Shown one piece after another: positions 1 through 64,000 of a DNA stretch of 64,000 nt. The first letter of the stretch is position 1. Each line of letters starts with the position of its first letter. Under the pieces are notes generated by a model, which was not told where the DNA came from, searched no databases, and saw nothing but the letters and a program-made list of their open reading frames with translations. The translations under genes were made by a program, and so were the position numbers. Where the stretch lies: NCBI GenBank assembly GCA_964016885.1, contig OZ024750.1, forward strand, positions 35,216,001 through 35,280,000, read 5' to 3'. This stretch comes from Eledone cirrhosa (taxonomy: Eukaryota).

Positions 1-698
1 GTGATTGATTTATGTATAACAAACTTTGAAACTTGCCTTGAAACATGAACTATTCTTTTTTTGCATTTACTTTGCTTCACTTGTGTTACCTTTTCAGAGA
101 TTTTCTTCTCATTTTTATCGACTGCTTCGCAGTCTAAGCAGAGGAAGTAGCAGAACTACTTCATACCTTGCAACAACAATGTTTCATATGTGATTTGGTT
201 AAAAAAACCAATTGTATTAGATTGCATATGAATACATAGTTGCCTCCCCCTTATAAAATCTTCTGGTTCACCAGAGAGAGAACTCTAGACAGCAAGAGGA
301 GAAGACGTACTGCAGAGTAGCTCTTACATATTCCTCATATTTTCCTGTGAAGAGGAACTAAATATTTATCAATGAGACATATTCAACATCTCGGGAATTG
401 TTCTATTACGGTATAAGATATTCATCGTTTCCTGTTTTGTTCTAGAAAGTATCTGTCTGGCTTCGACCTAACGGCAGTAATTGCTTTCATTTCTTATATC
501 CTCATCTCTTATATCCTCCTGTGTGTATATAAATTTGGCCTTCTAACAATAAATATGTGTTTATATCAAATTGAGTGTGAAAAATGATAATTATTTATAC
601 CTGGATGTCAGAAGCCTGTTGTTGCAAGTAAAAGGTATTAATAAGCATTTGACTCTCTTTTCGTCATATATTATTTGTTTATCTATTCGTTTATCTAA

Positions 699-805
699 TC
701 CCGCCGAGGTTGACTTTGCCTTTCATCCTTACGGGGTCGATAAAATAAAGTACCAGTAATGCACTGGTAATTGCTGGCCTTGTGCCTAAAGTAGAAACAA
801 TTATT
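699..805 (+). mobile_element. SINE fragment (Meta-domain-like body, 5' truncated)
   Basis: cccgccgaggttgactttgcctttcatccttacggggtcgataaaataaagtaccag recurs at about 14.4, 21.1, 34-35.7 and 40.3 kb, where some copies keep a tRNA-like head. Confidence 0.7.
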
Positions 806-1053
806 TGTTTATCTATTTAATCATGACAGACCAGAAGTATCTAGTACTTCTTACAGTTGAGAAACAAAATAAAAAGAGAAGATATATAGAGATAAGTGAA
901 TATAAAAACATAAATTTAAAATAAAATACAATAATGTAAATAGGGAAGGCCAATGGGATGTAAAAAATAAAGAAAAAATGGAAAACAAGGGAAGCTGTAA
1001 AGCAGCTAGAAGGTTCTGTTGTTGAATCTTTTTATAACCTCCATGTACCGATA

Positions 1054-1302
1054 TTGTTTATAGTTGGTAGATCTTTTACAATATATTGTATCTCCAATCT
1101 TGGTAGTTTTTTAATGATTGCCTTCAAGATGTCTTCTCTCTCTAAGACTGATAGTTTTTACATTGGAACAAATAGTGCCAAAGAGTTTCAGGTAAGTTAC
1201 CACAAGAACATAAAGGAGATTTTCTTGTTTATAGTTGGTAGATCTTTTACAATATATTGTATCTCCAATCTTGGTTTTTTTATGATTGGCTTTAAGATGT
1301 CT
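1054..1302 (+). repeat. Local direct duplication of about 80 bp (1054-1135 / 1226-1302)
   Basis: ttgtttatagttggtagatcttttacaatatattgtatctccaatcttgg occurs twice. Confidence 0.75.
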
Positions 1303-1306
1303 TAAG

Positions 1307-3163
1307 ACAAAAGACTAGCATGGAAGGCTTGGAAAATGGTGGCAATATAGACCAATACTCAGCCACTAAAAGAGAAGCTAGATGTCAGGTGTACTTAGTA
1401 TGCAAGGAAGCTGAGGTTTGCAAATGTTCTGCGAAGGGAAAATCAGAGACGTGTGGTGTTCCGCATTGCAAGGTAGTGTGTCAGTGTAAATCAGAATGTT
1501 GAAGATAAGTGTGTCTGAAATGATGCTGGAGTACTTAGTGTCACTGATGCTCAAAAAAAGGAGGCCTGGAAATGTCATTATGAGAGACTGATGAATGTTG
1601 AGAATGAATGGGAGAGAGAGAAACTACCCCCAGTAGACCCGACAGAGGGACCAGCTATTGAGATTGATGACTATAGGGTCAAAGAGGCAATTAAGGAAAT
1701 GAAAAGTGGTAAGGCTGCTGGACTGTCAGGGATAGTTGCTGAGATGCTAAAGGCATCAGGAGAAGTAGGAACTAAACTGGTTGCATGCATAGTCAATCAA
1801 GCTATATATGGCGGAGTCATACCCAAAGACTGGTGCAGCAGTATTCTCATAAATTGCTACAAAGGGGATGCTCTGGAGAGGAGCAATTATAGGGGTATAA
1901 AACTGATGGATCAGGTTATAAAAGTGGCAGAGAGAATATTAGCACAACTAATTAGAGAAAGGGTCAAATTAGATGAGATGGAGTTTGGTTTAGTGCCTGG
2001 GAAAAGTACAACAGATGCCCTCTTCTTGGTGAGACAACCACAAGAGAGGTTCTTAGAGAAAAATAAGCCACTATACTTATATTTTGTTGACCTAGAGAAG
2101 GCCTTTGATAAAGTACACCTATCTGTCATCTGGTGGTCCCTAAGGAAACTAAGTGTAGAGGAATGGCTTGTGAGGACAGTGCAAGTTATGTACAAGGGAG
2201 CTGTCAGTAAAGTCGGGGTAGGAATGGAGCTTAGTGAGGAATTCTAGATACAAGTAGGAGTGCACCAGGGTTTGGTCCTCAGTCCGCTCTTGTTCATTAT
2301 AGTCCTCCAAGCCATAACAGAGGAGTTTATGACTGGCTGCCCATGGGAACTTCTCTATGCTGACGATCTGCTACTTATAGCAGAATCAGTAGAGGAGCTA
2401 GAGAATAAATTCTGGCTATGAAAACAGCAGTTGGAATCAAGACAGGTAGGGAGAAATACGTATGCAGTAGATGTACAGGGAAATTTGACAGTAGTAATTG
2501 CAGTGAGAGACACATTTTTCAAATGCAGGTAGGTTCTATAGAAGTGGTTGATAGCTTCCGGTACCTAGGTGATCACATTAGTAAGAGAGGAGGGTACTCC
2601 AAGGCCATGGTATCTAGAATAAGGACAGGCTGGAAGAAGTTTAGGGAGCTGCTTCCTTTGTTGACAAAGAAGTGTTTCTCCCTATGAACAAAAAGTCGAT
2701 TATATGATGCCTGTATGAGATGCACGATGCTGCATGGTAGTGAGACATGGGCAGCAACTGCAGAGGATATGCGACGGCTGGAGAGAAATGAAGCAGGCAT
2801 GCTCCGTTGGATGTGCAGTGTCAATGTGCGTGGCGAGCAAGCATAGACGAGTTGAGAGAGAAACTGGGTATAAGAGGGATAAGTTGTGGTGTGCAGGAGA
2901 GAAGACTGTGATAGTATGGACATGTGATATGCATGCAGGATGACCGCTGGGTAAAGAAGTGCCACAAAATCCCAGTAGAAGGAAGACACAGTAGAGGAAG
3001 ACCACGAAAAACATTGTCGGAGGTGGTGAGAGCAGACCTCAGATCGCTGAAGCTCACGGAGGAGATGACAAAGGACCGTGACAAGTGGAGAGATGCTGTG
3101 CTGAATAGGACCTGTCTCACCCTTGCAAGCAGGGAAAAGTGGACGTTAAATGATGATGATGAT
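1307..3163 (+). mobile_element. RTE-clade LINE, 5' truncated, RT pseudogene with (GAT)n tail
   Basis: ORF 1591-2247 has RT motifs (KAAGLSGI, NYRGIKL, FVDLEKAFD); GVHQG and LYADD follow a stop; C-terminal RGRPRKT; ends gacgttaaatgatgatgat. Confidence 0.92.
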
Positions 3164-3229
3164 AACAAATTCTCCAAATGTGAGGAGAATCTAAGGGTCA
3201 CTCGTGTAGAAATCCCACAAAAGCCACAG

Positions 3230-3450
3230 TCACCCTGTCCACTAGGGCAAACTACCCTCTCCCAGTTTTTCTACTCCAATCTACAGGCGTATGTTCAAGG
3301 CAGGCCCATTCACACGGACCATGCTCACCTCTATCACCTACCTTTCAACTAACTGGCTGGAAGACAGCACTTCCCTCACCACCCTACTTCAAGAAATCTA
3401 ATAATAAGAAAGCCAAATAATGTCTGCAGTTGTGTTCTGTACACCTTGAA
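3230..3450 (+). mobile_element. Possible piggyBac-like transposase C-terminal remnant
   Basis: GRP followed by LAGRQHFP and Cys codons resembles the PGBD4-type C-terminus; heavily decayed. Confidence 0.3.
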
Positions 3451-3997
3451 AGACTAAAAACATTACTAATCAATGACTTAATCTAATATAGTTTTTTTCT
3501 TGGTGTGTAATGTTTTTCTAGTTCTCCTTATCATGCACCCAGTATTAAATATGTTAACACTAACAACTATTCTCTCTCTAATAATTGATTGCCTAATGAT
3601 TATAGTATTATTGGTGTCAAGGTATTTAATGGAATCAATTTTATCCAAATCAATATAAGGAATTGTCACTTCTGTGATAATTTATCAGGACTTTTATGTT
3701 GTATTTTCACTATTACATGTATATGTATAAGAAAATATTAGCTGTCAGTTTTGATCAAATCTTTATTTAACCTTTCCTGAAATTAGCTTGGTACAGAAAG
3801 CATATATTTATAAACTAACATTTATGTAAAAGGAAATTCTGTTGCTGAAAATTCAAAATAAAAGCAAAGTCAAAATATTTTTCGGTGATTATATATTTAG
3901 ATGTTTACCAAAAGCTGCTAGCTGAAGGGTTAACGTTTTGTCATACAAAGTTTGTTTATGTCTACTTGGCATATCTTTACATTTTACATCATGTTCT

Positions 3998-4145
3998 CTG
4001 CTGGGTGAAGGGAAGAAGTGCCAGGAGATGCCAGTGGAAGAAAGTTGCAGTAGAGGTAGACCAAGAAAAACCTGGGGAGAGATTGTGAAAGCTGACCTCA
4101 AATCACTGAGACTCACAGAAGAGATGATGAAGGAACGTGATGAGT
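3998..4145 (+). mobile_element. RTE LINE 3' fragment
   Basis: KKCQEMPVEESCSRGRPRKTWGEIVKADL is homologous to 2950-3080. Confidence 0.8.
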
Positions 4146-4579
4146 GTATTAGTTATGAGTTTGGCATTCGATGGTCTTATCCCCTGGGTATTTTGTTTAT
4201 TGCTGGTTTTGTTTTCAGAGTGTATTATTTACATAAAAGAACATTCAGAGATTACTTTGAGTTTGTTCTAGGTGTATCTATGTTCAGATTTAGGTGTTTA
4301 ATAGTCCTATTTGCTTAATTATGTAAAATGTATTGCATAGAAAATGAAAACAAATCATGGAAGAGTATTAACACAAGCCTGTCTGAAGTTTGTCTTTGTA
4401 GTATATCTTGATAACTTAGTCTTTTGTGGGGAACAGTTCTTAATTATTATATTAGGATTTATCAAATTTATTTTGTAGCATTAAGAGATGCGCAATAAAA
4501 TGTTTGAGGTTGATCCTCGGATCAGAAACTCTGATCCAGTTTTGTCTGATATCACATTACCCAGTTCATCCTGCAGTTG

Positions 4580-5030
4580 TTGATAGAGCTGAGTGGACTA
4601 TGATAATCTGGCTATTGAGCTGACTGCCTTAGCTGTGGTTGATAGAGCTGACTGCCCTAGCTGTGGTTGATAGAGCTGAGTGGACTATGATAATCTGGCT
4701 ATTGAGCTGACTGCCCTAGCTGTGATTGATAGAGCTGACTGCCCTAGTTGTGGTTGATAGAGCTGACTGCCCTAGTTGTGGTTGATAGAGCTGATTGCCC
4801 TAGTTGTGATTGATAGTGCTGAGTGGACTATGATAATCTGGCTATTGAGCTGACTGCCCTAGCTGTGGTTGATAGAGCTGACTGCCCTAGTTGTGGTTGA
4901 TAGAGCTGGGTGGACTATGATAATCTGGATATTGAGCTGACTGCTCTAGCTGTGGTTGATAGAGCTGACAGCCCTAGTTGTGGTTGACAGAGCTGGATGT
5001 CTTTACAGTGGTTGATGGAGCTGGATGGTC
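4580..5030. repeat. Minisatellite with ~28-bp unit gatagagctgactgccctagctgtggtt and an interspersed variant unit
   Basis: Tandem units visible directly. Confidence 0.9.
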
Positions 5031-5304
5031 TATGATAGTCTGGTTATAATGAGGAGCTGTGTATAGTAACTCAAAATGCTCTATATAATAGCCAAATCTA
5101 ACTCAATTGCTGTCCTTTTATCTCTAATACAATGTAAAAAACAAGCTGATTATATCCAGAATGCTGGGAAAGTTTGATAAAAATATTAGTTTCTTTAGAG
5201 ATATGATGACATCCTCCATGTTTTGGTCTCCCATTTGATTTAAAACAATAACAACAAAAACCCAATATAAATCTTATTTTTTTCTTTGTATGTAGCTTCA
5301 GTAG

Positions 5305-5580
5305 TGGAGGTGTGTGGCCTAGTGGTAAAGATGTTGGACTTACAATCATAATGTTGTGTGTTCGATTCTTGGACTGGGTTGTGTGTTATGTTCTTGAGCA
5401 AAACACTTCATTTCCCATTGCTCCAGTATACTCAGCTGAAAATAAGTACCAGCAATATCTGGGGGAGTTTCACCTTGTGAAGAACAGGCATCCTGTCGAG
5501 GGGTGAGTCTTGTAGTCTGTTGTTTAATGCCACAGAAACTGAGATTAGCACCGGCCTGATGAGGCTTGGGACAAACTTGA
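5305..5580 (+). mobile_element. tRNA-derived SINE (CORE/V-like central domain)
   Basis: A-box tggcctagtgg, B-box gttcgattc, then ttcttgagcaaaacactt. Confidence 0.7.
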
Positions 5581-8049
5581 GACCTTTTAGTAGTTTTTGT
5601 TGACAAGACTTAACTATATGTATAGGCAAGGATTCAATAGATTTCTTTGTATGTAGCTTTTGTTGCTGAGTCTTACAGCCAAGCATTCATCAGAAAAATA
5701 TTAGTAAAAACATTTGGTATTCTTGAGAATAATGCTAATTTAAAATATGCTCTTAAAGTATAATTATGAAAACAAATAGCTGATAGCATTAACGTAATAA
5801 GTGATGTATTTTATGAGAATAATTGAAATGTTAAAATGATTAATGGTGACATTTACTGAGCATTAAAAATATGAATAAATATAAAGGTATGATTAAATTC
5901 TGACTGATTTTCAATCAACTAAAATTATATTTCTCAAACTTGAGGTAAATGTAATTTACTTTCATAACTTCAACTAATGTTTTTCAATGAAGGAAAGTAT
6001 AGAAGAAAGAAGTAACTAAATACAAGACATTATTAAGCCATTATCTCAATTAATCATACAACTAGAGATGTGTGATTTTTCAAATTCTAACAGTAATACA
6101 TTTAGTATCTGGTTTTGCCATTGAAACTTTAAACTATGAATTTTAATAATAAAATAAAAATTCTATCAATGTTAGCAAAATTGAATTTACTTTCATTACC
6201 ATACGGCTGATTATTGGTTTCTGAAATTTGATAGCATTTGCGAGAAAAATAATTTAGCTGAAATAAAACCTATCTTATCTTGGCAAAATTGTATTATCTT
6301 GTTTATAAAGCTATAAAGATAACTAACATTTTATTTTAAAATGTTCCAGCTGTTATGTTTTCAGTTGAATCTGTAGTTAATTTCAATAGGGGCACATGAT
6401 AAATAGAGAACCATTATGGGGAGAAAAAAAAGAAAAAATCTAAATGGGTAAACCTGGCATAATATTTTACTTAAATTTCACTGACCTAGTTAAAGTTAGC
6501 TTCTTAAGCCAGCCATTTGATATCCTAGCCAACAGAATATTCCCACTGTTATGACACTGCTGTTTAAATTTCAGTCTAGCAATACAAGAATCTACTTTGA
6601 TCAACTTTACTACCTACAGTTCTGTTGACTCTTAATCTGTTCCCTTTCACTTTAAACTCTGGAATCTCCATTAACCGATTCTATTTTCATTCCTGTTATA
6701 AATTTCACTTTACAATTGGCTTCAACTTTAATACATCCAAATGTTCTTTGATGTAAATAATAAATACATCTTCATACATTTGCATCTTCTACTTGATTAA
6801 AGATTCTCAACAAAGTCTTTATGAATGTAGGCATTATAGAACATTTCTCAAATATGTTTAATCTTTAGATTTTACTATATTGCACTTTTTATGGTTACTT
6901 CCATCAATTTACCTGCTTTGTTCCACCAACCAGCAACTAGTATTTCTTATGATATGAGCCAATAATCTAACTGACATCTTTACAGTCTGCAATATTGACA
7001 TTTAAAAGCTATGTTTGACATCTGCATTGCCCAAGGTTTCTTAACTTCTCTTTACAACAATCGGTTTAACATGAAAATCCACAGAATATCTCTGTATATT
7101 CAATTTACATTTAAAATAGTAGACATATTTTTACTTTTGTATTGATAAATCTTAGAAAATCACTTACTATTGATTCTAATCCATTCTCATACAATCATTT
7201 TCATTTAAAAGTGTCATAAGATTCTTCAAAAGATTTTAATTCTTTTCATATTTTCTATTTACATGTGTAATTGTTTATAGCTTATACTACAGTAACTGTG
7301 TAATGTTAGATACTGTGTAGTAGTTGATATAGCTTACACTACAGGGATTCTATTTAATGTTAGATACTGTGTAATACTTGATATACTTTACAGATATTCT
7401 ATTTAATGTTATGGCTCCACCACATTCTGTATGTCAATACAGCACCCCTACGACTCCATCTGGAGTTACGGGACCATACCATACTATGTAATAGTTGATA
7501 TAGTTTACACTAGGCCTATTCTATTTAATGTTGATAGTGTTATTAGAATTGTAAGAAACTCTCAAGAGAACTGGACAGCAGAAAGTCTTCAGAGAAGAAA
7601 ACCTCACCCACCCCTCATGCAAATGTCTCCTATTACTCCATGATAAAATGTTATTAATTCTGTTTATAATATTTATTCATTTATTACTATATAAAAAGAA
7701 CTTCTGCTAATGTTTTGAAATTAAATTGAATTAAAATCTCGGTTGTAAAGAAATGCTCTTAATATATCAATTAATATTTTTTAATTAGTATTTAATGTGA
7801 GTTTTTCTTCAGTAAAGAAACATAAGAGTTTTATTTATGAAAGAATATAAAAATAATTATATAAATGTGACTACTTGAATATTTATTACTTTAGCAATAA
7901 GAAGATTTCTCTTAAATTTCATAAATTTTTCATTACCCTGGTTTAATTGAAGAAGTATATTTGTATTTATAATTTGGACTGAAAATTAACAAAAATAAGA
8001 TTTGGGTGATTAACCAAACCAAACCAACATTTTCACTTGATATATAAAT

Positions 8050-8385
8050 AGTTACTCAATAAAGTAGCTCGGAGATTAGAGAGTCACTCCAGATATAGCT
8101 GCTGCTTCTCCAAATTGTGAGATCATAGGTGAGATATGTGGTTAGAATGTCTCAGGAAAGAATCACTGAACAGATTTTACAGGCAAAACCAACCAACAGG
8201 ATCCCTAGAGGTAGACCCCGAGCAAGATGGTTGGATAACATCCATGAGCTTGGCTATCCACACTTGGGGGATCCAGTCGGATCAGTTGGAGATGGTTGCT
8301 TCTGACAGGACCCACTGGAAGGCGGGTTTGAGGGACTCTGCCCCCATGGCCCTATCAGGAATCAGTGGGCGAAGAAGAAGTGTAA
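8050..8385 (+). mobile_element. Decayed LINE (RTE-like) 3' fragment
   Basis: One frame reads ILQAKPTNRIPRGRPRARWLDNI, a typical RTE C-terminus. Confidence 0.55.
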
Positions 8386-8619
8386 ATAGTGATTTCTGAT
8401 TTAATTAATACAAGGCTAAAAAATTTAGGGGGTTTAGGGAGGGCAAAGTTGATTAAATCAATCCCCAGTATTTGACTGGTATTGTATTTTATCGACTGCA
8501 GAAGGATGAAAGGCAGAGCTGACTGCAGCGGGATTTGAACTAAGAATGTAAAAACACTGGACAAATACTGCAATGTCATTTTAACTGATTCTCTACCAAT
8601 TCTGTCAATCCATTTCCCA

Positions 8620-8770
8620 CCCCACCAACACCACCACTGTCACCACCACTACTGTTACCACCACCAACACCACCACCACCACCACTGTCACCACCACTGT
8701 CACCACCACTGTCACCACCACTACTGTTACCACCACCAACACCACCACCACTGCTTCCACAACTACCACC
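8620..8770. repeat. (CAC)n/(ACC)n imperfect microsatellite
   Basis: Visible directly. Confidence 0.9.
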
Positions 8771-10047
8771 CTCGCTTGATATATATAAACAAATGAATGT
8801 ATAACCATATCAGAGGAATCAACAAGTGGATTTCTACACAGGCTCTCAATAAGCTAAAAATAACAACCTAATAAAACCCTACTGATTTAGAAAGGAAGGA
8901 CGTTGTATAATAAAGTTGTAGATGTTTATTTAAAAGATAGGATGGTCAAGGCTATTACATGTAGCCATTTGGTTTAGATAGTAAAACTATATATCTATTG
9001 TCTAGTTCATTCTGTTAGTGGAAAAAATCTTACACAACAACATAATTATCTAAGAATTGAATTACATGTAATACATTGAAAATAGTATCCATTTGTGAAA
9101 CAACCACTCCACTGGTAAATTGATACAAATCTAAATCCATTTGTATGGCTAAAAACTATAGAAATAGTGACATCTCTAGTAAGTTTGTTTGTTTGTTTTT
9201 TTCTTTTCAATCTATATGCAAGATTGATGATGATGGTTGGTAAACAAGCAGATAAGCTTTGTCACTATGATTGTGTAATATTTACTGTGAATGAGATGAC
9301 AGTTTAACAATTGTCATGAGAAATTTAAAACTGGTGTTTATCTGTTCCAAGCAATTTAGAACTGGTAGCTATAGCAATCTATAACTGGCAACTCAGATAT
9401 GAAGTAGAGGTGTTATTAAAGATTAAGATCAGCAGTAACTAATCTATAGGCTGTGCCAAAATCTTTTCCTTATAAAATATAAAAAAACTGTAAAATACCC
9501 ATGAATATATTGTTATAGATTAACCCATAGGCATAATGGATACAGCACAATATTTATTACAAACCAAAAAAACTGAGGAATATTTGCCAAAGAAACATAT
9601 CATATGTTAATAATATGTTAAATTTTTAGAAAATTGTTTTTTTTTCTTAATTTAAATAGTGAAAATAATGTGGTATGGGTGTAGGGTGGCTGTGGTGGTG
9701 GAGAAGTATTGATTTGCTAAAAAAATAAAGAGCTCAGTGGTAAAATTGTTTTGCCAAAACATAACACAAAAGTTTGGAAATGGTTGGGATAGAATATGTG
9801 TCTCAGAGACGTAACTAGGTAAAATAATGCCTATGGCAAGCTGGGAAATAGCACCCCAACCTAAACATTTGACACCCATTTTTCAGATAACCATAAAGTT
9901 TAATTGGTGCCCCCTTCTAGTGGCCCCCATGGCACATGCCATGCTTGCCATACCATAGTTTCGCCTCTGGTCTGAGTCTATCTAATTAGTTTTTGAAACT
10001 AATTAATGAAATGTTGCACTTTAATTGAAATGAGAATTTCTTGACCT

Positions 10048-10191
10048 TAGCTGGATGTGACATCACTGAGTGACATAGCTGAGTGTGACATCACTGAGTG
10101 ACGTAGCTGAGTGGGGCATAGCTGAGTATGACAGTTGAGTGTGGTATAGCTAAGTGTGACATAGTTGAGGGTGACACTAGCTGAGAAAAAG

Positions 10192-10227
<36 letters not shown>

Positions 10228-10745
10228 AGTTGACGGGACATAGCTGAGTAGGGCATAGCTGAGTGTGACAGTTGAGTGTGGTATAGCTAAGTGTGACATA
10301 GTTGAGGGTGACACTAGCTGAGTAGAAGCTATATATATATATATATATATAATAAGTTGACGGGACATAGCTGAGTAGGTCATAGCTGAGTGTGACAGTT
10401 GAGTGTGGTATAGCTAAGTGTGACATAGTTGAGGGTGACACTAGCTGAGTAGAAGCTATATATATATATATATATATATATAAGTTGATGGGACATAGCT
10501 GAGTAGGGCATAGCTGAGTGTGACAGTTGAGTGTGGTATAGCTAAGTGTGACATAGTTGAGGGTGACACTAGCTGAGTAGAAGCTATATATATATATATA
10601 TATATAATAAGTTGACGGGACATAGCTGAGTAGGTCATAGCTGAGTGTGACAGTTGAGTGTGGTATAGCTAAGTGTGACATAGTTGAGGGTGACACTAGC
10701 TGAGTAGAAGCTATATATATATATATATATATATATAAGTTGACA
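10048..10745. repeat. Higher-order tandem repeat: ~125-bp units built from ~15-bp subrepeats (gctgagtgtgacata), each unit ending in (TA)n
   Basis: About five units visible directly. Confidence 0.9.
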
Positions 10746-11275
10746 GGACTAGCGTGAGTGTCACTGCTAGTACCGGTTGCATCTCAGCGTACTCAATAGG
10801 TAATGTTATGTAAAATCCCAGAGTAGACACAGAGTTATTTGCTTCAATACAACACACGTACTCGAGTTTCAGCCACACTTAATGCAACAAGAGAGCGTAC
10901 AGCATCCACTGTGTGCATTTATTATGCAACAATGCACAATCAGCACATGTGGCTTCATCAGCGGATTTCACCTATTCAATAACCAATTGATTGACACAAT
11001 TCGATTCCAGTCTGTGTCGGCCATGACAGTGAATCTTACAGGCAACACAGTAGTACATTAGCAACAAAGTTTAATTAATTAAATCCTTATGCGTCATCAC
11101 AATGCCGTCAACTGATTGGCTACTGGCTCAGAAATTTACGTGACAGTAGGAGACAAAAATTCAAATAGTTCAGCTCACGCCATAGGCACTCAGCCAACTT
11201 CTCTCCAACACAAATTAACAAGTGAGTGATGAAAAAATCAGTTATTAAAGAAAATCAGTCTCCAATCGCTCTTTG
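10738..11275. mobile_element. Unclassified interspersed repeat; second copy at 39988-40702
   Basis: Shared blocks such as gtactcaataggtaatgttatg, cacagtagtacattag and aaagaaaatcagtctccaa. Confidence 0.75.
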
Positions 11276-11295
11276 AGGATATATATATATATAGA

Positions 11296-11460
11296 AGTGG
11301 TCGTGGAGGTGCCACGGCAAAAAGCACCCAGCACTCACTGTAAATGAGGTTGGTGTTAGGAAGGGCATCCAGCTGTAGAAATCAAGCCAGAATCAGTTCC
11401 CATCCCACCCTTGCAAGCAGGGAAAAAGCGGATGTAAAATGAAATGATGATGATGATGAA
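11296..11460 (+). mobile_element. 5'-truncated SINE with RTE-type 3' tail
   Basis: Matches the 3' half of the SINE at 13926-14276; ends cttgcaagcaggg...atgatgatg. Confidence 0.8.
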
Positions 11461-11535
11461 TGAAGTGGTAACACAACAGTTAGTTCACCATAGATCTGCT
11501 AAGCTGAAACAATTGTTCTCGGTATGGTGAACTAG

Positions 11536-11619
<84 letters not shown>

Positions 11620-11621
<2 letters not shown>

Positions 11622-11895
11622 CTATCCAGGAAGCTCCAACCGTTAAGGTTGTTTTTTTTCCGGGTATATCAATATTTATTTATAAAACAAATCTGTATTT
11701 TATCTGATGAAAGCGCACCATAATTTGCCTTGGTGGCCCTTGAAATATGTATAATAAAATAAATATGGTTTTATAAATCTAGTTTCCATTTATTAATATA
11801 TCGTGTATTTACTCCACTAATCTGTTGAGTGCTTTATATCAGTTATAAACATTTTTAAGCTTGTTGAATCCCAACAAATTAAATATAACCTCTGC
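11620..11895 (+). mobile_element. Penelope-like pLTR fragment containing a type I hammerhead (11696-11761)
   Basis: tattttat-CTGATGA-stem II-GAAA-tatgta-TA-ataaaata; flanking sequence is similar to the 3' end of the PLE at 43.8-44.0 kb. Confidence 0.7.
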
Positions 11896-12104
11896 ATATC
11901 ATCATTTCATTTTCATCATTTCATTTTACGTCCACTTTTCCCTGCTTGCAAGGGTGGGACGGGAACTGATATATATATATATTTTTTTTTTGTCCTGCAG
12001 GGTGTCCAAAATCACCCTTCTCACCAAGTAAACTTGGTGGGGTTGCCGGAAGAACTGATAGAGTCAACGGCCATCCAAAAGTGTGTAAATATGTATATAC
12101 ACAT

Positions 12105-12792
12105 GGTAATATTTGAAGATCTAGTTAAACTTTAATTAGTTACTTACCTAGCTGTGTGTGTTTACACACTTTACAAATTATCCCCTGTGATTGTTTCATG
12201 TGTTAATTTTAAATATATATGTCAATCAATTTCTAGATGATATCAAATGCTCGGATCTATTCATTGGAATCTTTGAGCTTATTCTACAGTGGATATGGCG
12301 CAAGTCTTGGACATGACTCCTTTAATTTAATTTAATTAAATCTATTTCGGATATATAAACGGCTTCTTATCTGTAGAGCTAAATCAGTTGAAAGGACTTG
12401 GCTGCTATTTATAACTGTCGACCACCCTATTCACGCCAATGGGAGGACGCTAGCATGTTGTTAGTAGTTTTAGAATTGCAACACGTGCGACGGGTCTCTC
12501 GCAGATTTGTATTTGATGCGTAAACACAGAGTTATTTCTTCCTCCTTGCTGATGATCTGAGATTTAACTGCTGTGATTTTACGGATTTTTAGTGAAATAT
12601 ATTTCTTTAATGAAATATATACAAGGAGGATTAATCATTTCTTAAAAGGTAATATTTGAAGATCTAGTTAAACTTTAATTAGTTACCTACCTAGCTGTGT
12701 GTGTTTACACACTTTACAAATTATTCCCTGTGATTGTTTCATGTGTTTATTTTAAATATATATATATATGTCAATCAATTTCTAGATGATAT
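12105..12792. repeat. Element with ~140-bp terminal direct repeat (12105-12243 / 12648-12792), period about 543 bp
   Basis: ggtaatatttgaagatctagttaaac...ttctagatgatat occurs twice. Confidence 0.8.
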
Positions 12793-13611
12793 ATACACAT
12801 GTATGTATATGTGGATATGCATAGGTGCATGTGTATGTATATGCGCGGGGACATAGAAATAGTTGGGCTGGACACCCGATCGCGCGATTAAACCACTGGG
12901 AGTGAAGGACCCGTAGCCTTTGTCAGGGCATTCTTTTAGGAGAAGGCAACTCAGGAAACTGGGATAACTCCAATATAAAACCTGCGGCTCAGTAGTTACC
13001 GATGATGTTGATCTTTTCTTTTTTTCGGGTTATAGCTACTGTCACTCAGAGAGTGGGATTGGCTCAGTGCACAGTCTTTTCTCACTTTAAAAAATATCTT
13101 CACGCACAGGCACTGCACGATAGAATTAATTAATAATTTTTAATAATGGTATATCATGCAATGGCCATACTCGATAACAAGGGGGCAGCCATCATATATA
13201 TATTAATATATATAGAAATCCTGGAGTCCATTCAACACAAATCACCTTCAACATATTCTAATGTATTAAATATATAAGAAAACTATTCTACACTATTTCG
13301 AAGTTCTATAGACTATTGCGACATATCCATTTTTTTGGTTTATTTAATTTCCTACAAATTCTTTAAATAACTTCTCTGGCAATTGTCTTTTTATTAACTT
13401 TTATTGGCTTAGAAAACAGTTTCAAATAAAAATAATTCTTATCTTGTTTATATGAAAAAAAAAGTTTATCTCTTTCAAAAAAATCTATAAACACAGTTTT
13501 TATATTTGAATATGATATAAACAAATTTAGTTTATGAGTGTATGTGTATGTATGTACGTACATACACATACTCACATATGTATATATATATGTATATATA
13601 TATGTATATAT

Positions 13612-13771
13612 AGAGGTAGAACACAGGAAGGTAATATCCGTAGTGGTAGAGCACTCAGTCCATGGGACGAGTTTGGTAGAAGTGGGAACACAACAGTTAG
13701 TTCACCATACCGAGAACAATTGTTTCACCTTAGAAGATCTATGATGAACTAACTGTTGTGTTACCACTTCT
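13612..13771. mobile_element. Foldback fragment of the HHR-bearing family seen at 59815-60077 (another fragment at 11462-11535)
   Basis: Shared gaagtggtaacacaacagttagttcaccata and gaaacaattgttctc; flanked by (TA)n. Confidence 0.75.
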
Positions 13772-13925
13772 ATATATATATATAGGGTGAAAGCAGCGAT
13801 TCTTTGCTTAAACTTTAATCTGCTATTTTAATAAATATATATATATATATATGTATATGTGTGTGTGTATATATATATATATATGTATGTATATATATAT
13901 ATATACACATATAATATATATATAT

Positions 13926-14276
13926 GGAGACATATAGCTTAGTGGTTAGAGCATTGGCCTTGCAATCGAAAGGTTGTGAGTTCAATTCTCAGACCGAGTG
14001 ATGTGTTGTTTCCTTGAGCAAGACACTTTATTTCACATTGCTCCAGTTTACTCAGCTGTAGAAATGAGATGATAGGGACTGGGGTCCCTATCATTCCACT
14101 GCAAAGTGGTCGTGGAGGTGCCACGGCAAAAAAGCACCCAGCACTCACTGTAAATGAGGTTGGTGTTAGGAAGGGCATCCAGCTGTAGAAATCAAGCCTG
14201 AATCAGTTCCCGTCCCACCCTTGCAAGCAGGGAAAAGCGGACTTTAAATGAAATGATGATGTTGATGATGATGATA
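13926..14276 (+). mobile_element. Full-length tRNA-derived SINE with RTE-like tail
   Basis: A/B boxes (tagcttagtgg, gttcaattc), ccttgagcaagacacttta domain, 3' end shared with the RTE LINE; further copies at 21361-21700, 25712-26100 and 30165-30556 (minus strand). Confidence 0.88.
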
Positions 14277-14374
14277 CATATATATATAAATATATATATA
14301 TAATATATATATATATATATACACACACACATATATATATATACACACATATATATATATACACATATATATCA

Positions 14375-14494
14375 CAATAATTGTTTCTACGTTAGGAACA
14401 AGGCCAGCAATTATCCAGTGCATTACTGGTACTTTATTTTATCGACCCCGTAAGGTTGAAAGGCAAAGTCAACCTCGGCGGGATTTGAACTCAG
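14375..14494 (-). mobile_element. Meta-like SINE fragment
   Basis: Reverse complement of the 699-805 family. Confidence 0.75.
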
Positions 14495-14544
14495 CACAAT
14501 AATGATGATTAAATATGTATATGTGTGTATATACATATATAATT

Positions 14545-16730
14545 ATTATCACCACTGTTTTACATCTATTTTTCCCCGCTAGCATGAGTTAGATGAGTTG
14601 TCCTGTTGTGGGCAATGCTAGGTGACCGCGACTTGCCCATACAGCCCTTCAGCTGGATGCCCTTCCTCACACCAACCTCATTTACAGTCAATGCTGTGTA
14701 CCTTTTGTCGTGACACCTACAAGACCACTTTACAGTGTGGGCTGGGTCTTCACTAGATGTATTTACTTCAGCCTGTCCTCATGGGGTGTATGGGAGGATG
14801 GATTGGGGCATACTGTATATATACTTCTGTATTACTGCGTACCGCCAGAGATCTCGGTCCTGTGTCATTGCGGGCAATTGGGTAAGGTTGGCTTTTATCA
14901 CCTCACCCCAAGTCTTCCTGGGTCTCCCCACTCCAAGGCTTCCATCAACTTTGAGTGCTCTTCACCTTTTTATGCAGCTGTCATCCTTCATACGCATCAC
15001 ATGACCATACCAACGCAACCTCCACTCCTGCACACAGCATTTGATTCCTCTTATGCCTAGTTTCTCTCTCAGTACGTTTGGGCTTTGTTGTTCTAGTATA
15101 TTACTATTACACATTCATCGGAGCATGCAAGCTTCATTTCTTTCTAATCTATGCAAGTCTTCTGCACACAGCGCCCACGTTCCACTACCATGCAACATTG
15201 CTGTTCGTATACACGCATCATACAGTCTGCCTTTCATTCTGAGGGACAAGCCTTTTGCAGCTAGCAGTGGTAGTAGCTCCCTGAACTTTTCCATCCTGTT
15301 CTTACTCTGGTTACTGTACTTTCAGAACACCTACCACGTCTGCTAATTCAGTCACCTAGGTAGCAGAAGTTGTCTACTGTTTCTACAGAGCCCTCCCAGA
15401 ATTTGGTAGCGCTTGTTCCCTGCAGTCGCTTATGCTTACTGTCCCAGTGCAACTGCTACATATAAAGCCTATGTTCTTAGATAAACTTCCTGAGATCCCA
15501 CTACATCTCTTGTGTACCCATAGTTTCCATAGGGGGCAGAGGATTGAGTTTCTACCTTTCCTACAATATGCCATTTCCATGAGGAGATCTGGGTTCTGTT
15601 TTCTCTTCTACTTACTAGGATCTTAGTCTTTGTCAGGTTGACTTTAAGACCCCTTCTTTCTGTTATAGCCTGCAAAACGATAATAAACAGGAGCGGGCTA
15701 AGGACAGAGCTCTGGTGGATGTCAGGTTGACTTTAAGACCCCTTCTTTCTAGGTCCTGCTTCCATGTTTGGAATTTCTCCTCTAGTTCCACCTTAGATTC
15801 AGCTATGAATGTAAGATTATCCGCACACAGAAGTTCCCATGGGCAGCCAATCTTAAACTCCTCTGTTATAGCCTGCAAAACGATAATAAACAGGAGTGGG
15901 CTAAGAACAGAGCCCTGGTGGACACCAACTTGTAAGCTAAATTCCTCACTGTATTCATTGTTAATCCTAACTTTGCTGACTGCTCTTCTATACATGGCTT
16001 GTACAGCCTTCATAAGCCACTCATCTACTCGTAGTTTTCTAAGAGCTCACCAGATTATATCTCGGGGCACTCTGTCAAAACCTTTCTCCAGATCAACAAA
16101 TGCCAGGTAGAGCGGCTTACTTTTAGCTAGGTACTTTTCCTGTAAGTGTCTCACAGAGAAGAGAGCTTCAGTGGTGCTTTTGCCTGCACAAATCCAAACT
16201 GCATCTCATCTAGTTTTAACCAGTCCCTAATCAACTGTGCTATTACTCTTTCTGTACTTTCATGACCTAGCCCATCAGTTTTATACCTCCATAGTTACCT
16301 CTATCTAGTGCATCTCTTTTACCCGTATTGCCTCATCTACCTTATTGTTCCACCACCAAGTCACTCTCCTCCTTCCTGTAATCTTGCTCCAACCACAAAT
16401 ATCGTCTTTAGTAAGTTATTTTTTAGGAACTCCCAGTGCTCTTCTACATTTAATCTCTCTCTCTGTTCTTTACTGTCATTAGCGTCGAGTAAGATATTTT
16501 AAAATCTGTTACTGGCTGAGGGGTCTTTCAGCTTCCAATCTTTCTTCTCCAGATTACCTTCTATTTCAGAGTTTGTCTAGCATTGACAATGAGGCCGCTG
16601 ACTACTAGACTGTGTTGTGAGGTACATTCCTCACCAGAGAAAGCTTTTGTGTTTACAACCGTCCATTTATCTTATCCTCTGATAAGGATAAAATCTATCT
16701 GACTAGAATGTTCCCTGGATCTATAGGTTT
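14545..16730 (-). mobile_element. RTE-clade LINE (second family), decayed, with internal duplication at about 15630-15745
   Basis: Minus ORF 15663-16013 VGVHQGSVLSPLLFIIVL...LCADN; VDLEKGFD upstream; long 3' UTR. Confidence 0.88.
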
Positions 16731-16947
16731 TCAGATGGTTGTTGTGTTATATATATAGGCAGTGTGCTTGCATGGCCTTAACCAGTCAGCTGGAACAAGT
16801 AAAAGAGTATACATACATGATTGTATGTATGTATCTAGGACTACATTATCCAATGAATCATTCCATTTTGAAGATAATAGGGTGTGATTTGAGGGACATT
16901 TAGCTGCCATTTCTAGAAGGCCATTGACAATGAAGTTCGTTGTTCTC

Positions 16948-17228
16948 AGGAGAGGTATCAAGTACCCCTTATATATAACTGGTATGCTACAACAGACTGG
17001 GGGAACTATCTAATATCCCTTACATATAACTGGTATGCAACAAGATATTATAAGAGGTATCTATTACTCCTTACATATAACTAGTATGCTACAACAGACT
17101 GGGGGTGGTATCTAATACCTCTTACATATAGCTGGTAAGCCACAAGAGACAAGGAGAGGTATCAAGTACCCCTTATATATAACAGGTATGCCATGACAGA
17201 CTAGGAGAGTTAGCTAATACCTCTTATA
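16948..17228. repeat. Degenerate ~52-bp minisatellite
   Basis: Repeats of ggtatc(a/t)a...cttacatataactggtatgc. Confidence 0.7.
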
Positions 17229-17590
17229 ATAAAACAAACAAATGCAGGAGAGAAGTGGAGAGAAAAAAAGGAAAAGGTAAAAGAAGCAGAAATAAAATAG
17301 TGTATCTAGAACTACATTATCTAATGCATTCTTTTTAAACACAGTAGGACATGATCTGAAGGAAATCTGGCAGCTATTTTTAGCAAATCTGACAACCAAG
17401 TAGAAGCTCTCTTGTTGGCTCTAAGAAAAAAAAAAAAGAATTGTATTCCTCTGTGTGCTGTGTAATTTTCCACTACAGTAAATTTTCCCATGATAGAGTG
17501 TTATTATGTTATTAATCAATAAATATATTTGTTCTGATGTTGAAAACCAGGTAAATAAGTTGCAATTAAAAGAAATATTTTCATTTCTAT

Positions 17591-17993
17591 ACCTAGAGAA
17601 AACCTGGACAAAAACCTAGAGAAAACCTAGAGAAAAACCTAGAGAAAACCTGGACAAAAATCTAGAGAAAACCTAGAGAAAACCTGGAGAAAACCTGGAG
17701 AAAACATAGAGAAAACCTGGAGAAAACCTAGAGAAAAACCTAGAGAAAAACCTAGAGAAAAACCTAGAGAAAAACCTAGAGAAAAACCTAGAGAAAACCT
17801 GAACAAAAGCCTGGAGAAAACCTAGAGAAAACATAGAGAAAAACCTAGAGAAAAACCTGGAGAAAACCTAGAGAAAACCTGCACAAAAACCTAGAGAATA
17901 CCTGGAGAAAACCTGGAGAAAACCTAGAGAAGACCTAGAGAAAACCTGGAGAAAACCTAGAGAAAACCTGGACAAAATCCTAGAGAAAACCTA
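17591..17993. repeat. 10-11-bp minisatellite (cctagagaaaa)n
   Basis: Visible directly. Confidence 0.95.
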
Positions 17994-18429
17994 TCTATTT
18001 ATGAATTATTTAGTAATGTGAAATATTAAACACTTGTTTGGCTTTTAGCCTGATTATAAAGATGATATTTGCTGTCAAACATGACATTCTGTTAATATAG
18101 AGATAATACACAATGAAAGAAATATAACAAACACTCTGGCAGCTATAATTAGATGTACATTAACATATCTATCTTTCTACCTATCTCTCTCTCTCTATAT
18201 ATATATATCTATATGTATGTGTGTGTATGGATATATATATATATATATGCACACATACATTTGAAAAATATACAAAATAAAATTTGTGTTAAAATCCCAA
18301 ATTTTGTGAGTAAAACATGATTGGCATCTATACACAATGAAGGTATTAACAATAAGGATTTCGACAGGAAAACATCTTCCATAGTTACTACTCATTCTTA
18401 TAAATGGTTATTGAATGTTATCCTGCCAT

Positions 18430-18631
18430 AATAATCATCATCATCACCGTCATTAACATCATCATCATCACTGTCATTATAATCATCATCATCATCCCCA
18501 CCACCACCATCATCATCACCACTGTCATTATTATCATCATCACCACCATCATCATCGTCATCATCATCATCATCAACACCATCATCGCCATCATCATCAT
18601 CATCACCATCATCGCCATCGCCATCATCATC
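18430..18631. repeat. (CAT)n imperfect microsatellite
   Basis: Visible directly; explains the poly-D, poly-M and poly-I ORFs. Confidence 0.95.
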
Positions 18632-18677
18632 TGGGTTAATGTCTTTACTTGTCACAAGCATTGGATATAAAGAAGTT

Positions 18678-18795
18678 GCTTACATCACCTAATTTACCAA
18701 GTGGTCACCCCGTCTAAGTACTAATTAGGCTCAAAGCTGCTTAATTTTGCTGTTTGAACAACAACCAGTATTTTCAATGTGGTATGGCCATAAAC
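18678..18795 (-). pseudogene. 5S rRNA pseudogene (full length, diverged)
   Basis: Minus strand reads gtttatggccataccacattgaaaatactggtt...ttaagcagctttgagcctaattagtacttagacggggtgaccacttgg...gatgtaagc, colinear with metazoan 5S rRNA including the box A and box C regions. Confidence 0.85.
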
Positions 18796-18899
18796 AATAA
18801 TAATGATTTCTTTATTAATTATAGGGAAATGTTGTCAGTGATAATCTATATTAATTATAAAAACTGAAGTCTTTTATTGGCTTAGTCAGAAAAATAAAG

Positions 18900-19368
18900 G
18901 CCCAGAACTCTTTTCAGTGCCTTCAAGACTGCTAGAAGGAAGAAAAGCTGATAACTTCAGTGTCTCCAAGACTACTGTAATGAAGAGAAGCCCATAACTT
19001 TGGTGTCTCCAGGACTGATGTAAGTAAGAGAAGCCCATAACCTCAGTGTCTTCAAGGCTGCTGTAAGTAAGAGAGGCCCATAACCTCAGTGTCTTCAAGG
19101 CTGCTGTAAGTAAGAGAGGCCCATAATTTCAGTGTTTCCAAGAGAGGCCAATAACTTCAATGTCTCTAAAACTACAGTAAGAGAGGCCCAGAACCTGAAT
19201 GCCTCCAAGACTGCTGTAAGGAAGAGAGAAAGTTATTCTCAGGGTGGAAACTGCAAGAATGCTTGCAACAGATTGAACTTTGGAAAAAGTGCTCAAAGAC
19301 TAAATTGGGGCATTAGACTGGACATTAGAGTGTCTACCATCCAGATGTTAAGTCTACCATCCAGCCAT
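18900..19368 (+). repeat. ~39-bp tandem units plus unique tail, duplicated in inverted orientation at 25160-25480
   Basis: ORF translations 19132-19371(+) and 25087-25389(-) are identical over about 77 aa. Confidence 0.85.
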
Positions 19369-20535
19369 TAAGTCTACCATCTAGATGTTAAGTCTACCAT
19401 CCAACCATTAAGTCTACCATTCAACCATTAAGTCTACCATCCAAATATTAAGTCCACCATCCAAATATTAAGTCTACCATCCAACCATTAAGTCTTTCAT
19501 CCAACCATTAAGTCTACCATCCAACCATTAAGTCTACCATCCAACCATTAAGTCTACCATCCACATATTAAGTCTACCATCCAAATATTAAGTCCACCAT
19601 CCAAATATTAAGTCTACCATCCGACCATTAAGACTACCATCCGACCATTAAGTCACCCATCCGACCATTAAGTCTACCATCCGACCATTAAGTCTACCAT
19701 CAAACCATTAATTCTACCATCTGACCATTAAGTCTACCATCCAACCATTAAGTCTACCAACCGACCATTAAGTCTACCATCCAACCATTAAGACTACCAT
19801 CCAACCATTAAGACTACCATCTGACTATTAAGTCTACCATCCGACCATTAAGTCTACCATCCGACCATTAAGTCTACCATCCAACCATTAAGTCTACCAT
19901 CCAACCATTAAGTCTACCATCCAACCATTAAGTCTACCATCCAACCATTAAGTCTACCATCCAACCATTAAGTCTACCAACCGGCCATTAAGTCTACCAT
20001 CCAGCCATTAAGTCTACCATCCAGATGTTAAGTCTACCATCCAATAATTAAGTCTACCATCCAACCATTAAGTCTACCATCCAGATGTTAAGTCTACCAT
20101 CCAACCATTTAGTCTACCATCCAACCATTTAGTCTACCATCCAAATATTTAGTCTACCCTCCAACCATTAAGTCTACCATCCAACCATTAAGTTTACCAT
20201 CCAACCATTAAGTCTACCATCCGACCATTAAGTCTACCATCCAACCATTAAGTCTACCATCCGAACATTAAGACTACCATCCAACCATTAAGTCTACCAT
20301 CCAACCATTAAGTCTACCATCCAGATGTTAAGTCTACCATCCAACCATTAAGTCTACCATCCGATCATTAAGTCTACCATCCAACCATTAAGTCTACCAT
20401 CCAACCATTTAGTCTACCAACCAACCATTTTGTCTACCATCCAAATATTTAGTCTACCATCCGACCATTAAGTCTACCACCCGACCATTAAGTCTACCAA
20501 CCGACCATTAAGTCTACCATCCAGAGATTATATCT
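19330..20535. repeat. 20-bp minisatellite (aagtctaccatccaaccatt)n, about 60 units
   Basis: Visible directly. Confidence 0.97.
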
Positions 20536-21263
20536 ACTAGTCTGTAAGGGTAGGGGTGTGGGTAACTCTACTAGTAAAGTAATAGTTCAAATATTCTGAA
20601 CAGGTTTCTTTGGGGATTCTATTATTCTGTTTGATAACCCTTTCTCTCACGTTTTTGCCTCAACAAATCTAAGGAAGAAGTAACAAGTCTTATAATATCC
20701 TGTGTTCTCTGTATGGGATCAAATTGTGTCGCAGACACAATTTCTATAGACACATCATTGCTAGCTTTTGTTAGATAGGGACAAAAATGGAAGTACCAAT
20801 CTAAAAAGGAGAACTATGATAACGGGCTCACTTAGTTTTTCAACCAGATTAAGAAGAAATTGTCACTGATTTACTCTACCATTTTCAACTTTATAAACTA
20901 CGGTTAGTTTAAATGCTAAAGGGTTACAATATTCATATTTCATTTGAAACCTTCCTATTATAGTTCTAAGTCCATTTGTTAAGATATGTTCCAAACATTA
21001 ACTAAATTATGTTTTATAATTTAGACATAATGCCAACATTTTTTGGGGGGGGGGGGGGGGGGGGATCGATTAAATATTATTGGTACTTTATTTTATCAAC
21101 CCCATAATGATGGAAGGTAAAGCTAACCTCAGCTGGATTTGAACTCAGAATATAAAGGGATGTAACTATATGTCACAAAGCAAGTTGCCCGACGCTCTAC
21201 CAATATTGTCAATCAACAATAATAATAATACTTTCTAGCATTGGCACAAGGACAGGTATACAT

Positions 21264-21300
<37 letters not shown>

Positions 21301-21360
21301 GATGATATATACATATATATATATATACATATACATATATACATATATTTATATATATAT

Positions 21361-21700
21361 CATCATCATCATCATCATCATTTTAAGTCCGCTTTTCCCT
21401 GCTTGCAAGGGGGGGACGGGAACTGATTCTGGCTTGATTTCTACAGCTGGATGCCCTTCCTAACACCAACCTCATTTACAGTGAGTGCTGGGTGCTTTTT
21501 TGCCGTGGCACCTCCACGACCACTTTGCAGTGGAATGATATGGACCCAAGTCCCTATCATCTCATTTCTACAGCTGAGTAAACTGGAGCAATGTGAAATA
21601 AAGTGTCTTGCTCAAGTAAACAACACATCACCCGGTCTGAGAATTGAACTCACAACCTTTCGATTGCAGGCCCAATGCTCTAACCACTGAGCCGTGCCTC
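21361..21700 (-). mobile_element. tRNA-derived SINE with RTE-like tail
   Basis: Reverse complement of 13926-14276. Confidence 0.88.
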
Positions 21701-21777
21701 CTTATATATATACATATACATATATATACATATATATATATATACATATATATATATACATACATATATATATACAT

Positions 21778-21818
<41 letters not shown>

Positions 21819-22433
21819 AATCAATGAGAATGAAATGACATCTTATTACTTCTGCTGTTATGTTCAGTGAGAAGTTTGGAGAAAGTAAAATAAAAATGTA
21901 ATGTGAAATAAAAGTACAAAAATATTTCCTGACTACAGTGTGTTGTTATCAGTGTGACCTTACAAGTTGAATTGATATTTATCTTATAATATCCTGTTAA
22001 GAAACCATTACTTAGAAATCACCCTACCCTGGTATTGTAAAATACAAACTCATGTTGTAGAGTGGCTGTGGTAGGGAACTATTTTCAATCCTCACCCCCA
22101 CATAAGTAAGCCTTCCTCATTTCTTTCAGGTATTTGTTTACAAAGTTCCACCACTAACCTCTAGCCATTTTCAATATAACCAGTTCTTTAAGAAAACTTT
22201 CTGTGACATATTAATAGCTACAGTATTCTTTGAGAGAAATCCTAAGACTTCATGAATAAATTTAATGAAAATACAGAGAAAAAATAATAATGTTATTTTT
22301 TTAAAGATTAAATTGGAATATTTAAGGAATTCCACAGGATACATTGATGTAATGTGTGTCTATATGTGTATTTAGGCATGTACACATTTATCTATTTAAT
22401 CTATTGAAAAGTCCGTATAGAACTAGTAAACCA

Positions 22434-22483
<50 letters not shown>

Positions 22484-22489
22484 CACCCC

Positions 22490-22882
22490 ACACCTCTCAA
22501 AGGCAATGACACACGACCGTGACCTCTGGCGTCACGCAGTAATACAGAGTATCCGACCTCCCATGGGTACAAGCTGAAGCATATAGACAATATGCCCCCA
22601 CACCCCCCACCGCAAGTTGGTCGTGGAGGTGCCACAGCAAAAAAAGCACTCAGCCCACACTGTAAAGTGGACGTGTAGGCGCCACGAAAAAGCACCCAGC
22701 ACTCACTGTAAATGAGGTTGGTGTTAGGAAGGGCATCCAGCTGTAGAAATCAAGCCAAATCAGTTCTTGTATGAGCAAGGCATGGTCAGCCGACCAGACA
22801 CTGCCCACAACAGGACAACCCGTCTAACCCATGCTAGCGTGGAAGAACGGACGTAAAACGGTGATGATGATGATGATGATGA

Positions 22883-22887
<5 letters not shown>
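22490..22887 (+). mobile_element. RTE LINE 3' end (ORF end, 3' UTR and (GAT)n tail)
   Basis: AMTHDRDLWRHAV; 3' UTR similar to 14545-14750(-); tail gatgatgat. Confidence 0.75.
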
Positions 22888-22937
<50 letters not shown>

Positions 22938-23086
22938 CAAAGCTCCATATACTGTGATTTCTGTAACATAACATCTTTTTGTCACTCCTGCTTTTCAATA
23001 TGATGTCACTGACACTGTCAATAGTAAAGTATCTTTTTGAATGTTCCGAAGACTAGGATTATAATTACCTGTTTAAACATTGTGTA

Positions 23087-23133
23087 TGCTCTGATGAATC
23101 CAGAGATTCTTCTGTAAGAAACAATTGTCAGTA
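23087..23133 (+). ncRNA. Degenerate type I hammerhead motif
   Basis: tgct-CTGATGA-stem II (cagag/ttctg)-GAAA-caattg-TC-agta; palindromic stem III ACAATTGT. Confidence 0.5.
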
Positions 23134-23423
23134 ATTAAATGTATTAAACTAAGATTTGATTGTTTTATATTTTGTATCTCAGCTCTGTAATACATTTGAT
23201 CATTTACATTGAGCCTTTTCTCTTACTGGTAATTGGCTAGTGGTTAGTACTACCCTCTTTATTTATAATTATATATAAATCATATATAATTATAAATATT
23301 ATTATTATTACTATATATATATATATATTAAAGAGTTAAACAAGATTCAATGAGTACATCAAAGAATGAGTTTTACAGTAGATTGGAAGCACTCTACAGC
23401 AAAAAATATTTTCCAGAGTTATT

Positions 23424-23620
23424 AATATTAAAATACAAATATTAATAAAATAGATGTTCTTTTGATCAATTAAATTTTATTATACATATTTCAGAGGTAC
23501 AACAGTACGTCCTCATCAGACAAAATATAATGATACATGACTGTTGTACCTCTGAAATATGTATTATAAAATTTAATTGATCAAAAGAACATCTATTTTA
23601 TTAATATTTGTATTTTAATA
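23424..23620. mobile_element. Foldback insertion with a hammerhead on the minus strand (23474-23526)
   Basis: Arms about 23424-23506 / 23540-23620; minus strand attttgt-CTGATGA-ggacgtactgttgtacctct-GAAA-tatgta-TA-ataaaat. Confidence 0.7.
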
Positions 23621-23717
23621 TATATATATATATATATTAATATATATATATTTTTTTATATATATATATATAAATCATATATAATTATAAATATTATTAT
23701 TATTACTATTTTTTTTT

Positions 23718-23930
23718 TTAACGATTGACTTTCGTCAAATCGGACCGAGGAAACAATGTTTCCGTTGGTCTTTCCAATTGCTAATACTATCTATCGGTCG
23801 CAACTCCAGGTAGAAGGAGCAACGTGAAATAAAGTGTCTTGCTCAAGACGCATCGCCTGGTCCAGGAATCGAACTCACAACCTTACGATTACGAATCCAA
23901 TTCTCTAACCACTCAGCCACACGCCTTCAT
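23718..23930 (-). mobile_element. tRNA-derived SINE (family also at 59572-59790)
   Basis: tRNA-like head, cttgagcaagacacttta domain, shared 3' hairpins. Confidence 0.8.
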
Positions 23931-24053
23931 ATATATGTATATATATATATATATATATACAGGAGAATGGGCATTCGCTTCATGAACATCGTGTTTGTCT
24001 ATTCCCTTGTCACTTCAATTTCGGATTACTTCCTGATTGTAACTTTATTATGT

Positions 24054-24136
24054 AAGAATCTGTCTGATGAGATCATGACACTGGGTACACGGAATCGCGT
24101 GGCCACTGTTGTCATTGAAATATGTATCACAGTCTT
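24054..24136 (+). ncRNA. Type I hammerhead motif inside a (TA)-flanked insertion (23960-24185)
   Basis: aagaatctgt-CTGATGA-long stem II (atgaca/tgtcat)-GAAA-tatgta-TC-acagtctt. Confidence 0.65.
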
Positions 24137-24180
24137 ATCAATAAAGGACTTTAACATCTGAAACTATTTTGTATTACCTT

Positions 24181-24217
<37 letters not shown>

Positions 24218-24224
<7 letters not shown>

Positions 24225-24585
24225 TAAACAAATAATGAATAAACAATTCCTTATATTAAACAAAAAAAGTTCATTATTTAACGATCGTTTCTAGGATATA
24301 TATGTGTTATAATTGGTATGCATATTCAACAGATCTATGTACAAAATTATACAAAATTATACAAATTATCAAGATTAAATATACATACCAAACACATATA
24401 TATGCCGTCTTCAGTATGTATATTTAATCTTGATAATTTGTATAATTTTGTATAATTTTGTACATAGATCTGTTGAATATGCATACCAATTATAACACAT
24501 ATATATCCTAGAAACGATCGTTAAATAATGAACTTTTTTTGTTTAATATAAGGAATTGTTTATTCATTATTTGTTTAATATTTTA
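24218..24585. repeat. Near-perfect inverted repeat, ~170-bp arms with ~25-bp spacer
   Basis: 24218-24388 is the reverse complement of 24414-24585. Confidence 0.9.
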
Positions 24586-24717
24586 TCTTGACTCTGTATA
24601 CCGTTTATCTTTCACCGAAAGTGGTTTTTCATTACATCTCTTCTTTCCATGATATCCGGAATACATTGAGTTCTTCATACGGATTGGACACTACCGTAAA
24701 CTCTTGGTAGATTTATC

Positions 24718-24759
<42 letters not shown>

Positions 24760-24762
<3 letters not shown>

Positions 24763-26288
24763 TGGTGGAATGGCCAGGTTGCCCAATAGCAAGTGGGCCC
24801 CAGAGAATCCACGGTAGCACTGCAAGGGCCTACTGCAGTATTTTAAGAGCCAATGCTTTGCTTTCAAAAAATATCTTTTTAAAAATGTCTTAGAATAAAA
24901 ATTTTTTTAAATAAATAAACAAATAAGCAAAGCATTTTGTTAAACAATTCCCTAGGGAATTAATAGAAACTAAAATATATGATAATGCTGAGTTAGAATC
25001 TCTGGCTTACTGTTTCATTCAGAAGAAATCAATAAAGGAGTGAAGAATAACATGGATTAGCTATACAATAGGGTTTATTCCAAGTATTAACAAATAAATA
25101 ATTGGTCCAGTGTCTCTAAAAACTGCTTTCTGCAGTGTGTGTGTCCATCCAGTGTGTGTGATGGTAGACTTAACATCTGGATGGTAGACACTCTAATGTC
25201 CAGTCTAATGCCCCAATTTAGTCTTTGAGCACTTTTTCCAAAGTTCAATCTGTTGCAAGCATTCTTGCAGTTTCCACCCTGAGAATAACTTTCTCTCTTC
25301 CTTACAGCAGTCTTGGAGGCATTCAGGTTCTGGGCCTCTCTTACTGTAGTTTTAGAGACATTGAAGTTATTGGCCTCTCTTGGAAACACTGAAATTATGG
25401 GCCTCTCTTACTTACAGCAGCCTTGAAGACACTGAGGTTATGGGCCTCTCTTACTTACATCAGTCCTGGAGACACCAAGGTTATGTGCTTCTCTCAAGTG
25501 AATGTGAAAGACCAAAGGTCAGTATCGAAAGTCTCAAGATGCTAATATTTCACAAGGTTCTTTATTTTATTGGAGAAGGTAAGAACGGTCACTTGCACAC
25601 TCTACTCTAAATAACAGTATACTATACATTCACAATTATTTAAGAATTCAATTATAACATTCTGTATTAACATTTAGTATTACTGTATACTGCCAGTAAT
25701 ATGTACAGTATATCATCCTCATCATTTCATTTCATTTTACGTCCGCTTTTCCCTGCTTGCAAGGGTGGGACGGGAACTGATTCTGGCTTGATTTCTACAG
25801 CTGGATGCCCTTCCTAACACCAACCTCATTTACAGTGAGTGCTGGGTGCTTTTTTGCCGTGGCACCTCCACGACCACTTTACAGTGTGGGCTGGGTGCTT
25901 TTTTGCCGTGGTACCTCCACGACCACTTTGCAGTGGAATGATATGGACCCCAGTCCCTATCATCTCATTTCTACAGCTGAGTAAACTGGAGCAATGTGAA
26001 ATAAAGTGTCTTGCTCAAGGAAACAACACATCACCCAGTCTGAGAATTTAACTCACAACCTTTCAATTGCAAGCCCAATGCTCTAACCACTAAGCCATAG
26101 CCTATATACACTATAATTAGTAAAAAACACACATTTTCCTGCAAAATTTTGTTAGCACTGTTTTGTTTTCACTTATGTATTTTTTGAAAATGTTATTTAT
26201 TTATAATAAAAATTAAATGATAACATTCTATATGTCGGTGGGCCCCCTTTATCTCCGGGCAACCAATATTTTTAGACCCAGTCCGCCA

Positions 26289-26291
<3 letters not shown>
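24760..26291. mobile_element. hAT-like non-autonomous DNA transposon with nested insertions
   Basis: Imperfect TIRs CAGTGGTGGAATGG / CAGTGGCGGACTGG; subterminal gtgggccccc at both ends; both flanks (TA)n. Confidence 0.7.
25712..26100 (-). mobile_element. tRNA-derived SINE with RTE-like tail (two internal ~49-bp units)
   Basis: Same family as 13926-14276. Confidence 0.88.
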
Positions 26292-26323
<32 letters not shown>

Positions 26324-26331
<8 letters not shown>

Positions 26332-27034
26332 AGATCTGGTTCATCTGAATCATCAAGCGCTTGCCACACATCTCGGAAGTTGTTTTTCGTTAATTCCTAG
26401 GCCGAAATACAATTCTCGCTAATTTATATTTGTATTAATCTCCCGAGTCTAGCTATTGACCAGTTAATTTTTTTGATTTTTTTTAGTTGATTCTATTGAC
26501 TGATGAATAGCTTATGTTAACTTTAACCATTCTGTCGAGAGCTTTATTGGATTTGTGATGTTTTGGATTCTTGCAATAATATACACAACTGAATTCATTC
26601 GCCTAAAATAAGGGTTGCCTCCCTTGCTGAACTCCACATGGGGTCAGTAATAGTCACTCCTTGAATTAGCAATTGAACTAAAACCTGTTGATAAAGTGGC
26701 TTCCTTGTTCAATCATCTTACCAGAAGCCTAACATTATTTATGTAAGTGGACAGTACTTGATTTAGGAGTCGCAGAAACCCAAATGCTGGATTTTACCAA
26801 CCTTCCAGGGGTCCGGGTAAATTTTCAATCACTTATATTTTTATTGTTTGACCCGAATTACTTGGTCGTTTCTTTGGCTGTGCGGATGTTTGTTTAACCA
26901 TCGTCTCAGTGTGTTTGGCCTTTAACGTATGTTGTAGCTCTGGTTCATCTGAATCATCGAGCGCTTGCCACACATGTCGGAAGTTGTTTTTCGTTAATTC
27001 CTAAGCCAAAATACGATTCTCGCTAATTTATATT
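26324..27034. mobile_element. (TA)-flanked element with ~108-bp terminal redundancy (period 604 bp); partial inverted copy at 60595-60836
   Basis: tatgttgtag(a/c)tctggttcatctgaatcatc...ctcgctaatttatattt at 26324 and 26928. Confidence 0.75.
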
Positions 27035-28284
27035 TATATATATTCACATACGTATGTGAGTGTGTCTAATAAATCCATATGTGTGTGTGTATTTGTGTGT
27101 ATGTCAATGTATCTAATAAATTCATATGTGTGTGCTTGTGTAACTAATAAATTCATGTATGTATGTAACTAATAATTCCATGTGTGTGTGTGTATGTAAC
27201 TAATAATTCCATGTGTGTATGTGTATGTAACTAATAAACTCATGTGTATGTATGTGGATGTAGATGTAACTAATAATTCTATATATGTGTGTGTGAGTGA
27301 GGATGTAACTAATAAATACATAAGTGTGTGTATGTATGCATGTGTATATGTGTGTATGTGCAAGTAATATGTCAGGTTTTCATATTGTGATTATGTACAC
27401 TAACTTAAAATAGTTGTCTCTATTGAGGAACCCTATTTATTTGACCTGCAGCAAAGTAAAGAAATTATCATTAATTCTCATTAAAGTACACATGTATGCT
27501 ACTTCATGAAGTCTACCATGTAGTCCTTGGGCAGAATAGACTCCTGATTATGTGTATTGTTCTAGTTTTATTGATATTTTCTTCACATTACACTCCAACA
27601 CTATCTTTTGATGCTCTCAAGTCTGCCTGGAAGTTTTTACTTTTGTTTTGGATTTAACACTTTATTTTCGCAGGAACTCCTCAATTTGCATGGAGAATTC
27701 CTGTTGCCATATTTAGCCATTTTGAAAAAATTTCTTTCTCTCTCTTTATATATATTTTTTTTAATTTTTGTCATATATTTATATTTTTTATATATTTGTA
27801 TTTATCATATATATATTTTTTTTTCATATTTAGAATAGTTTTTAATCATATTTAGAGTAGTTTTTAATCATATTTAGAATAGTTTTAATCATATTTAGAG
27901 TAGTTTTTAATCATTTTCAATGAAATACTTTAATAATTTTAACAAAAACATGCCCGTATTAAGCTGTGTGTAATTGTGTGAGTTTTCAATAATGTTAGGA
28001 CCTGACATATGTATGACGCTAACATTTCTTATCAATATAGTAAGCCTAAGCCAGTCCTATCATAGCTATGAATCAGTTCTGTTGCAGCCAGAGTCGGATT
28101 AAGCTGACTGTCTACTTAAATTGGCAATGCAATATACTACACTTAGTTTAATGTTAGGTTTAGTAGATATTTTTGAAGGTGTTGGAAAATAGCCCTAAGT
28201 GCAGTCGTCAAAGCTATTGTTATTTCTTTCACATGTAAATTTCTAAACTAATATATAATGTAAATCATGACTTGTTTGACAACA

Positions 28285-28286
<2 letters not shown>

Positions 28287-28331
<45 letters not shown>

Positions 28332-29742
28332 TTTTATTATATCTTCTTTCTGTGCTGGTTAGGTTGGATGGGTTATCACAGTTCAAGACCAAGTATCTTA
28401 TGGAGTGTATTGAGTGCATTTTTGCATGGTTCCAGTACTCCCACTTTACAGAGTGGACTGGGTGTGTTTTATTGTAACACCACTGCTACTACTTTTCAGG
28501 TTGGACTGAGTGTATTCTATTGTAGCACCAGCACTACCACTTTACAGAGTGGATTGGCAGCATTTTATTGTAACACCAGCATTATCACTTTACAGAATGA
28601 ACTGGGTGTATTTTATTGTGGCACCAGCACTATCACTTTATAGAATGAACTGGGTGTATTTTATTATGGCACCAGCACTATCACTTTACAGAATGAACTG
28701 GGTGTATTTTATTGTGGCACCAGCACTATCACTTTATAGAATGAAGTGGGTGTATTTTATTGTGGCACCAGCACTATCACTTTATAGAATGAAGTGGGTG
28801 TATTTTATTGTGACACCAGCACTATCACTTTATAGAATGAAGTGGGTGTATTTTATTGTGGCACCAGCACTATCACTTTATAGAATGAACTGGGTGTATT
28901 TTATTGTGGCCCCAGCACTATCACTTTACAGAATGAACTGGGTGTATTTTATTGTGACACCAGCACTATCACTTTACAGAATGAACTGGGTGTATTTTAT
29001 TGTGGCACCAGCACTATCACTTTATAGAATGAACTGGGTGTATTTTATTGTGGCACCAGCACTATCACTTTATAGAATGAACTGGGTGTATTTTATTGTG
29101 GCACCAGCACTATCACTTTACAGAATGAACTGGGTGTATTTTATTGTGACACCAGCGCTATCACTTTATAGAATGAACTGGGTGTATTTTATTGTGGCAC
29201 CAGCACTATCACTTTATAGAATGAAGTGGGTGTATTTTATTGTGGCACCAGCACTATCACTTAATAGAATGAACTGGGTGTATTTTATTGTGGCACCAGC
29301 ACTATCACTTTACAGAATGAACTGGGTGTATTTTATTGTGGCACCAGCACTATCACTTTATAGAATGAAGTGGGTGTATTTTATTGTGACACCAGCACTA
29401 TCACTTTATAGAGTGGACTGAGTGTGTTTTATTGTAACAGCAGTTCTACCACTTTTCAGGATGGACTGGGTATGGTTTATTGTCACCAACACTATTGCTT
29501 TATAGAATTGACTGGGTGTGTTTTATTCTTTAACCAGTACTACCACTTTACAGAGTGTACTGGGTGTGTTGTAATATCGCACCAGCACTGTCACTTTACA
29601 GAATGGACTGGGTGTATTTTATCATGACAGCAGCACTACCACCTTAAAGAGTGAACTGAGTGTCTTTTATTGTCACATCAGCACTACCATTTTACAAAGT
29701 GGACTGGGTGTCTTTTATTGTCACACCAGCACTACCACTTTA
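28287..29742 (-). repeat. 48-bp minisatellite expanded inside a retroposon 3' region
   Basis: Unit ttattgtggcaccagcactatcactttatagaatgaactgggtgtatt; preceded by a (CAT)n tail; explains the 303-aa repetitive ORF. Confidence 0.92.
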
Positions 29743-30164
29743 TTGTTCATCTGGAAGATCTGCTACCATACACATGACCAGATAATAGTTACAGATATAT
29801 TATTTAACACTAGTCTAAGTTTAATTATTCTGTCACTCACCCTAATTACCTCAATTACATTAATTATTCTGTTGCATAGTCTAACTACCTCAATTATCTA
29901 CCCAATATTTACCCATTTCACTGCAAGTAATCTACCCACACCATCCACCCAGAAGCAGATGTCTTGCAACTAACACAAATATGTATTAACTTGGGAACAC
30001 AATATGTATCAGGAGTGGTTTGATTGAAAGTGTACAGTAAGCAAGGGGTAGAAGTAGTTCAGAAATGTGTTATAAATGTTGCTCGTTGTTACACTTCATA
30101 GAAAAGGGTGAAATGGGTAGCTGTAGAAAGCACATGTTATACATAAATACGTGTGTGTGCATTC

Positions 30165-30556
30165 ATTTCATTTTCATTTCATTTTTTACGTCCGCTTTTC
30201 CCTGCTTGCAAGGGTGGGACGGGAACTGATTCTGGCTTGATTTCTACAGCTGGATGCCCTTCCTAACACCAACCTCATTTACAGTGAGTGCTGGGTGCTT
30301 TTTTGCCGTGGCACCTCCACGACCACTTTACAGTGTGGGCTGGGTGCTTTTTTGCCGTGGCACCTCCACGACCACTTTGCAGTGGAATGATATGGACCCC
30401 AGTCCCTATCATCTCATTTCTACAGCTGAGTAAACTGGAGCAATGTGAAATAAAGTGTCTTGCTCAAGGAAACAACACATCACCTGGTCTGAGAATTGAA
30501 TTCACAACCTTTCGATTGCAAGGCCAATGCTCTAACCACTAAGCCATGTGCCTCCA
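30165..30556 (-). mobile_element. tRNA-derived SINE with RTE-like tail
   Basis: Same family as 13926-14276. Confidence 0.88.
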
Positions 30557-30830
30557 TATATATATGGGTGTGTGTATATGTATAGCATTTATTTTATAAA
30601 ATACATGGAACTCTTTTAACCATCTTTTGATCTTATATTATTTATACTCCAGTCCTATAAACTGTTGAGTGCTACTTATCCGATATTTGCATTGCTTTAT
30701 TGTGCTACAATAAAACTCACCTCCTACATATATATACACAGGTTGAGTATAAAGTTTTTCTGAACATGTTTTACATTTTCAGTAACAAAATGGTATCTAG
30801 GAAGCAAAAAAGGAAAGACTTTATGCTCAC

Positions 30831-30861
<31 letters not shown>

Positions 30862-30863
30862 GT

Positions 30864-32060
30864 GTTCTTCCTCTCAACCACATCATCTTCCGTATTCTCA
30901 ATCTTTGCTCCCAAATACAGGAAGTCCTCAACCAATTCTAGCAGCTTCCCACCTACATTAGGGATCTCCTCTGGCTTCTCAACATTCTCTACCAGATATT
31001 TTGTTTTAGTCTCATTCATTCTCAGCCCCACACTCATCGACACAGTCTCAACCTCCTGCATCAAATCCTCTGCCTCCTTCACTGTATTTGTCACCAAAAC
31101 TATGTTGTCGGCAAATTCAGCATCTGATATCTTTTTCGCCTTAACTCTCCTGCTCTGAGCCGGTGCTACAGTAAAGCCAGAGTCCTGGTGTTTCTCCAGT
31201 GCAAGGCGCATACAATAGTCCACTACGATGATAAAAAGGTAGGGAGCCAATGTATCTCCCTGGAGCACTCCAGCCAGTATTTCAAAGAATTCTGTCATCC
31301 CATCAGGTGTAATGACTTGGGCTTTGGTGTTGGTGTAGAGCAGTGATATCAGGTCCACTATCTTCTTGGGGATTCCATAAGCCGGTAAGATCTTCATCAG
31401 GCAGTGACGGTCCACAGAATCAAAGGCCTTCCTAAAGTCAATGAAAACCATGACCGCAGGAAGGCACTTTGCTCTAGCTCCCTCTAATATCCTCCTCAGC
31501 ATCAGCATGTGACTGGTGGTTGATCTTCCCTCTCTGAAGCTGTTCTGGTTGTCCCTGAGCTTCTTCTCCATCTCAGGCTGGATCGGTGTGGAAGTTGAAC
31601 CTTTGTAAAGACCTAAAAATCTGCCTCTTCATTGCTGTAGTGGAGTCTGTGCTGCTGTACGGGTCTGAGACTTGGACACTGACCAAGAAACTCACTCAGA
31701 TGGTGGATGGGTGCTACACGAGAATGCTGAGGATGGCTCTGAACATTAATCAGTATACACTGAGGATGACAAACTAAGAGCTGTATGGGAGCATCCCAAA
31801 AGTCAGCTCAAAAGTGATACAGAGGAGATTGAGGTTAGCTGGACATGCTCACCGACATCCAGAGTTGACATTGCACTCAGTGCTCCTGTGGGAGCCCCTA
31901 CATGGACACACTGGAAGAGGAAGACCAAGGTTAACGTATGTTGATGCCCTAAGGACAGACACTGGTCTGTTGGAGACGCAGGACATGGCAGTGATAATGA
32001 GGGACAGAGACCGCTGGAGAGAACTCATCCATGGATCTCTGGAATATCACCCGCCCTAGA
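30864..32060. mobile_element. RTE/RTEX-like LINE with 5' inversion (30864-31585 minus, 31586-32060 plus)
   Basis: Minus: FIDFRKAFDSV, GVLQGDTLAPYLF, EFADNI, FLYLG. Plus: VESVLLYGSETW, RRLRLAGH, GRGRPR. Confidence 0.9.
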
Positions 32061-32079
32061 AATATATATATGTAAGATG

Positions 32080-32188
32080 TATAATGTTAAGAGAGAATCT
32101 CACAGCACTCATATTAAGTATCATATATATATATATGATACTAAATATGAGTGCTGTGAGATTCTCTCTTAATATTACACATCTCACA
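32080..32188. repeat. Short foldback centred on (TA)n
   Basis: gagagaatctcacagcactcatatt / aatatgagtgctgtgagattctctc. Confidence 0.8.
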
Positions 32189-32769
32189 TATATGACAGAA
32201 TATATATTTTAATGTTGAACAGAAGTATTCAATAATGAATGTATTCAATAATGATAGTATTCAATAAAAATGATTGAAATAATAAACAGGAAGAAAGAAA
32301 AAGAGGGGAGAAAAATGATTTAATGAAAAAGGGGAGAAAAGAGAGACAAACTCTGCACCCTTGACTGGGCAGTTTTTACCAGTTGTGCCCTGTAGTCTAA
32401 GTGGTGAACGCAATGCTATGGAAAGCAGCCTGTATCACCTACTGCATCAGCTATTCCACCTTCTGAGGACCCTTCCTCAGGTGAGATACACCCCTCTTGA
32501 TCTTTGCGAAGACAGTAGCCTGGTGATTGAAGAAACTAGAGGTGTTGGTGGCTCTTGGCACAAAAATGTAGTGGTTGGTGAAGTTGAAGTATTTTCATAT
32601 CTTCCACTCGTTTGTGTTACAGGTAACAGTGTCTGGGCTTGTAGCCAAAAGAATGAGATTAGAGCCAGAGAGTATGACATGTGGCATCCCAGGTTAAAGA
32701 GTTACACTCCTGTTCATATAATATTTTCTTCTATGTGTAAATAAGATTCCCTTTAACATTTTACCATTT

Positions 32770-33505
32770 ACATTACTCTATATATACTATTATATTTTCA
32801 TGGTAAACATTTCTCTATATATACTATTATATTTTCATGGTAAACATTACTCTATATATACTATTATATTTTCATGATAAACATTACTCTATATATATAC
32901 TACTGTAGTTTCAAGATAAACATTACTCTATATATAATATTGTAGTTTCATGATAAATAATTACTCTATATATAGTATTGTAGTTTCATGATAAACATTA
33001 CTCTATATATAGTATTGTAGTTTCATGATAAACATTACTCTATATATATACTACTATAGTTTCATGATAAACATTACTCTATATATACTATTATATTTTC
33101 ATGATAAACATTACTCTATATAGATACTATTATAGTTTCATGATAAACATTACTCTATATATATATATACTATTATATTTTCATGATAAACATTACTCTA
33201 TATATACTATTATATTTTCATGATAAACATTACTCTATATATATACTAGTATAGTTTCATGATAAACATTACTCTATATATATACTATTATAGTTTCATG
33301 ATAAACATTACTCTATATATATATACTATTATAGTTTCATGATAAACATTACTCTATATATAGTATTGTAGTTTCATGATAAACATTACTCTATATATAC
33401 TACTGTAGTTTCATGATAAACATTACTCTATATATACTACTGTAGTTTCATGATAAACATTACTCTATATATACTATTATATTTTCATGATAAACATTAT
33501 ATATA
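32770..33505. repeat. AT-rich ~36-40-bp minisatellite (tttcatgataaacattactctatatatactattata)
   Basis: Visible directly. Confidence 0.93.
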
Positions 33506-33506
33506 C

Positions 33507-33936
33507 TGAAACAAAATGAAAACGAAATTTCATTTCTCACTCTTAGTATGGCACTTACTTAAATGTAAGTATGCATGTATACGTACATACATATATGTAT
33601 ACAGACGTACAGTAGCATGCACACATATATATATACATATATACATACATATGCATACAGGTACACATACATATATGCACGTATCAGTTTAGCGGCGCTT
33701 ATTATAACGTCGCTTTGTTCGTTTGTAAACAAACTGAACAGCCTGAATTTATGCCATACGGTGTTAAGGCAACCACGTCACCTTTTTGTTCAACACTGAC
33801 ACAGGAACGATGTACTAGTTTCAAGCTTGTTAGCTATCATCAGCACCGTTTACCCATCTGCCAGATAGTTGAACGTTCGAAAGTATATACTTTCCTTATG
33901 AAAATTAACGGCTGAGCAGCCTAATTTGCATATTGA
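33507..33936 (-). mobile_element. Solo near-monomer of the 466-bp hammerhead repeat (HHR at 33806-33850)
   Basis: Nearly identical to 51848-52275. Confidence 0.92.
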
Positions 33937-35757
33937 CATTCTGACTTCAAATGCTGCCAAATTTATCTTTGCCTTTCATCCTTACTTAGTCGATAACAGA
34001 AAGTACCAGTAACGCACTGGGTTTAATTTAATCAACTTTCCCTCCCCCAAATTGTTGGCCTTTGTGCCTAAATCAGAAATCATTATTATGTCATTCTGAG
34101 TTCAAATCCCGCCGAGGTTAACTTTGCCTTTCATCCTTACGGGGTCAATAAAATAAAGTACCAGTAATGTACTGGGCAAGAACTGGCCTTGTGCCAAAAG
34201 TAGAAACAATAATTATTGTTATGTCCAGGGTGGGTGATTTGGTAGTAATTGGTAGAGTGTCAGACAACATGTTTTGTGGCATAGAGTTATGTCCCTTTAT
34301 GTTCTGAGTTGAAATCCCACTGAGGTTAGCTTTGCCTTTCTTCCTTACGGGGTCAATAAAATAAAGTACCAGTAATGCACTGGGATAATTGCTGGCCTTG
34401 TGTCAAAAGTAGAAACAATAATTATTGTTATGTCCAGGGTGGGTGATTTGGTAGTAATTGGTAGAGTGTCAGACAACATGTTTTGTGGCATAGAGTTATG
34501 TCCCTTTATGTTCTGAGTTGAAATCCCACCGAGGTTAGCTTTGCCTTTCATCCTTACGGGGTCAATAAAATAAAGTACCAGTAATACACTGGATTCAATT
34601 TAATTGATTTTCCCTCTTCCAAATTGTTGGCCCTGTGTCATGGTTTCTGATTTAGACATGGTTTCTGATTTAGACACTGGGGTAATTGCTGGCACAAGGC
34701 GCAAGGCCAGCAATTACCCCAGTGCATTACTGGTACTTTATTTTATTGACCCCGTAAGGAAGAAAGGCAAAGCTAACCTCAGTGGGATTTCAACTCAGAA
34801 CATAAAGGGACATAACTCTATGCCACAAAACATGTTGTCTGACACTCTACCAATTACTACCAAATCACCCACCCTGGACATAACAATAATTATTGTTTCT
34901 ACTTTTGGCACAAGGCCAGTTATTACTCAGTACATTACTGGTACTTTATTTTATTGACACCGTAAGGAAGAAAGGCAAAGTTAACCTCGGTGGGATTTGA
35001 ACTCAGATCGGGTTAGCAGAACATATAGGCAGTAAATTGATTGAGTCATGAGGTAGAAACGTTGAGAGTATTTCTTCCAGATCTCTTCTCTCTGCCCTCA
35101 GCTCAAATTCTGTAATTATCAACTTTGCCTTTCATCCTTTCAAGGTTGATAAAAAAAAGTACCAGTTAAATACTGAGGTTAGTTCTTCCTCTATAACTCT
35201 CCCCCACTCACTCTCTCTCTCTCTCTCTCTCACTGTGTGTGTGGAAAAAAATCAGCTGCGTTTAGACCTGAAGGAAGAAGAGAAGATGAAGAAAACAAAG
35301 AAGAAATAATGGTTTCTACTATAGGCACCAAGCCAGTTATTTGGGGGGAGGAGGGGAGGGGAAAGTCAATTAAATTGACCCCAGTGCATTACTGGTATTT
35401 TATTTTATCAACCCCGTAAGAATGAAAGGTAAAGCTAACCTCGGTGGGATTTGAACTCAGAATGCAAAGGGCCATAACTCTATGCTGCAAAGCATAGTGC
35501 CTGACACTCTACTGATACTGCCAATCCACTGCCCTTAATAATATATAATGATAATAAAAAAAAATAATAATAATAATTATTTCTACTTTTGGCACAAGGC
35601 CAGCAATTATCCCAGTGTATTACTGGTACTTTATTTTATCGAGCCCGTAAGGATGAAAGGCAAAGTTAACTTCGGCGGGATTTGAACTCAGACCATAAAG
35701 GGCCGTAACTCTTTGCTGCAAAGCATGGCGTCCGACACTCTACTGCCAATTCACCAT
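33937..35757. mobile_element. Cluster of Meta-like tRNA SINEs in tandem and inverted arrangement
   Basis: Repeated ctttgcctttcatccttacggggtcaataaaataaagtaccag; ~218-bp tandem at 34095-34600; inverted copy at 34690-35006. Confidence 0.82.
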
Positions 35758-35764
35758 AATAATA

Positions 35765-36560
35765 ATTCAGAGATCCACAGACATGGAACTGGTTAATAAA
35801 AAGAGACCTTAAAAAAGCTACAGGAGGAATGCTAATGGCTGCACAAGAGCAAGCCCTTAGAACGAAGTGGGTGAAACACCATATTGACAAGGAGGAGGCT
35901 AGCTCACTGTGTAGGATCTGTGGAGAGAGAGAGGAGACTGTGGCTCACATTGTTTCTGAGTGTAAACACCTAGCCCAGACTCACTATCAAGGCTGGAGAC
36001 ATGATGTGATAGGCAGGGTGAACCACTGGCATCTATGCAAGCTAAATAAGTTACCACATTCTGAGAAGTGGTATGCGCATAAGCCAGAGTCAGTGATAGA
36101 AAACGATCAGGTGAAGGTGCTATGGGATTTTAGGATACAGACAGACAAGAAATTAGAACATAACAGGCCTGACCTGGTGGTTTTGGACAAGGATAAAAGA
36201 TTGTGCCTGATTGTAGATGTAGCCTGCCCCTTTGACACGAGAGTGCAAGAAAAGGAGAAGGAGAAAATTAACCGATACCAGGATTTAAAGTAGGAGTTAA
36301 AAAAAGGATTTGGGACTGTCATGAGATCAAGGTCATCCCGATTTTCATAGGAGCACTAGGTACTATCTCAAAGAGTTTTCAAGGATGGTTAAAGAACATT
36401 ATTCCAGCCTCCTTTTTGGAACTCTTCAAAAGGTATGCTTTCTGAGAACAGCAAGAACCCTTCGATACATCCTGAATATCTGAGGCTGCATGTAGCGGCT
36501 TGATGTTCATTTGGACAAACTTTCCAGTTAAATAACATCAATGAATGAGACTCCAAGAAT
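35765..36560 (+). mobile_element. RLE-type non-LTR retrotransposon 3' end (R4/Dong-like)
   Basis: ORF 35829-36293: CCHC knuckle (CRIC...HIVSEC), RHD, RPDLVV...DVACP restriction-like endonuclease; flanked by (TAA)n. Confidence 0.88.
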
Positions 36561-36573
36561 AATAATAAATATA

Positions 36574-36605
<32 letters not shown>

Positions 36606-36917
36606 AGAGCTTGGCATGCTGGAGGTAGACACAAAGTAACGAGGCCAGAATTTTAGTTTGCTTTACTTTGAAAATGAAGTTTTTCTACCTGTCTAGCATA
36701 TTTTTGGTAAATGTGAAAACTCTGCATTATAACACTGATGGTGCTAAATATATATCTTTGATAAACTTTCAGTTCATCTTTTAAATACTCAATGTGAAAT
36801 GTTTTTACAACAAAATTTCATTTGTGCAACAATTATTGTATTATGTTCTGCTAACCCGATCTCTAAATATATTGTATATAGGTTAAATCAATAAAGATAT
36901 TTTGAACACTTCCATAG

Positions 36918-36919
<2 letters not shown>

Positions 36920-36998
<79 letters not shown>

Positions 36999-37003
36999 TA
37001 TAC

Positions 37004-37084
<81 letters not shown>

Positions 37085-37100
37085 CATATATATATGCATG
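36920..37100. repeat. (TA)n microsatellite
   Basis: Visible directly. Confidence 0.97.
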
Positions 37101-37221
37101 TATGTGAGTGTTTATATATAGGGAGATTAATTTTTTTTTTCCAATTTGGAAGATGATGGTTAAGTTTAAATGTTTCCTTGTCAAAACAACAAATAAATAA
37201 CTGAATAAACGATAAAAAAAT

Positions 37222-37334
37222 AGATAGAGAGAGGTGGGAGAGAGAGAGTTGGGAGAGAGAGTGTATATGATCTTTCGATTGAGAGAAAGAGAAAGATCTT
37301 TAGATAGATAGAGAGAGAGAGAGATCTTTAGATT

Positions 37335-37374
<40 letters not shown>

Positions 37375-37408
37375 TCTTTAGATTGAGAGAGAGAGAGAGA
37401 GAGATCTT

Positions 37409-37440
<32 letters not shown>

Positions 37441-37447
37441 TCTTTAG

Positions 37448-37495
<48 letters not shown>

Positions 37496-37525
37496 TTAGA
37501 TTGAGAGAGAGAGAGAATTCTTTAG
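37222..37525. repeat. (GA)n tracts punctuated by gatctttagatt
   Basis: Visible directly. Confidence 0.9.
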
Positions 37526-38027
37526 ATTCACTTTATTTCTTTGAGTAATGTCAGACTTAAAAAAATATAAATCTCTTAGAACAATCTAGAGTAACTTTAT
37601 GACAATATGGAGGTTATTGATTGAGGGGTTGTTTTGTTCTTTTAAAACATGCTTTTATACATTTTATCCTTCATAACATTATACAAGAAGCAATTGTTAA
37701 AAATATTTATGCAGAATTTTTAATAAAATTTGATTAAATAAGTGAAGAATCGAAATTTAGTTAGATATGGGAAAGTTAGATGGTGGGGAAAGTAATTTTA
37801 TCTTCTAACCAAGTGTATTTCTTCAAATATATTCTGAAATTCTATTGACTGAAGGGGAAAAAATGGAGGGGCAACAAGACAAAATATAGAAGAAAGACTA
37901 AAATATTATTTCAAATTCACTTTGCTGAAATGGAAACATTCATTACTTTGTAAATTATTTATGGTAAATGCTTACAGATAAGTAACTCTAAGATATTAAA
38001 TGTAGGGACCTCACATACGTAACATTT

Positions 38028-38108
38028 CTATCTCTCTCTTCCTCTACCTCTCTCTATCTTTCTTTCTCTCTCTCCCCTGTCTTTCTCTGTCTCTCTCTTT
38101 CTTCTCTC

Positions 38109-38165
<57 letters not shown>

Positions 38166-38480
38166 GTCTTTCTTTCTCTATCTCTCTCTTTCTCTGTCTT
38201 TCTTTCGTTGTCTTTCTTTCGCTGTCTTTCTTTCTCTCTGTGTGTCTTTCTCTCATTGTCTCTTTCTTTCTTCTCTCTCTCTCTCTCTCTGTCTTTCTCT
38301 GTCTCTCTGTCTGTCTTTCTTTCTCTTTCTTTCTCTCTCTCTCTCTCTCCCTCTCACTCTCTCTCTCTCTGTCTTTCTCTGTCTCTCTGTCTGTCTGTCT
38401 TTCTTCCTCTTTCTCTGTCTCTCTATCTCTGTCTTTCTCTGTCTCTCTCTCTCTGTCTGCTTTTTTTTCTCTGTTTGTCT

Positions 38481-38534
<54 letters not shown>

Positions 38535-38795
38535 CTTTCTCTTTTTCTCTCTCATTCTGTCTCTGTTTATCACCCCTTCTCTCTTTTCTCTCTCTTTCAC
38601 TCACTCACTCACTCACATACTTTGTTGCTCCCTCTCATTTTCTTTCTATATCTCTCTCTCTCACTCTTTGTATCTCTTTCGCTCGCTTTCCATTTATACC
38701 TATCTCTCCTTCTCACTATCTCTCTTTCTCTTTCGCTCTCCCTCCCTCTCTCAGATCATTTTTCTCAGCCCCCCCCCCCCCCCCATCTCTCTCAT
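38028..38795. repeat. (CT)n polypyrimidine low-complexity tract
   Basis: Visible directly; explains the ER- and SL-rich ORFs. Confidence 0.95.
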
Positions 38796-39061
38796 TTTAA
38801 ACATTTTATGGTTATTTTCTACAACTATCAGTTTAAAGAAATAAACTCCTCCAAACAGCTGTAAAAAATATATGAAGCAAAGCAAGATAAAATTAACTGC
38901 TGTTACATAAAAAACTATATCAGAATGCCTTGACTTCAAACTAATATTCTCTTTTTTTACAATTTTGTTTTCTTTCATTTATTTGGATTTAACTGCAAAT
39001 TTGTCATTTTTAAATGCAAGATTGAAATAAACAAAATTATATGAAAAAAATTATATATGTG

Positions 39062-39093
<32 letters not shown>

Positions 39094-39211
39094 TGTGTGT
39101 GTGTATACATTTCCATATGTGGTTGGTGACTGACAGATGACCCTATGATAATCAGGCAAAACTCCAGAGTAACAAGACTTATTATTTAGCTTTAAAACAA
39201 ATGAATATATG

Positions 39212-39242
<31 letters not shown>

Positions 39243-39246
<4 letters not shown>

Positions 39247-39735
39247 TCATCATCATCATCATTATCATTTTACGTCCGCTTTTCCCTGCTTGCAAGGGTG
39301 GGACGGGTCCTATTCAGCACAGGATCTCTCCACTTGTCATGGTCCTTCGTCATCTCCACTGTGAGCTTCAGCGATCTGAGGTCTGCTCTCACCACCTCCG
39401 CCCATGTTTTTCGTGGTCTACCTCTACCATGTCTTCCTTCAACTGGGATTTCCTGGCACTTCTTCACCCATCGGTCATCTTTCATGCGCATCACATGGCC
39501 ATACCCCTCAGTCTCCTCTCTCACACACTACAACTAATCCCTCTCAGACACAGTTTCTCTCTCAACACATCCATGCTCGGTCGTTCACGCACATTGACAT
39601 TGCGCATCCAACGGAGCATGCTTGCCTCATTTCTCTCCAGCCGTAGCATTTCCTCTGCAGTTACTGCCCATGTCTCACTACCATGCAGCATCGCGCTCCT
39701 CACACAGGCATCATACAACCGGCCTTTTGTATTAA
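39243..39735 (-). mobile_element. RTE LINE 3' fragment (same family as 1307-3163)
   Basis: YDACVRSAMLHGSETW; GRGRPRKTW; (GAT)n tail. Confidence 0.9.
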
Positions 39736-39790
39736 TGCCAAAACAATTATGAGCACAGCAACAAATATATATTATATATATATATATATA

Positions 39791-39968
39791 TCCTGCATCT
39801 CCAACAGACCAGTGTCTGTCCTTAGGGCATCAACATACGTTAACCTTGGTCTTCCTCTTCTAGTGTGTCCATGTAGGGGCTCCCATGGCAGCGATAATGA
39901 GGGACAGAGACCGCTGGAGAGAACTCGTCCATGGATCTCGGGAATTTTACCCGCCTTAGATAGATAGA
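39791..39968. mobile_element. Short 5'-inverted copy of the 30864-32060 LINE family
   Basis: 39791-39884 is the reverse complement of about 31890-31983; 39883-39960 matches 31984-32060; tail tagataga. Confidence 0.85.
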
Positions 39969-39987
39969 TATATATATATATGATAGG

Positions 39988-40702
39988 AAGTTGCCAGGAC
40001 TAGCATAAGGTTTCCCTGCTAGTACCAGTTGCACCTCAGTGTACTCAATAGGTAATGTTATGTATAAATCCCAGAGTAGACACATAGTTAATTGCTTCAA
40101 TACAACACACGTAAATGGGTACCATAAATCTATACCCGTACTCGAGTTTCAACCACACTCAATGCAGCAAGAGAGCATACAGCATCTATTGTCTGAATTT
40201 ATTATGTAACAATGCCAATGGTGGATTGGCAGTATCGGTAGAGAGTCGGACACCATGCTTTGAAGCATAGAGTTACGTTCCTTTATGATCTGAGTTCAAA
40301 TCCCGCCGAGGTTAACTTTGCCTTTCATCCTTACGGGGTCGATAAAATAAAGTACCAGCAATGTACTGGGTAATTTGCTGGCCTTGTGCCAAAAGTAGAA
40401 AGAATTATGTAATAATGCTTGATCAGTGCATGTGGCTTCATCAGTGGGTCTCACCTAATCAATAACCAATCGATCAACAGAATTCGATTCCAGTCTGTGC
40501 AGCCTATGGCAGAGAATGTGATAGGCGACACAGTAGTACATTAGTAACTGAAATCCTTACGCGTCATCAAAATACTGTGATGGTGGGAGTCGAGATTCTA
40601 TTCTTAGGCCCCTCCATAAAGACTCACCAACATATCTCAAGTCAAACACAAATTAACAAGTCAGCGAAAAAATCGATTATTAAAGAAAATCAGTCTCCAA
40701 CC
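39988..40702. mobile_element. Interspersed repeat (cf. 10738-11275) interrupted by a full-length Meta-like SINE at about 40216-40403
   Basis: SINE flanked by attatgtaacaatg / attatgtaataatg; the empty site is visible at 10921. Confidence 0.8.
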
Positions 40703-41031
40703 ACTGCACAATAGAATGGAAGCATTCAACTCCAGTCTCCAAGTACCATGGCGAAAATAGTATGACAGTAACGATGGTAGTGCCTAAAACCTTTCTGGAC
40801 ATTAAATGCCAATAGGCAATTAGACAGTGATATAGAGTTAGTGCGCTGGTTAGAATTAGATTTCAGGATATTGCAACCAACCACGTGCGTAAGACCAATT
40901 TCGAGTCAATAGGTGAGCGAGAGGGAAAGATAGAGCAGGTATTAGAGTGTATGTATACACATATTTATATTTATGTATGTATATTATATATATATATCGA
41001 TATGTATATTATATATATATAGCGATATTAT

Positions 41032-41157
41032 AGTTTTAATATAGATGAGATTCTACAGGACTAGAACTGTTTCATTCTTTAGAAATCATCAGTAATCTGA
41101 TGATTTCTAAAGAATGAAACAGTTCTAGTCCTGTAGAATCTCATCTATATTAAAACT
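41032..41157. repeat. Perfect ~60-bp-arm palindrome containing back-to-back hammerhead cores
   Basis: CTGATGA-tttctaaagaat-GAAA-ca-GTT on both strands; the 5' strand of stem I is lost at the centre. Confidence 0.75.
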
Positions 41158-41554
41158 TTTATACTCTGCAATGTATTGAGTACCTTACTTACTGTGGTTA
41201 CCTCCGATTCAACCCGGAATAACGTACCTATATCAATATTATATATATATATTAATAAAATAAAGTACTAGTAATGCACTGGGTAATTGCTGGCCTTGTG
41301 CCTAAAATAGAAACAATTATTATTATTATTATAGAAATGACTTTTACAGGTTTCGGACGATTCATTCCTAAGATCATAAATATAAATAAATATATCTATA
41401 CTCTACTAAAGTATTGAGTACCTTTTTCAATTATTGTCACTTCCCGATATACAGCAGGAATCATTCTCTGATACAACTCCTAAGAAACATGTGTAAGGAA
41501 ATGAATAAGGTTTGTTTTAAACGATAGAAGTTGATTTATCTATTGATATACTTG

Positions 41555-41604
<50 letters not shown>

Positions 41605-41633
41605 TATATAGATAGATAGATATATAGATAGAT

Positions 41634-41714
<81 letters not shown>

Positions 41715-41719
41715 TAGAT

Positions 41720-42206
41720 AGATTTCTTTATTAGCCACAAGGGCGCAACAAGAAAGGGGACAATACAAAGACATGCCGGGGATTTTACATACAGTCGTGT
41801 AAAAAATATAAAAACAAACAATTTCAACAATCGAAATCCCCAATAGGGGGGAGGCGCCACAAATGGGTTGTTTAATACCCCGTCGATAGAACAACCCTCA
41901 ACTCAAGGAGCGTGTTGTGCAAGTGCTCCTTTCTTCCTTTTGCTCTCTTCCTCAACCTACAGGCTTATAAACAGAGAAGGCCCAATCACTCGGGCCATTT
42001 TCGCTTCATTCACCCACCTTTCAGTAAATTTACTGGGGTGCAGTGCCTCTCTCTCCACCCTGATTCTCCTTCTAAAGTAGTGATACTTAAAGAAGGGAAT
42101 CAATTGTTGTCCGGCGAGAAAGGCATCTGTCCTCAGACCTCTCAACCTCGTCCACCATATAACTTCTTTCACCATAGCCACCGTACAGAGGAAAACCGCC
42201 TCTCTT

Positions 42207-42210
<4 letters not shown>
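41720..42210 (-). mobile_element. Tx1/L1-like LINE 3' fragment
   Basis: VAMVKEVIWWTR...FTERW resembles L1/Tx1 ORF2 C-termini; aataaa near the 3' end; flanked by (TA)n. Confidence 0.55.
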
Positions 42211-43800
<1,590 letters not shown>

Positions 43801-43930
43801 TAAAGTTATATTTAAAATTGTTGGGTTACAACTAGTAAATATTTATAACTGATATAAAAGCACTCGACAAATACTTGGAGTATATTTACAATATTAAATA
43901 AATGGAAAACTATATTTATAAAACCATATT

Positions 43931-43996
43931 TATTTCATTATATATATTTCGGGGATATCATATTAACAATATGCTATGCCTTCATCAGACAAAATA
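43931..43996 (-). ncRNA. Type I hammerhead in the PLE pLTR
   Basis: Reverse complement of 48669-48734. Confidence 0.7.
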
Positions 43997-45672
43997 CAAT
44001 ATAAACAGTTTTATAGATAAATATATTCGACATACCGTAATAAACATCAACTTCATTTGAAGAGGTTCACTCTAGCAGTGAAAATACAGAGAGAAAGAAA
44101 GAGAGAGAGAAAAGAGGGAAATAGGAAAGAAAGAAAGACAAAACGAAGAAAAGGAAGAAAAAGAAGAAAAAGAAAAAGAAGAAATGCATGGGACAAAATA
44201 GAGAGATGGAAAAATAGATAAAGCGAAGAGCTTCATGTAAAGAGACAGAAAGAGATATATATATATAGAGAGAGAGAGAGGAAGTAGAGATAGATACATA
44301 TATAAATATAGATATAGAAAAATTAGGTAGTGGGAGGTCATTTTGAGTAAGTGTATCAATGATGCATTTATTTATTTATTTATTTATTTATTTAGCTCAA
44401 GTATTAATGTAAGGGAGATATATAGAGAGATATAGAGAGATATAGAGAGAGAAAAAAAAAAAAAAAAATAGCCAGACATATTTGAGGCGTAGAGAACCCT
44501 ATGTTTTAATGTATTAGTATTTATAAAACTTACACTATATTGTAAATATCAGTATTCCTGAATGAAACAAGTATTCACAATGCGTGAAAATTCATTATCT
44601 TATGTTTAGTTTTTTAAAAAATTCATATGTCTATGTGAATCCAACTGATTCACTCCGCAAATTCAAAGTTACCGGAAAACATTCTCAATGTGGTATAAAA
44701 ATTTGAGCGTATTATTATTCTTGCGATTACTCTACAAGATTATCTATCAAGCAGAAATAGAGTGCAGATTTCAATATACTAATCGAAAATATATATTATA
44801 TTATAAGCAGAGATAACAATAATAATGATAATAAGTAAAAATATATAAAAATATAAAAATATAGAATAGAAAACTAAAAGAGAATATTACGAAAGAATAT
44901 TACATAATAAAAATATTGCATATTAAAAATACTACGTATTAAAAATATTACGTATTAAAACTTTACATATAAAAATATTAAAAATAAAAATTTACATATA
45001 AAAATATTAAAAAATATTAAAAATAAAAATAAAATAAAATAAAAAAAATAAAAATATTATAGAATACTACAATACTAAAAGAATAAAAATAAAAATAAAA
45101 ATAAAAATAAAAATAAAAATAAAAATAAAAATAAAAATAAAAATAAAAATAAAAATAAAAATAAAAATAAAAATAAAAATAAAAATAAAAATAAAAATAA
45201 AAATAAAAATAAAAATAAAAATAAAAATAAAAATAAAAATAAAAATAAAAATAAAAATAAAAATAAACCACAAAGAACAACCCTTCAAAGTTAATTGACA
45301 ATATATTGCCAAGTTCACTACAAGACAAAGCCAAAAATTATCTATCAAATCACATCTAGCAAGGAATATCGCAAAAAAAGATTATGATGTCCAATAATGT
45401 CTACATATGCTCCTATATTTAATATATAAGTTTATCAAGTGTAAGGTTAATTAAAAAAAAAAAAAAAATTTGGAGCATCGGCTTTTAGGGTAGCTTAATT
45501 TTTCATGAGGAATGTTTAGATAAAAATAAAAATAAAAATAAAAATAAAAATAAAAATAAAAAATAAATAAAATAAAATAAACAATAAAAAGAGTAAAAAG
45601 AGGGAATCAAAGATTTAGGAATCAAAAGATGTATCGGCTAGTTCTCATATAAATATAAATCAAACTAAATAT

Positions 45673-46915
45673 ACTACATTTTAAATTTAAATTTATATTT
45701 AAACGTTGAGTTTAATCTATGTTTGCAACAACTGAATAAATTTGTCCGTAGGTTAAGGGAATTTTTAGATTTTAGTATAAAGAATATCTCCTCTGCGCAG
45801 AGGTCACATGTCTCAGAGGATGAATTAAAAGGAATCCCTCTTGAGACTATATTCCAAGCCGTCGAATATCTAACGTTATCTAGCTTAAGTTGCCAGAGTA
45901 CACCTGATAGTGCCGTTGAAGATTTTTTATTTGGATCTGTGAAAGAATTCTTGTGGTTATTATAGCGAAGTTTAAATTCCGTCGATGTGGAACCGACGTA
46001 GTTAAAAGAATTAGAGTCAGTATTAACATTACAATTGTATACTATATTTTTAACTAAGCAGTTGTTATTTAACGGACATTTAGATCTATCTCTACAGTTA
46101 CATTTGTTAACTTGTATATTATTTATGCTATTATCAGTAGGTTTTAAGTTCCTATTATTTATTCTATTAATATTTTGTGCTAAATTTTTGGTGGATGAGT
46201 AGGTTAATTTAATTGTATGCCTATTGAAGATTGAGTGGTACCTATGTGTTCTAGGGAAGCGATTATCAAGAGCTTTGAAAAATAATTTAGCGATGTGGGT
46301 TTTAATGTTTAGTGAGAAAGGGGGGGCAAACCAAATTATGTTCCTAGTTCTATTTCTTTTTTGTCCTTTGGAATTATTGTAATGCTTTCTATTATAGTTG
46401 TTAATGTTGTTGCCGTCATTAAAAAGTTGTTACTTTGTTTAGTTTGTTTATCATTATCTATGTACACAATCTTATCAGCATACCCTGCCCTAGCTAGTGC
46501 ATCATTATAGTATTGGGCCTTTTCGTCAAAAATCTTTCTATTCGACGAGATCCTAGAGATACGTTTTTGGACTGAGTTTACTATAGTGTTTTTGACAGAT
46601 CTGGGGTGGTTAGAGTTAAAGTTGACATAGTTTAAGTTTTCATTCAACTTGTGAAAAGGATAGTGGAGACATGTGTTGAGATTTAATGTTATATCTAGGA
46701 AATTGACTATTCAATGGTTGTTCTCAATTTCTATTTTAAGGTTAAAGTAATTAAAAAATTTTGTAATTTGTTTACATTTTCTATTTAGTTCAGGGTTATT
46801 ATTATTAATAAGTAAAAGCATGTCATCCCTATATAAACCTCCGGTAGTACCAGGTATTTTCCTATGTAGCGAATTGATTAAAAATAAGCCCACAAGGTCA
46901 GTTACCTCTGCGCAG
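45673..46915 (-). pseudogene. Penelope-type RT C-terminal half plus GIY-YIG endonuclease (stop- and frameshift-interrupted)
   Basis: SAEVTDLVGLF...GLYRDD; SNHP; WFAPPFS; CNCRDRSKCPLNNNCL; IVYNC...YVGST..FKLRYNNH; CDLCAEE; LNLRTNLFSCCKH. Confidence 0.9.
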
Positions 46916-48668
46916 AGGAGATATTCTTTATACTAAAATCTAAAAATTCCCTTAACCTACGGACAAATTTATTCAGTTGTTGCAAACATAGATTAAACTC
47001 AACGTTTAAATATAAATTTAAATTTAAAATGTAGTATATTTAGTTTGATTTATATTTATATGAGAACTAGCCGATAAATCTTTTGATTCCTAAATCTTTG
47101 ATTCCCTCTTTTTACTCTTTTTATTGTTTATTTTATTTTATTTATTTTTTATTTTTATTTTTATTTTTATCTAAACATTCCTCATGAAAAATTAAGCTAC
47201 CCTAAAAGCCGATGCTCCAAATTTTTTTTTTTTTTTAATTAACCTTACACTTGATAAACTTATATATTAAATATAGGAGCATATGTAGACATTATTGGAC
47301 ATCATAATCTTTTTTTGCGATATTCCTTGCTAGATGTGATTTGATAGATAATTTTTGGCTTTGTCTTGTAGTGAACTTGGCAATATATTGTCAATTAACT
47401 TTGAAGGGTTGTTCTTTGTGGTTTATTTTTATTTTTATTTTCATTTTTATTTTTATTTTTATTTTTATTTTTATTTTTATTTTTATTTTTATTTTTATTT
47501 TTATTTTTATTTTTATTTTTATTTTTATTTTTATTTTTATTTTTATTTTTATTTTTATTTTTATTTTTATTTTTATTTTTATTCTTTTAGTATTGTAGTA
47601 TTCTATAATATTTTTATTTTTTTTATTTTATTTTATTTTTATTTTTAATATTTTTTAATATTTTTATATGTAAATTTTTATTTTTAATATTTTTATATGT
47701 AAAGTTTTAATACGTAATATTTTTAATACGTAGTATTTTTAATATGCAATATTTTTATTATGTAATATTCTTTCGTAATATTCTCTTTTAGTTTTCTATT
47801 CTATATTTCTATATTTTTATATATTTTTACTTATTATCATTATTATTGTTATCTCTGCTTATAATATAATATATATTTTCGATTAGTATATTGAAATCTG
47901 CTCTCTATTTCTGCTTGATAGATAATCTTGTAGAGTAATCGCAAGAATAATAATACGCTCAAATTTTTATACCACATTGAGAATGTTTTCCGGTAACTTT
48001 GAATTTGCGGAGTGAATCAGTTGGATTCACATAGACATATGAATTTTTTAAAAAACTAAACATAAGATAATGAATTTTCACGCATTGTGAATACTTGTTT
48101 CATTCAGGAATACTGATATTTACAATATAGTGTAAGTTTTATAAATACTAATACATTAAAACATAGGGTTCTCTACGCCTCAAATATGTCTGGCTATTTT
48201 TTTTTTATTTTTTCTCTCTCTATATCTCTCTATATCTCTCTATATATCTCCCTTACATTAATACTTGAGCTAAATAAATAAATAAATAAATAAATAAATG
48301 CATCATTGATACACTTACTCAAAATGACCTCCCACTACCTAATTTTTCTATATCTATATTTATATATGTATCTATCTCTACTTCCTCTCTCTCTCTATAT
48401 ATATATATATCTCTTTCTGTCTCTTTACATGAAGCTCTTCGCTTTATCTATTTTTCCATCTCTCTATTTTGTCCCATGCATTTCTTCTTTTTCTTTTTCT
48501 TCTTTTTCTTCCTTTTCTTCGTTTTGTCTTTCTTTCTTTCCTATTTCCCTCTTTTCTCTCTCTCTTTCTTTCTCTCTGTATTTTCACTGCTAGAGTGAAC
48601 CTCTTCAAATGAAGTTGATGTTTATTACGGTATGTCGAATATATTTATCTATAAAACTGTTTATATTG

Positions 48669-48734
48669 TATTTTGTCTGATGAAGGCATAGCATATTGTT
48701 AATATGATATCCCCGAAATATATATAATGAAATA
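48669..48734 (+). ncRNA. Type I hammerhead in the inverted PLE arm
   Basis: tattttgt-CTGATGA-stem II (catatt/aatatg)-GAAA-tatata-TA-atgaaata. Confidence 0.7.
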
Positions 48735-48772
48735 AATATGGTTTTATAAATATAGTTTTCCATTTATTTAAT

Positions 48773-48862
<90 letters not shown>

Positions 48863-48863
48863 C

Positions 48864-48924
<61 letters not shown>

Positions 48925-48925
48925 C

Positions 48926-48998
<73 letters not shown>

Positions 48999-48999
48999 T

Positions 49000-51772
49000 A
49001 TAACTTTGAATAACTTTGAAATGTTTTGGCCAGTATTGGCCCAGGCCATGTCTAACTTAATAGCACCACCTGGCGAGGTCTTTCAATTCAGGATTTGGGC
49101 ACCATGGCCCATTCGAGAAGAGAATTACTGTTTGCGGAGACATATCCGGGTGTGGGTGGTTTGTCCGGGATTACTTGGGGGAATTTGTCCAAAGACATCT
49201 TGAATTTTGTGTGGTCAGTTTCTGTTTTGACGTGTCCTGGTGTGATGTTGAAGAGAGCAGGGCCGATTGAGGTGAAATAATTGTGCCGTATTGTTGTTAT
49301 GAGTTGCGATTTAGATTTTTGAATGGGACGGATAGCACGGGGCCCAAGCCTTGGGTGTATCTTGAAGGTGATGCCAACATCATTTGGGCAGTGATGATGG
49401 AACATTTTCCACATCATGCAGATAATATAACGCTCACGGCGACGTTGGAGTGAGTAAAGTTTCAGGTTTTCTAATCAACCCCAGTAGTCAAGGTCTGACA
49501 TGCCATCTATCTTTTTCGTGATTGCCCTTTGAGGAGCTTCAAGTTTCATGATACTTTGTTTCGTGTGGGGAGACCACAGTGGACAACAGTATTCAAGGTG
49601 TGGTCGGGCAAAAGTAGAGAAGAGAAGGATAATGGTGCGGGAATCTCTCGACTGGAAGGTTCTGAGGATCCAGGAACACATTCTGCGGGCCATGTCAACT
49701 TTGCTGCTTATATGCGTGGTCCAGCTTATGTTGCTGTCCACGGTTACTCCCAAGTCTCTGATGTTGTTGGATGCCACGAGAGTTTCCCCGGAGGGAAGGG
49801 AGTACGGGAGTTTCAGAGCATCCTCTTTTCCAAAGTGGATCAGTTCGAATTTGTCTTCGTTCAGTAACATGTTGTTCTTTTCCGCCCATTGGGTAACAGC
49901 CAGTAGGTCTGACTGAAGGCTTATCCGGTCATCCACGCCATTGATGACCTTTTGGAGCTTGGAATCATCAGCGAAAATTTTAATGTTGCTGTGTTTGATG
50001 ATGTCAGTGATGTCATTAATATAGATGATGAAGAGAAGTGGGCCCAACACTGTGCCTTGTGGGACCCACTACTGACTTTGGCTGGGCTGGATTTGACTCC
50101 CTCAACTACAACATGTTGGGTTCTGTTTGACAGGAAGCTCTTGATCCACTGCAGCAGCTTTCCAGTGACACCAATATTGGACAGCTTTCTCAGTAGAATG
50201 TTATGATCAACCCTGTCAAAGGCCTTGCTGAAATCAAGGTAGATAACATCAGTGTTGGAACCCTCTCCCAAGGCTCTCAAAATGTCATCAAAGTGATGCA
50301 GTAGCTGCGTCAGGCAATCTCTTCCATTACGGAATCCATGGTGGTTGGAGTTCAGCATATTGTTACTCTCAAGGAAGTGGGTCATTCGCGATCTCACCAC
50401 TCTCTCAAATACCTTAATGATATGAGAGGTGAGTGAGATTGGACGGTAATTCACGGCAAGGGATTTGTTTCCCTTTTTGAAAACTGGGACAACAGACTGG
50501 GATAGAAGGTTTTCTGGCACATATCCAGCATCCAGTGAGTTCCGCCACAGATTGGCAAGAGGAGATGCAAGTTGGTGTTGACACGCCTTCAAGACACAAG
50601 CAGGGAACCTATCGGGACCTACTGCTGAATTATGCTTGATTTCCTTTATTGCCGCCAAGACATCAGGGGCGCCAAACGTTATGTCCGATAAGGTGTAATG
50701 GGGAGTAACATCGCCGATACAGCCCAGATCGGCCATATCAGGATTGCTGAAAACAGAGCAGTATTGTTTCTGCAGTATCTCACCCATGGTTTTAGCATTG
50801 TCTTGAAGAGTGCCATTTTCATCAATTAGAGGGCCAACAGTAGAGCCAGTGATTTTGTGTTTTTTTGCAAATGAAAAGAACACTTTGGGATTGAGTTTGA
50901 TCTTCTCAATGGCCCAGGCCTCCTCAGCTCTTCTCTGATTGTTGATGAGGGACATTATGTTGTTTTGGAGGTTATGTTTTTTAATCTCTAGTGATGAAAT
51001 GGCAGTTAAGTTGATGTGTTGCTGCTGACAGTATTTCAGCTTGTTGATTTTTTTGTTCGTTCTCTTAATTTTTCTGATGAGCGTTTTTCTATTTCTAGGG
51101 ATTCTGCTCTTAGATTTGTTTATAGTTCTTAATGGGGTGTGTTTAGCACATATGTTTGTAACAGTGTCCACAAATGTCTGCCAGGACTTTTTGATGTTAG
51201 TGGGTGTATGAGTGTGCGTGAAGGACCAGTCGACATGTGCAAGATCATGACTGATCGCTTCCCAGTTTGCATTGTGGAAATCCATAGCGTCAAACGGATG
51301 GACAGGAGAGAAGACATTGGGTTTGTATATTGGACGGTGGAATCTCAGATCACAGAGAACCATTTCATGATCAGAGAGTAGAGTTTTCTCCACTGCAATA
51401 TTGTGGATATTGTCAGTGTGATTGCTGAAAATTAAGTCTAGGACGTTTTTGTGGCACCTCGTTGGTTCGAGCACCAGTTGGGATAGGAAGAAATCATCCA
51501 TGAAGTCAAGAAGCGATTCCACAGCTTCCCTGTCAGAGGTTGAGGCAGAAGAACCTGGTGGCAGGCTGTTTGTGGACCAGTCAACTCCGGGGAGGTTGAA
51601 GTCCCCCATCATTAAGATGTTGTCAGGGTGACACTCTTGGATGAAACACTTTATGCTGTTGAGGCATTCCTTGAAGCATGGTACAGGCGTTTGGGGTGGC
51701 CTATAGAGCCCAACTACTAATAGGTTGTTGGTTTGACTGAATACAGTGACTGCCTCACAGTATCCATTAGTG
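49000..51772 (-). mobile_element. CR1-group LINE, 5' truncated within the APE domain; ORF2 with one frameshift and one stop
   Basis: YRPP, MGDFN, LDLIF, SDH (APE); NYRPISLTS, YLDFSKAFD, FADDSK, RPHLEYCCPLWSP (RT); frameshift near 50070; in-frame TGA at 49475; tail (ttcaaagtta)x2. Confidence 0.93.
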
Positions 51773-51799
51773 AATATATATATATATATATTCACTAAT

Positions 51800-51847
<48 letters not shown>

Positions 51848-52992
51848 TGAAACAAAATGAAAACGAAATTTCATTTCTCACTCTTAGTATGGCACTTACT
51901 TAAATGTAAGTATGCATGTATACGTACATACATATATGTATACAGACGTACAGTAGCATGCACATATATATATATATATACATATATACATACATATGCA
52001 TACAGGTACACATACATATATGCACGTATCAGTTTAGCGGCGCTAACGTCGCTTTGTTCGTTTGTAAACAAACTGAACAGCCTGAATTTATGCCATACAG
52101 TGTTAAGGCAACCACGTCACCTTTTTGTTCAACACTGACACAGGAACGATGTACTAGTTTCAAGCTTGTTAGCTATCATCAGCACCGTTTACCCATCTGC
52201 CAGATAGTTGAACGTTCGAAAGTATATACTTTCCTTATGAAAATTAACGGCTGAGCAGCCTAATTTGCATATTGAGTGAGTTAAATCGGTCAGGCATACC
52301 GAAAACGATAAATTGAAACAAAATGAAAACGAAATTTCATTTCTCACTCTTAGTATGGCACTTACTTAAATGTAAGTATGCATGTATACGTACATACATA
52401 TATGTATACAGACGTACAGTAGCATGCACATATATATATATATATACATATATACATACATATGCATACAGGTACACACACATATATGCACGTATCAGTT
52501 TAGCGGCGCTAACGTCGCTTTGTTCGTTTGTAAACAAACTGAACAGCCTGAATTTATGCCATACGGTGTTAAGGCAACCACGTCACCTTTTTGTTCAACA
52601 CTGACACACCGATTTAACTCACTCAATATGCAAATTAGGCTGCTCAGCCGTTAATTTTCATAAGGAAAGTATATACTTTCGAACGTTCAACTATCTGGCA
52701 GATGGGTAAACGGTGCTGATGATAGCTAACAAGCTTGAAACTAGTACATCGTTCCTGTGTCAGTGTTGAACAAAAAGGTGATGTGGTTGCCTTAACACCG
52801 TATGGCATAAATTCAGGCTGTTCAGTTTGTTTACAAACGAACAAAGCGACGTTAGCGCCGCTAAACTGATACGTGCATATATGTATGTGTACCTGTATGC
52901 ATATGTATGTATATATGTATATATATATATATATGTGCATGCTACTGTACGTCTGTATACATATATGTATGTACGTATACATGCATACTTAC

Positions 52993-53077
<85 letters not shown>

Positions 53078-53823
53078 TATGCATGTATACGTACATACAT
53101 ATATGTATACAGACGTACAGTAGCATGCACATATATATATATATATACATATATACATACATATGCATACAGGTACACATACATATATGCACGTATCAGT
53201 TTAGCGGCGCTAACGTCGCTTTGTTCGTTTGTAAACAAACTGAACAGCCTGAATTTATGCCATACGGTGTTAAGGCAACCACGTCACCTTTTTGTTCAAC
53301 ACTGACACAGGAACGATGTACTAGTTTCAAGCTTGTTAGCTATCATCAGCACCGTTTACCCATCTGCCAGATAGTTGAACGTTCGAAAGTATATACTTTC
53401 CTTATGAAAATTAACGGCTGAGCAGCCTAATTTGCATATTGAGTGAGTTAAATCGGTCAGGCATACCGAAAACGATAAATTGAAACAAAATGAAAACGAA
53501 ATTTCATTTCTCACTCTTAGTATGGCACTTACTTAAATGTAAGTATGCATGTATACGTACATACATATATGTATACAGACGTTAGCGCCGCTAAACTGAT
53601 ACGTGCATATATGTATGTGTACCTGTATGCATATGTATGTATATATGTATATATATATATATATGTGCATGCTACTGTACGTCTGTATACATATATGTAT
53701 GTACGTATACATGCATACTTACATTTAAGTAAGTGCCATACTAAGAGTGAGAAATGAAATTTCGTTTTCATTTTGTTTCAATTTATCGTTTTCGGTATGC
53801 CTGACCGATTTAACTCACTCAAT

Positions 53824-53871
53824 ATGCAAATTAGGCTGCTCAGCCGTTAATTTTCATAAGGAAAGTATATA
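53824..53871 (+). promoter_or_regulatory. Candidate snRNA-type internal promoter (octamer ATGCAAAT, PSE-like block, TATA-like motif), one per unit
   Basis: ATGCAAAT at 53824-53831 and TAATTTTCATAAGGAAAGTATATA at 53848-53871; conserved in the sister family at 42932-42978. Confidence 0.5.
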
Positions 53872-53904
53872 CTTTCGAACGTTCAACTATCTGGCAGATG
53901 GGTA

Positions 53905-53949
53905 AACGGTGCTGATGATAGCTAACAAGCTTGAAACTAGTACATCGTT
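53905..53949 (+). ncRNA. Type I hammerhead ribozyme (representative copy), predicted cleavage after GUA at 53942
   Basis: 7-bp stem I, complete CUGAUGA/GAAA core, 3-bp stem II, palindromic ACUAGU stem III. Confidence 0.9.
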
Positions 53950-56900
53950 CCTGTGTCAGTGTTGAACAAAAAGGTGACGTGGTTGCCTTAACACCGTATG
54001 GCATAAATTCAGGCTGTTCAGTTTGTTTACAAACGAACAAAGCGACGTTAGCGCCGCTAAACTGATACGTGCATATATGTATGTGTACCTGTATGCATAT
54101 GTATGTATATATGTATATATATATATATATGTGCATGCTACTGTACGTCTGTATACATATATGTATGTACGTATACATGCATACTTACATTTAAGTAAGT
54201 GCCATACTAAGAGTGAGAAATGAAATTTCGTTTTCATTTTGTTTCAATTTATCGTTTTCGGTATGCCTGACCGATTTAACTCACTCAATATGCAAATTAG
54301 GCTGCTCAGCCGTTAATTTTCATAAGGAAAGTATATACTTTCGAACGTTCAACTATCTGGCAGATGGGTAAACGGTGCTGATGATAGCTAACAAGCTTGA
54401 AACTAGTACATCGTTCCTGTGTCAGTGTTGAACAAAAAGGTGACGTGGTTGCCTTAACACCGTATGGCATAAATTCAGGCTGTTCAGTTTGTTTACAAAC
54501 GAACAAAGCGACGTTAGCGCCGCTAAACTGATACGTGCATATATGTATGTGTACCTGTATGCATATGTATGTATATATGTATATATATATATGTATGTGC
54601 ATGCTACTGTACGTCTGTATACATATATGTATGTACGTATACATGCATACTTACATTTAAGTAAGTGCCATACTAAGAGTGAGAAATGAAATTTCGTTTT
54701 CATTTTGTTTCAATTTATCGTTTTCGGCATGCCTGACCGATTTAACTCACTCAATATGCAAATTAGGCTGCTCAGCCGTTAATTTTCATAAGGAAAGTAT
54801 ATACTTTCGAACGTTCAACTATCTGGCAGATGGGTAAACGGTGCTGATGATAGCTAACAAGCTTGAAACTAGTACATCGTTCCTGTGTCAGTGTTGAACA
54901 AAAAGGTGACGTGGTTGCCTTAACACCGTATGGCATAAATTCAGGCTGTTCAGTTTGTTTACAAACGAACAAAGCGACGTTAGCGCCGCTAAACTGATAC
55001 GTGCATATATGTATGTGTACCTGTATGCATATGTATGTATATATGTATATATATATATATATGTGCATGCTACTGTACGTCTGTATACATATATGTATGT
55101 ACGTATACATGCATACTTACATTTAAGTAAGTGCCATACTAAGAGTGAGAAATGAAATTTCGTTTTCATTTTGTTTCAATTTATCGTTTTCGGTATGCCT
55201 GACCGATTTAACTCACTCAATATGCAAATTAGGCTGCTCAGCCGTTAATTTTCATAAGGAAAGTATATACTTTCGAACGTTCAACTATCTGGCAGATGGG
55301 TAAACGGTGCTGATGATAGCTAACAAGCTTGAAACTAGTACATCGTTCCTGTGTCAGTGTTGAACAAAAAGGTGACGTGGTTGCCTTAACACCGTATGGC
55401 ATAAATTCAGGCTGTTCAGTTTGTTTACAAACGAACAAAGCGACGTTAGCGCCGCTAAACTGATACGTGCATATATGTATGTGTACCTGTATGCATATGT
55501 ATGTATATATGTATATATATATATATATGTGCATGCTACTGTACGTCTGTATACATATATGTATGTACGTATACATGCATACTTACATTTAAGTAAGTGC
55601 CATACTAAGAGTGAGAAATGAAATTTCGTTTTCATTTTGTTTCAATTTATCGTTTTCGGTATGCCTGACCGATTTAACTCACTCAATATGCAAATTAGGC
55701 TGCTCAGCCGTTAATTTTCATAAGGAAAGTATATACTTTCGAACGTTCAACTATCTGGCAGATGGGTAAACGGTGCTGATGATAGCTAACAAGCTTGAAA
55801 CTAGTACATCGTTCCTGTGTCAGTGTTGAACAAAAAGGTGACGTGGTTGCCTTAACACCGTATGGCATAAATTCAGGCTGTTCAGTTTGTTTACAAACGA
55901 ACAAAGCGACGTTAGCGCCGCTAAACTGATACGTGCATATATGTATGTGTACCTGTATGCATATGTATGTATATATGTATATATATATATATATGTGCAT
56001 GCTACTGTACGTCTGTATACATATATGTATGTACGTATACATGCATACTTACATTTAAGTAAGTGCCATACTAAGAGTGAGAAATGAAATTTCGTTTTCA
56101 TTTTGTTTCAATTTATCGTTTTCGGTATGCCTGACCGATTTAACTCACTCAATATGCAAATTAGGCTGCTCAGCCGTTAATTTTCATAAGGAAAGTATAT
56201 ACTTTCGAACGTTCAACTATCTGGCAGATGGGTAAACGGTGCTGATGATAGCTAACAAGCTTGAAACTAGTACATCGTTCCTGTGTCAGTGTTGAACAAA
56301 AAGGTGACGTGGTTGCCTTAACACCGTATGGCATAAATTCAGGCTGTTCAGTTTGTTTACAAACGAACAAAGCGACGTTAGCGCCGCTAAACTGATACGT
56401 GCATATATGTATGTGTACCTGTATGCATATGTATGTATATATGTATATATATATATATATGTGCATGCTACTGTACGTCTGTATACATATATGTATGTAC
56501 GTATACATGCATACTTACATTTAAGTAAGTGCCATACTAAGAGTGAGAAATGAAATTTCGTTTTCATTTTGTTTCAATTTATCGTTTTCGGTATGCCTGA
56601 CCGATTTAACTCACTCAATATGCAAATTAGGCTGCTCAGCCGTTAATTTTCATAAGGAAAGTATATACTTTCGAACGTTCAACTATCTGGCAGATGGGTA
56701 AACGGTGCTGATGATAGCTAACAAGCTTGAAACTAGTACATCGTTCCTGTGTCAGTGTTGAACAAAAAGGTGACGTGGTTGCCTTAACACCGTATGGCAT
56801 AAATTCAGGCTGTTCAGTTTGTTTACAAACGAACAAAGCGACGTTAGCGCCGCTAAACTGATACGTGCATATATGTATGTGTACCTGTATGCATATGTAT

Positions 56901-59571
56901 GTATATATGTATATATATATATATATGTGCATGCTACTGTACGTCTGTATACATATATGTATGTACGTATACATGCATACTTACATTTAAGTAAGTGCCA
57001 TACTAAGAGTGAGAAATGAAATTTCGTTTTCATTTTGTTTCAATTTATCGTTTTCGGTATGCCTGACCGATTTAACTCACTCAATATGCAAATTAGGCTG
57101 CTCAGCCGTTAATTTTCATAAGGAAAGTATATACTTTCGAACGTTCAACTATCTGGCAGATGGGTAAACGGTGCTGATGATAGCTAACAAGCTTGAAACT
57201 AGTACATCGTTCCTGTGTCAGTGTTGAACAAAAAGGTGACGTGGTTGCCTTAACACCGTATGGCATAAATTCAGGCTGTTCAGTTTGTTTACAAACGAAC
57301 AAAGCGACGTTAGCGCCGCTAAACTGATACGTGCATATATGTATGTGTACCTGTATGCATATGTATGTATATATGTATATATATATATATATGTGCATGC
57401 TACTGTACGTCTGTATACATATATGTATGTACGTATACATGCATACTTACATTTAAGTAAGTGCCATACTAAGAGTGAGAAATGAAATTTCGTTTTCATT
57501 TTGTTTCAATTTATCGTTTTCGGTATGCCTGACCGATTTAACTCACTCAATATGCAAATTAGGCTGCTCAGCCGTTAATTTTCATAAGGAAAGTATATAC
57601 TTTCGAACGTTCAACTATCTGGCAGATGGGTAAACGGTGCTGATGATAGCTAACAAGCTTGAAACTAGTACATCGTTCCTGTGTCAGTGTTGAACAAAAA
57701 GGTGACGTGGTTGCCTTAACACCGTATGGCATAAATTCAGGCTGTTCAGTTTGTTTACAAACGAACAAAGCGACGTTAGCGCCGCTAAACTGATACGTGC
57801 ATATATGTATGTGTACCTGTATGCATATGTATGTATATATGTATATATATATATATATGTGCATGCTACTGTACGTCTGTATACATATATGTATGTACGT
57901 ATACATGCATACTTACATTTAAGTAAGTGCCATACTAAGAGTGAGAAATGAAATTTCGTTTTCATTTTGTTTCAATTTATCGTTTTCGGTATGCCTGACC
58001 GATTTAACTCACTCAATATGCAAATTAGGCTGCTCAGCCGTTAATTTTCATAAGGAAAGTATATACTTTCGAACGTTCAACTATCTGGCAGATGGGTAAA
58101 CGGTGCTGATGATAGCTAACAAGCTTGAAACTAGTACATCGTTCCTGTGTCAGTGTTGAACAAAAAGGTGACGTGGTTGCCTTAACACCGTATGGCATAA
58201 ATTCAGGCTGTTCAGTTTGTTTACAAACGAACAAAGCGACGTTAGCGCCGCTAAACTGATACGTGCATATATGTATGTGTACCTGTATGCATATGTATGT
58301 ATATATGTATATATATATATATATGTGCATGCTACTGTACGTCTGTATACATATATGTATGTACGTATACATGCATACTTACATTTAAGTAAGTGCCATA
58401 CTAAGAGTGAGAAATGAAATTTCGTTTTCATTTTGTTTCAATTTATCGTTTTCGGTATGCCTGACCGATTTAACTCACTCAATATGCAAATTAGGCTGCT
58501 CAGCCGTTAATTTTCATAAGGAAAGTATATACTTTCGAACGTTCAACTATCTGGCAGATGGGTAAACGGTGCTGATGATAGCTAACAAGCTTGAAACTAG
58601 TACATCGTTCCTGTGTCAGTGTTGAACAAAAAGGTGACGTGGTTGCCTTAACACCGTATGGCATAAATTCAGGCTGTTCAGTTTGTTTACAAACGAACAA
58701 AGCGACGTTAGCGCCGCTAAACTGATACGTGCATATATGTATGTGTACCTGTATGCATATGTATGTATATATGTATATATATATATATATGTGCATGCTA
58801 CTGTACGTCTGTATACATATATGTATGTACGTATACATGCATACTTACATTTAAGTAAGTGCCATACTAAGAGTGAGAAATGAAATTTCGTTTTCATTTT
58901 GTTTCAATTTATCGTTTTCGGTATGCCTGACCGATTTAACTCACTCAATATGCAAATTAGGCTGCTCAGCCGTTAATTTTCATAAGGAAAGTATATACTT
59001 TCGAACGTTCAACTATCTGGCAGATGGGTAAACGGTGCTGATGATAGCTAACAAGCTTGAAACTAGTACATCGTTCCTGTGTCAGTGTTGAACAAAAAGG
59101 TGACGTGGTTGCCTTAACACCGTATGGCATAAATTCAGGCTGTTCAGTTTGTTTACAAACGAACAAAGCGACGTTAGCGCCGCTAAACTGATACGTGCAT
59201 ATATGTATGTGTACCTGTATGCATATGTATGTATATATGTATATATATATATATATGTGCATGCTACTGTACGTCTGTATACATATATGTATGTACGTAT
59301 ACATGCATACTTACATTTAAGTAAGTGCCATACTAAGAGTGAGAAATGAAATTTCGTTTTCATTTTGTTTCAATTTATCGTTTTCGGTATGCCTGACCGA
59401 TTTAACTCACTCAATATGCAAATTAGGCTGCTCAGCCGTTAATTTTCATAAGGAAAGTATATACTTTCGAACGTTCAACTATCTGGCAGATGGGTAAACG
59501 GTGCTGATGATAGCTAACAAGCTTGAAACTAGTACATCGTTCCTGTATATATATATATATAGGTGTGTGGC

Positions 59572-59790
59572 TTGTGAAGGCATGTGGCTGAGTCGTTAGA
59601 GAATTGGATTCACAATCGTGAGGTTGTGAGTTCGATTCCTGGACCAGGCGATGTGTTAGGTCCTTGAGCAAGACACTTTATTTCACGTTGCACCTTCTAC
59701 CTGGAGTTGTGACCGATAGAACATATTGGCAATTGGAAAGACCAATGGAAACATTGTTTCCTCGGTCCGATTTGACGAAAGTCGATCGTT
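59572..59790 (+). mobile_element. tRNA-derived SINE with structured 3' tail
   Basis: tggctgagtcg...gttcgattcc; ccttgagcaagacacttta; same family as 23718-23930. Confidence 0.82.
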
Positions 59791-59814
59791 CTTATATATA
59801 TATATATATATAGA

Positions 59815-60077
59815 TAGAAGTGGTAACACAACTGTTAGTTCACCATAACGAGAACAATTTTTTCACCTTAGCGGATCTTCAGCTCATAATGGACATGGTT
59901 ATATGGAACAGGAAGGACAACCGTATAACCATGTCCATTACGAGCTGAAGATCCGCTAAGGTGAAACAATTGTTCTCATTATGGTGAACTAACTGTTGTG
60001 TTACCACTTCTATCTAACTCGTCCCATGGACTGAGTGCTCTACCACTGCGGATATTATCTTCCAGTGTTCTACCTCT
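59815..60077. mobile_element. Foldback element with two divergent hammerheads (59850-59885 minus, 59942-59977 plus)
   Basis: gag-CTGAAGA-tcc-gctaa-ggt-GAAA-caattg-TT-ctc; arms about 59815-59908 / 59927-60012. Confidence 0.8.
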
Positions 60078-60089
60078 ATATATATATAA

Positions 60090-60535
60090 TCATCATCATC
60101 ATCATCATCAACGTTTAACGTCCGTGTTCCACGCTTGCATGGGTTTGGACGGGGGTAGTCCCACTTGAGGCAAGAGTGATTGTCTTGCTCGCATAGGACT
60201 GTCTGGCAGGTTTTCTACAGTTGGATGCCCTTCCTAACACCAACCACATTTACAGTCTGGGTCTGGGAGGTTTTTACCGTGTTGCCTACACGGCCACATT
60301 ACAGCGTGGACTGTGTGTTTTTTTGTCGTGACACCTACACGATCTCATTTGTTTCGGCCTGGATGGTGTGGCACCAACATAACTTTACATAGGAGGGGGT
60401 GGTGTGGATGGGGTGGGGGTGTATTTTGTTAGAGATGCCTACTGGCTGTAGTAGATTTTACTATGTATTTAGGTAAGGCAAGTCTTCTCTATTACTGAGT
60501 ACCGCCAAAGGTCTCGGTCCAGTGACATTGTCTTG
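60090..60535 (-). mobile_element. RTE-related 3' end (3' UTR and (GAT)n tail)
   Basis: Similar to 14545-14890 and 22490-22887. Confidence 0.7.
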
Positions 60536-61071
60536 GAGAGGTGTAAGTGTGTGTATATATATAAATGGAGAGGTGTAAGTGTGTTATATATATAAATATA
60601 AATTAGCGAGAATCGTATTTCGGCTTAGGAATTAACGAAAAACAACTTCCGAGATGTGTGGCAAGTGCTCGATGATTCAGATGAACCAGAGCTACAACAT
60701 ACGTTAAAGGCCAAACACACTGAGACGATGGTTAAACAAACATCCGCACAGCCAAATAAACGACCAAGTAATTCGGGTCAAACATATATATGTGATTGAA
60801 AATTTACCCGGACCCCTGGATGGTTGGTAAAATCCATATATATAAATCAGGATCTAATCAGTTTGAAACTGATTAGATCATTACTCAACAGAGTACTTGA
60901 TACTTGGGTAGTAGAGTATAGTTATATTATACAGAGTCAGGACCCAGGGCCAAACGGCTGAACTCTTTCTGTTTCAACAGCTAGAAACAGTCTGAACTAG
61001 CTGTTAAAACTGCAAGAACTCAGCCGTCGGGTCCAAAATCTTTATAATAAATATATATATATATATATATA

Positions 61072-61488
61072 CACACTGTGTAATGGTCATGTAGGTGTCA
61101 TGACAAAAAGTACCTAGTCCACATTGTAAAGTGGTTGTGTTGGAGACACAACAAAAAGCACCCACTCCACACTGTATAATGGTCATGTAGGTGTCACGAC
61201 AAAAAGTACTTGGTCCACACTGTAAAGTGGTTGTGCTGGAGACACAACAAAAAGCACCCACTCCACACTGTGTAATGGTCATGTAGGTGTCATGACAAAA
61301 AGCATCCAGTCCACACTGTAAATGTGGTTGGCATTAAGAAGGGCATCCAGCCGTAGAAAAGCAGCCAGAAAGACCAGAAAGAGTCCTAAATAAGCGAGAC
61401 ATGGTCACCCGACAATGGGACAAACCCATCTAACCCATCTTTAGCGTGGAAGACTGACATTAAATGATGATGATGATGATGATGATGT
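61072..61488 (+). mobile_element. Retroposon 3' region with tandem ~49-bp units and (GAT)n tail
   Basis: Alternating ccacactgtaaagtgg units, aagggcatccagc, gatgatgat. Confidence 0.75.
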
Positions 61489-62641
61489 CATGTTTAATAT
61501 AGAAATGGCTTCTACGGGACTAAAACTGTTTTATTAAAAATAAATCATGAGGGAAGCTTATTATTATCACTATTTGTACAAATATGCAACTTAACAATAT
61601 TCTGCATATCTGCAATTGACAATGCATATAATGCTGAAACTGGTATTGTAAATAAATTAATTGTTTCTACTATTGGCACAAGGCCAGCAAATTACCCAGT
61701 ACATTACTGGTACTTTAAATAAGTATTGTAAATAAATTAATGTTTTGATATTTCACTGAAAGAATCTCTTCAACATTTTCTACTGAAAAAATCTGTTTCC
61801 TTTCTACTATTTGTTTTTATATATATCAACTCGTGTGTAACTTTTCTACATTCAATAAAACTTTGAATGTACTACGCAAGTTGCTTCACAATTTTCACTT
61901 AATATTCTACCCATGGATTCTTGACGGCTTAATATGTTCATCCTATTACACCTATATTTTGTGATATCTTCGCCAGATTATGCTATATTTGCTTAATACC
62001 TTTGCTTTCTTTACCATATTAATCTGCTATATATGCTTAATACCTCTGCATTCTTAATGACTATATGCCTATGTACCACTAATATCCTCCTTTGCAAGTA
62101 ACCTTTTTTTATAATTCTTTTATGATCTTCGTTATACACATTACTACAAGGAAATCATCAGGAAAGCCAACTGTCAATGTGATATGGTGATATTTATACA
62201 CCTTCTGGTGGTAGGGTAAGGTGGTGATTGGAATGGGTGTAGGTCATTGGTTGGTGGATTTAAAGATTGGGGATTCTTTGAAAAAACTATATTTAGAGAA
62301 AAGTACAACTGATACAGAACAATACAAATGCAGGCACTCCTAATATTCAAGGTTTATTTATTCTAAGCAAACAAAGGGTTTTCATTAAGTGGCTGTATTA
62401 AAGGACTGTGAAGTCTGCTCTATTAAAGGATGGTGAAGTCTGCAAATGTGTGTACAATCACACACACACACACACACTTTATTTTCTACTTCATGTTTTA
62501 CTTTTTTCCCACTAACTCCCCCCCTTACTCCCTCTCAGAGTTCCTCCCCCGCCTCCTGATAACTTATTACCTTTTGTAACTTGTACTCTTGCGTTGTTGT
62601 TGTTGTTTTTTACTTTATATATATATTATATATATATATAA

Positions 62642-62688
<47 letters not shown>

Positions 62689-62814
62689 AAAAAAGATGAA
62701 ATCGAAAATGCAACTGGAGTCTTTTTTTTTTAATATATTTATTTGGTTCCTTTACCAGTTTTGCAGTTCTTGTGCTTTTCAAAAGTAGAATTGAGATGGA
62801 GGGTTTGTGGTTTT

Positions 62815-62853
<39 letters not shown>

Positions 62854-62921
62854 TATACATATACATACATACACACATACATACACACATACATACATAC
62901 ACACATATATATATATATTTT

Positions 62922-62975
62922 GCTGTTAAGTTAGACATGGCCTGGGCCAATACTGGCCAAAATCTATCAAAGTAA
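62922..62975 (+). mobile_element. Very short 3' remnant of the CR1-like LINE
   Basis: ttaagttagacatggcctgggccaatactggccaaaa is the reverse complement of 49024-49060. Confidence 0.7.
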
Positions 62976-63049
62976 ATAGGGGTGAGTTTCGTAATGAAAT
63001 ATATATCAGTATTGAGTGATCCAAGTTTCAGTTTAACATTGGCTCAAGC

Positions 63050-63478
63050 TTGTGAGACATGGGCAGCAACTGCGGAGGATATGCGATGGCTGGAGAGAAA
63101 TGAAGCAAGCATACTCCGTTGGATATGCAATGTCAATGTTCATGAATGACCAAGCATAGATGAGTTGAGAGAAAAACTGGGTATAAGAGGGATAAGTTGC
63201 GGTGTGCAGGAGAGGAGACTGCGATGGTATGGACATGTGATGCCCATAGAGGATGACCGTTTGGTAAAGAAGTGCCAAGAAATCCCAGTAGAAGGAAGAC
63301 ACAGTAGAGGAAGACCACGAAAAACATCGGCGGAGGTGGTGAGAGCAGACCTCAGATTACTGAAGCTCACGGAGGAGATGACGAAGGACCGTGACAAGTG
63401 GAGAGATGCTGTGCTGAATAGGACCCGTCCTACCCTTGCAAGCAGGGAAAAGCAGACGTAAAACGAGGTTGATGATGA
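63050..63478 (+). mobile_element. RTE LINE 3' fragment (same family as 1307-3163)
   Basis: RRLRWYGHV...RGRPRKT; (GAT)n tail. Confidence 0.9.
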
Positions 63479-63647
63479 TATATATAATCAAGAAACAAGG
63501 CACTATTGCATACCAGGATTTCATACTTCTGAATTTCTTAACTGTTAATAGGTTATTTATATATTTTAGTTCAATAGAAATAATATATTGGAAACATAGA
63601 AACATAGGGAGCTACATAAACGATATCTCGAGCTAACAGTAATCCTG

Positions 63648-63742
63648 AAGAAGAAGAAGAAGAAGAAGAAGAAGAAGAAGAAGAAGAAGAAGAAGAAGAA
63701 GAAGAAGAAGAAGAAGAAGAAGAAGAAGATAAAGAAGAAGAA
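63648..63742. repeat. (GAA)n microsatellite
   Basis: Visible directly. Confidence 0.97.
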
Positions 63743-64000
63743 GTGGTGGTAGCAAGGGTTTAAGCAATGAATATTATATTATTTTTCTATAAATAAATGG
63801 AGAGGAAAATATATCAGTCAATAATGGATGTGTTCATTTACATAATTTGTATTTTTTGGATGGCAGCAAAGGGGAAATATAAAAGCTTTATTGGAATATA
63901 GCATTGCATTTCTGATTCATGAATCATATAGTCTGCCTTTCCATATGGCAAAATAATCTGATTGTTGCCAACAGAGCATTTACTGGACTTCTTCCAGCCA

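What the first reader, a model, noticed from the sequence alone, without database searches (positions are those of the whole stretch)
51843..53600. Repeated strand switches at one end of the ribozyme array, resembling Penelope inverted pLTRs
Seen: orientation flips three times. The first is at about 52607 (ctgacac|accgattt). The second is across a (TA)n tract at 52996-53073. The third is at about 53580 via a shared GACGT microhomology. After that, 12.8 uninterrupted units follow. The sister family flips likewise at about 42678. Both ends sit in (TA)n, and the right end stops 4 nt after the predicted cleavage-site arm of the last HHR (59546). Inference: rolling reverse transcription of a circular or multimeric RNA with template switching, plausibly by a Penelope-type RT, rather than simple unequal crossover.
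Basis: partly seen in the sequence, partly recalled or inferred. Interest (0 to 1): 0.7.

Follow-up and report, generated by a model that had tools for sequence, protein, structure and literature searches.

The report
Four-armed ribozyme repeat, Penelope footprint
A 466-base non-coding repeat with a predicted self-cutting RNA motif sits in TA-repeat DNA as four back-to-back pieces, the same layout as a Penelope-type jumping gene 3 kb away, which suggests that such an enzyme likely copied the RNA into several broken DNA ends rather than one copy flipping three times.

Summary
The three flips are in the assembly as described, but they are not three template switches. The locus is four arms of a 466-nt hammerhead retrozyme. 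52608 and 53578-53582 are head-to-head joins. The (TA)39 tract at 52996-53073 lies between two RNA 3' ends and reads as target DNA. Three of four 3' ends fall at two recurring sites (unit 144-150; 203-209), matched in the sister family. A Hydra-like Penelope element at 43800-48776 has the same head-to-head, staggered, TA-flanked build. That build is known for Penelope-like elements, and a retrozyme-Penelope link is already proposed in print; the two-armed footprint on retrozymes was not found in my searches. Peculiar here: the right end (unit 377) is 12 nt past the cleavage site and in phase with arm A's inner end (375-376; chance 1.5-6%), hinting at one reverse-transcription run split between the flanks. 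Not shown: read support (junction 52608 was unbridged in 4 of 4 runs; inconclusive), RNA, rolling-circle copying, or that all 12.8 units date from insertion. This scan noted the two-armed pattern many times elsewhere in this genome.

The parts
49002..51775 (-). 5'-truncated APE-RT LINE forming the left flank; truncated at the (TA)n target
   Evidence: ORF 49921-51870; Pfam RVT_1 E=4.6e-16, Exo_endo_phos_2 E=3e-14
51774..51843 (.). Left (TA)n target, interrupted by an inverted copy of the last ~12-14 nt of the LINE
   Evidence: sequence
51842..52608 (-). Arm A, 1.65 units; RNA 3' end at unit 209 ('long' site) abutting (TA)n; inner end at unit 375/376
   Evidence: a (TA)n loose end right behind unit 209 also in 1 contig of run X7
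52608..52608 (.). Junction 1: head-to-head (5'-5') join of A and B, 1-nt overlap, arms offset by 148 nt on the unit
   Evidence: not bridged in 4 of 4 runs
52608..52997 (+). Arm B, 0.84 unit; 3' end at unit 148-150 ('short' site, loop of the predicted ACTTA/TAAGT hairpin)
52996..53073 (.). Junction 2: (TA)39 tract between two RNA 3' ends (tail-to-tail); inferred target DNA
   Evidence: C is not a copy of B
53074..53582 (-). Arm C, 1.09 units; 3' end at unit 142-144 ('short' site)
53578..53582 (.). Junction 3: head-to-head join of C and D through GACGT microhomology
53578..59546 (+). Arm D, 12.81 units, 2 private variants; 3' end at unit 376/377, off the usual sites and in phase with A's inner end
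59497..59541 (+). Last minimal type I hammerhead motif (7-bp stem I, CUGAUGA, 4-bp stem II, GAAAC-UA-GUA; predicted cleavage after 59534); 16 copies in the four arms
   Evidence: motif scan (23 cores in the window; 1 core in 20 shuffles); Rfam HH9 E=0.039, 18.5 bits, below gathering 52; no HHR at gathering threshold
59546..59561 (.). Right (TA)8 target, followed by a tRNA-like SINE-type repeat
   Evidence: sequence; repeat matches; the SINE label is my reading
42266..43293 (.). Sister retrozyme (469-nt unit): two head-to-head arms joined at TTTGT; 3' ends at positions homologous to the main family's long and short sites; both in (TA)n
43800..48776 (.). 5'-truncated Hydra-like Penelope element: long arm (-, 43800-46911, RT C-terminal part plus GIY-YIG-type EN, broken ORF) and short inverted arm (+, 46904-48776); HHR motif in both; both 3' ends in (TA)n
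33507..33936 (-). One-armed copy of the main family (other haplotype, 6-nt insertion); 3' end at unit ~203 next to TA

Best explanation
This is a non-coding hammerhead retrozyme locus made of four arms that were likely written into cut (TA)n DNA by target-primed reverse transcription, most likely by a borrowed Penelope-like (Hydra-type) RT-endonuclease. Shown: four arms; every RNA 3' end faces a TA tract; the two true joins are head-to-head; three of four 3' ends lie at two recurring sites shared with a sister family; a coding PLE next door has the same build. Inferred: each free DNA end primes its own cDNA at an internal long or short start site (dual priming), and cDNA ends are then joined head-to-head with 1-5 nt of microhomology. 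The middle flip is a TA fragment primed from both ends, not a template switch. Because A's inner end and D's outer end meet in phase, I slightly favour one compound event in which A and D are one run split between the two flanks (twin-priming-like) with B-(TA)39-C caught between them (about 0.4) over two separate two-armed insertions in one tract (about 0.3). Circle versus linear multimer template, and how many of D's units date from insertion, are open.
For: Arm map. 13 of 14 tabulated 3' ends are followed within 2 nt by (TA)3, against 607 of 53,007 background positions; 10 of the 14 were defined by alignment without using the TA tract and all 10 pass. The sister's two ends align with unit 209 and about 148. 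4 of 6 HHR-bearing loci in the window are head-to-head. 8 of 9 hand-picked two-armed elements have one repeat end 0-4 nt from TA and the other 56-134 nt from it. Neither sister arm is a contiguous copy of the other, so two template copies were needed. The neighbouring protein has YRDD, CxCx5C, CxxC..E and N..CxH and no CCHH, the features given for Hydra PLEs, nearly all of which insert in (TA)n (PMC8557442 section 11). PLE RT extends both target strands and starts at two internal sites in vitro (PMC11167929). Dual and twin priming are described for L1 (PMC2837659 passages). A/D phase match within 1-3 nt: 1.5% by chance, about 6% over four inner ends.
Against: No listed contig bridged junction 52608 in 4 of 4 runs. 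The unit has no BLAST similarity to the neighbouring PLE's 3' region, so that family is not shown to be the partner. D's 3' end breaks the two-site rule. Junction 1 has only 1 nt of overlap (46% by chance). The stagger (59-65 nt here) is longer than the published 30-40-nt tail. No TSD can be read inside TA. The two-armed set was picked by hand, and 5 of its 9 members fail my HHR scan.
Confidence: 0.7

Rival explanations
1. One reading: one continuous cDNA made by rolling reverse transcription switches template strand three times.
For: All four arms share one haplotype apart from 5 private variants, whereas the copy at 33507 differs and the family is variable in run X1. Junction 3 has 5-nt microhomology.
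Against: Junction 2 joins two 3' ends through 78 nt of pure TA that is not in the unit (the unit's own tract is about 17 nt). B and C end at the site used by the sister's outer end. A strand switch would need an antisense template. The shared haplotype may just be the commonest one (X4's single contig matches it).
Confidence: 0.1
2. Self-priming or fold-back, as hypothesised for Penelope head-to-head repeats (PMC3846280): one arm is copied from the other after hairpin priming.
For: B lies within A's span, C is an exact 509-nt substring of D, and the PLE short arm lies within the long arm. The short elements have near-symmetric palindromes with 4-33-nt spacers. The PLE junction sits in a palindrome.
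Against: In the sister neither arm contains the other, and they differ by a 3-nt indel. Junction offsets here are 148 and about 101 nt. Fold-back does not explain why short arms stop at one recurring site.
Confidence: 0.1
3. The insertion was short, and most of D's 12.8 units came later by unequal crossover or slippage, or were homogenised in assembly. This is compatible with the best explanation and concerns array length only.
For: All 5 private variants are in the first 2887 of 7705 nt (p about 0.007 if uniform; post hoc) and the last 10 units are invariant. The 2026 preprint cites unequal crossover as the accepted model of satellite expansion.
Against: D's 2 variants are each in 1 of 13 passes and were not propagated. 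Arms A and C already exceed one unit, so multimer-length templates were copied.
Confidence: 0.35
4. The inversions at this locus are library chimeras or a mis-assembly.
For: Junction 52608 was not bridged in 4 of 4 public runs. PLE tandem/inverted structures are known to trouble assemblies (PMC8557442).
Against: The junctions are offset, not symmetric fold-backs. Arms carry private variants. Ends recur at homologous positions across families. Older two-armed elements have arms diverged by up to 4-6%. The runs may be other individuals, and contigs drop rare forms.
Confidence: 0.08

Closest known systems
Metazoan non-LTR retrozymes (PMC7229834, passages and Discussion read; bioRxiv 10.64898/2026.07.22.740005, parts 1-3 of 5 read)
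   Same: Tandem non-coding unit of a few hundred nt, low GC, minimal type I HHR motif in every unit, stable predicted circular fold; PLE mobilisation and tandem cDNA from circRNA are proposed there.
   Different: The word 'inverted' does not occur in PMC7229834 and occurs once in the preprint. In the parts read neither describes head-to-head arms, recurring 3' ends or (TA)n targeting for retrozymes. Expression and cleavage are not shown here.
EN+ Penelope-like elements, Hydra clade (PMC8557442, passages and section 11; PMC3846280, passages)
   Same: Inverted 5'-truncated copy, head-to-head; extension at one end only; partial tandems; HHR; (TA)n targets; non-autonomous multicopy derivatives reported for Chlamys.
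   Different: The array encodes nothing, has four arms and up to 12.8 units, its stagger is 59-65 nt rather than 30-40, and it shows no sequence similarity to the neighbouring PLE.
Anolis Poseidon PLE in vitro (PMC11167929, parts 1-2 of 4 read)
   Same: Both target strands are nicked and extended; RT starts at two internal sites that match the genomic ends; ends are not at the HHR cleavage site.
   Different: Another clade; a complete two-armed integration product and a circular template were not shown in the parts read.
L1 twin priming and dual priming (PMC2837659, passages)
   Same: Both broken ends act as primers and give inverted pieces; an internal second priming near where the first cDNA ends would match the A/D phase relation.
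   Different: No poly(A) tail, no L1-type target site or readable TSD; a third, two-armed piece lies between A and D.

Membership tests
Non-LTR retrozyme | [quoted passage not shown] | tested here: met
   Own motif scan, 16 cores in the four arms, 1 core in 20 shuffles; Rfam HH9 only E=0.039, below gathering
Non-LTR retrozyme | Tandem non-coding unit of a few hundred nt, GC under 50% | tested here: met
   466 nt x 12.8, slightly above the 150-450 of PMC7229834 but within the 51-972 of the preprint; GC about 0.36; only low-complexity ORFs of 120 aa or more
Non-LTR retrozyme | Stable self-paired circular monomer | tested here: met
   Predicted -152.4 kcal/mol against -106.5 +/- 7.2 in 60 shuffles, 0 of 60 as low; part of this comes from the AU-rich palindrome
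Non-LTR retrozyme | TSD longer than 4 bp | tested here: inconclusive
   All ends lie in (TA)n
Non-LTR retrozyme | Self-cleavage and expression as linear and circular RNA | not testable with these tools
   No RNA holder listed
Penelope-like element (autonomous) | RT plus GIY-YIG ORF in the array | tested here: not met
   No such ORF; the array can only be non-autonomous
PLE-type insertion footprint | Head-to-head inverted 5'-truncated copy with an extension on one end | tested here: met
   A|B and C|D joins; long/short ends 59-65 nt apart; D is an exception
PLE-type insertion footprint | Sequence kinship of the unit to the pLTR of an autonomous PLE | tested here: not met
   No BLAST hit to the one PLE family in the window; other families could not be searched, no genome held
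Hydra-clade PLE (neighbour 43800-48776) | C-terminal EN, CxCx5C linker, CxxC and CxH, no CCHH, HHR, (TA)n target | tested here: met
   against PMC8557442 section 11; ESM Atlas look-alikes include GIY-YIG clusters at 0.95-0.96; no Pfam hit
Hydra-clade PLE (neighbour 43800-48776) | RWK and DKT motifs; placement in the RT tree | not tested
   The copy is 5'-truncated before these motifs; no reference set was held
Twin priming (L1-type geometry) | Second primer starts where the first cDNA ends | tested here: inconclusive
   A inner end 375/376, D outer end 376/377; chance 1.5-6%; one locus

The most novel reading that the evidence does not exclude
The locus is one integration event in which a Penelope-type RT copied a 466-nt ribozyme RNA circle about 14.4 times in a single run, was handed from the left broken end to the right one mid-run (arm A to arm D, in phase), and an excised (TA)39 fragment primed at both ends (arms B and C) was stitched in between. 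It would be a genomic snapshot of rolling-circle, multi-primer PLE integration.
Probability: 0.25. Interest if true: 0.7.

Novelty: new variant of a known kind. Interest (0 to 1): 0.45.

Why it matters
How PLEs make their tandem/inverted insertions is called an open task in PMC8557442, and retrozyme mobilisation by PLEs rests on co-occurrence and pLTR kinship in the papers read. Retrozyme arms that share the PLE footprint (head-to-head, two recurring 3' ends, TA targets) would be structural evidence for that partnership and give exact RT start sites to test in vitro. This locus adds a compound case that could separate dual priming, self-priming and primer hand-over. It is one unverified locus, and its general pattern extends a known PLE structure.

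Tried and rejected
No whole genome was held, so no genome-wide survey of ends and no empty site. Rfam at gathering threshold found no HHR. No RNA holder listed: no evidence on expression either way. One search (one unit on X1, X7, X4, X24) listed only the tandem joint; single-locus strand-change joints would fall under the 1% share filter and unit positions 47-141 were skipped, so this is no test of inversions. X24 laid 0 reads (no test); no listed piece crosses 52608 by more than 1 nt in X1, X2, X3 (one sample) or X7; 1929 pieces were not shown, but the longest are kept; inconclusive because the individual may differ and contigs drop rare forms. Exact HHR pattern in metagenome contigs: 0 matches. 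The loose pattern in viral contigs gave 121 single matches, not examined and taken as chance. PLE protein: no relatives among 174 candidate stretches in metagenome contigs; 1 hit among 824 longer proteins, unnamed, with no informative Pfam family. Rejected: the right end set by HHR cleavage (12 nt off; PMC11167929 also found no reads ending at the site); junction 2 as a fold-back; an arm-wide editing mark (4 variants at multi-pass positions each occur in one pass only; the AU hairpin could not be compared with runs). Left out of the two-armed count: the TA-centred palindrome 32066-32193 and the inverted repeats at 34095-35743 (not classified). Literature searches; the library lacks most subscription journals. 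No supplementary files were read: the preprint's are closed, and Fig. S9 of PMC7229834 (life-cycle model) and files S1/S2 of PMC8557442 may bear on novelty. The host was not identified; 'octopus' was a guess from recall.

Full report
Observation. The window is repeat-rich animal-type DNA; no whole genome was held. Against a 466-nt unit the region 51842-59546 parses into four arms: A (51842-52608, minus, unit 375 to 209, 1.65 units), B (52608-52997, plus, 227 to 150), a pure (TA)39 tract (52996-53073), C (53074-53582, minus, 102 to 144, 1.09 units) and D (53578-59546, plus, 1 to 377, 12.81 units; TRF 12.8). The arms differ from the unit at only 5 positions.

The unit. Each unit has a minimal type I hammerhead motif with predicted cleavage after unit position 365. 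My scan found 23 cores at 6 loci of the window, against 1 core in 20 shuffles. Rfam gives only a sub-threshold HH9 match (E=0.039; none at gathering). The circular monomer folds at -152.4 kcal/mol against -106.5 +/- 7.2 in 60 shuffles, partly through an AU palindrome. This fits metazoan non-LTR retrozymes (PMC7229834, passages and Discussion; bioRxiv 10.64898/2026.07.22.740005, parts 1-3 of 5). The family is abundant and variable in run X1 (4132 contigs on one unit). Cleavage and expression are untested.

Re-reading the flips. With the ribozyme strand as sense, junctions 52608 and 53580 are head-to-head (5'-5'), while the TA tract lies between two 3' ends. C is not a fold-back of B: it lacks B's variant and last 4-6 nt and covers about 125 nt that B lacks. 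So there are two joins and one piece of inferred target DNA. The 3' ends recur: A at 209 and the copy at 33507 at about 203 (long site); B at 148-150 and C at 142-144 (short site, a predicted hairpin). The sister's two ends align with the same two sites, and one X7 contig has (TA)n right behind position 209 (it may be this same locus). 13 of 14 tabulated ends are followed within 2 nt by (TA)3, against 607 of 53,007 background positions; 10 of the 14 were fixed by alignment alone and all 10 pass.

Built-in control. [quoted passage not shown] These are the features given for Hydra-clade PLEs, nearly all of which insert in (TA)n (PMC8557442 section 11). Pfam found nothing; the ESM Atlas look-alikes include GIY-YIG clusters. 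It has the same build: long arm and short inverted arm, head-to-head (an 8-nt overlap inferred from the protein), an HHR motif in both arms, both 3' ends in TA, about 80-95 nt apart. 4 of 6 HHR loci in the window are head-to-head and 2 are one-armed. 8 of 9 hand-picked two-armed elements show one long and one short end at TA, but 5 of the 9 fail my HHR scan. The unit shows no BLAST similarity to this PLE, so the partner family is not identified.

Mechanism. Known: PLE insertions often carry an inverted 5'-truncated copy and a tail at one end (PMC8557442 passages; PMC3846280 passages). A PLE protein nicks and extends both target strands and starts at two internal RNA sites, independently of HHR cleavage (PMC11167929, parts 1-2 of 4). 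Dual and twin priming are described for L1 (PMC2837659 passages). Inferred: each free end in the cut TA tract primes its own cDNA and the cDNA ends are joined with short microhomology (5 nt has chance 1.1%, 1 nt 46%). The sister argues against pure fold-back, since neither arm is a contiguous copy of the other, although B lies within A's span and C within D.

The odd end. D ends at unit 376/377, 11-12 nt past the cleavage site, where the other main-family and sister ends lie 228-310 nt past it; a cleaved RNA would end at 365. A's inner end is 375/376, so A and D meet in phase (1.5% by chance, about 6% over four inner ends; noticed post hoc). One compound event would explain both facts: A and D as one run shared between the flanks, with B-(TA)39-C caught between. 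Two separate insertions (A|B with both usual ends, as in the sister; C|D with an odd or later-trimmed end) remain nearly as likely. I put them at about 0.4 and 0.3.

Results against. No listed contig bridged 52608 in X1, X2, X3 (one sample) or X7; these may be other individuals and contigs drop rare forms, so read support is missing rather than refuted. The other junctions were not tested. No mark is shared by all passes of an arm, so rolling on a circle is not shown. All 5 variants lie in the first 2887 of 7705 nt, which leaves later expansion or assembly homogenisation of D open; the 2026 preprint leans to crossover. An artefact is unlikely because the junctions are offset by 148 and about 101 nt, the ends recur across families, and older two-armed elements have diverged arms.

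Novelty. The parts are known: retrozymes, PLE inverted ends, TA targeting, and proposed PLE mobilisation. A two-armed, fixed-end footprint on retrozyme arrays was not found in searches or in the passages read; supplements were not seen. Earlier notes of this scan report the same two-armed pattern on other DNA of this genome. My reading was noted before I saw them, and they are not independent evidence. One of them prompted the shared-mark test, which was negative here. Verdict: a new variant of a known kind, interest 0.45.

Noticed in passing
runs X4-X20: Runs labelled with 15 other organisms or habitats hold much of the 466-nt unit. In the one laid (X4) it is a single 470-nt circular contig at depth 7, identical where covered; Hi-C raw reads from the study of another holder laid 0 reads (no test). 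Cross-contamination by a very high-copy repeat is my guess; wider spread is not excluded.
   Followed up: partly
window 51762-51801: The LINE's truncated end is repeated inverted (about 12-14 nt) around a (TA)8 spacer just left of arm A, like a folded-back and extended DNA end.
   Followed up: no
window 42210-59561: Sister retrozyme, PLE, LINE and the main array are chained end to end, each boundary a (TA)n tract: an insertion hot spot.
   Followed up: partly
window 11481-11534, 13614-13772, 59811-60075: A short family with an HHR-like CTGAAGA..GAAAC core occurs three times as near-palindromic two-armed pieces, with long and short ends about 60-64 nt apart in two of them.
   Followed up: partly
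window 11620-11899, 23329-23621: Two further HHR-bearing 3' ends related to the Hydra-like PLE; their long ends align with the PLE's end at 43800.
   Followed up: partly
window 24216-24720, 41026-41240, 32066-32193: More TA-flanked palindromic elements; the first two are staggered, the third is centred on a TA tract and unclassified.
   Followed up: partly
window 52479, 54593 and the copy at 33507-33936: Three A-to-G differences (RNA sense) fall in the long AU-rich hairpin of the unit; RNA editing or microsatellite slippage, not separable here.
   Followed up: partly
window 18677-18795: Diverged 5S rRNA-like sequence on the minus strand (Rfam 60 bits).
   Followed up: no

Follow-up and report, generated by a model that had tools for sequence, protein, structure and literature searches.

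A putative internal snRNA-type promoter with RNA polymerase II spacing in hammerhead ribozyme repeats of Eledone cirrhosa

Hammerhead ribozyme repeats in the genome of Eledone cirrhosa carry a module in which an octamer, a YCA core 16 nt on and a TATA-like box 41–43 nt on keep a fixed spacing across several hammerhead families. We propose, with a probability of roughly 0.6, that this block acts as a promoter of the snRNA type within the repeat, used by RNA polymerase II (Pol II), and that each repeat likely drives its own transcription. When the Pol II snRNA-type promoter and a Pol III variant of it are taken together, a promoter function appears probable. An internal promoter in a hammerhead repeat is known from newt satellite 2, and what we describe is probably the same arrangement in a known class of elements, with the PSE reassigned. 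The original prediction of an snRNA-type promoter inside the repeat unit agrees with the host's own genes and with five further element groups; its choice of TAATTTTCATA as the PSE is not supported by this comparison.

Hammerhead repeats in the window

The window, by which we mean the whole 64,000-nt stretch analysed, contains a tandem array of family A (53578..59546, + strand; 466 bp × 12.8, 99% matches) with (TA)n at its end. The hammerhead core is present in 13/13 array units, spaced 466 nt. The unit has a GC content of about 0.36 and is short, dispersed, high-copy and without LTRs; that of family B is likewise 466 bp long. An inverted family A copy adjoins the 5′ end of the array (53069..53577, − strand; octamer at 53437, (TA)n end, boundaries approximate). 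A second family A insertion (51842..52997) consists of an inverted tract (51842–52608) and a direct tract (52608–52997), each with a (TA)n end, and a further tract lies at 33507..33936 (− strand; octamer at 33931, boundaries approximate). Family B is represented by an insertion at 42264..43293 (left boundary approximate), made up of an inverted and a direct tract, each with a (TA)n end. The inverted tract has a hammerhead at 42598 and no octamer; the direct tract (42673–43293) has a hammerhead core at 43032 and predicted cleavage after GUU near 43065.

Hammerheads were identified by motif and fold, Rfam at its gathering threshold giving no hammerhead call. That of family A (53881..53967, + strand) is of type I, with an extended stem I, the core CTGATGA at 53912, a U-U at the base of stem II resembling that of axolotl HHR_Amex2, a short palindromic stem III and predicted cleavage after GUA at 53942. 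All positions marked + or − on the repeats take the first A of ATGCAAAT as zero; on this scale the core is at +88 in A and +100 in B, and the predicted cleavage falls after +118 and +130, respectively. A search of the 3.0-Gb genome for the octamer followed by AATTTTCATA and CTGANGA gave 16,912 matches (8,676 + 8,236), against 0 for the reversed control.

The repeats agree with the descriptions of non-LTR retrozymes in PMC7229834 and bioRxiv 10.64898/2026.07.22.740005. They share with the metazoan members of this class a type I hammerhead per tandem unit, low GC, no need for coding, thousands of copies and a highly paired predicted circle. Their units of 420–466 bp exceed the range of about 170–400 nt in the passages cited from Cervera and de la Pena 2020 (PMC7229834), and fall within the 51–972 bp given in those cited from Li, Clavereau and Pollet 2026 (10.64898/2026.07.22.740005).

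Several other hammerhead-like families are without the octamer, and in the window such motifs with no octamer upstream lie at 11703+, 22908−, 23090+, 40481−, 41096+, 48676+, 4118− and 59944+, each position being counted on the strand shown. Two (TA)n tracts of the window enclose a 2.2-kb inverted repeat (43629–45807 and 46901–49002, arms 95% identical), which is probably a further inverted insertion of Penelope type. A GC-richer minus-strand stretch (49000–51775), by eye LINE endonuclease/reverse transcriptase-like, ends at the (TA)n of a family A insertion. A degenerate 5S rRNA copy (18677–18795, − strand) and a tRNA-like head, possibly of a SINE (13935–13992, + strand), were seen as well.

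The conserved block and its parts

The A and B monomers, the latter from locus L062, share 57% identity in a global alignment of 517 columns. Of the 30-column windows printed in 10-column steps, the one that opens with the octamer scores highest (0.80), ahead of the hammerhead (0.77) and an AT-rich stretch at −158 to −119 (also 0.77), in agreement with the earlier view that this is the best-conserved block outside the hammerhead. TATGCAAATTAG is the sole 12-mer common to the two monomers, and the block is identical in 13/13 array copies of family A. As described earlier, ATGCAAAT lies at 53824 and 42932 and TAATTTTCATA at 53848 and 42955, with spacings of 24 and 23 nt. The ACTCAC of the described block is replaced by ACCCAC in subfamily A2 and in the L062 array of family B. 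A distance of 25–35 nt from the TATA-like motif to the ribozyme stem applies to the inner stem segment in A (25 nt), with 24 nt in B, but not to the outermost predicted stem of A, which begins at 53881, 15 nt after the start of TATA.

TATGCAAATTAG (53823..53834, + strand) contains the octamer and is a putative POU (Oct) site. The same word stands upstream of a host U6 gene (contig C9) and of both tRNA-Sec loci; it agrees in 12/12 letters with the host Pol III word, reaches the maximal score (18.4) with a matrix of seven host Pol III loci and is the monomer's best site on either strand. The putative PSE core, TCAGC (53840..53844, + strand), lies at octamer+16 and resembles the YCAGY at −55 to −58 of host U1, U2, U4 and U5. 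It ranks first of 401 offsets, with a score (3.9) under the host range of 5.0–12.8. TATATA (53866..53871, + strand) follows at octamer+42, 26 nt past the core, within a 16-bp palindrome (53861–53876). The family B block (42931..42978, + strand) comprises the 12-mer (42931–42942), a CCACT core at 42948, the inverted arm (42955–42965), CATATA (42973–42978) and a predicted start at about 43004; its core is the weakest of seven groups (score −0.3, rank 21 of 401).

Going by host geometry only, transcription would start at +71 to +74, which in family A is 53895..53898 (+ strand), with 53896, 30 nt past TATA, as the best guess. A pyrimidine-A stands at +72 in both window families (53896 and 43004). 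Position 53896 is 47 nt ahead of the family A cleavage site, inside the 5′ arm of the ribozyme stem.

The PSE core is likely TCAGC at 53840. The word TAATTTTCATA, to which this role had been given, differs at one position from the reverse complement of the octamer arm and occurs in 0/49 copies of groups C, J, K and L; its region is at background identity (0.33) across the divergent groups A, B, C, K and L. The 11-mer or its A2 variant is present in 60/66 copies of A, A2 and B (four copies unassigned, one in fact J-type). Similarity to it has no fixed place among 29 host promoters: 7–9/11 letters agree with a T-rich tract near −57 to −62 of host Pol III promoters in four loci, and comparable matches are scattered over AT-rich host Pol II promoters. 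The inverted one-mismatch octamer word (53847..53858, − strand), present in groups A, A2 and B only, forms the 3′ arm of a predicted RNA hairpin and is possibly a weaker second POU site. With TCAGC as the core, the PSE–TATA spacing once called atypical becomes the host Pol II spacing, so that the hint of Pol III becomes unlikely. A minus-strand promoter directed by the inverted arm was considered and rejected: octamer-word scores are 9.9 (A) and 14.2 (B), and by eye no TATA lies 46–48 nt beyond.

snRNA-type promoters of the host

The host genes compared were U6, U6atac, MRP, RNase P, tRNA-Sec, U1, U2, U3, U4, U5, U11, U12 and U4atac, with positions given relative to the Rfam start rather than a mapped start. 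U6 and U6atac copies that lack a promoter were treated as retrocopies and left out, and matrices were built from 7 Pol III and 14 Pol II promoters. The comparison with U1, U2 and U6 upstream regions, which had been put forward as a check of the promoter claim, found the octamer word in Pol III loci and YCAG in U1/U2/U4/U5. In 7/8 host Pol III loci (three U6, U6atac, MRP and two tRNA-Sec, RNase P being the one without) TATG(C/G)(A/T)AAT(T/G)AG stands at −76 to −79, with TATA 46–48 nt on. All 14 distinct U1/U2/U4/U5 promoters have YCAG at −55 to −58 and a TATA-like box 22–31 nt on (median 25), at about −30.

Among host Pol II genes an octamer at the place it takes in the elements occurs in U3 only; one U1/U2/U4/U5 promoter has an octamer-like word at −109. 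Host U3 combines a degenerate octamer at −73/−74, the best site between −300 and −10 in 3/3 copies scored, with TCA at −56/−57 and TATA at −31/−32. Octamer-like word, TCA core and TATA are therefore found at 0, +17 and +42 in U3 (L261–L266), against 0, +16 and +42 in family A. U3 differs in that its octamer is degenerate and accompanied by an AATTAA word and a distal TTATCTCCCTT word, whereas the octamer of the element is perfect and the element is contained in its own repeat unit. Applied to held-out host genes, the Pol II model placed the expected site first or second in U12, U3 and one U11 copy; U12 fits the model and that U11 copy fits it weakly, and the other U11 copy and U4atac were missed.

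Two further words of the host genes are by eye not evident in the elements, namely AATTAA near −88 and the distal word TTACCTCCCTT. Words like TTACCTCCCTT at about −250 to −290 are common to the U6, U1, U2, U3, U11, U12 and RNase P promoters (L001–L003, L018–L039, L258–L266) and are a candidate distal sequence element. The RNase P gene (L087) has a hybrid promoter, in which the octamer is absent, a TCAGT core lies 32 nt ahead of TATA and a T run follows downstream. In a tandem array of U6 genes (G000:C19:31.78–31.84 Mb; L007, L008, L010–L013) some units have an insertion of ~190 nt between TATA and gene, which shifts the promoter to −270.

The module in divergent element groups

We compared 119 distinct copies, all selected for ATGCAAAT, which are related and amount to 5–7 independent cases. 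Subfamily A2 (420 bp) was recognised via a diverged copy in a GIY-YIG locus and family C, with an octamer at −91/−94 relative to the hammerhead, by a hammerhead scan, so that both groups were first found without an octamer requirement; the +16 core was part of neither search pattern. Groups J, K and L came from a pattern excluding the main A, A2 and B types, which gave 2,783 matches against 7 in the control. From this list 30 loci were examined, together with 20 picked by eye among its first 100 rows, and 3 of the first 30 had the octamer and core pattern and no module. The distance from octamer to hammerhead ranges from 80 to 108 across groups.

YCA is found at octamer+16 in 107/119 copies and a TATA-like hexamer at +39 to +45 in 113/119. 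Core and TATA are 25–27 nt apart, and octamer and TATA 41–43 nt apart, in 7/7 groups. Across A, B, C, K and L, identity at +16 to +18 is 0.77, compared with 0.30 and 0.28 beside it; over +42 to +47 it is 0.40, a figure that does not allow for 1-nt shifts. With the model of 14 host Pol II promoters, +16 is the top-ranking offset of 401 for groups A, A2, C and J; in the three groups whose core score is near zero it comes 6th (L), 10th (K) and 21st (B). Within +8 to +40 the peak of the model falls at +16 in 104/119 copies and in 4/36 unrelated octamers, for a core of only 3–5 letters.

RNA structure of the block

One alternative is that the block is kept as RNA structure, its two hairpins stabilising the circular RNA or being read by a Penelope-like reverse transcriptase, with transcription by read-through from outside promoters. 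The predicted folds lend this some weight. In the circular monomer 67% of A and of B is paired, and A and B have three predicted hairpins in common (z −3.2 and −6.4): one joins the octamer to the inverted arm, and a second, with different letters in the two families, contains the TATA. When segments of 230 nt were folded locally, with K represented by two copies and every other group by one, the octamer came out paired in 5/7 groups, at 0.85 and 0.86 in the window families and 0.71–0.87 in A2, K and L. It is, however, mostly unpaired in C (0.36) and J (0.29), and its partner changes sides, lying downstream in A, A2, B and K and upstream in L, and being mostly absent in C and J. Moreover, A2 keeps TATATA at +42 without a hairpin (pairing 0.10). 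On these pairing predictions we reject the hairpin as the sole explanation for C, J and A2, and structure alone leaves the 12/12 match to the host word and the U3-like spacing unexplained; we therefore regard this alternative as unlikely. The hairpins probably do form in the RNA, and selection may act on them as well, yet they would leave the fixed words unexplained.

Spacing and the choice of polymerase

The promoter reading raises the question whether the block could be a type 3 Pol III promoter, like that of U6, with its spacing shortened; we consider this distinctly unlikely. In its favour, the 12-mer is characteristic of host Pol III loci (7/8) and among Pol II genes recurs only in U3, in degenerate form; the block has a TATA box, family A has no T run above T4, and human RPPH1 is used by both polymerases in the passages cited from PMC3499247. 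Against this, the octamer–TATA distance of 41–43 nt is 4–6 nt too short for Pol III, for which it is 46–48 nt in all 7 host loci, and fits Pol II; in 0/119 copies does the TATA-like hexamer occur only at +46 to +49. When the TATA part is scored, Pol II spacing comes out above Pol III spacing in 7/7 groups and the reverse is true of 5/5 host Pol III loci. A TATA-like box is also present in the host Pol II genes, and two T5 runs in B and a T6 in A2 argue against Pol III read-through. In Drosophila, Pol II and Pol III spacing differs by 4 bp. For insects, the cited passages of PMC1761439 support a fixed PSE–TATA spacing and polymerase-specific PSE letters; they give no figure for a spacing difference between Pol II and Pol III.

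Scored for a 3′ box, the unit reaches at best 2.4 (A) and 7.5 (B), compared with 8.8–20.3 in 13 host genes, and is for this reason not an snRNA gene; the absence fits with read-through.

Least likely of all is that the octamer serves as a POU-factor enhancer, or the block as an ordinary TATA promoter from a Penelope-like pseudo-LTR, with no SNAPc and a +16 core due to shared ancestry. Three points speak for it: a short core that is weak in B, K and L, a probable common ancestry of all groups, and the start site that Penelope pLTRs contain in the passages cited from PMC8557442. Against it, identity at +16 to +18 stands out from neighbouring columns at background, and inspection of 35 GIY-YIG loci, few among the 10,596 candidates, showed no autonomous element with the block.

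Insertions and a proposed mechanism

In the insertions a direct tract has an inverted partial copy at its 5′ end. Their 3′ ends fall into two clusters, −34 to −57 and −97 to −108, and their 5′ ends are scattered; among loci chosen for holding the block, (TA)n is found at the ends of 29/38 A tracts and 19/23 B tracts. A microsatellite target, partial tandems and an inverted 5′ copy are all as expected of a Penelope-mobilised element. Penelope-like insertions are described, in the passages cited from Craig et al. 2021 (PMC8557442), as partial tandems with an inverted 5′-truncated copy, staggered 3′ ends, (TA)n targets and a 30–40 bp tail. The first four of these features are found here too; the repeat differs in being non-coding and in a stagger of ~60–70 nt, against the 30–40 bp tail (PMC8557442). 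GIY-YIG loci are abundant (150 scored among 10,596 candidates). An autonomous partner sharing terminal sequence was not found in 25 + 10 of them, a small sample of those candidates, and a reverse-transcriptase motif check confirmed no Penelope-type RT in the frames that it covered.

From these observations we infer the following scheme. A POU factor would sit on the octamer, SNAPc on the neighbouring core, and TBP would set the start ~72 nt past the octamer (53896). As the unit lacks a 3′ box, transcription would continue through the following repeats, and successive hammerheads would release unit-length RNA by double self-cleavage. A host ligase would then circularise this RNA; retrozyme monomers are circularised by RtcB in vitro in the passages cited from PMC7229834. 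Finally, a Penelope-like reverse transcriptase would copy the circle into (TA)n sites. Since the 3′ ends lie just upstream of the block, a tract that carries the block must have been copied beyond the cleavage site, with a circle or an uncut multimer as the template. Such a template would allow the retroelement to retain a promoter that lies upstream of its own start.

No insertion 5′ end lies at +72 (0/38 in A, 0/23 in B), and none of these tracts begins exactly at the cleavage site; should the template be circular, the scattered 5′ ends are uninformative about the start site. Junctions to the A or B cleavage product were not seen in 13 U6 and 10 U6atac copies read (14 of each fetched). In one of the 13 (L014; G000:C10:48072680–48072786, minus strand) the 3′ end of a U6 retrocopy and the predicted cleavage site of another hammerhead family, D, meet with no offset. 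The junction suggests that U6 was ligated to the 5′-OH product of the ribozyme and then retroposed, and would, if so, be fossil evidence of cleavage in vivo for family D. Several other U6/U6atac retrocopies (L193–L204, L205–L212) have their 3′ ends fused to the same few repeat 3′ ends, similar to the U6–LINE chimeras of mammals. One U6atac copy directly adjoins an inverted family C element (L074, upstream of the copy).

Discussion

The newt satellite 2 promoter of Coats, Zhang and Epstein (1994) reportedly consists of an octamer and a PSE, with a start some 40–50 nt ahead of the cleavage site. In the passages cited from PMC2220036, satellite 2 is a tandem hammerhead repeat whose internal snRNA-type promoter is used by Pol II. 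The repeats described here resemble it in being hammerhead tandem repeats with a putative internal snRNA-type promoter; they belong to another phylum, and the newt promoter is a tested one, whereas theirs is predicted. They differ further in that their words match the promoters of their own host, in the TATA-like box and in the occurrence of the module in at least five divergent families. The hammerhead satellite of Schistosoma (Ferbeyre et al. 1998, as cited in passages of PMC2220036) likewise has an internal promoter, but one for Pol III, and the spacing here points to Pol II.

As the concept goes back to the newt work of 1994, the surprise is limited. In the cited passages of PMC7229834 a retrozyme promoter is not described and the word is used for T7 only; those of 10.64898/2026.07.22.740005 nowhere mention promoter, octamer, snRNA or Pol III, and those of PMC6155905 do not mention 'promoter'. 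Among openly available papers, we found none on invertebrate retrozyme promoters beyond Schistosoma or on mollusc snRNA promoters. The module would supply exact predicted positions for the start and three elements in an invertebrate, and the host comparison also outlines the host's own snRNA promoter code.

If the module works, the newt arrangement is no amphibian oddity, and thousands of additional POU/SNAPc sites lie across the genome. More speculatively, and at present this is a tentative idea that we would sooner doubt than adopt, animal retrozymes in general may be self-transcribing parasites of the snRNA machinery, with a gene-external SNAPc promoter that tracks the promoter code of each host lineage. 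As part of the same tentative idea, the 3′ box might have been dropped for Pol II read-through and the promoter kept by circular permutation, and the form taken here might be an octamer of Pol III strength joined to Pol II, U3-like spacing. Animal retrozymes are strongly expressed in all tissues tested in the passages cited from PMC7229834. The general reading, if true, would account for this high, tissue-wide expression of retrozymes from newts to molluscs.
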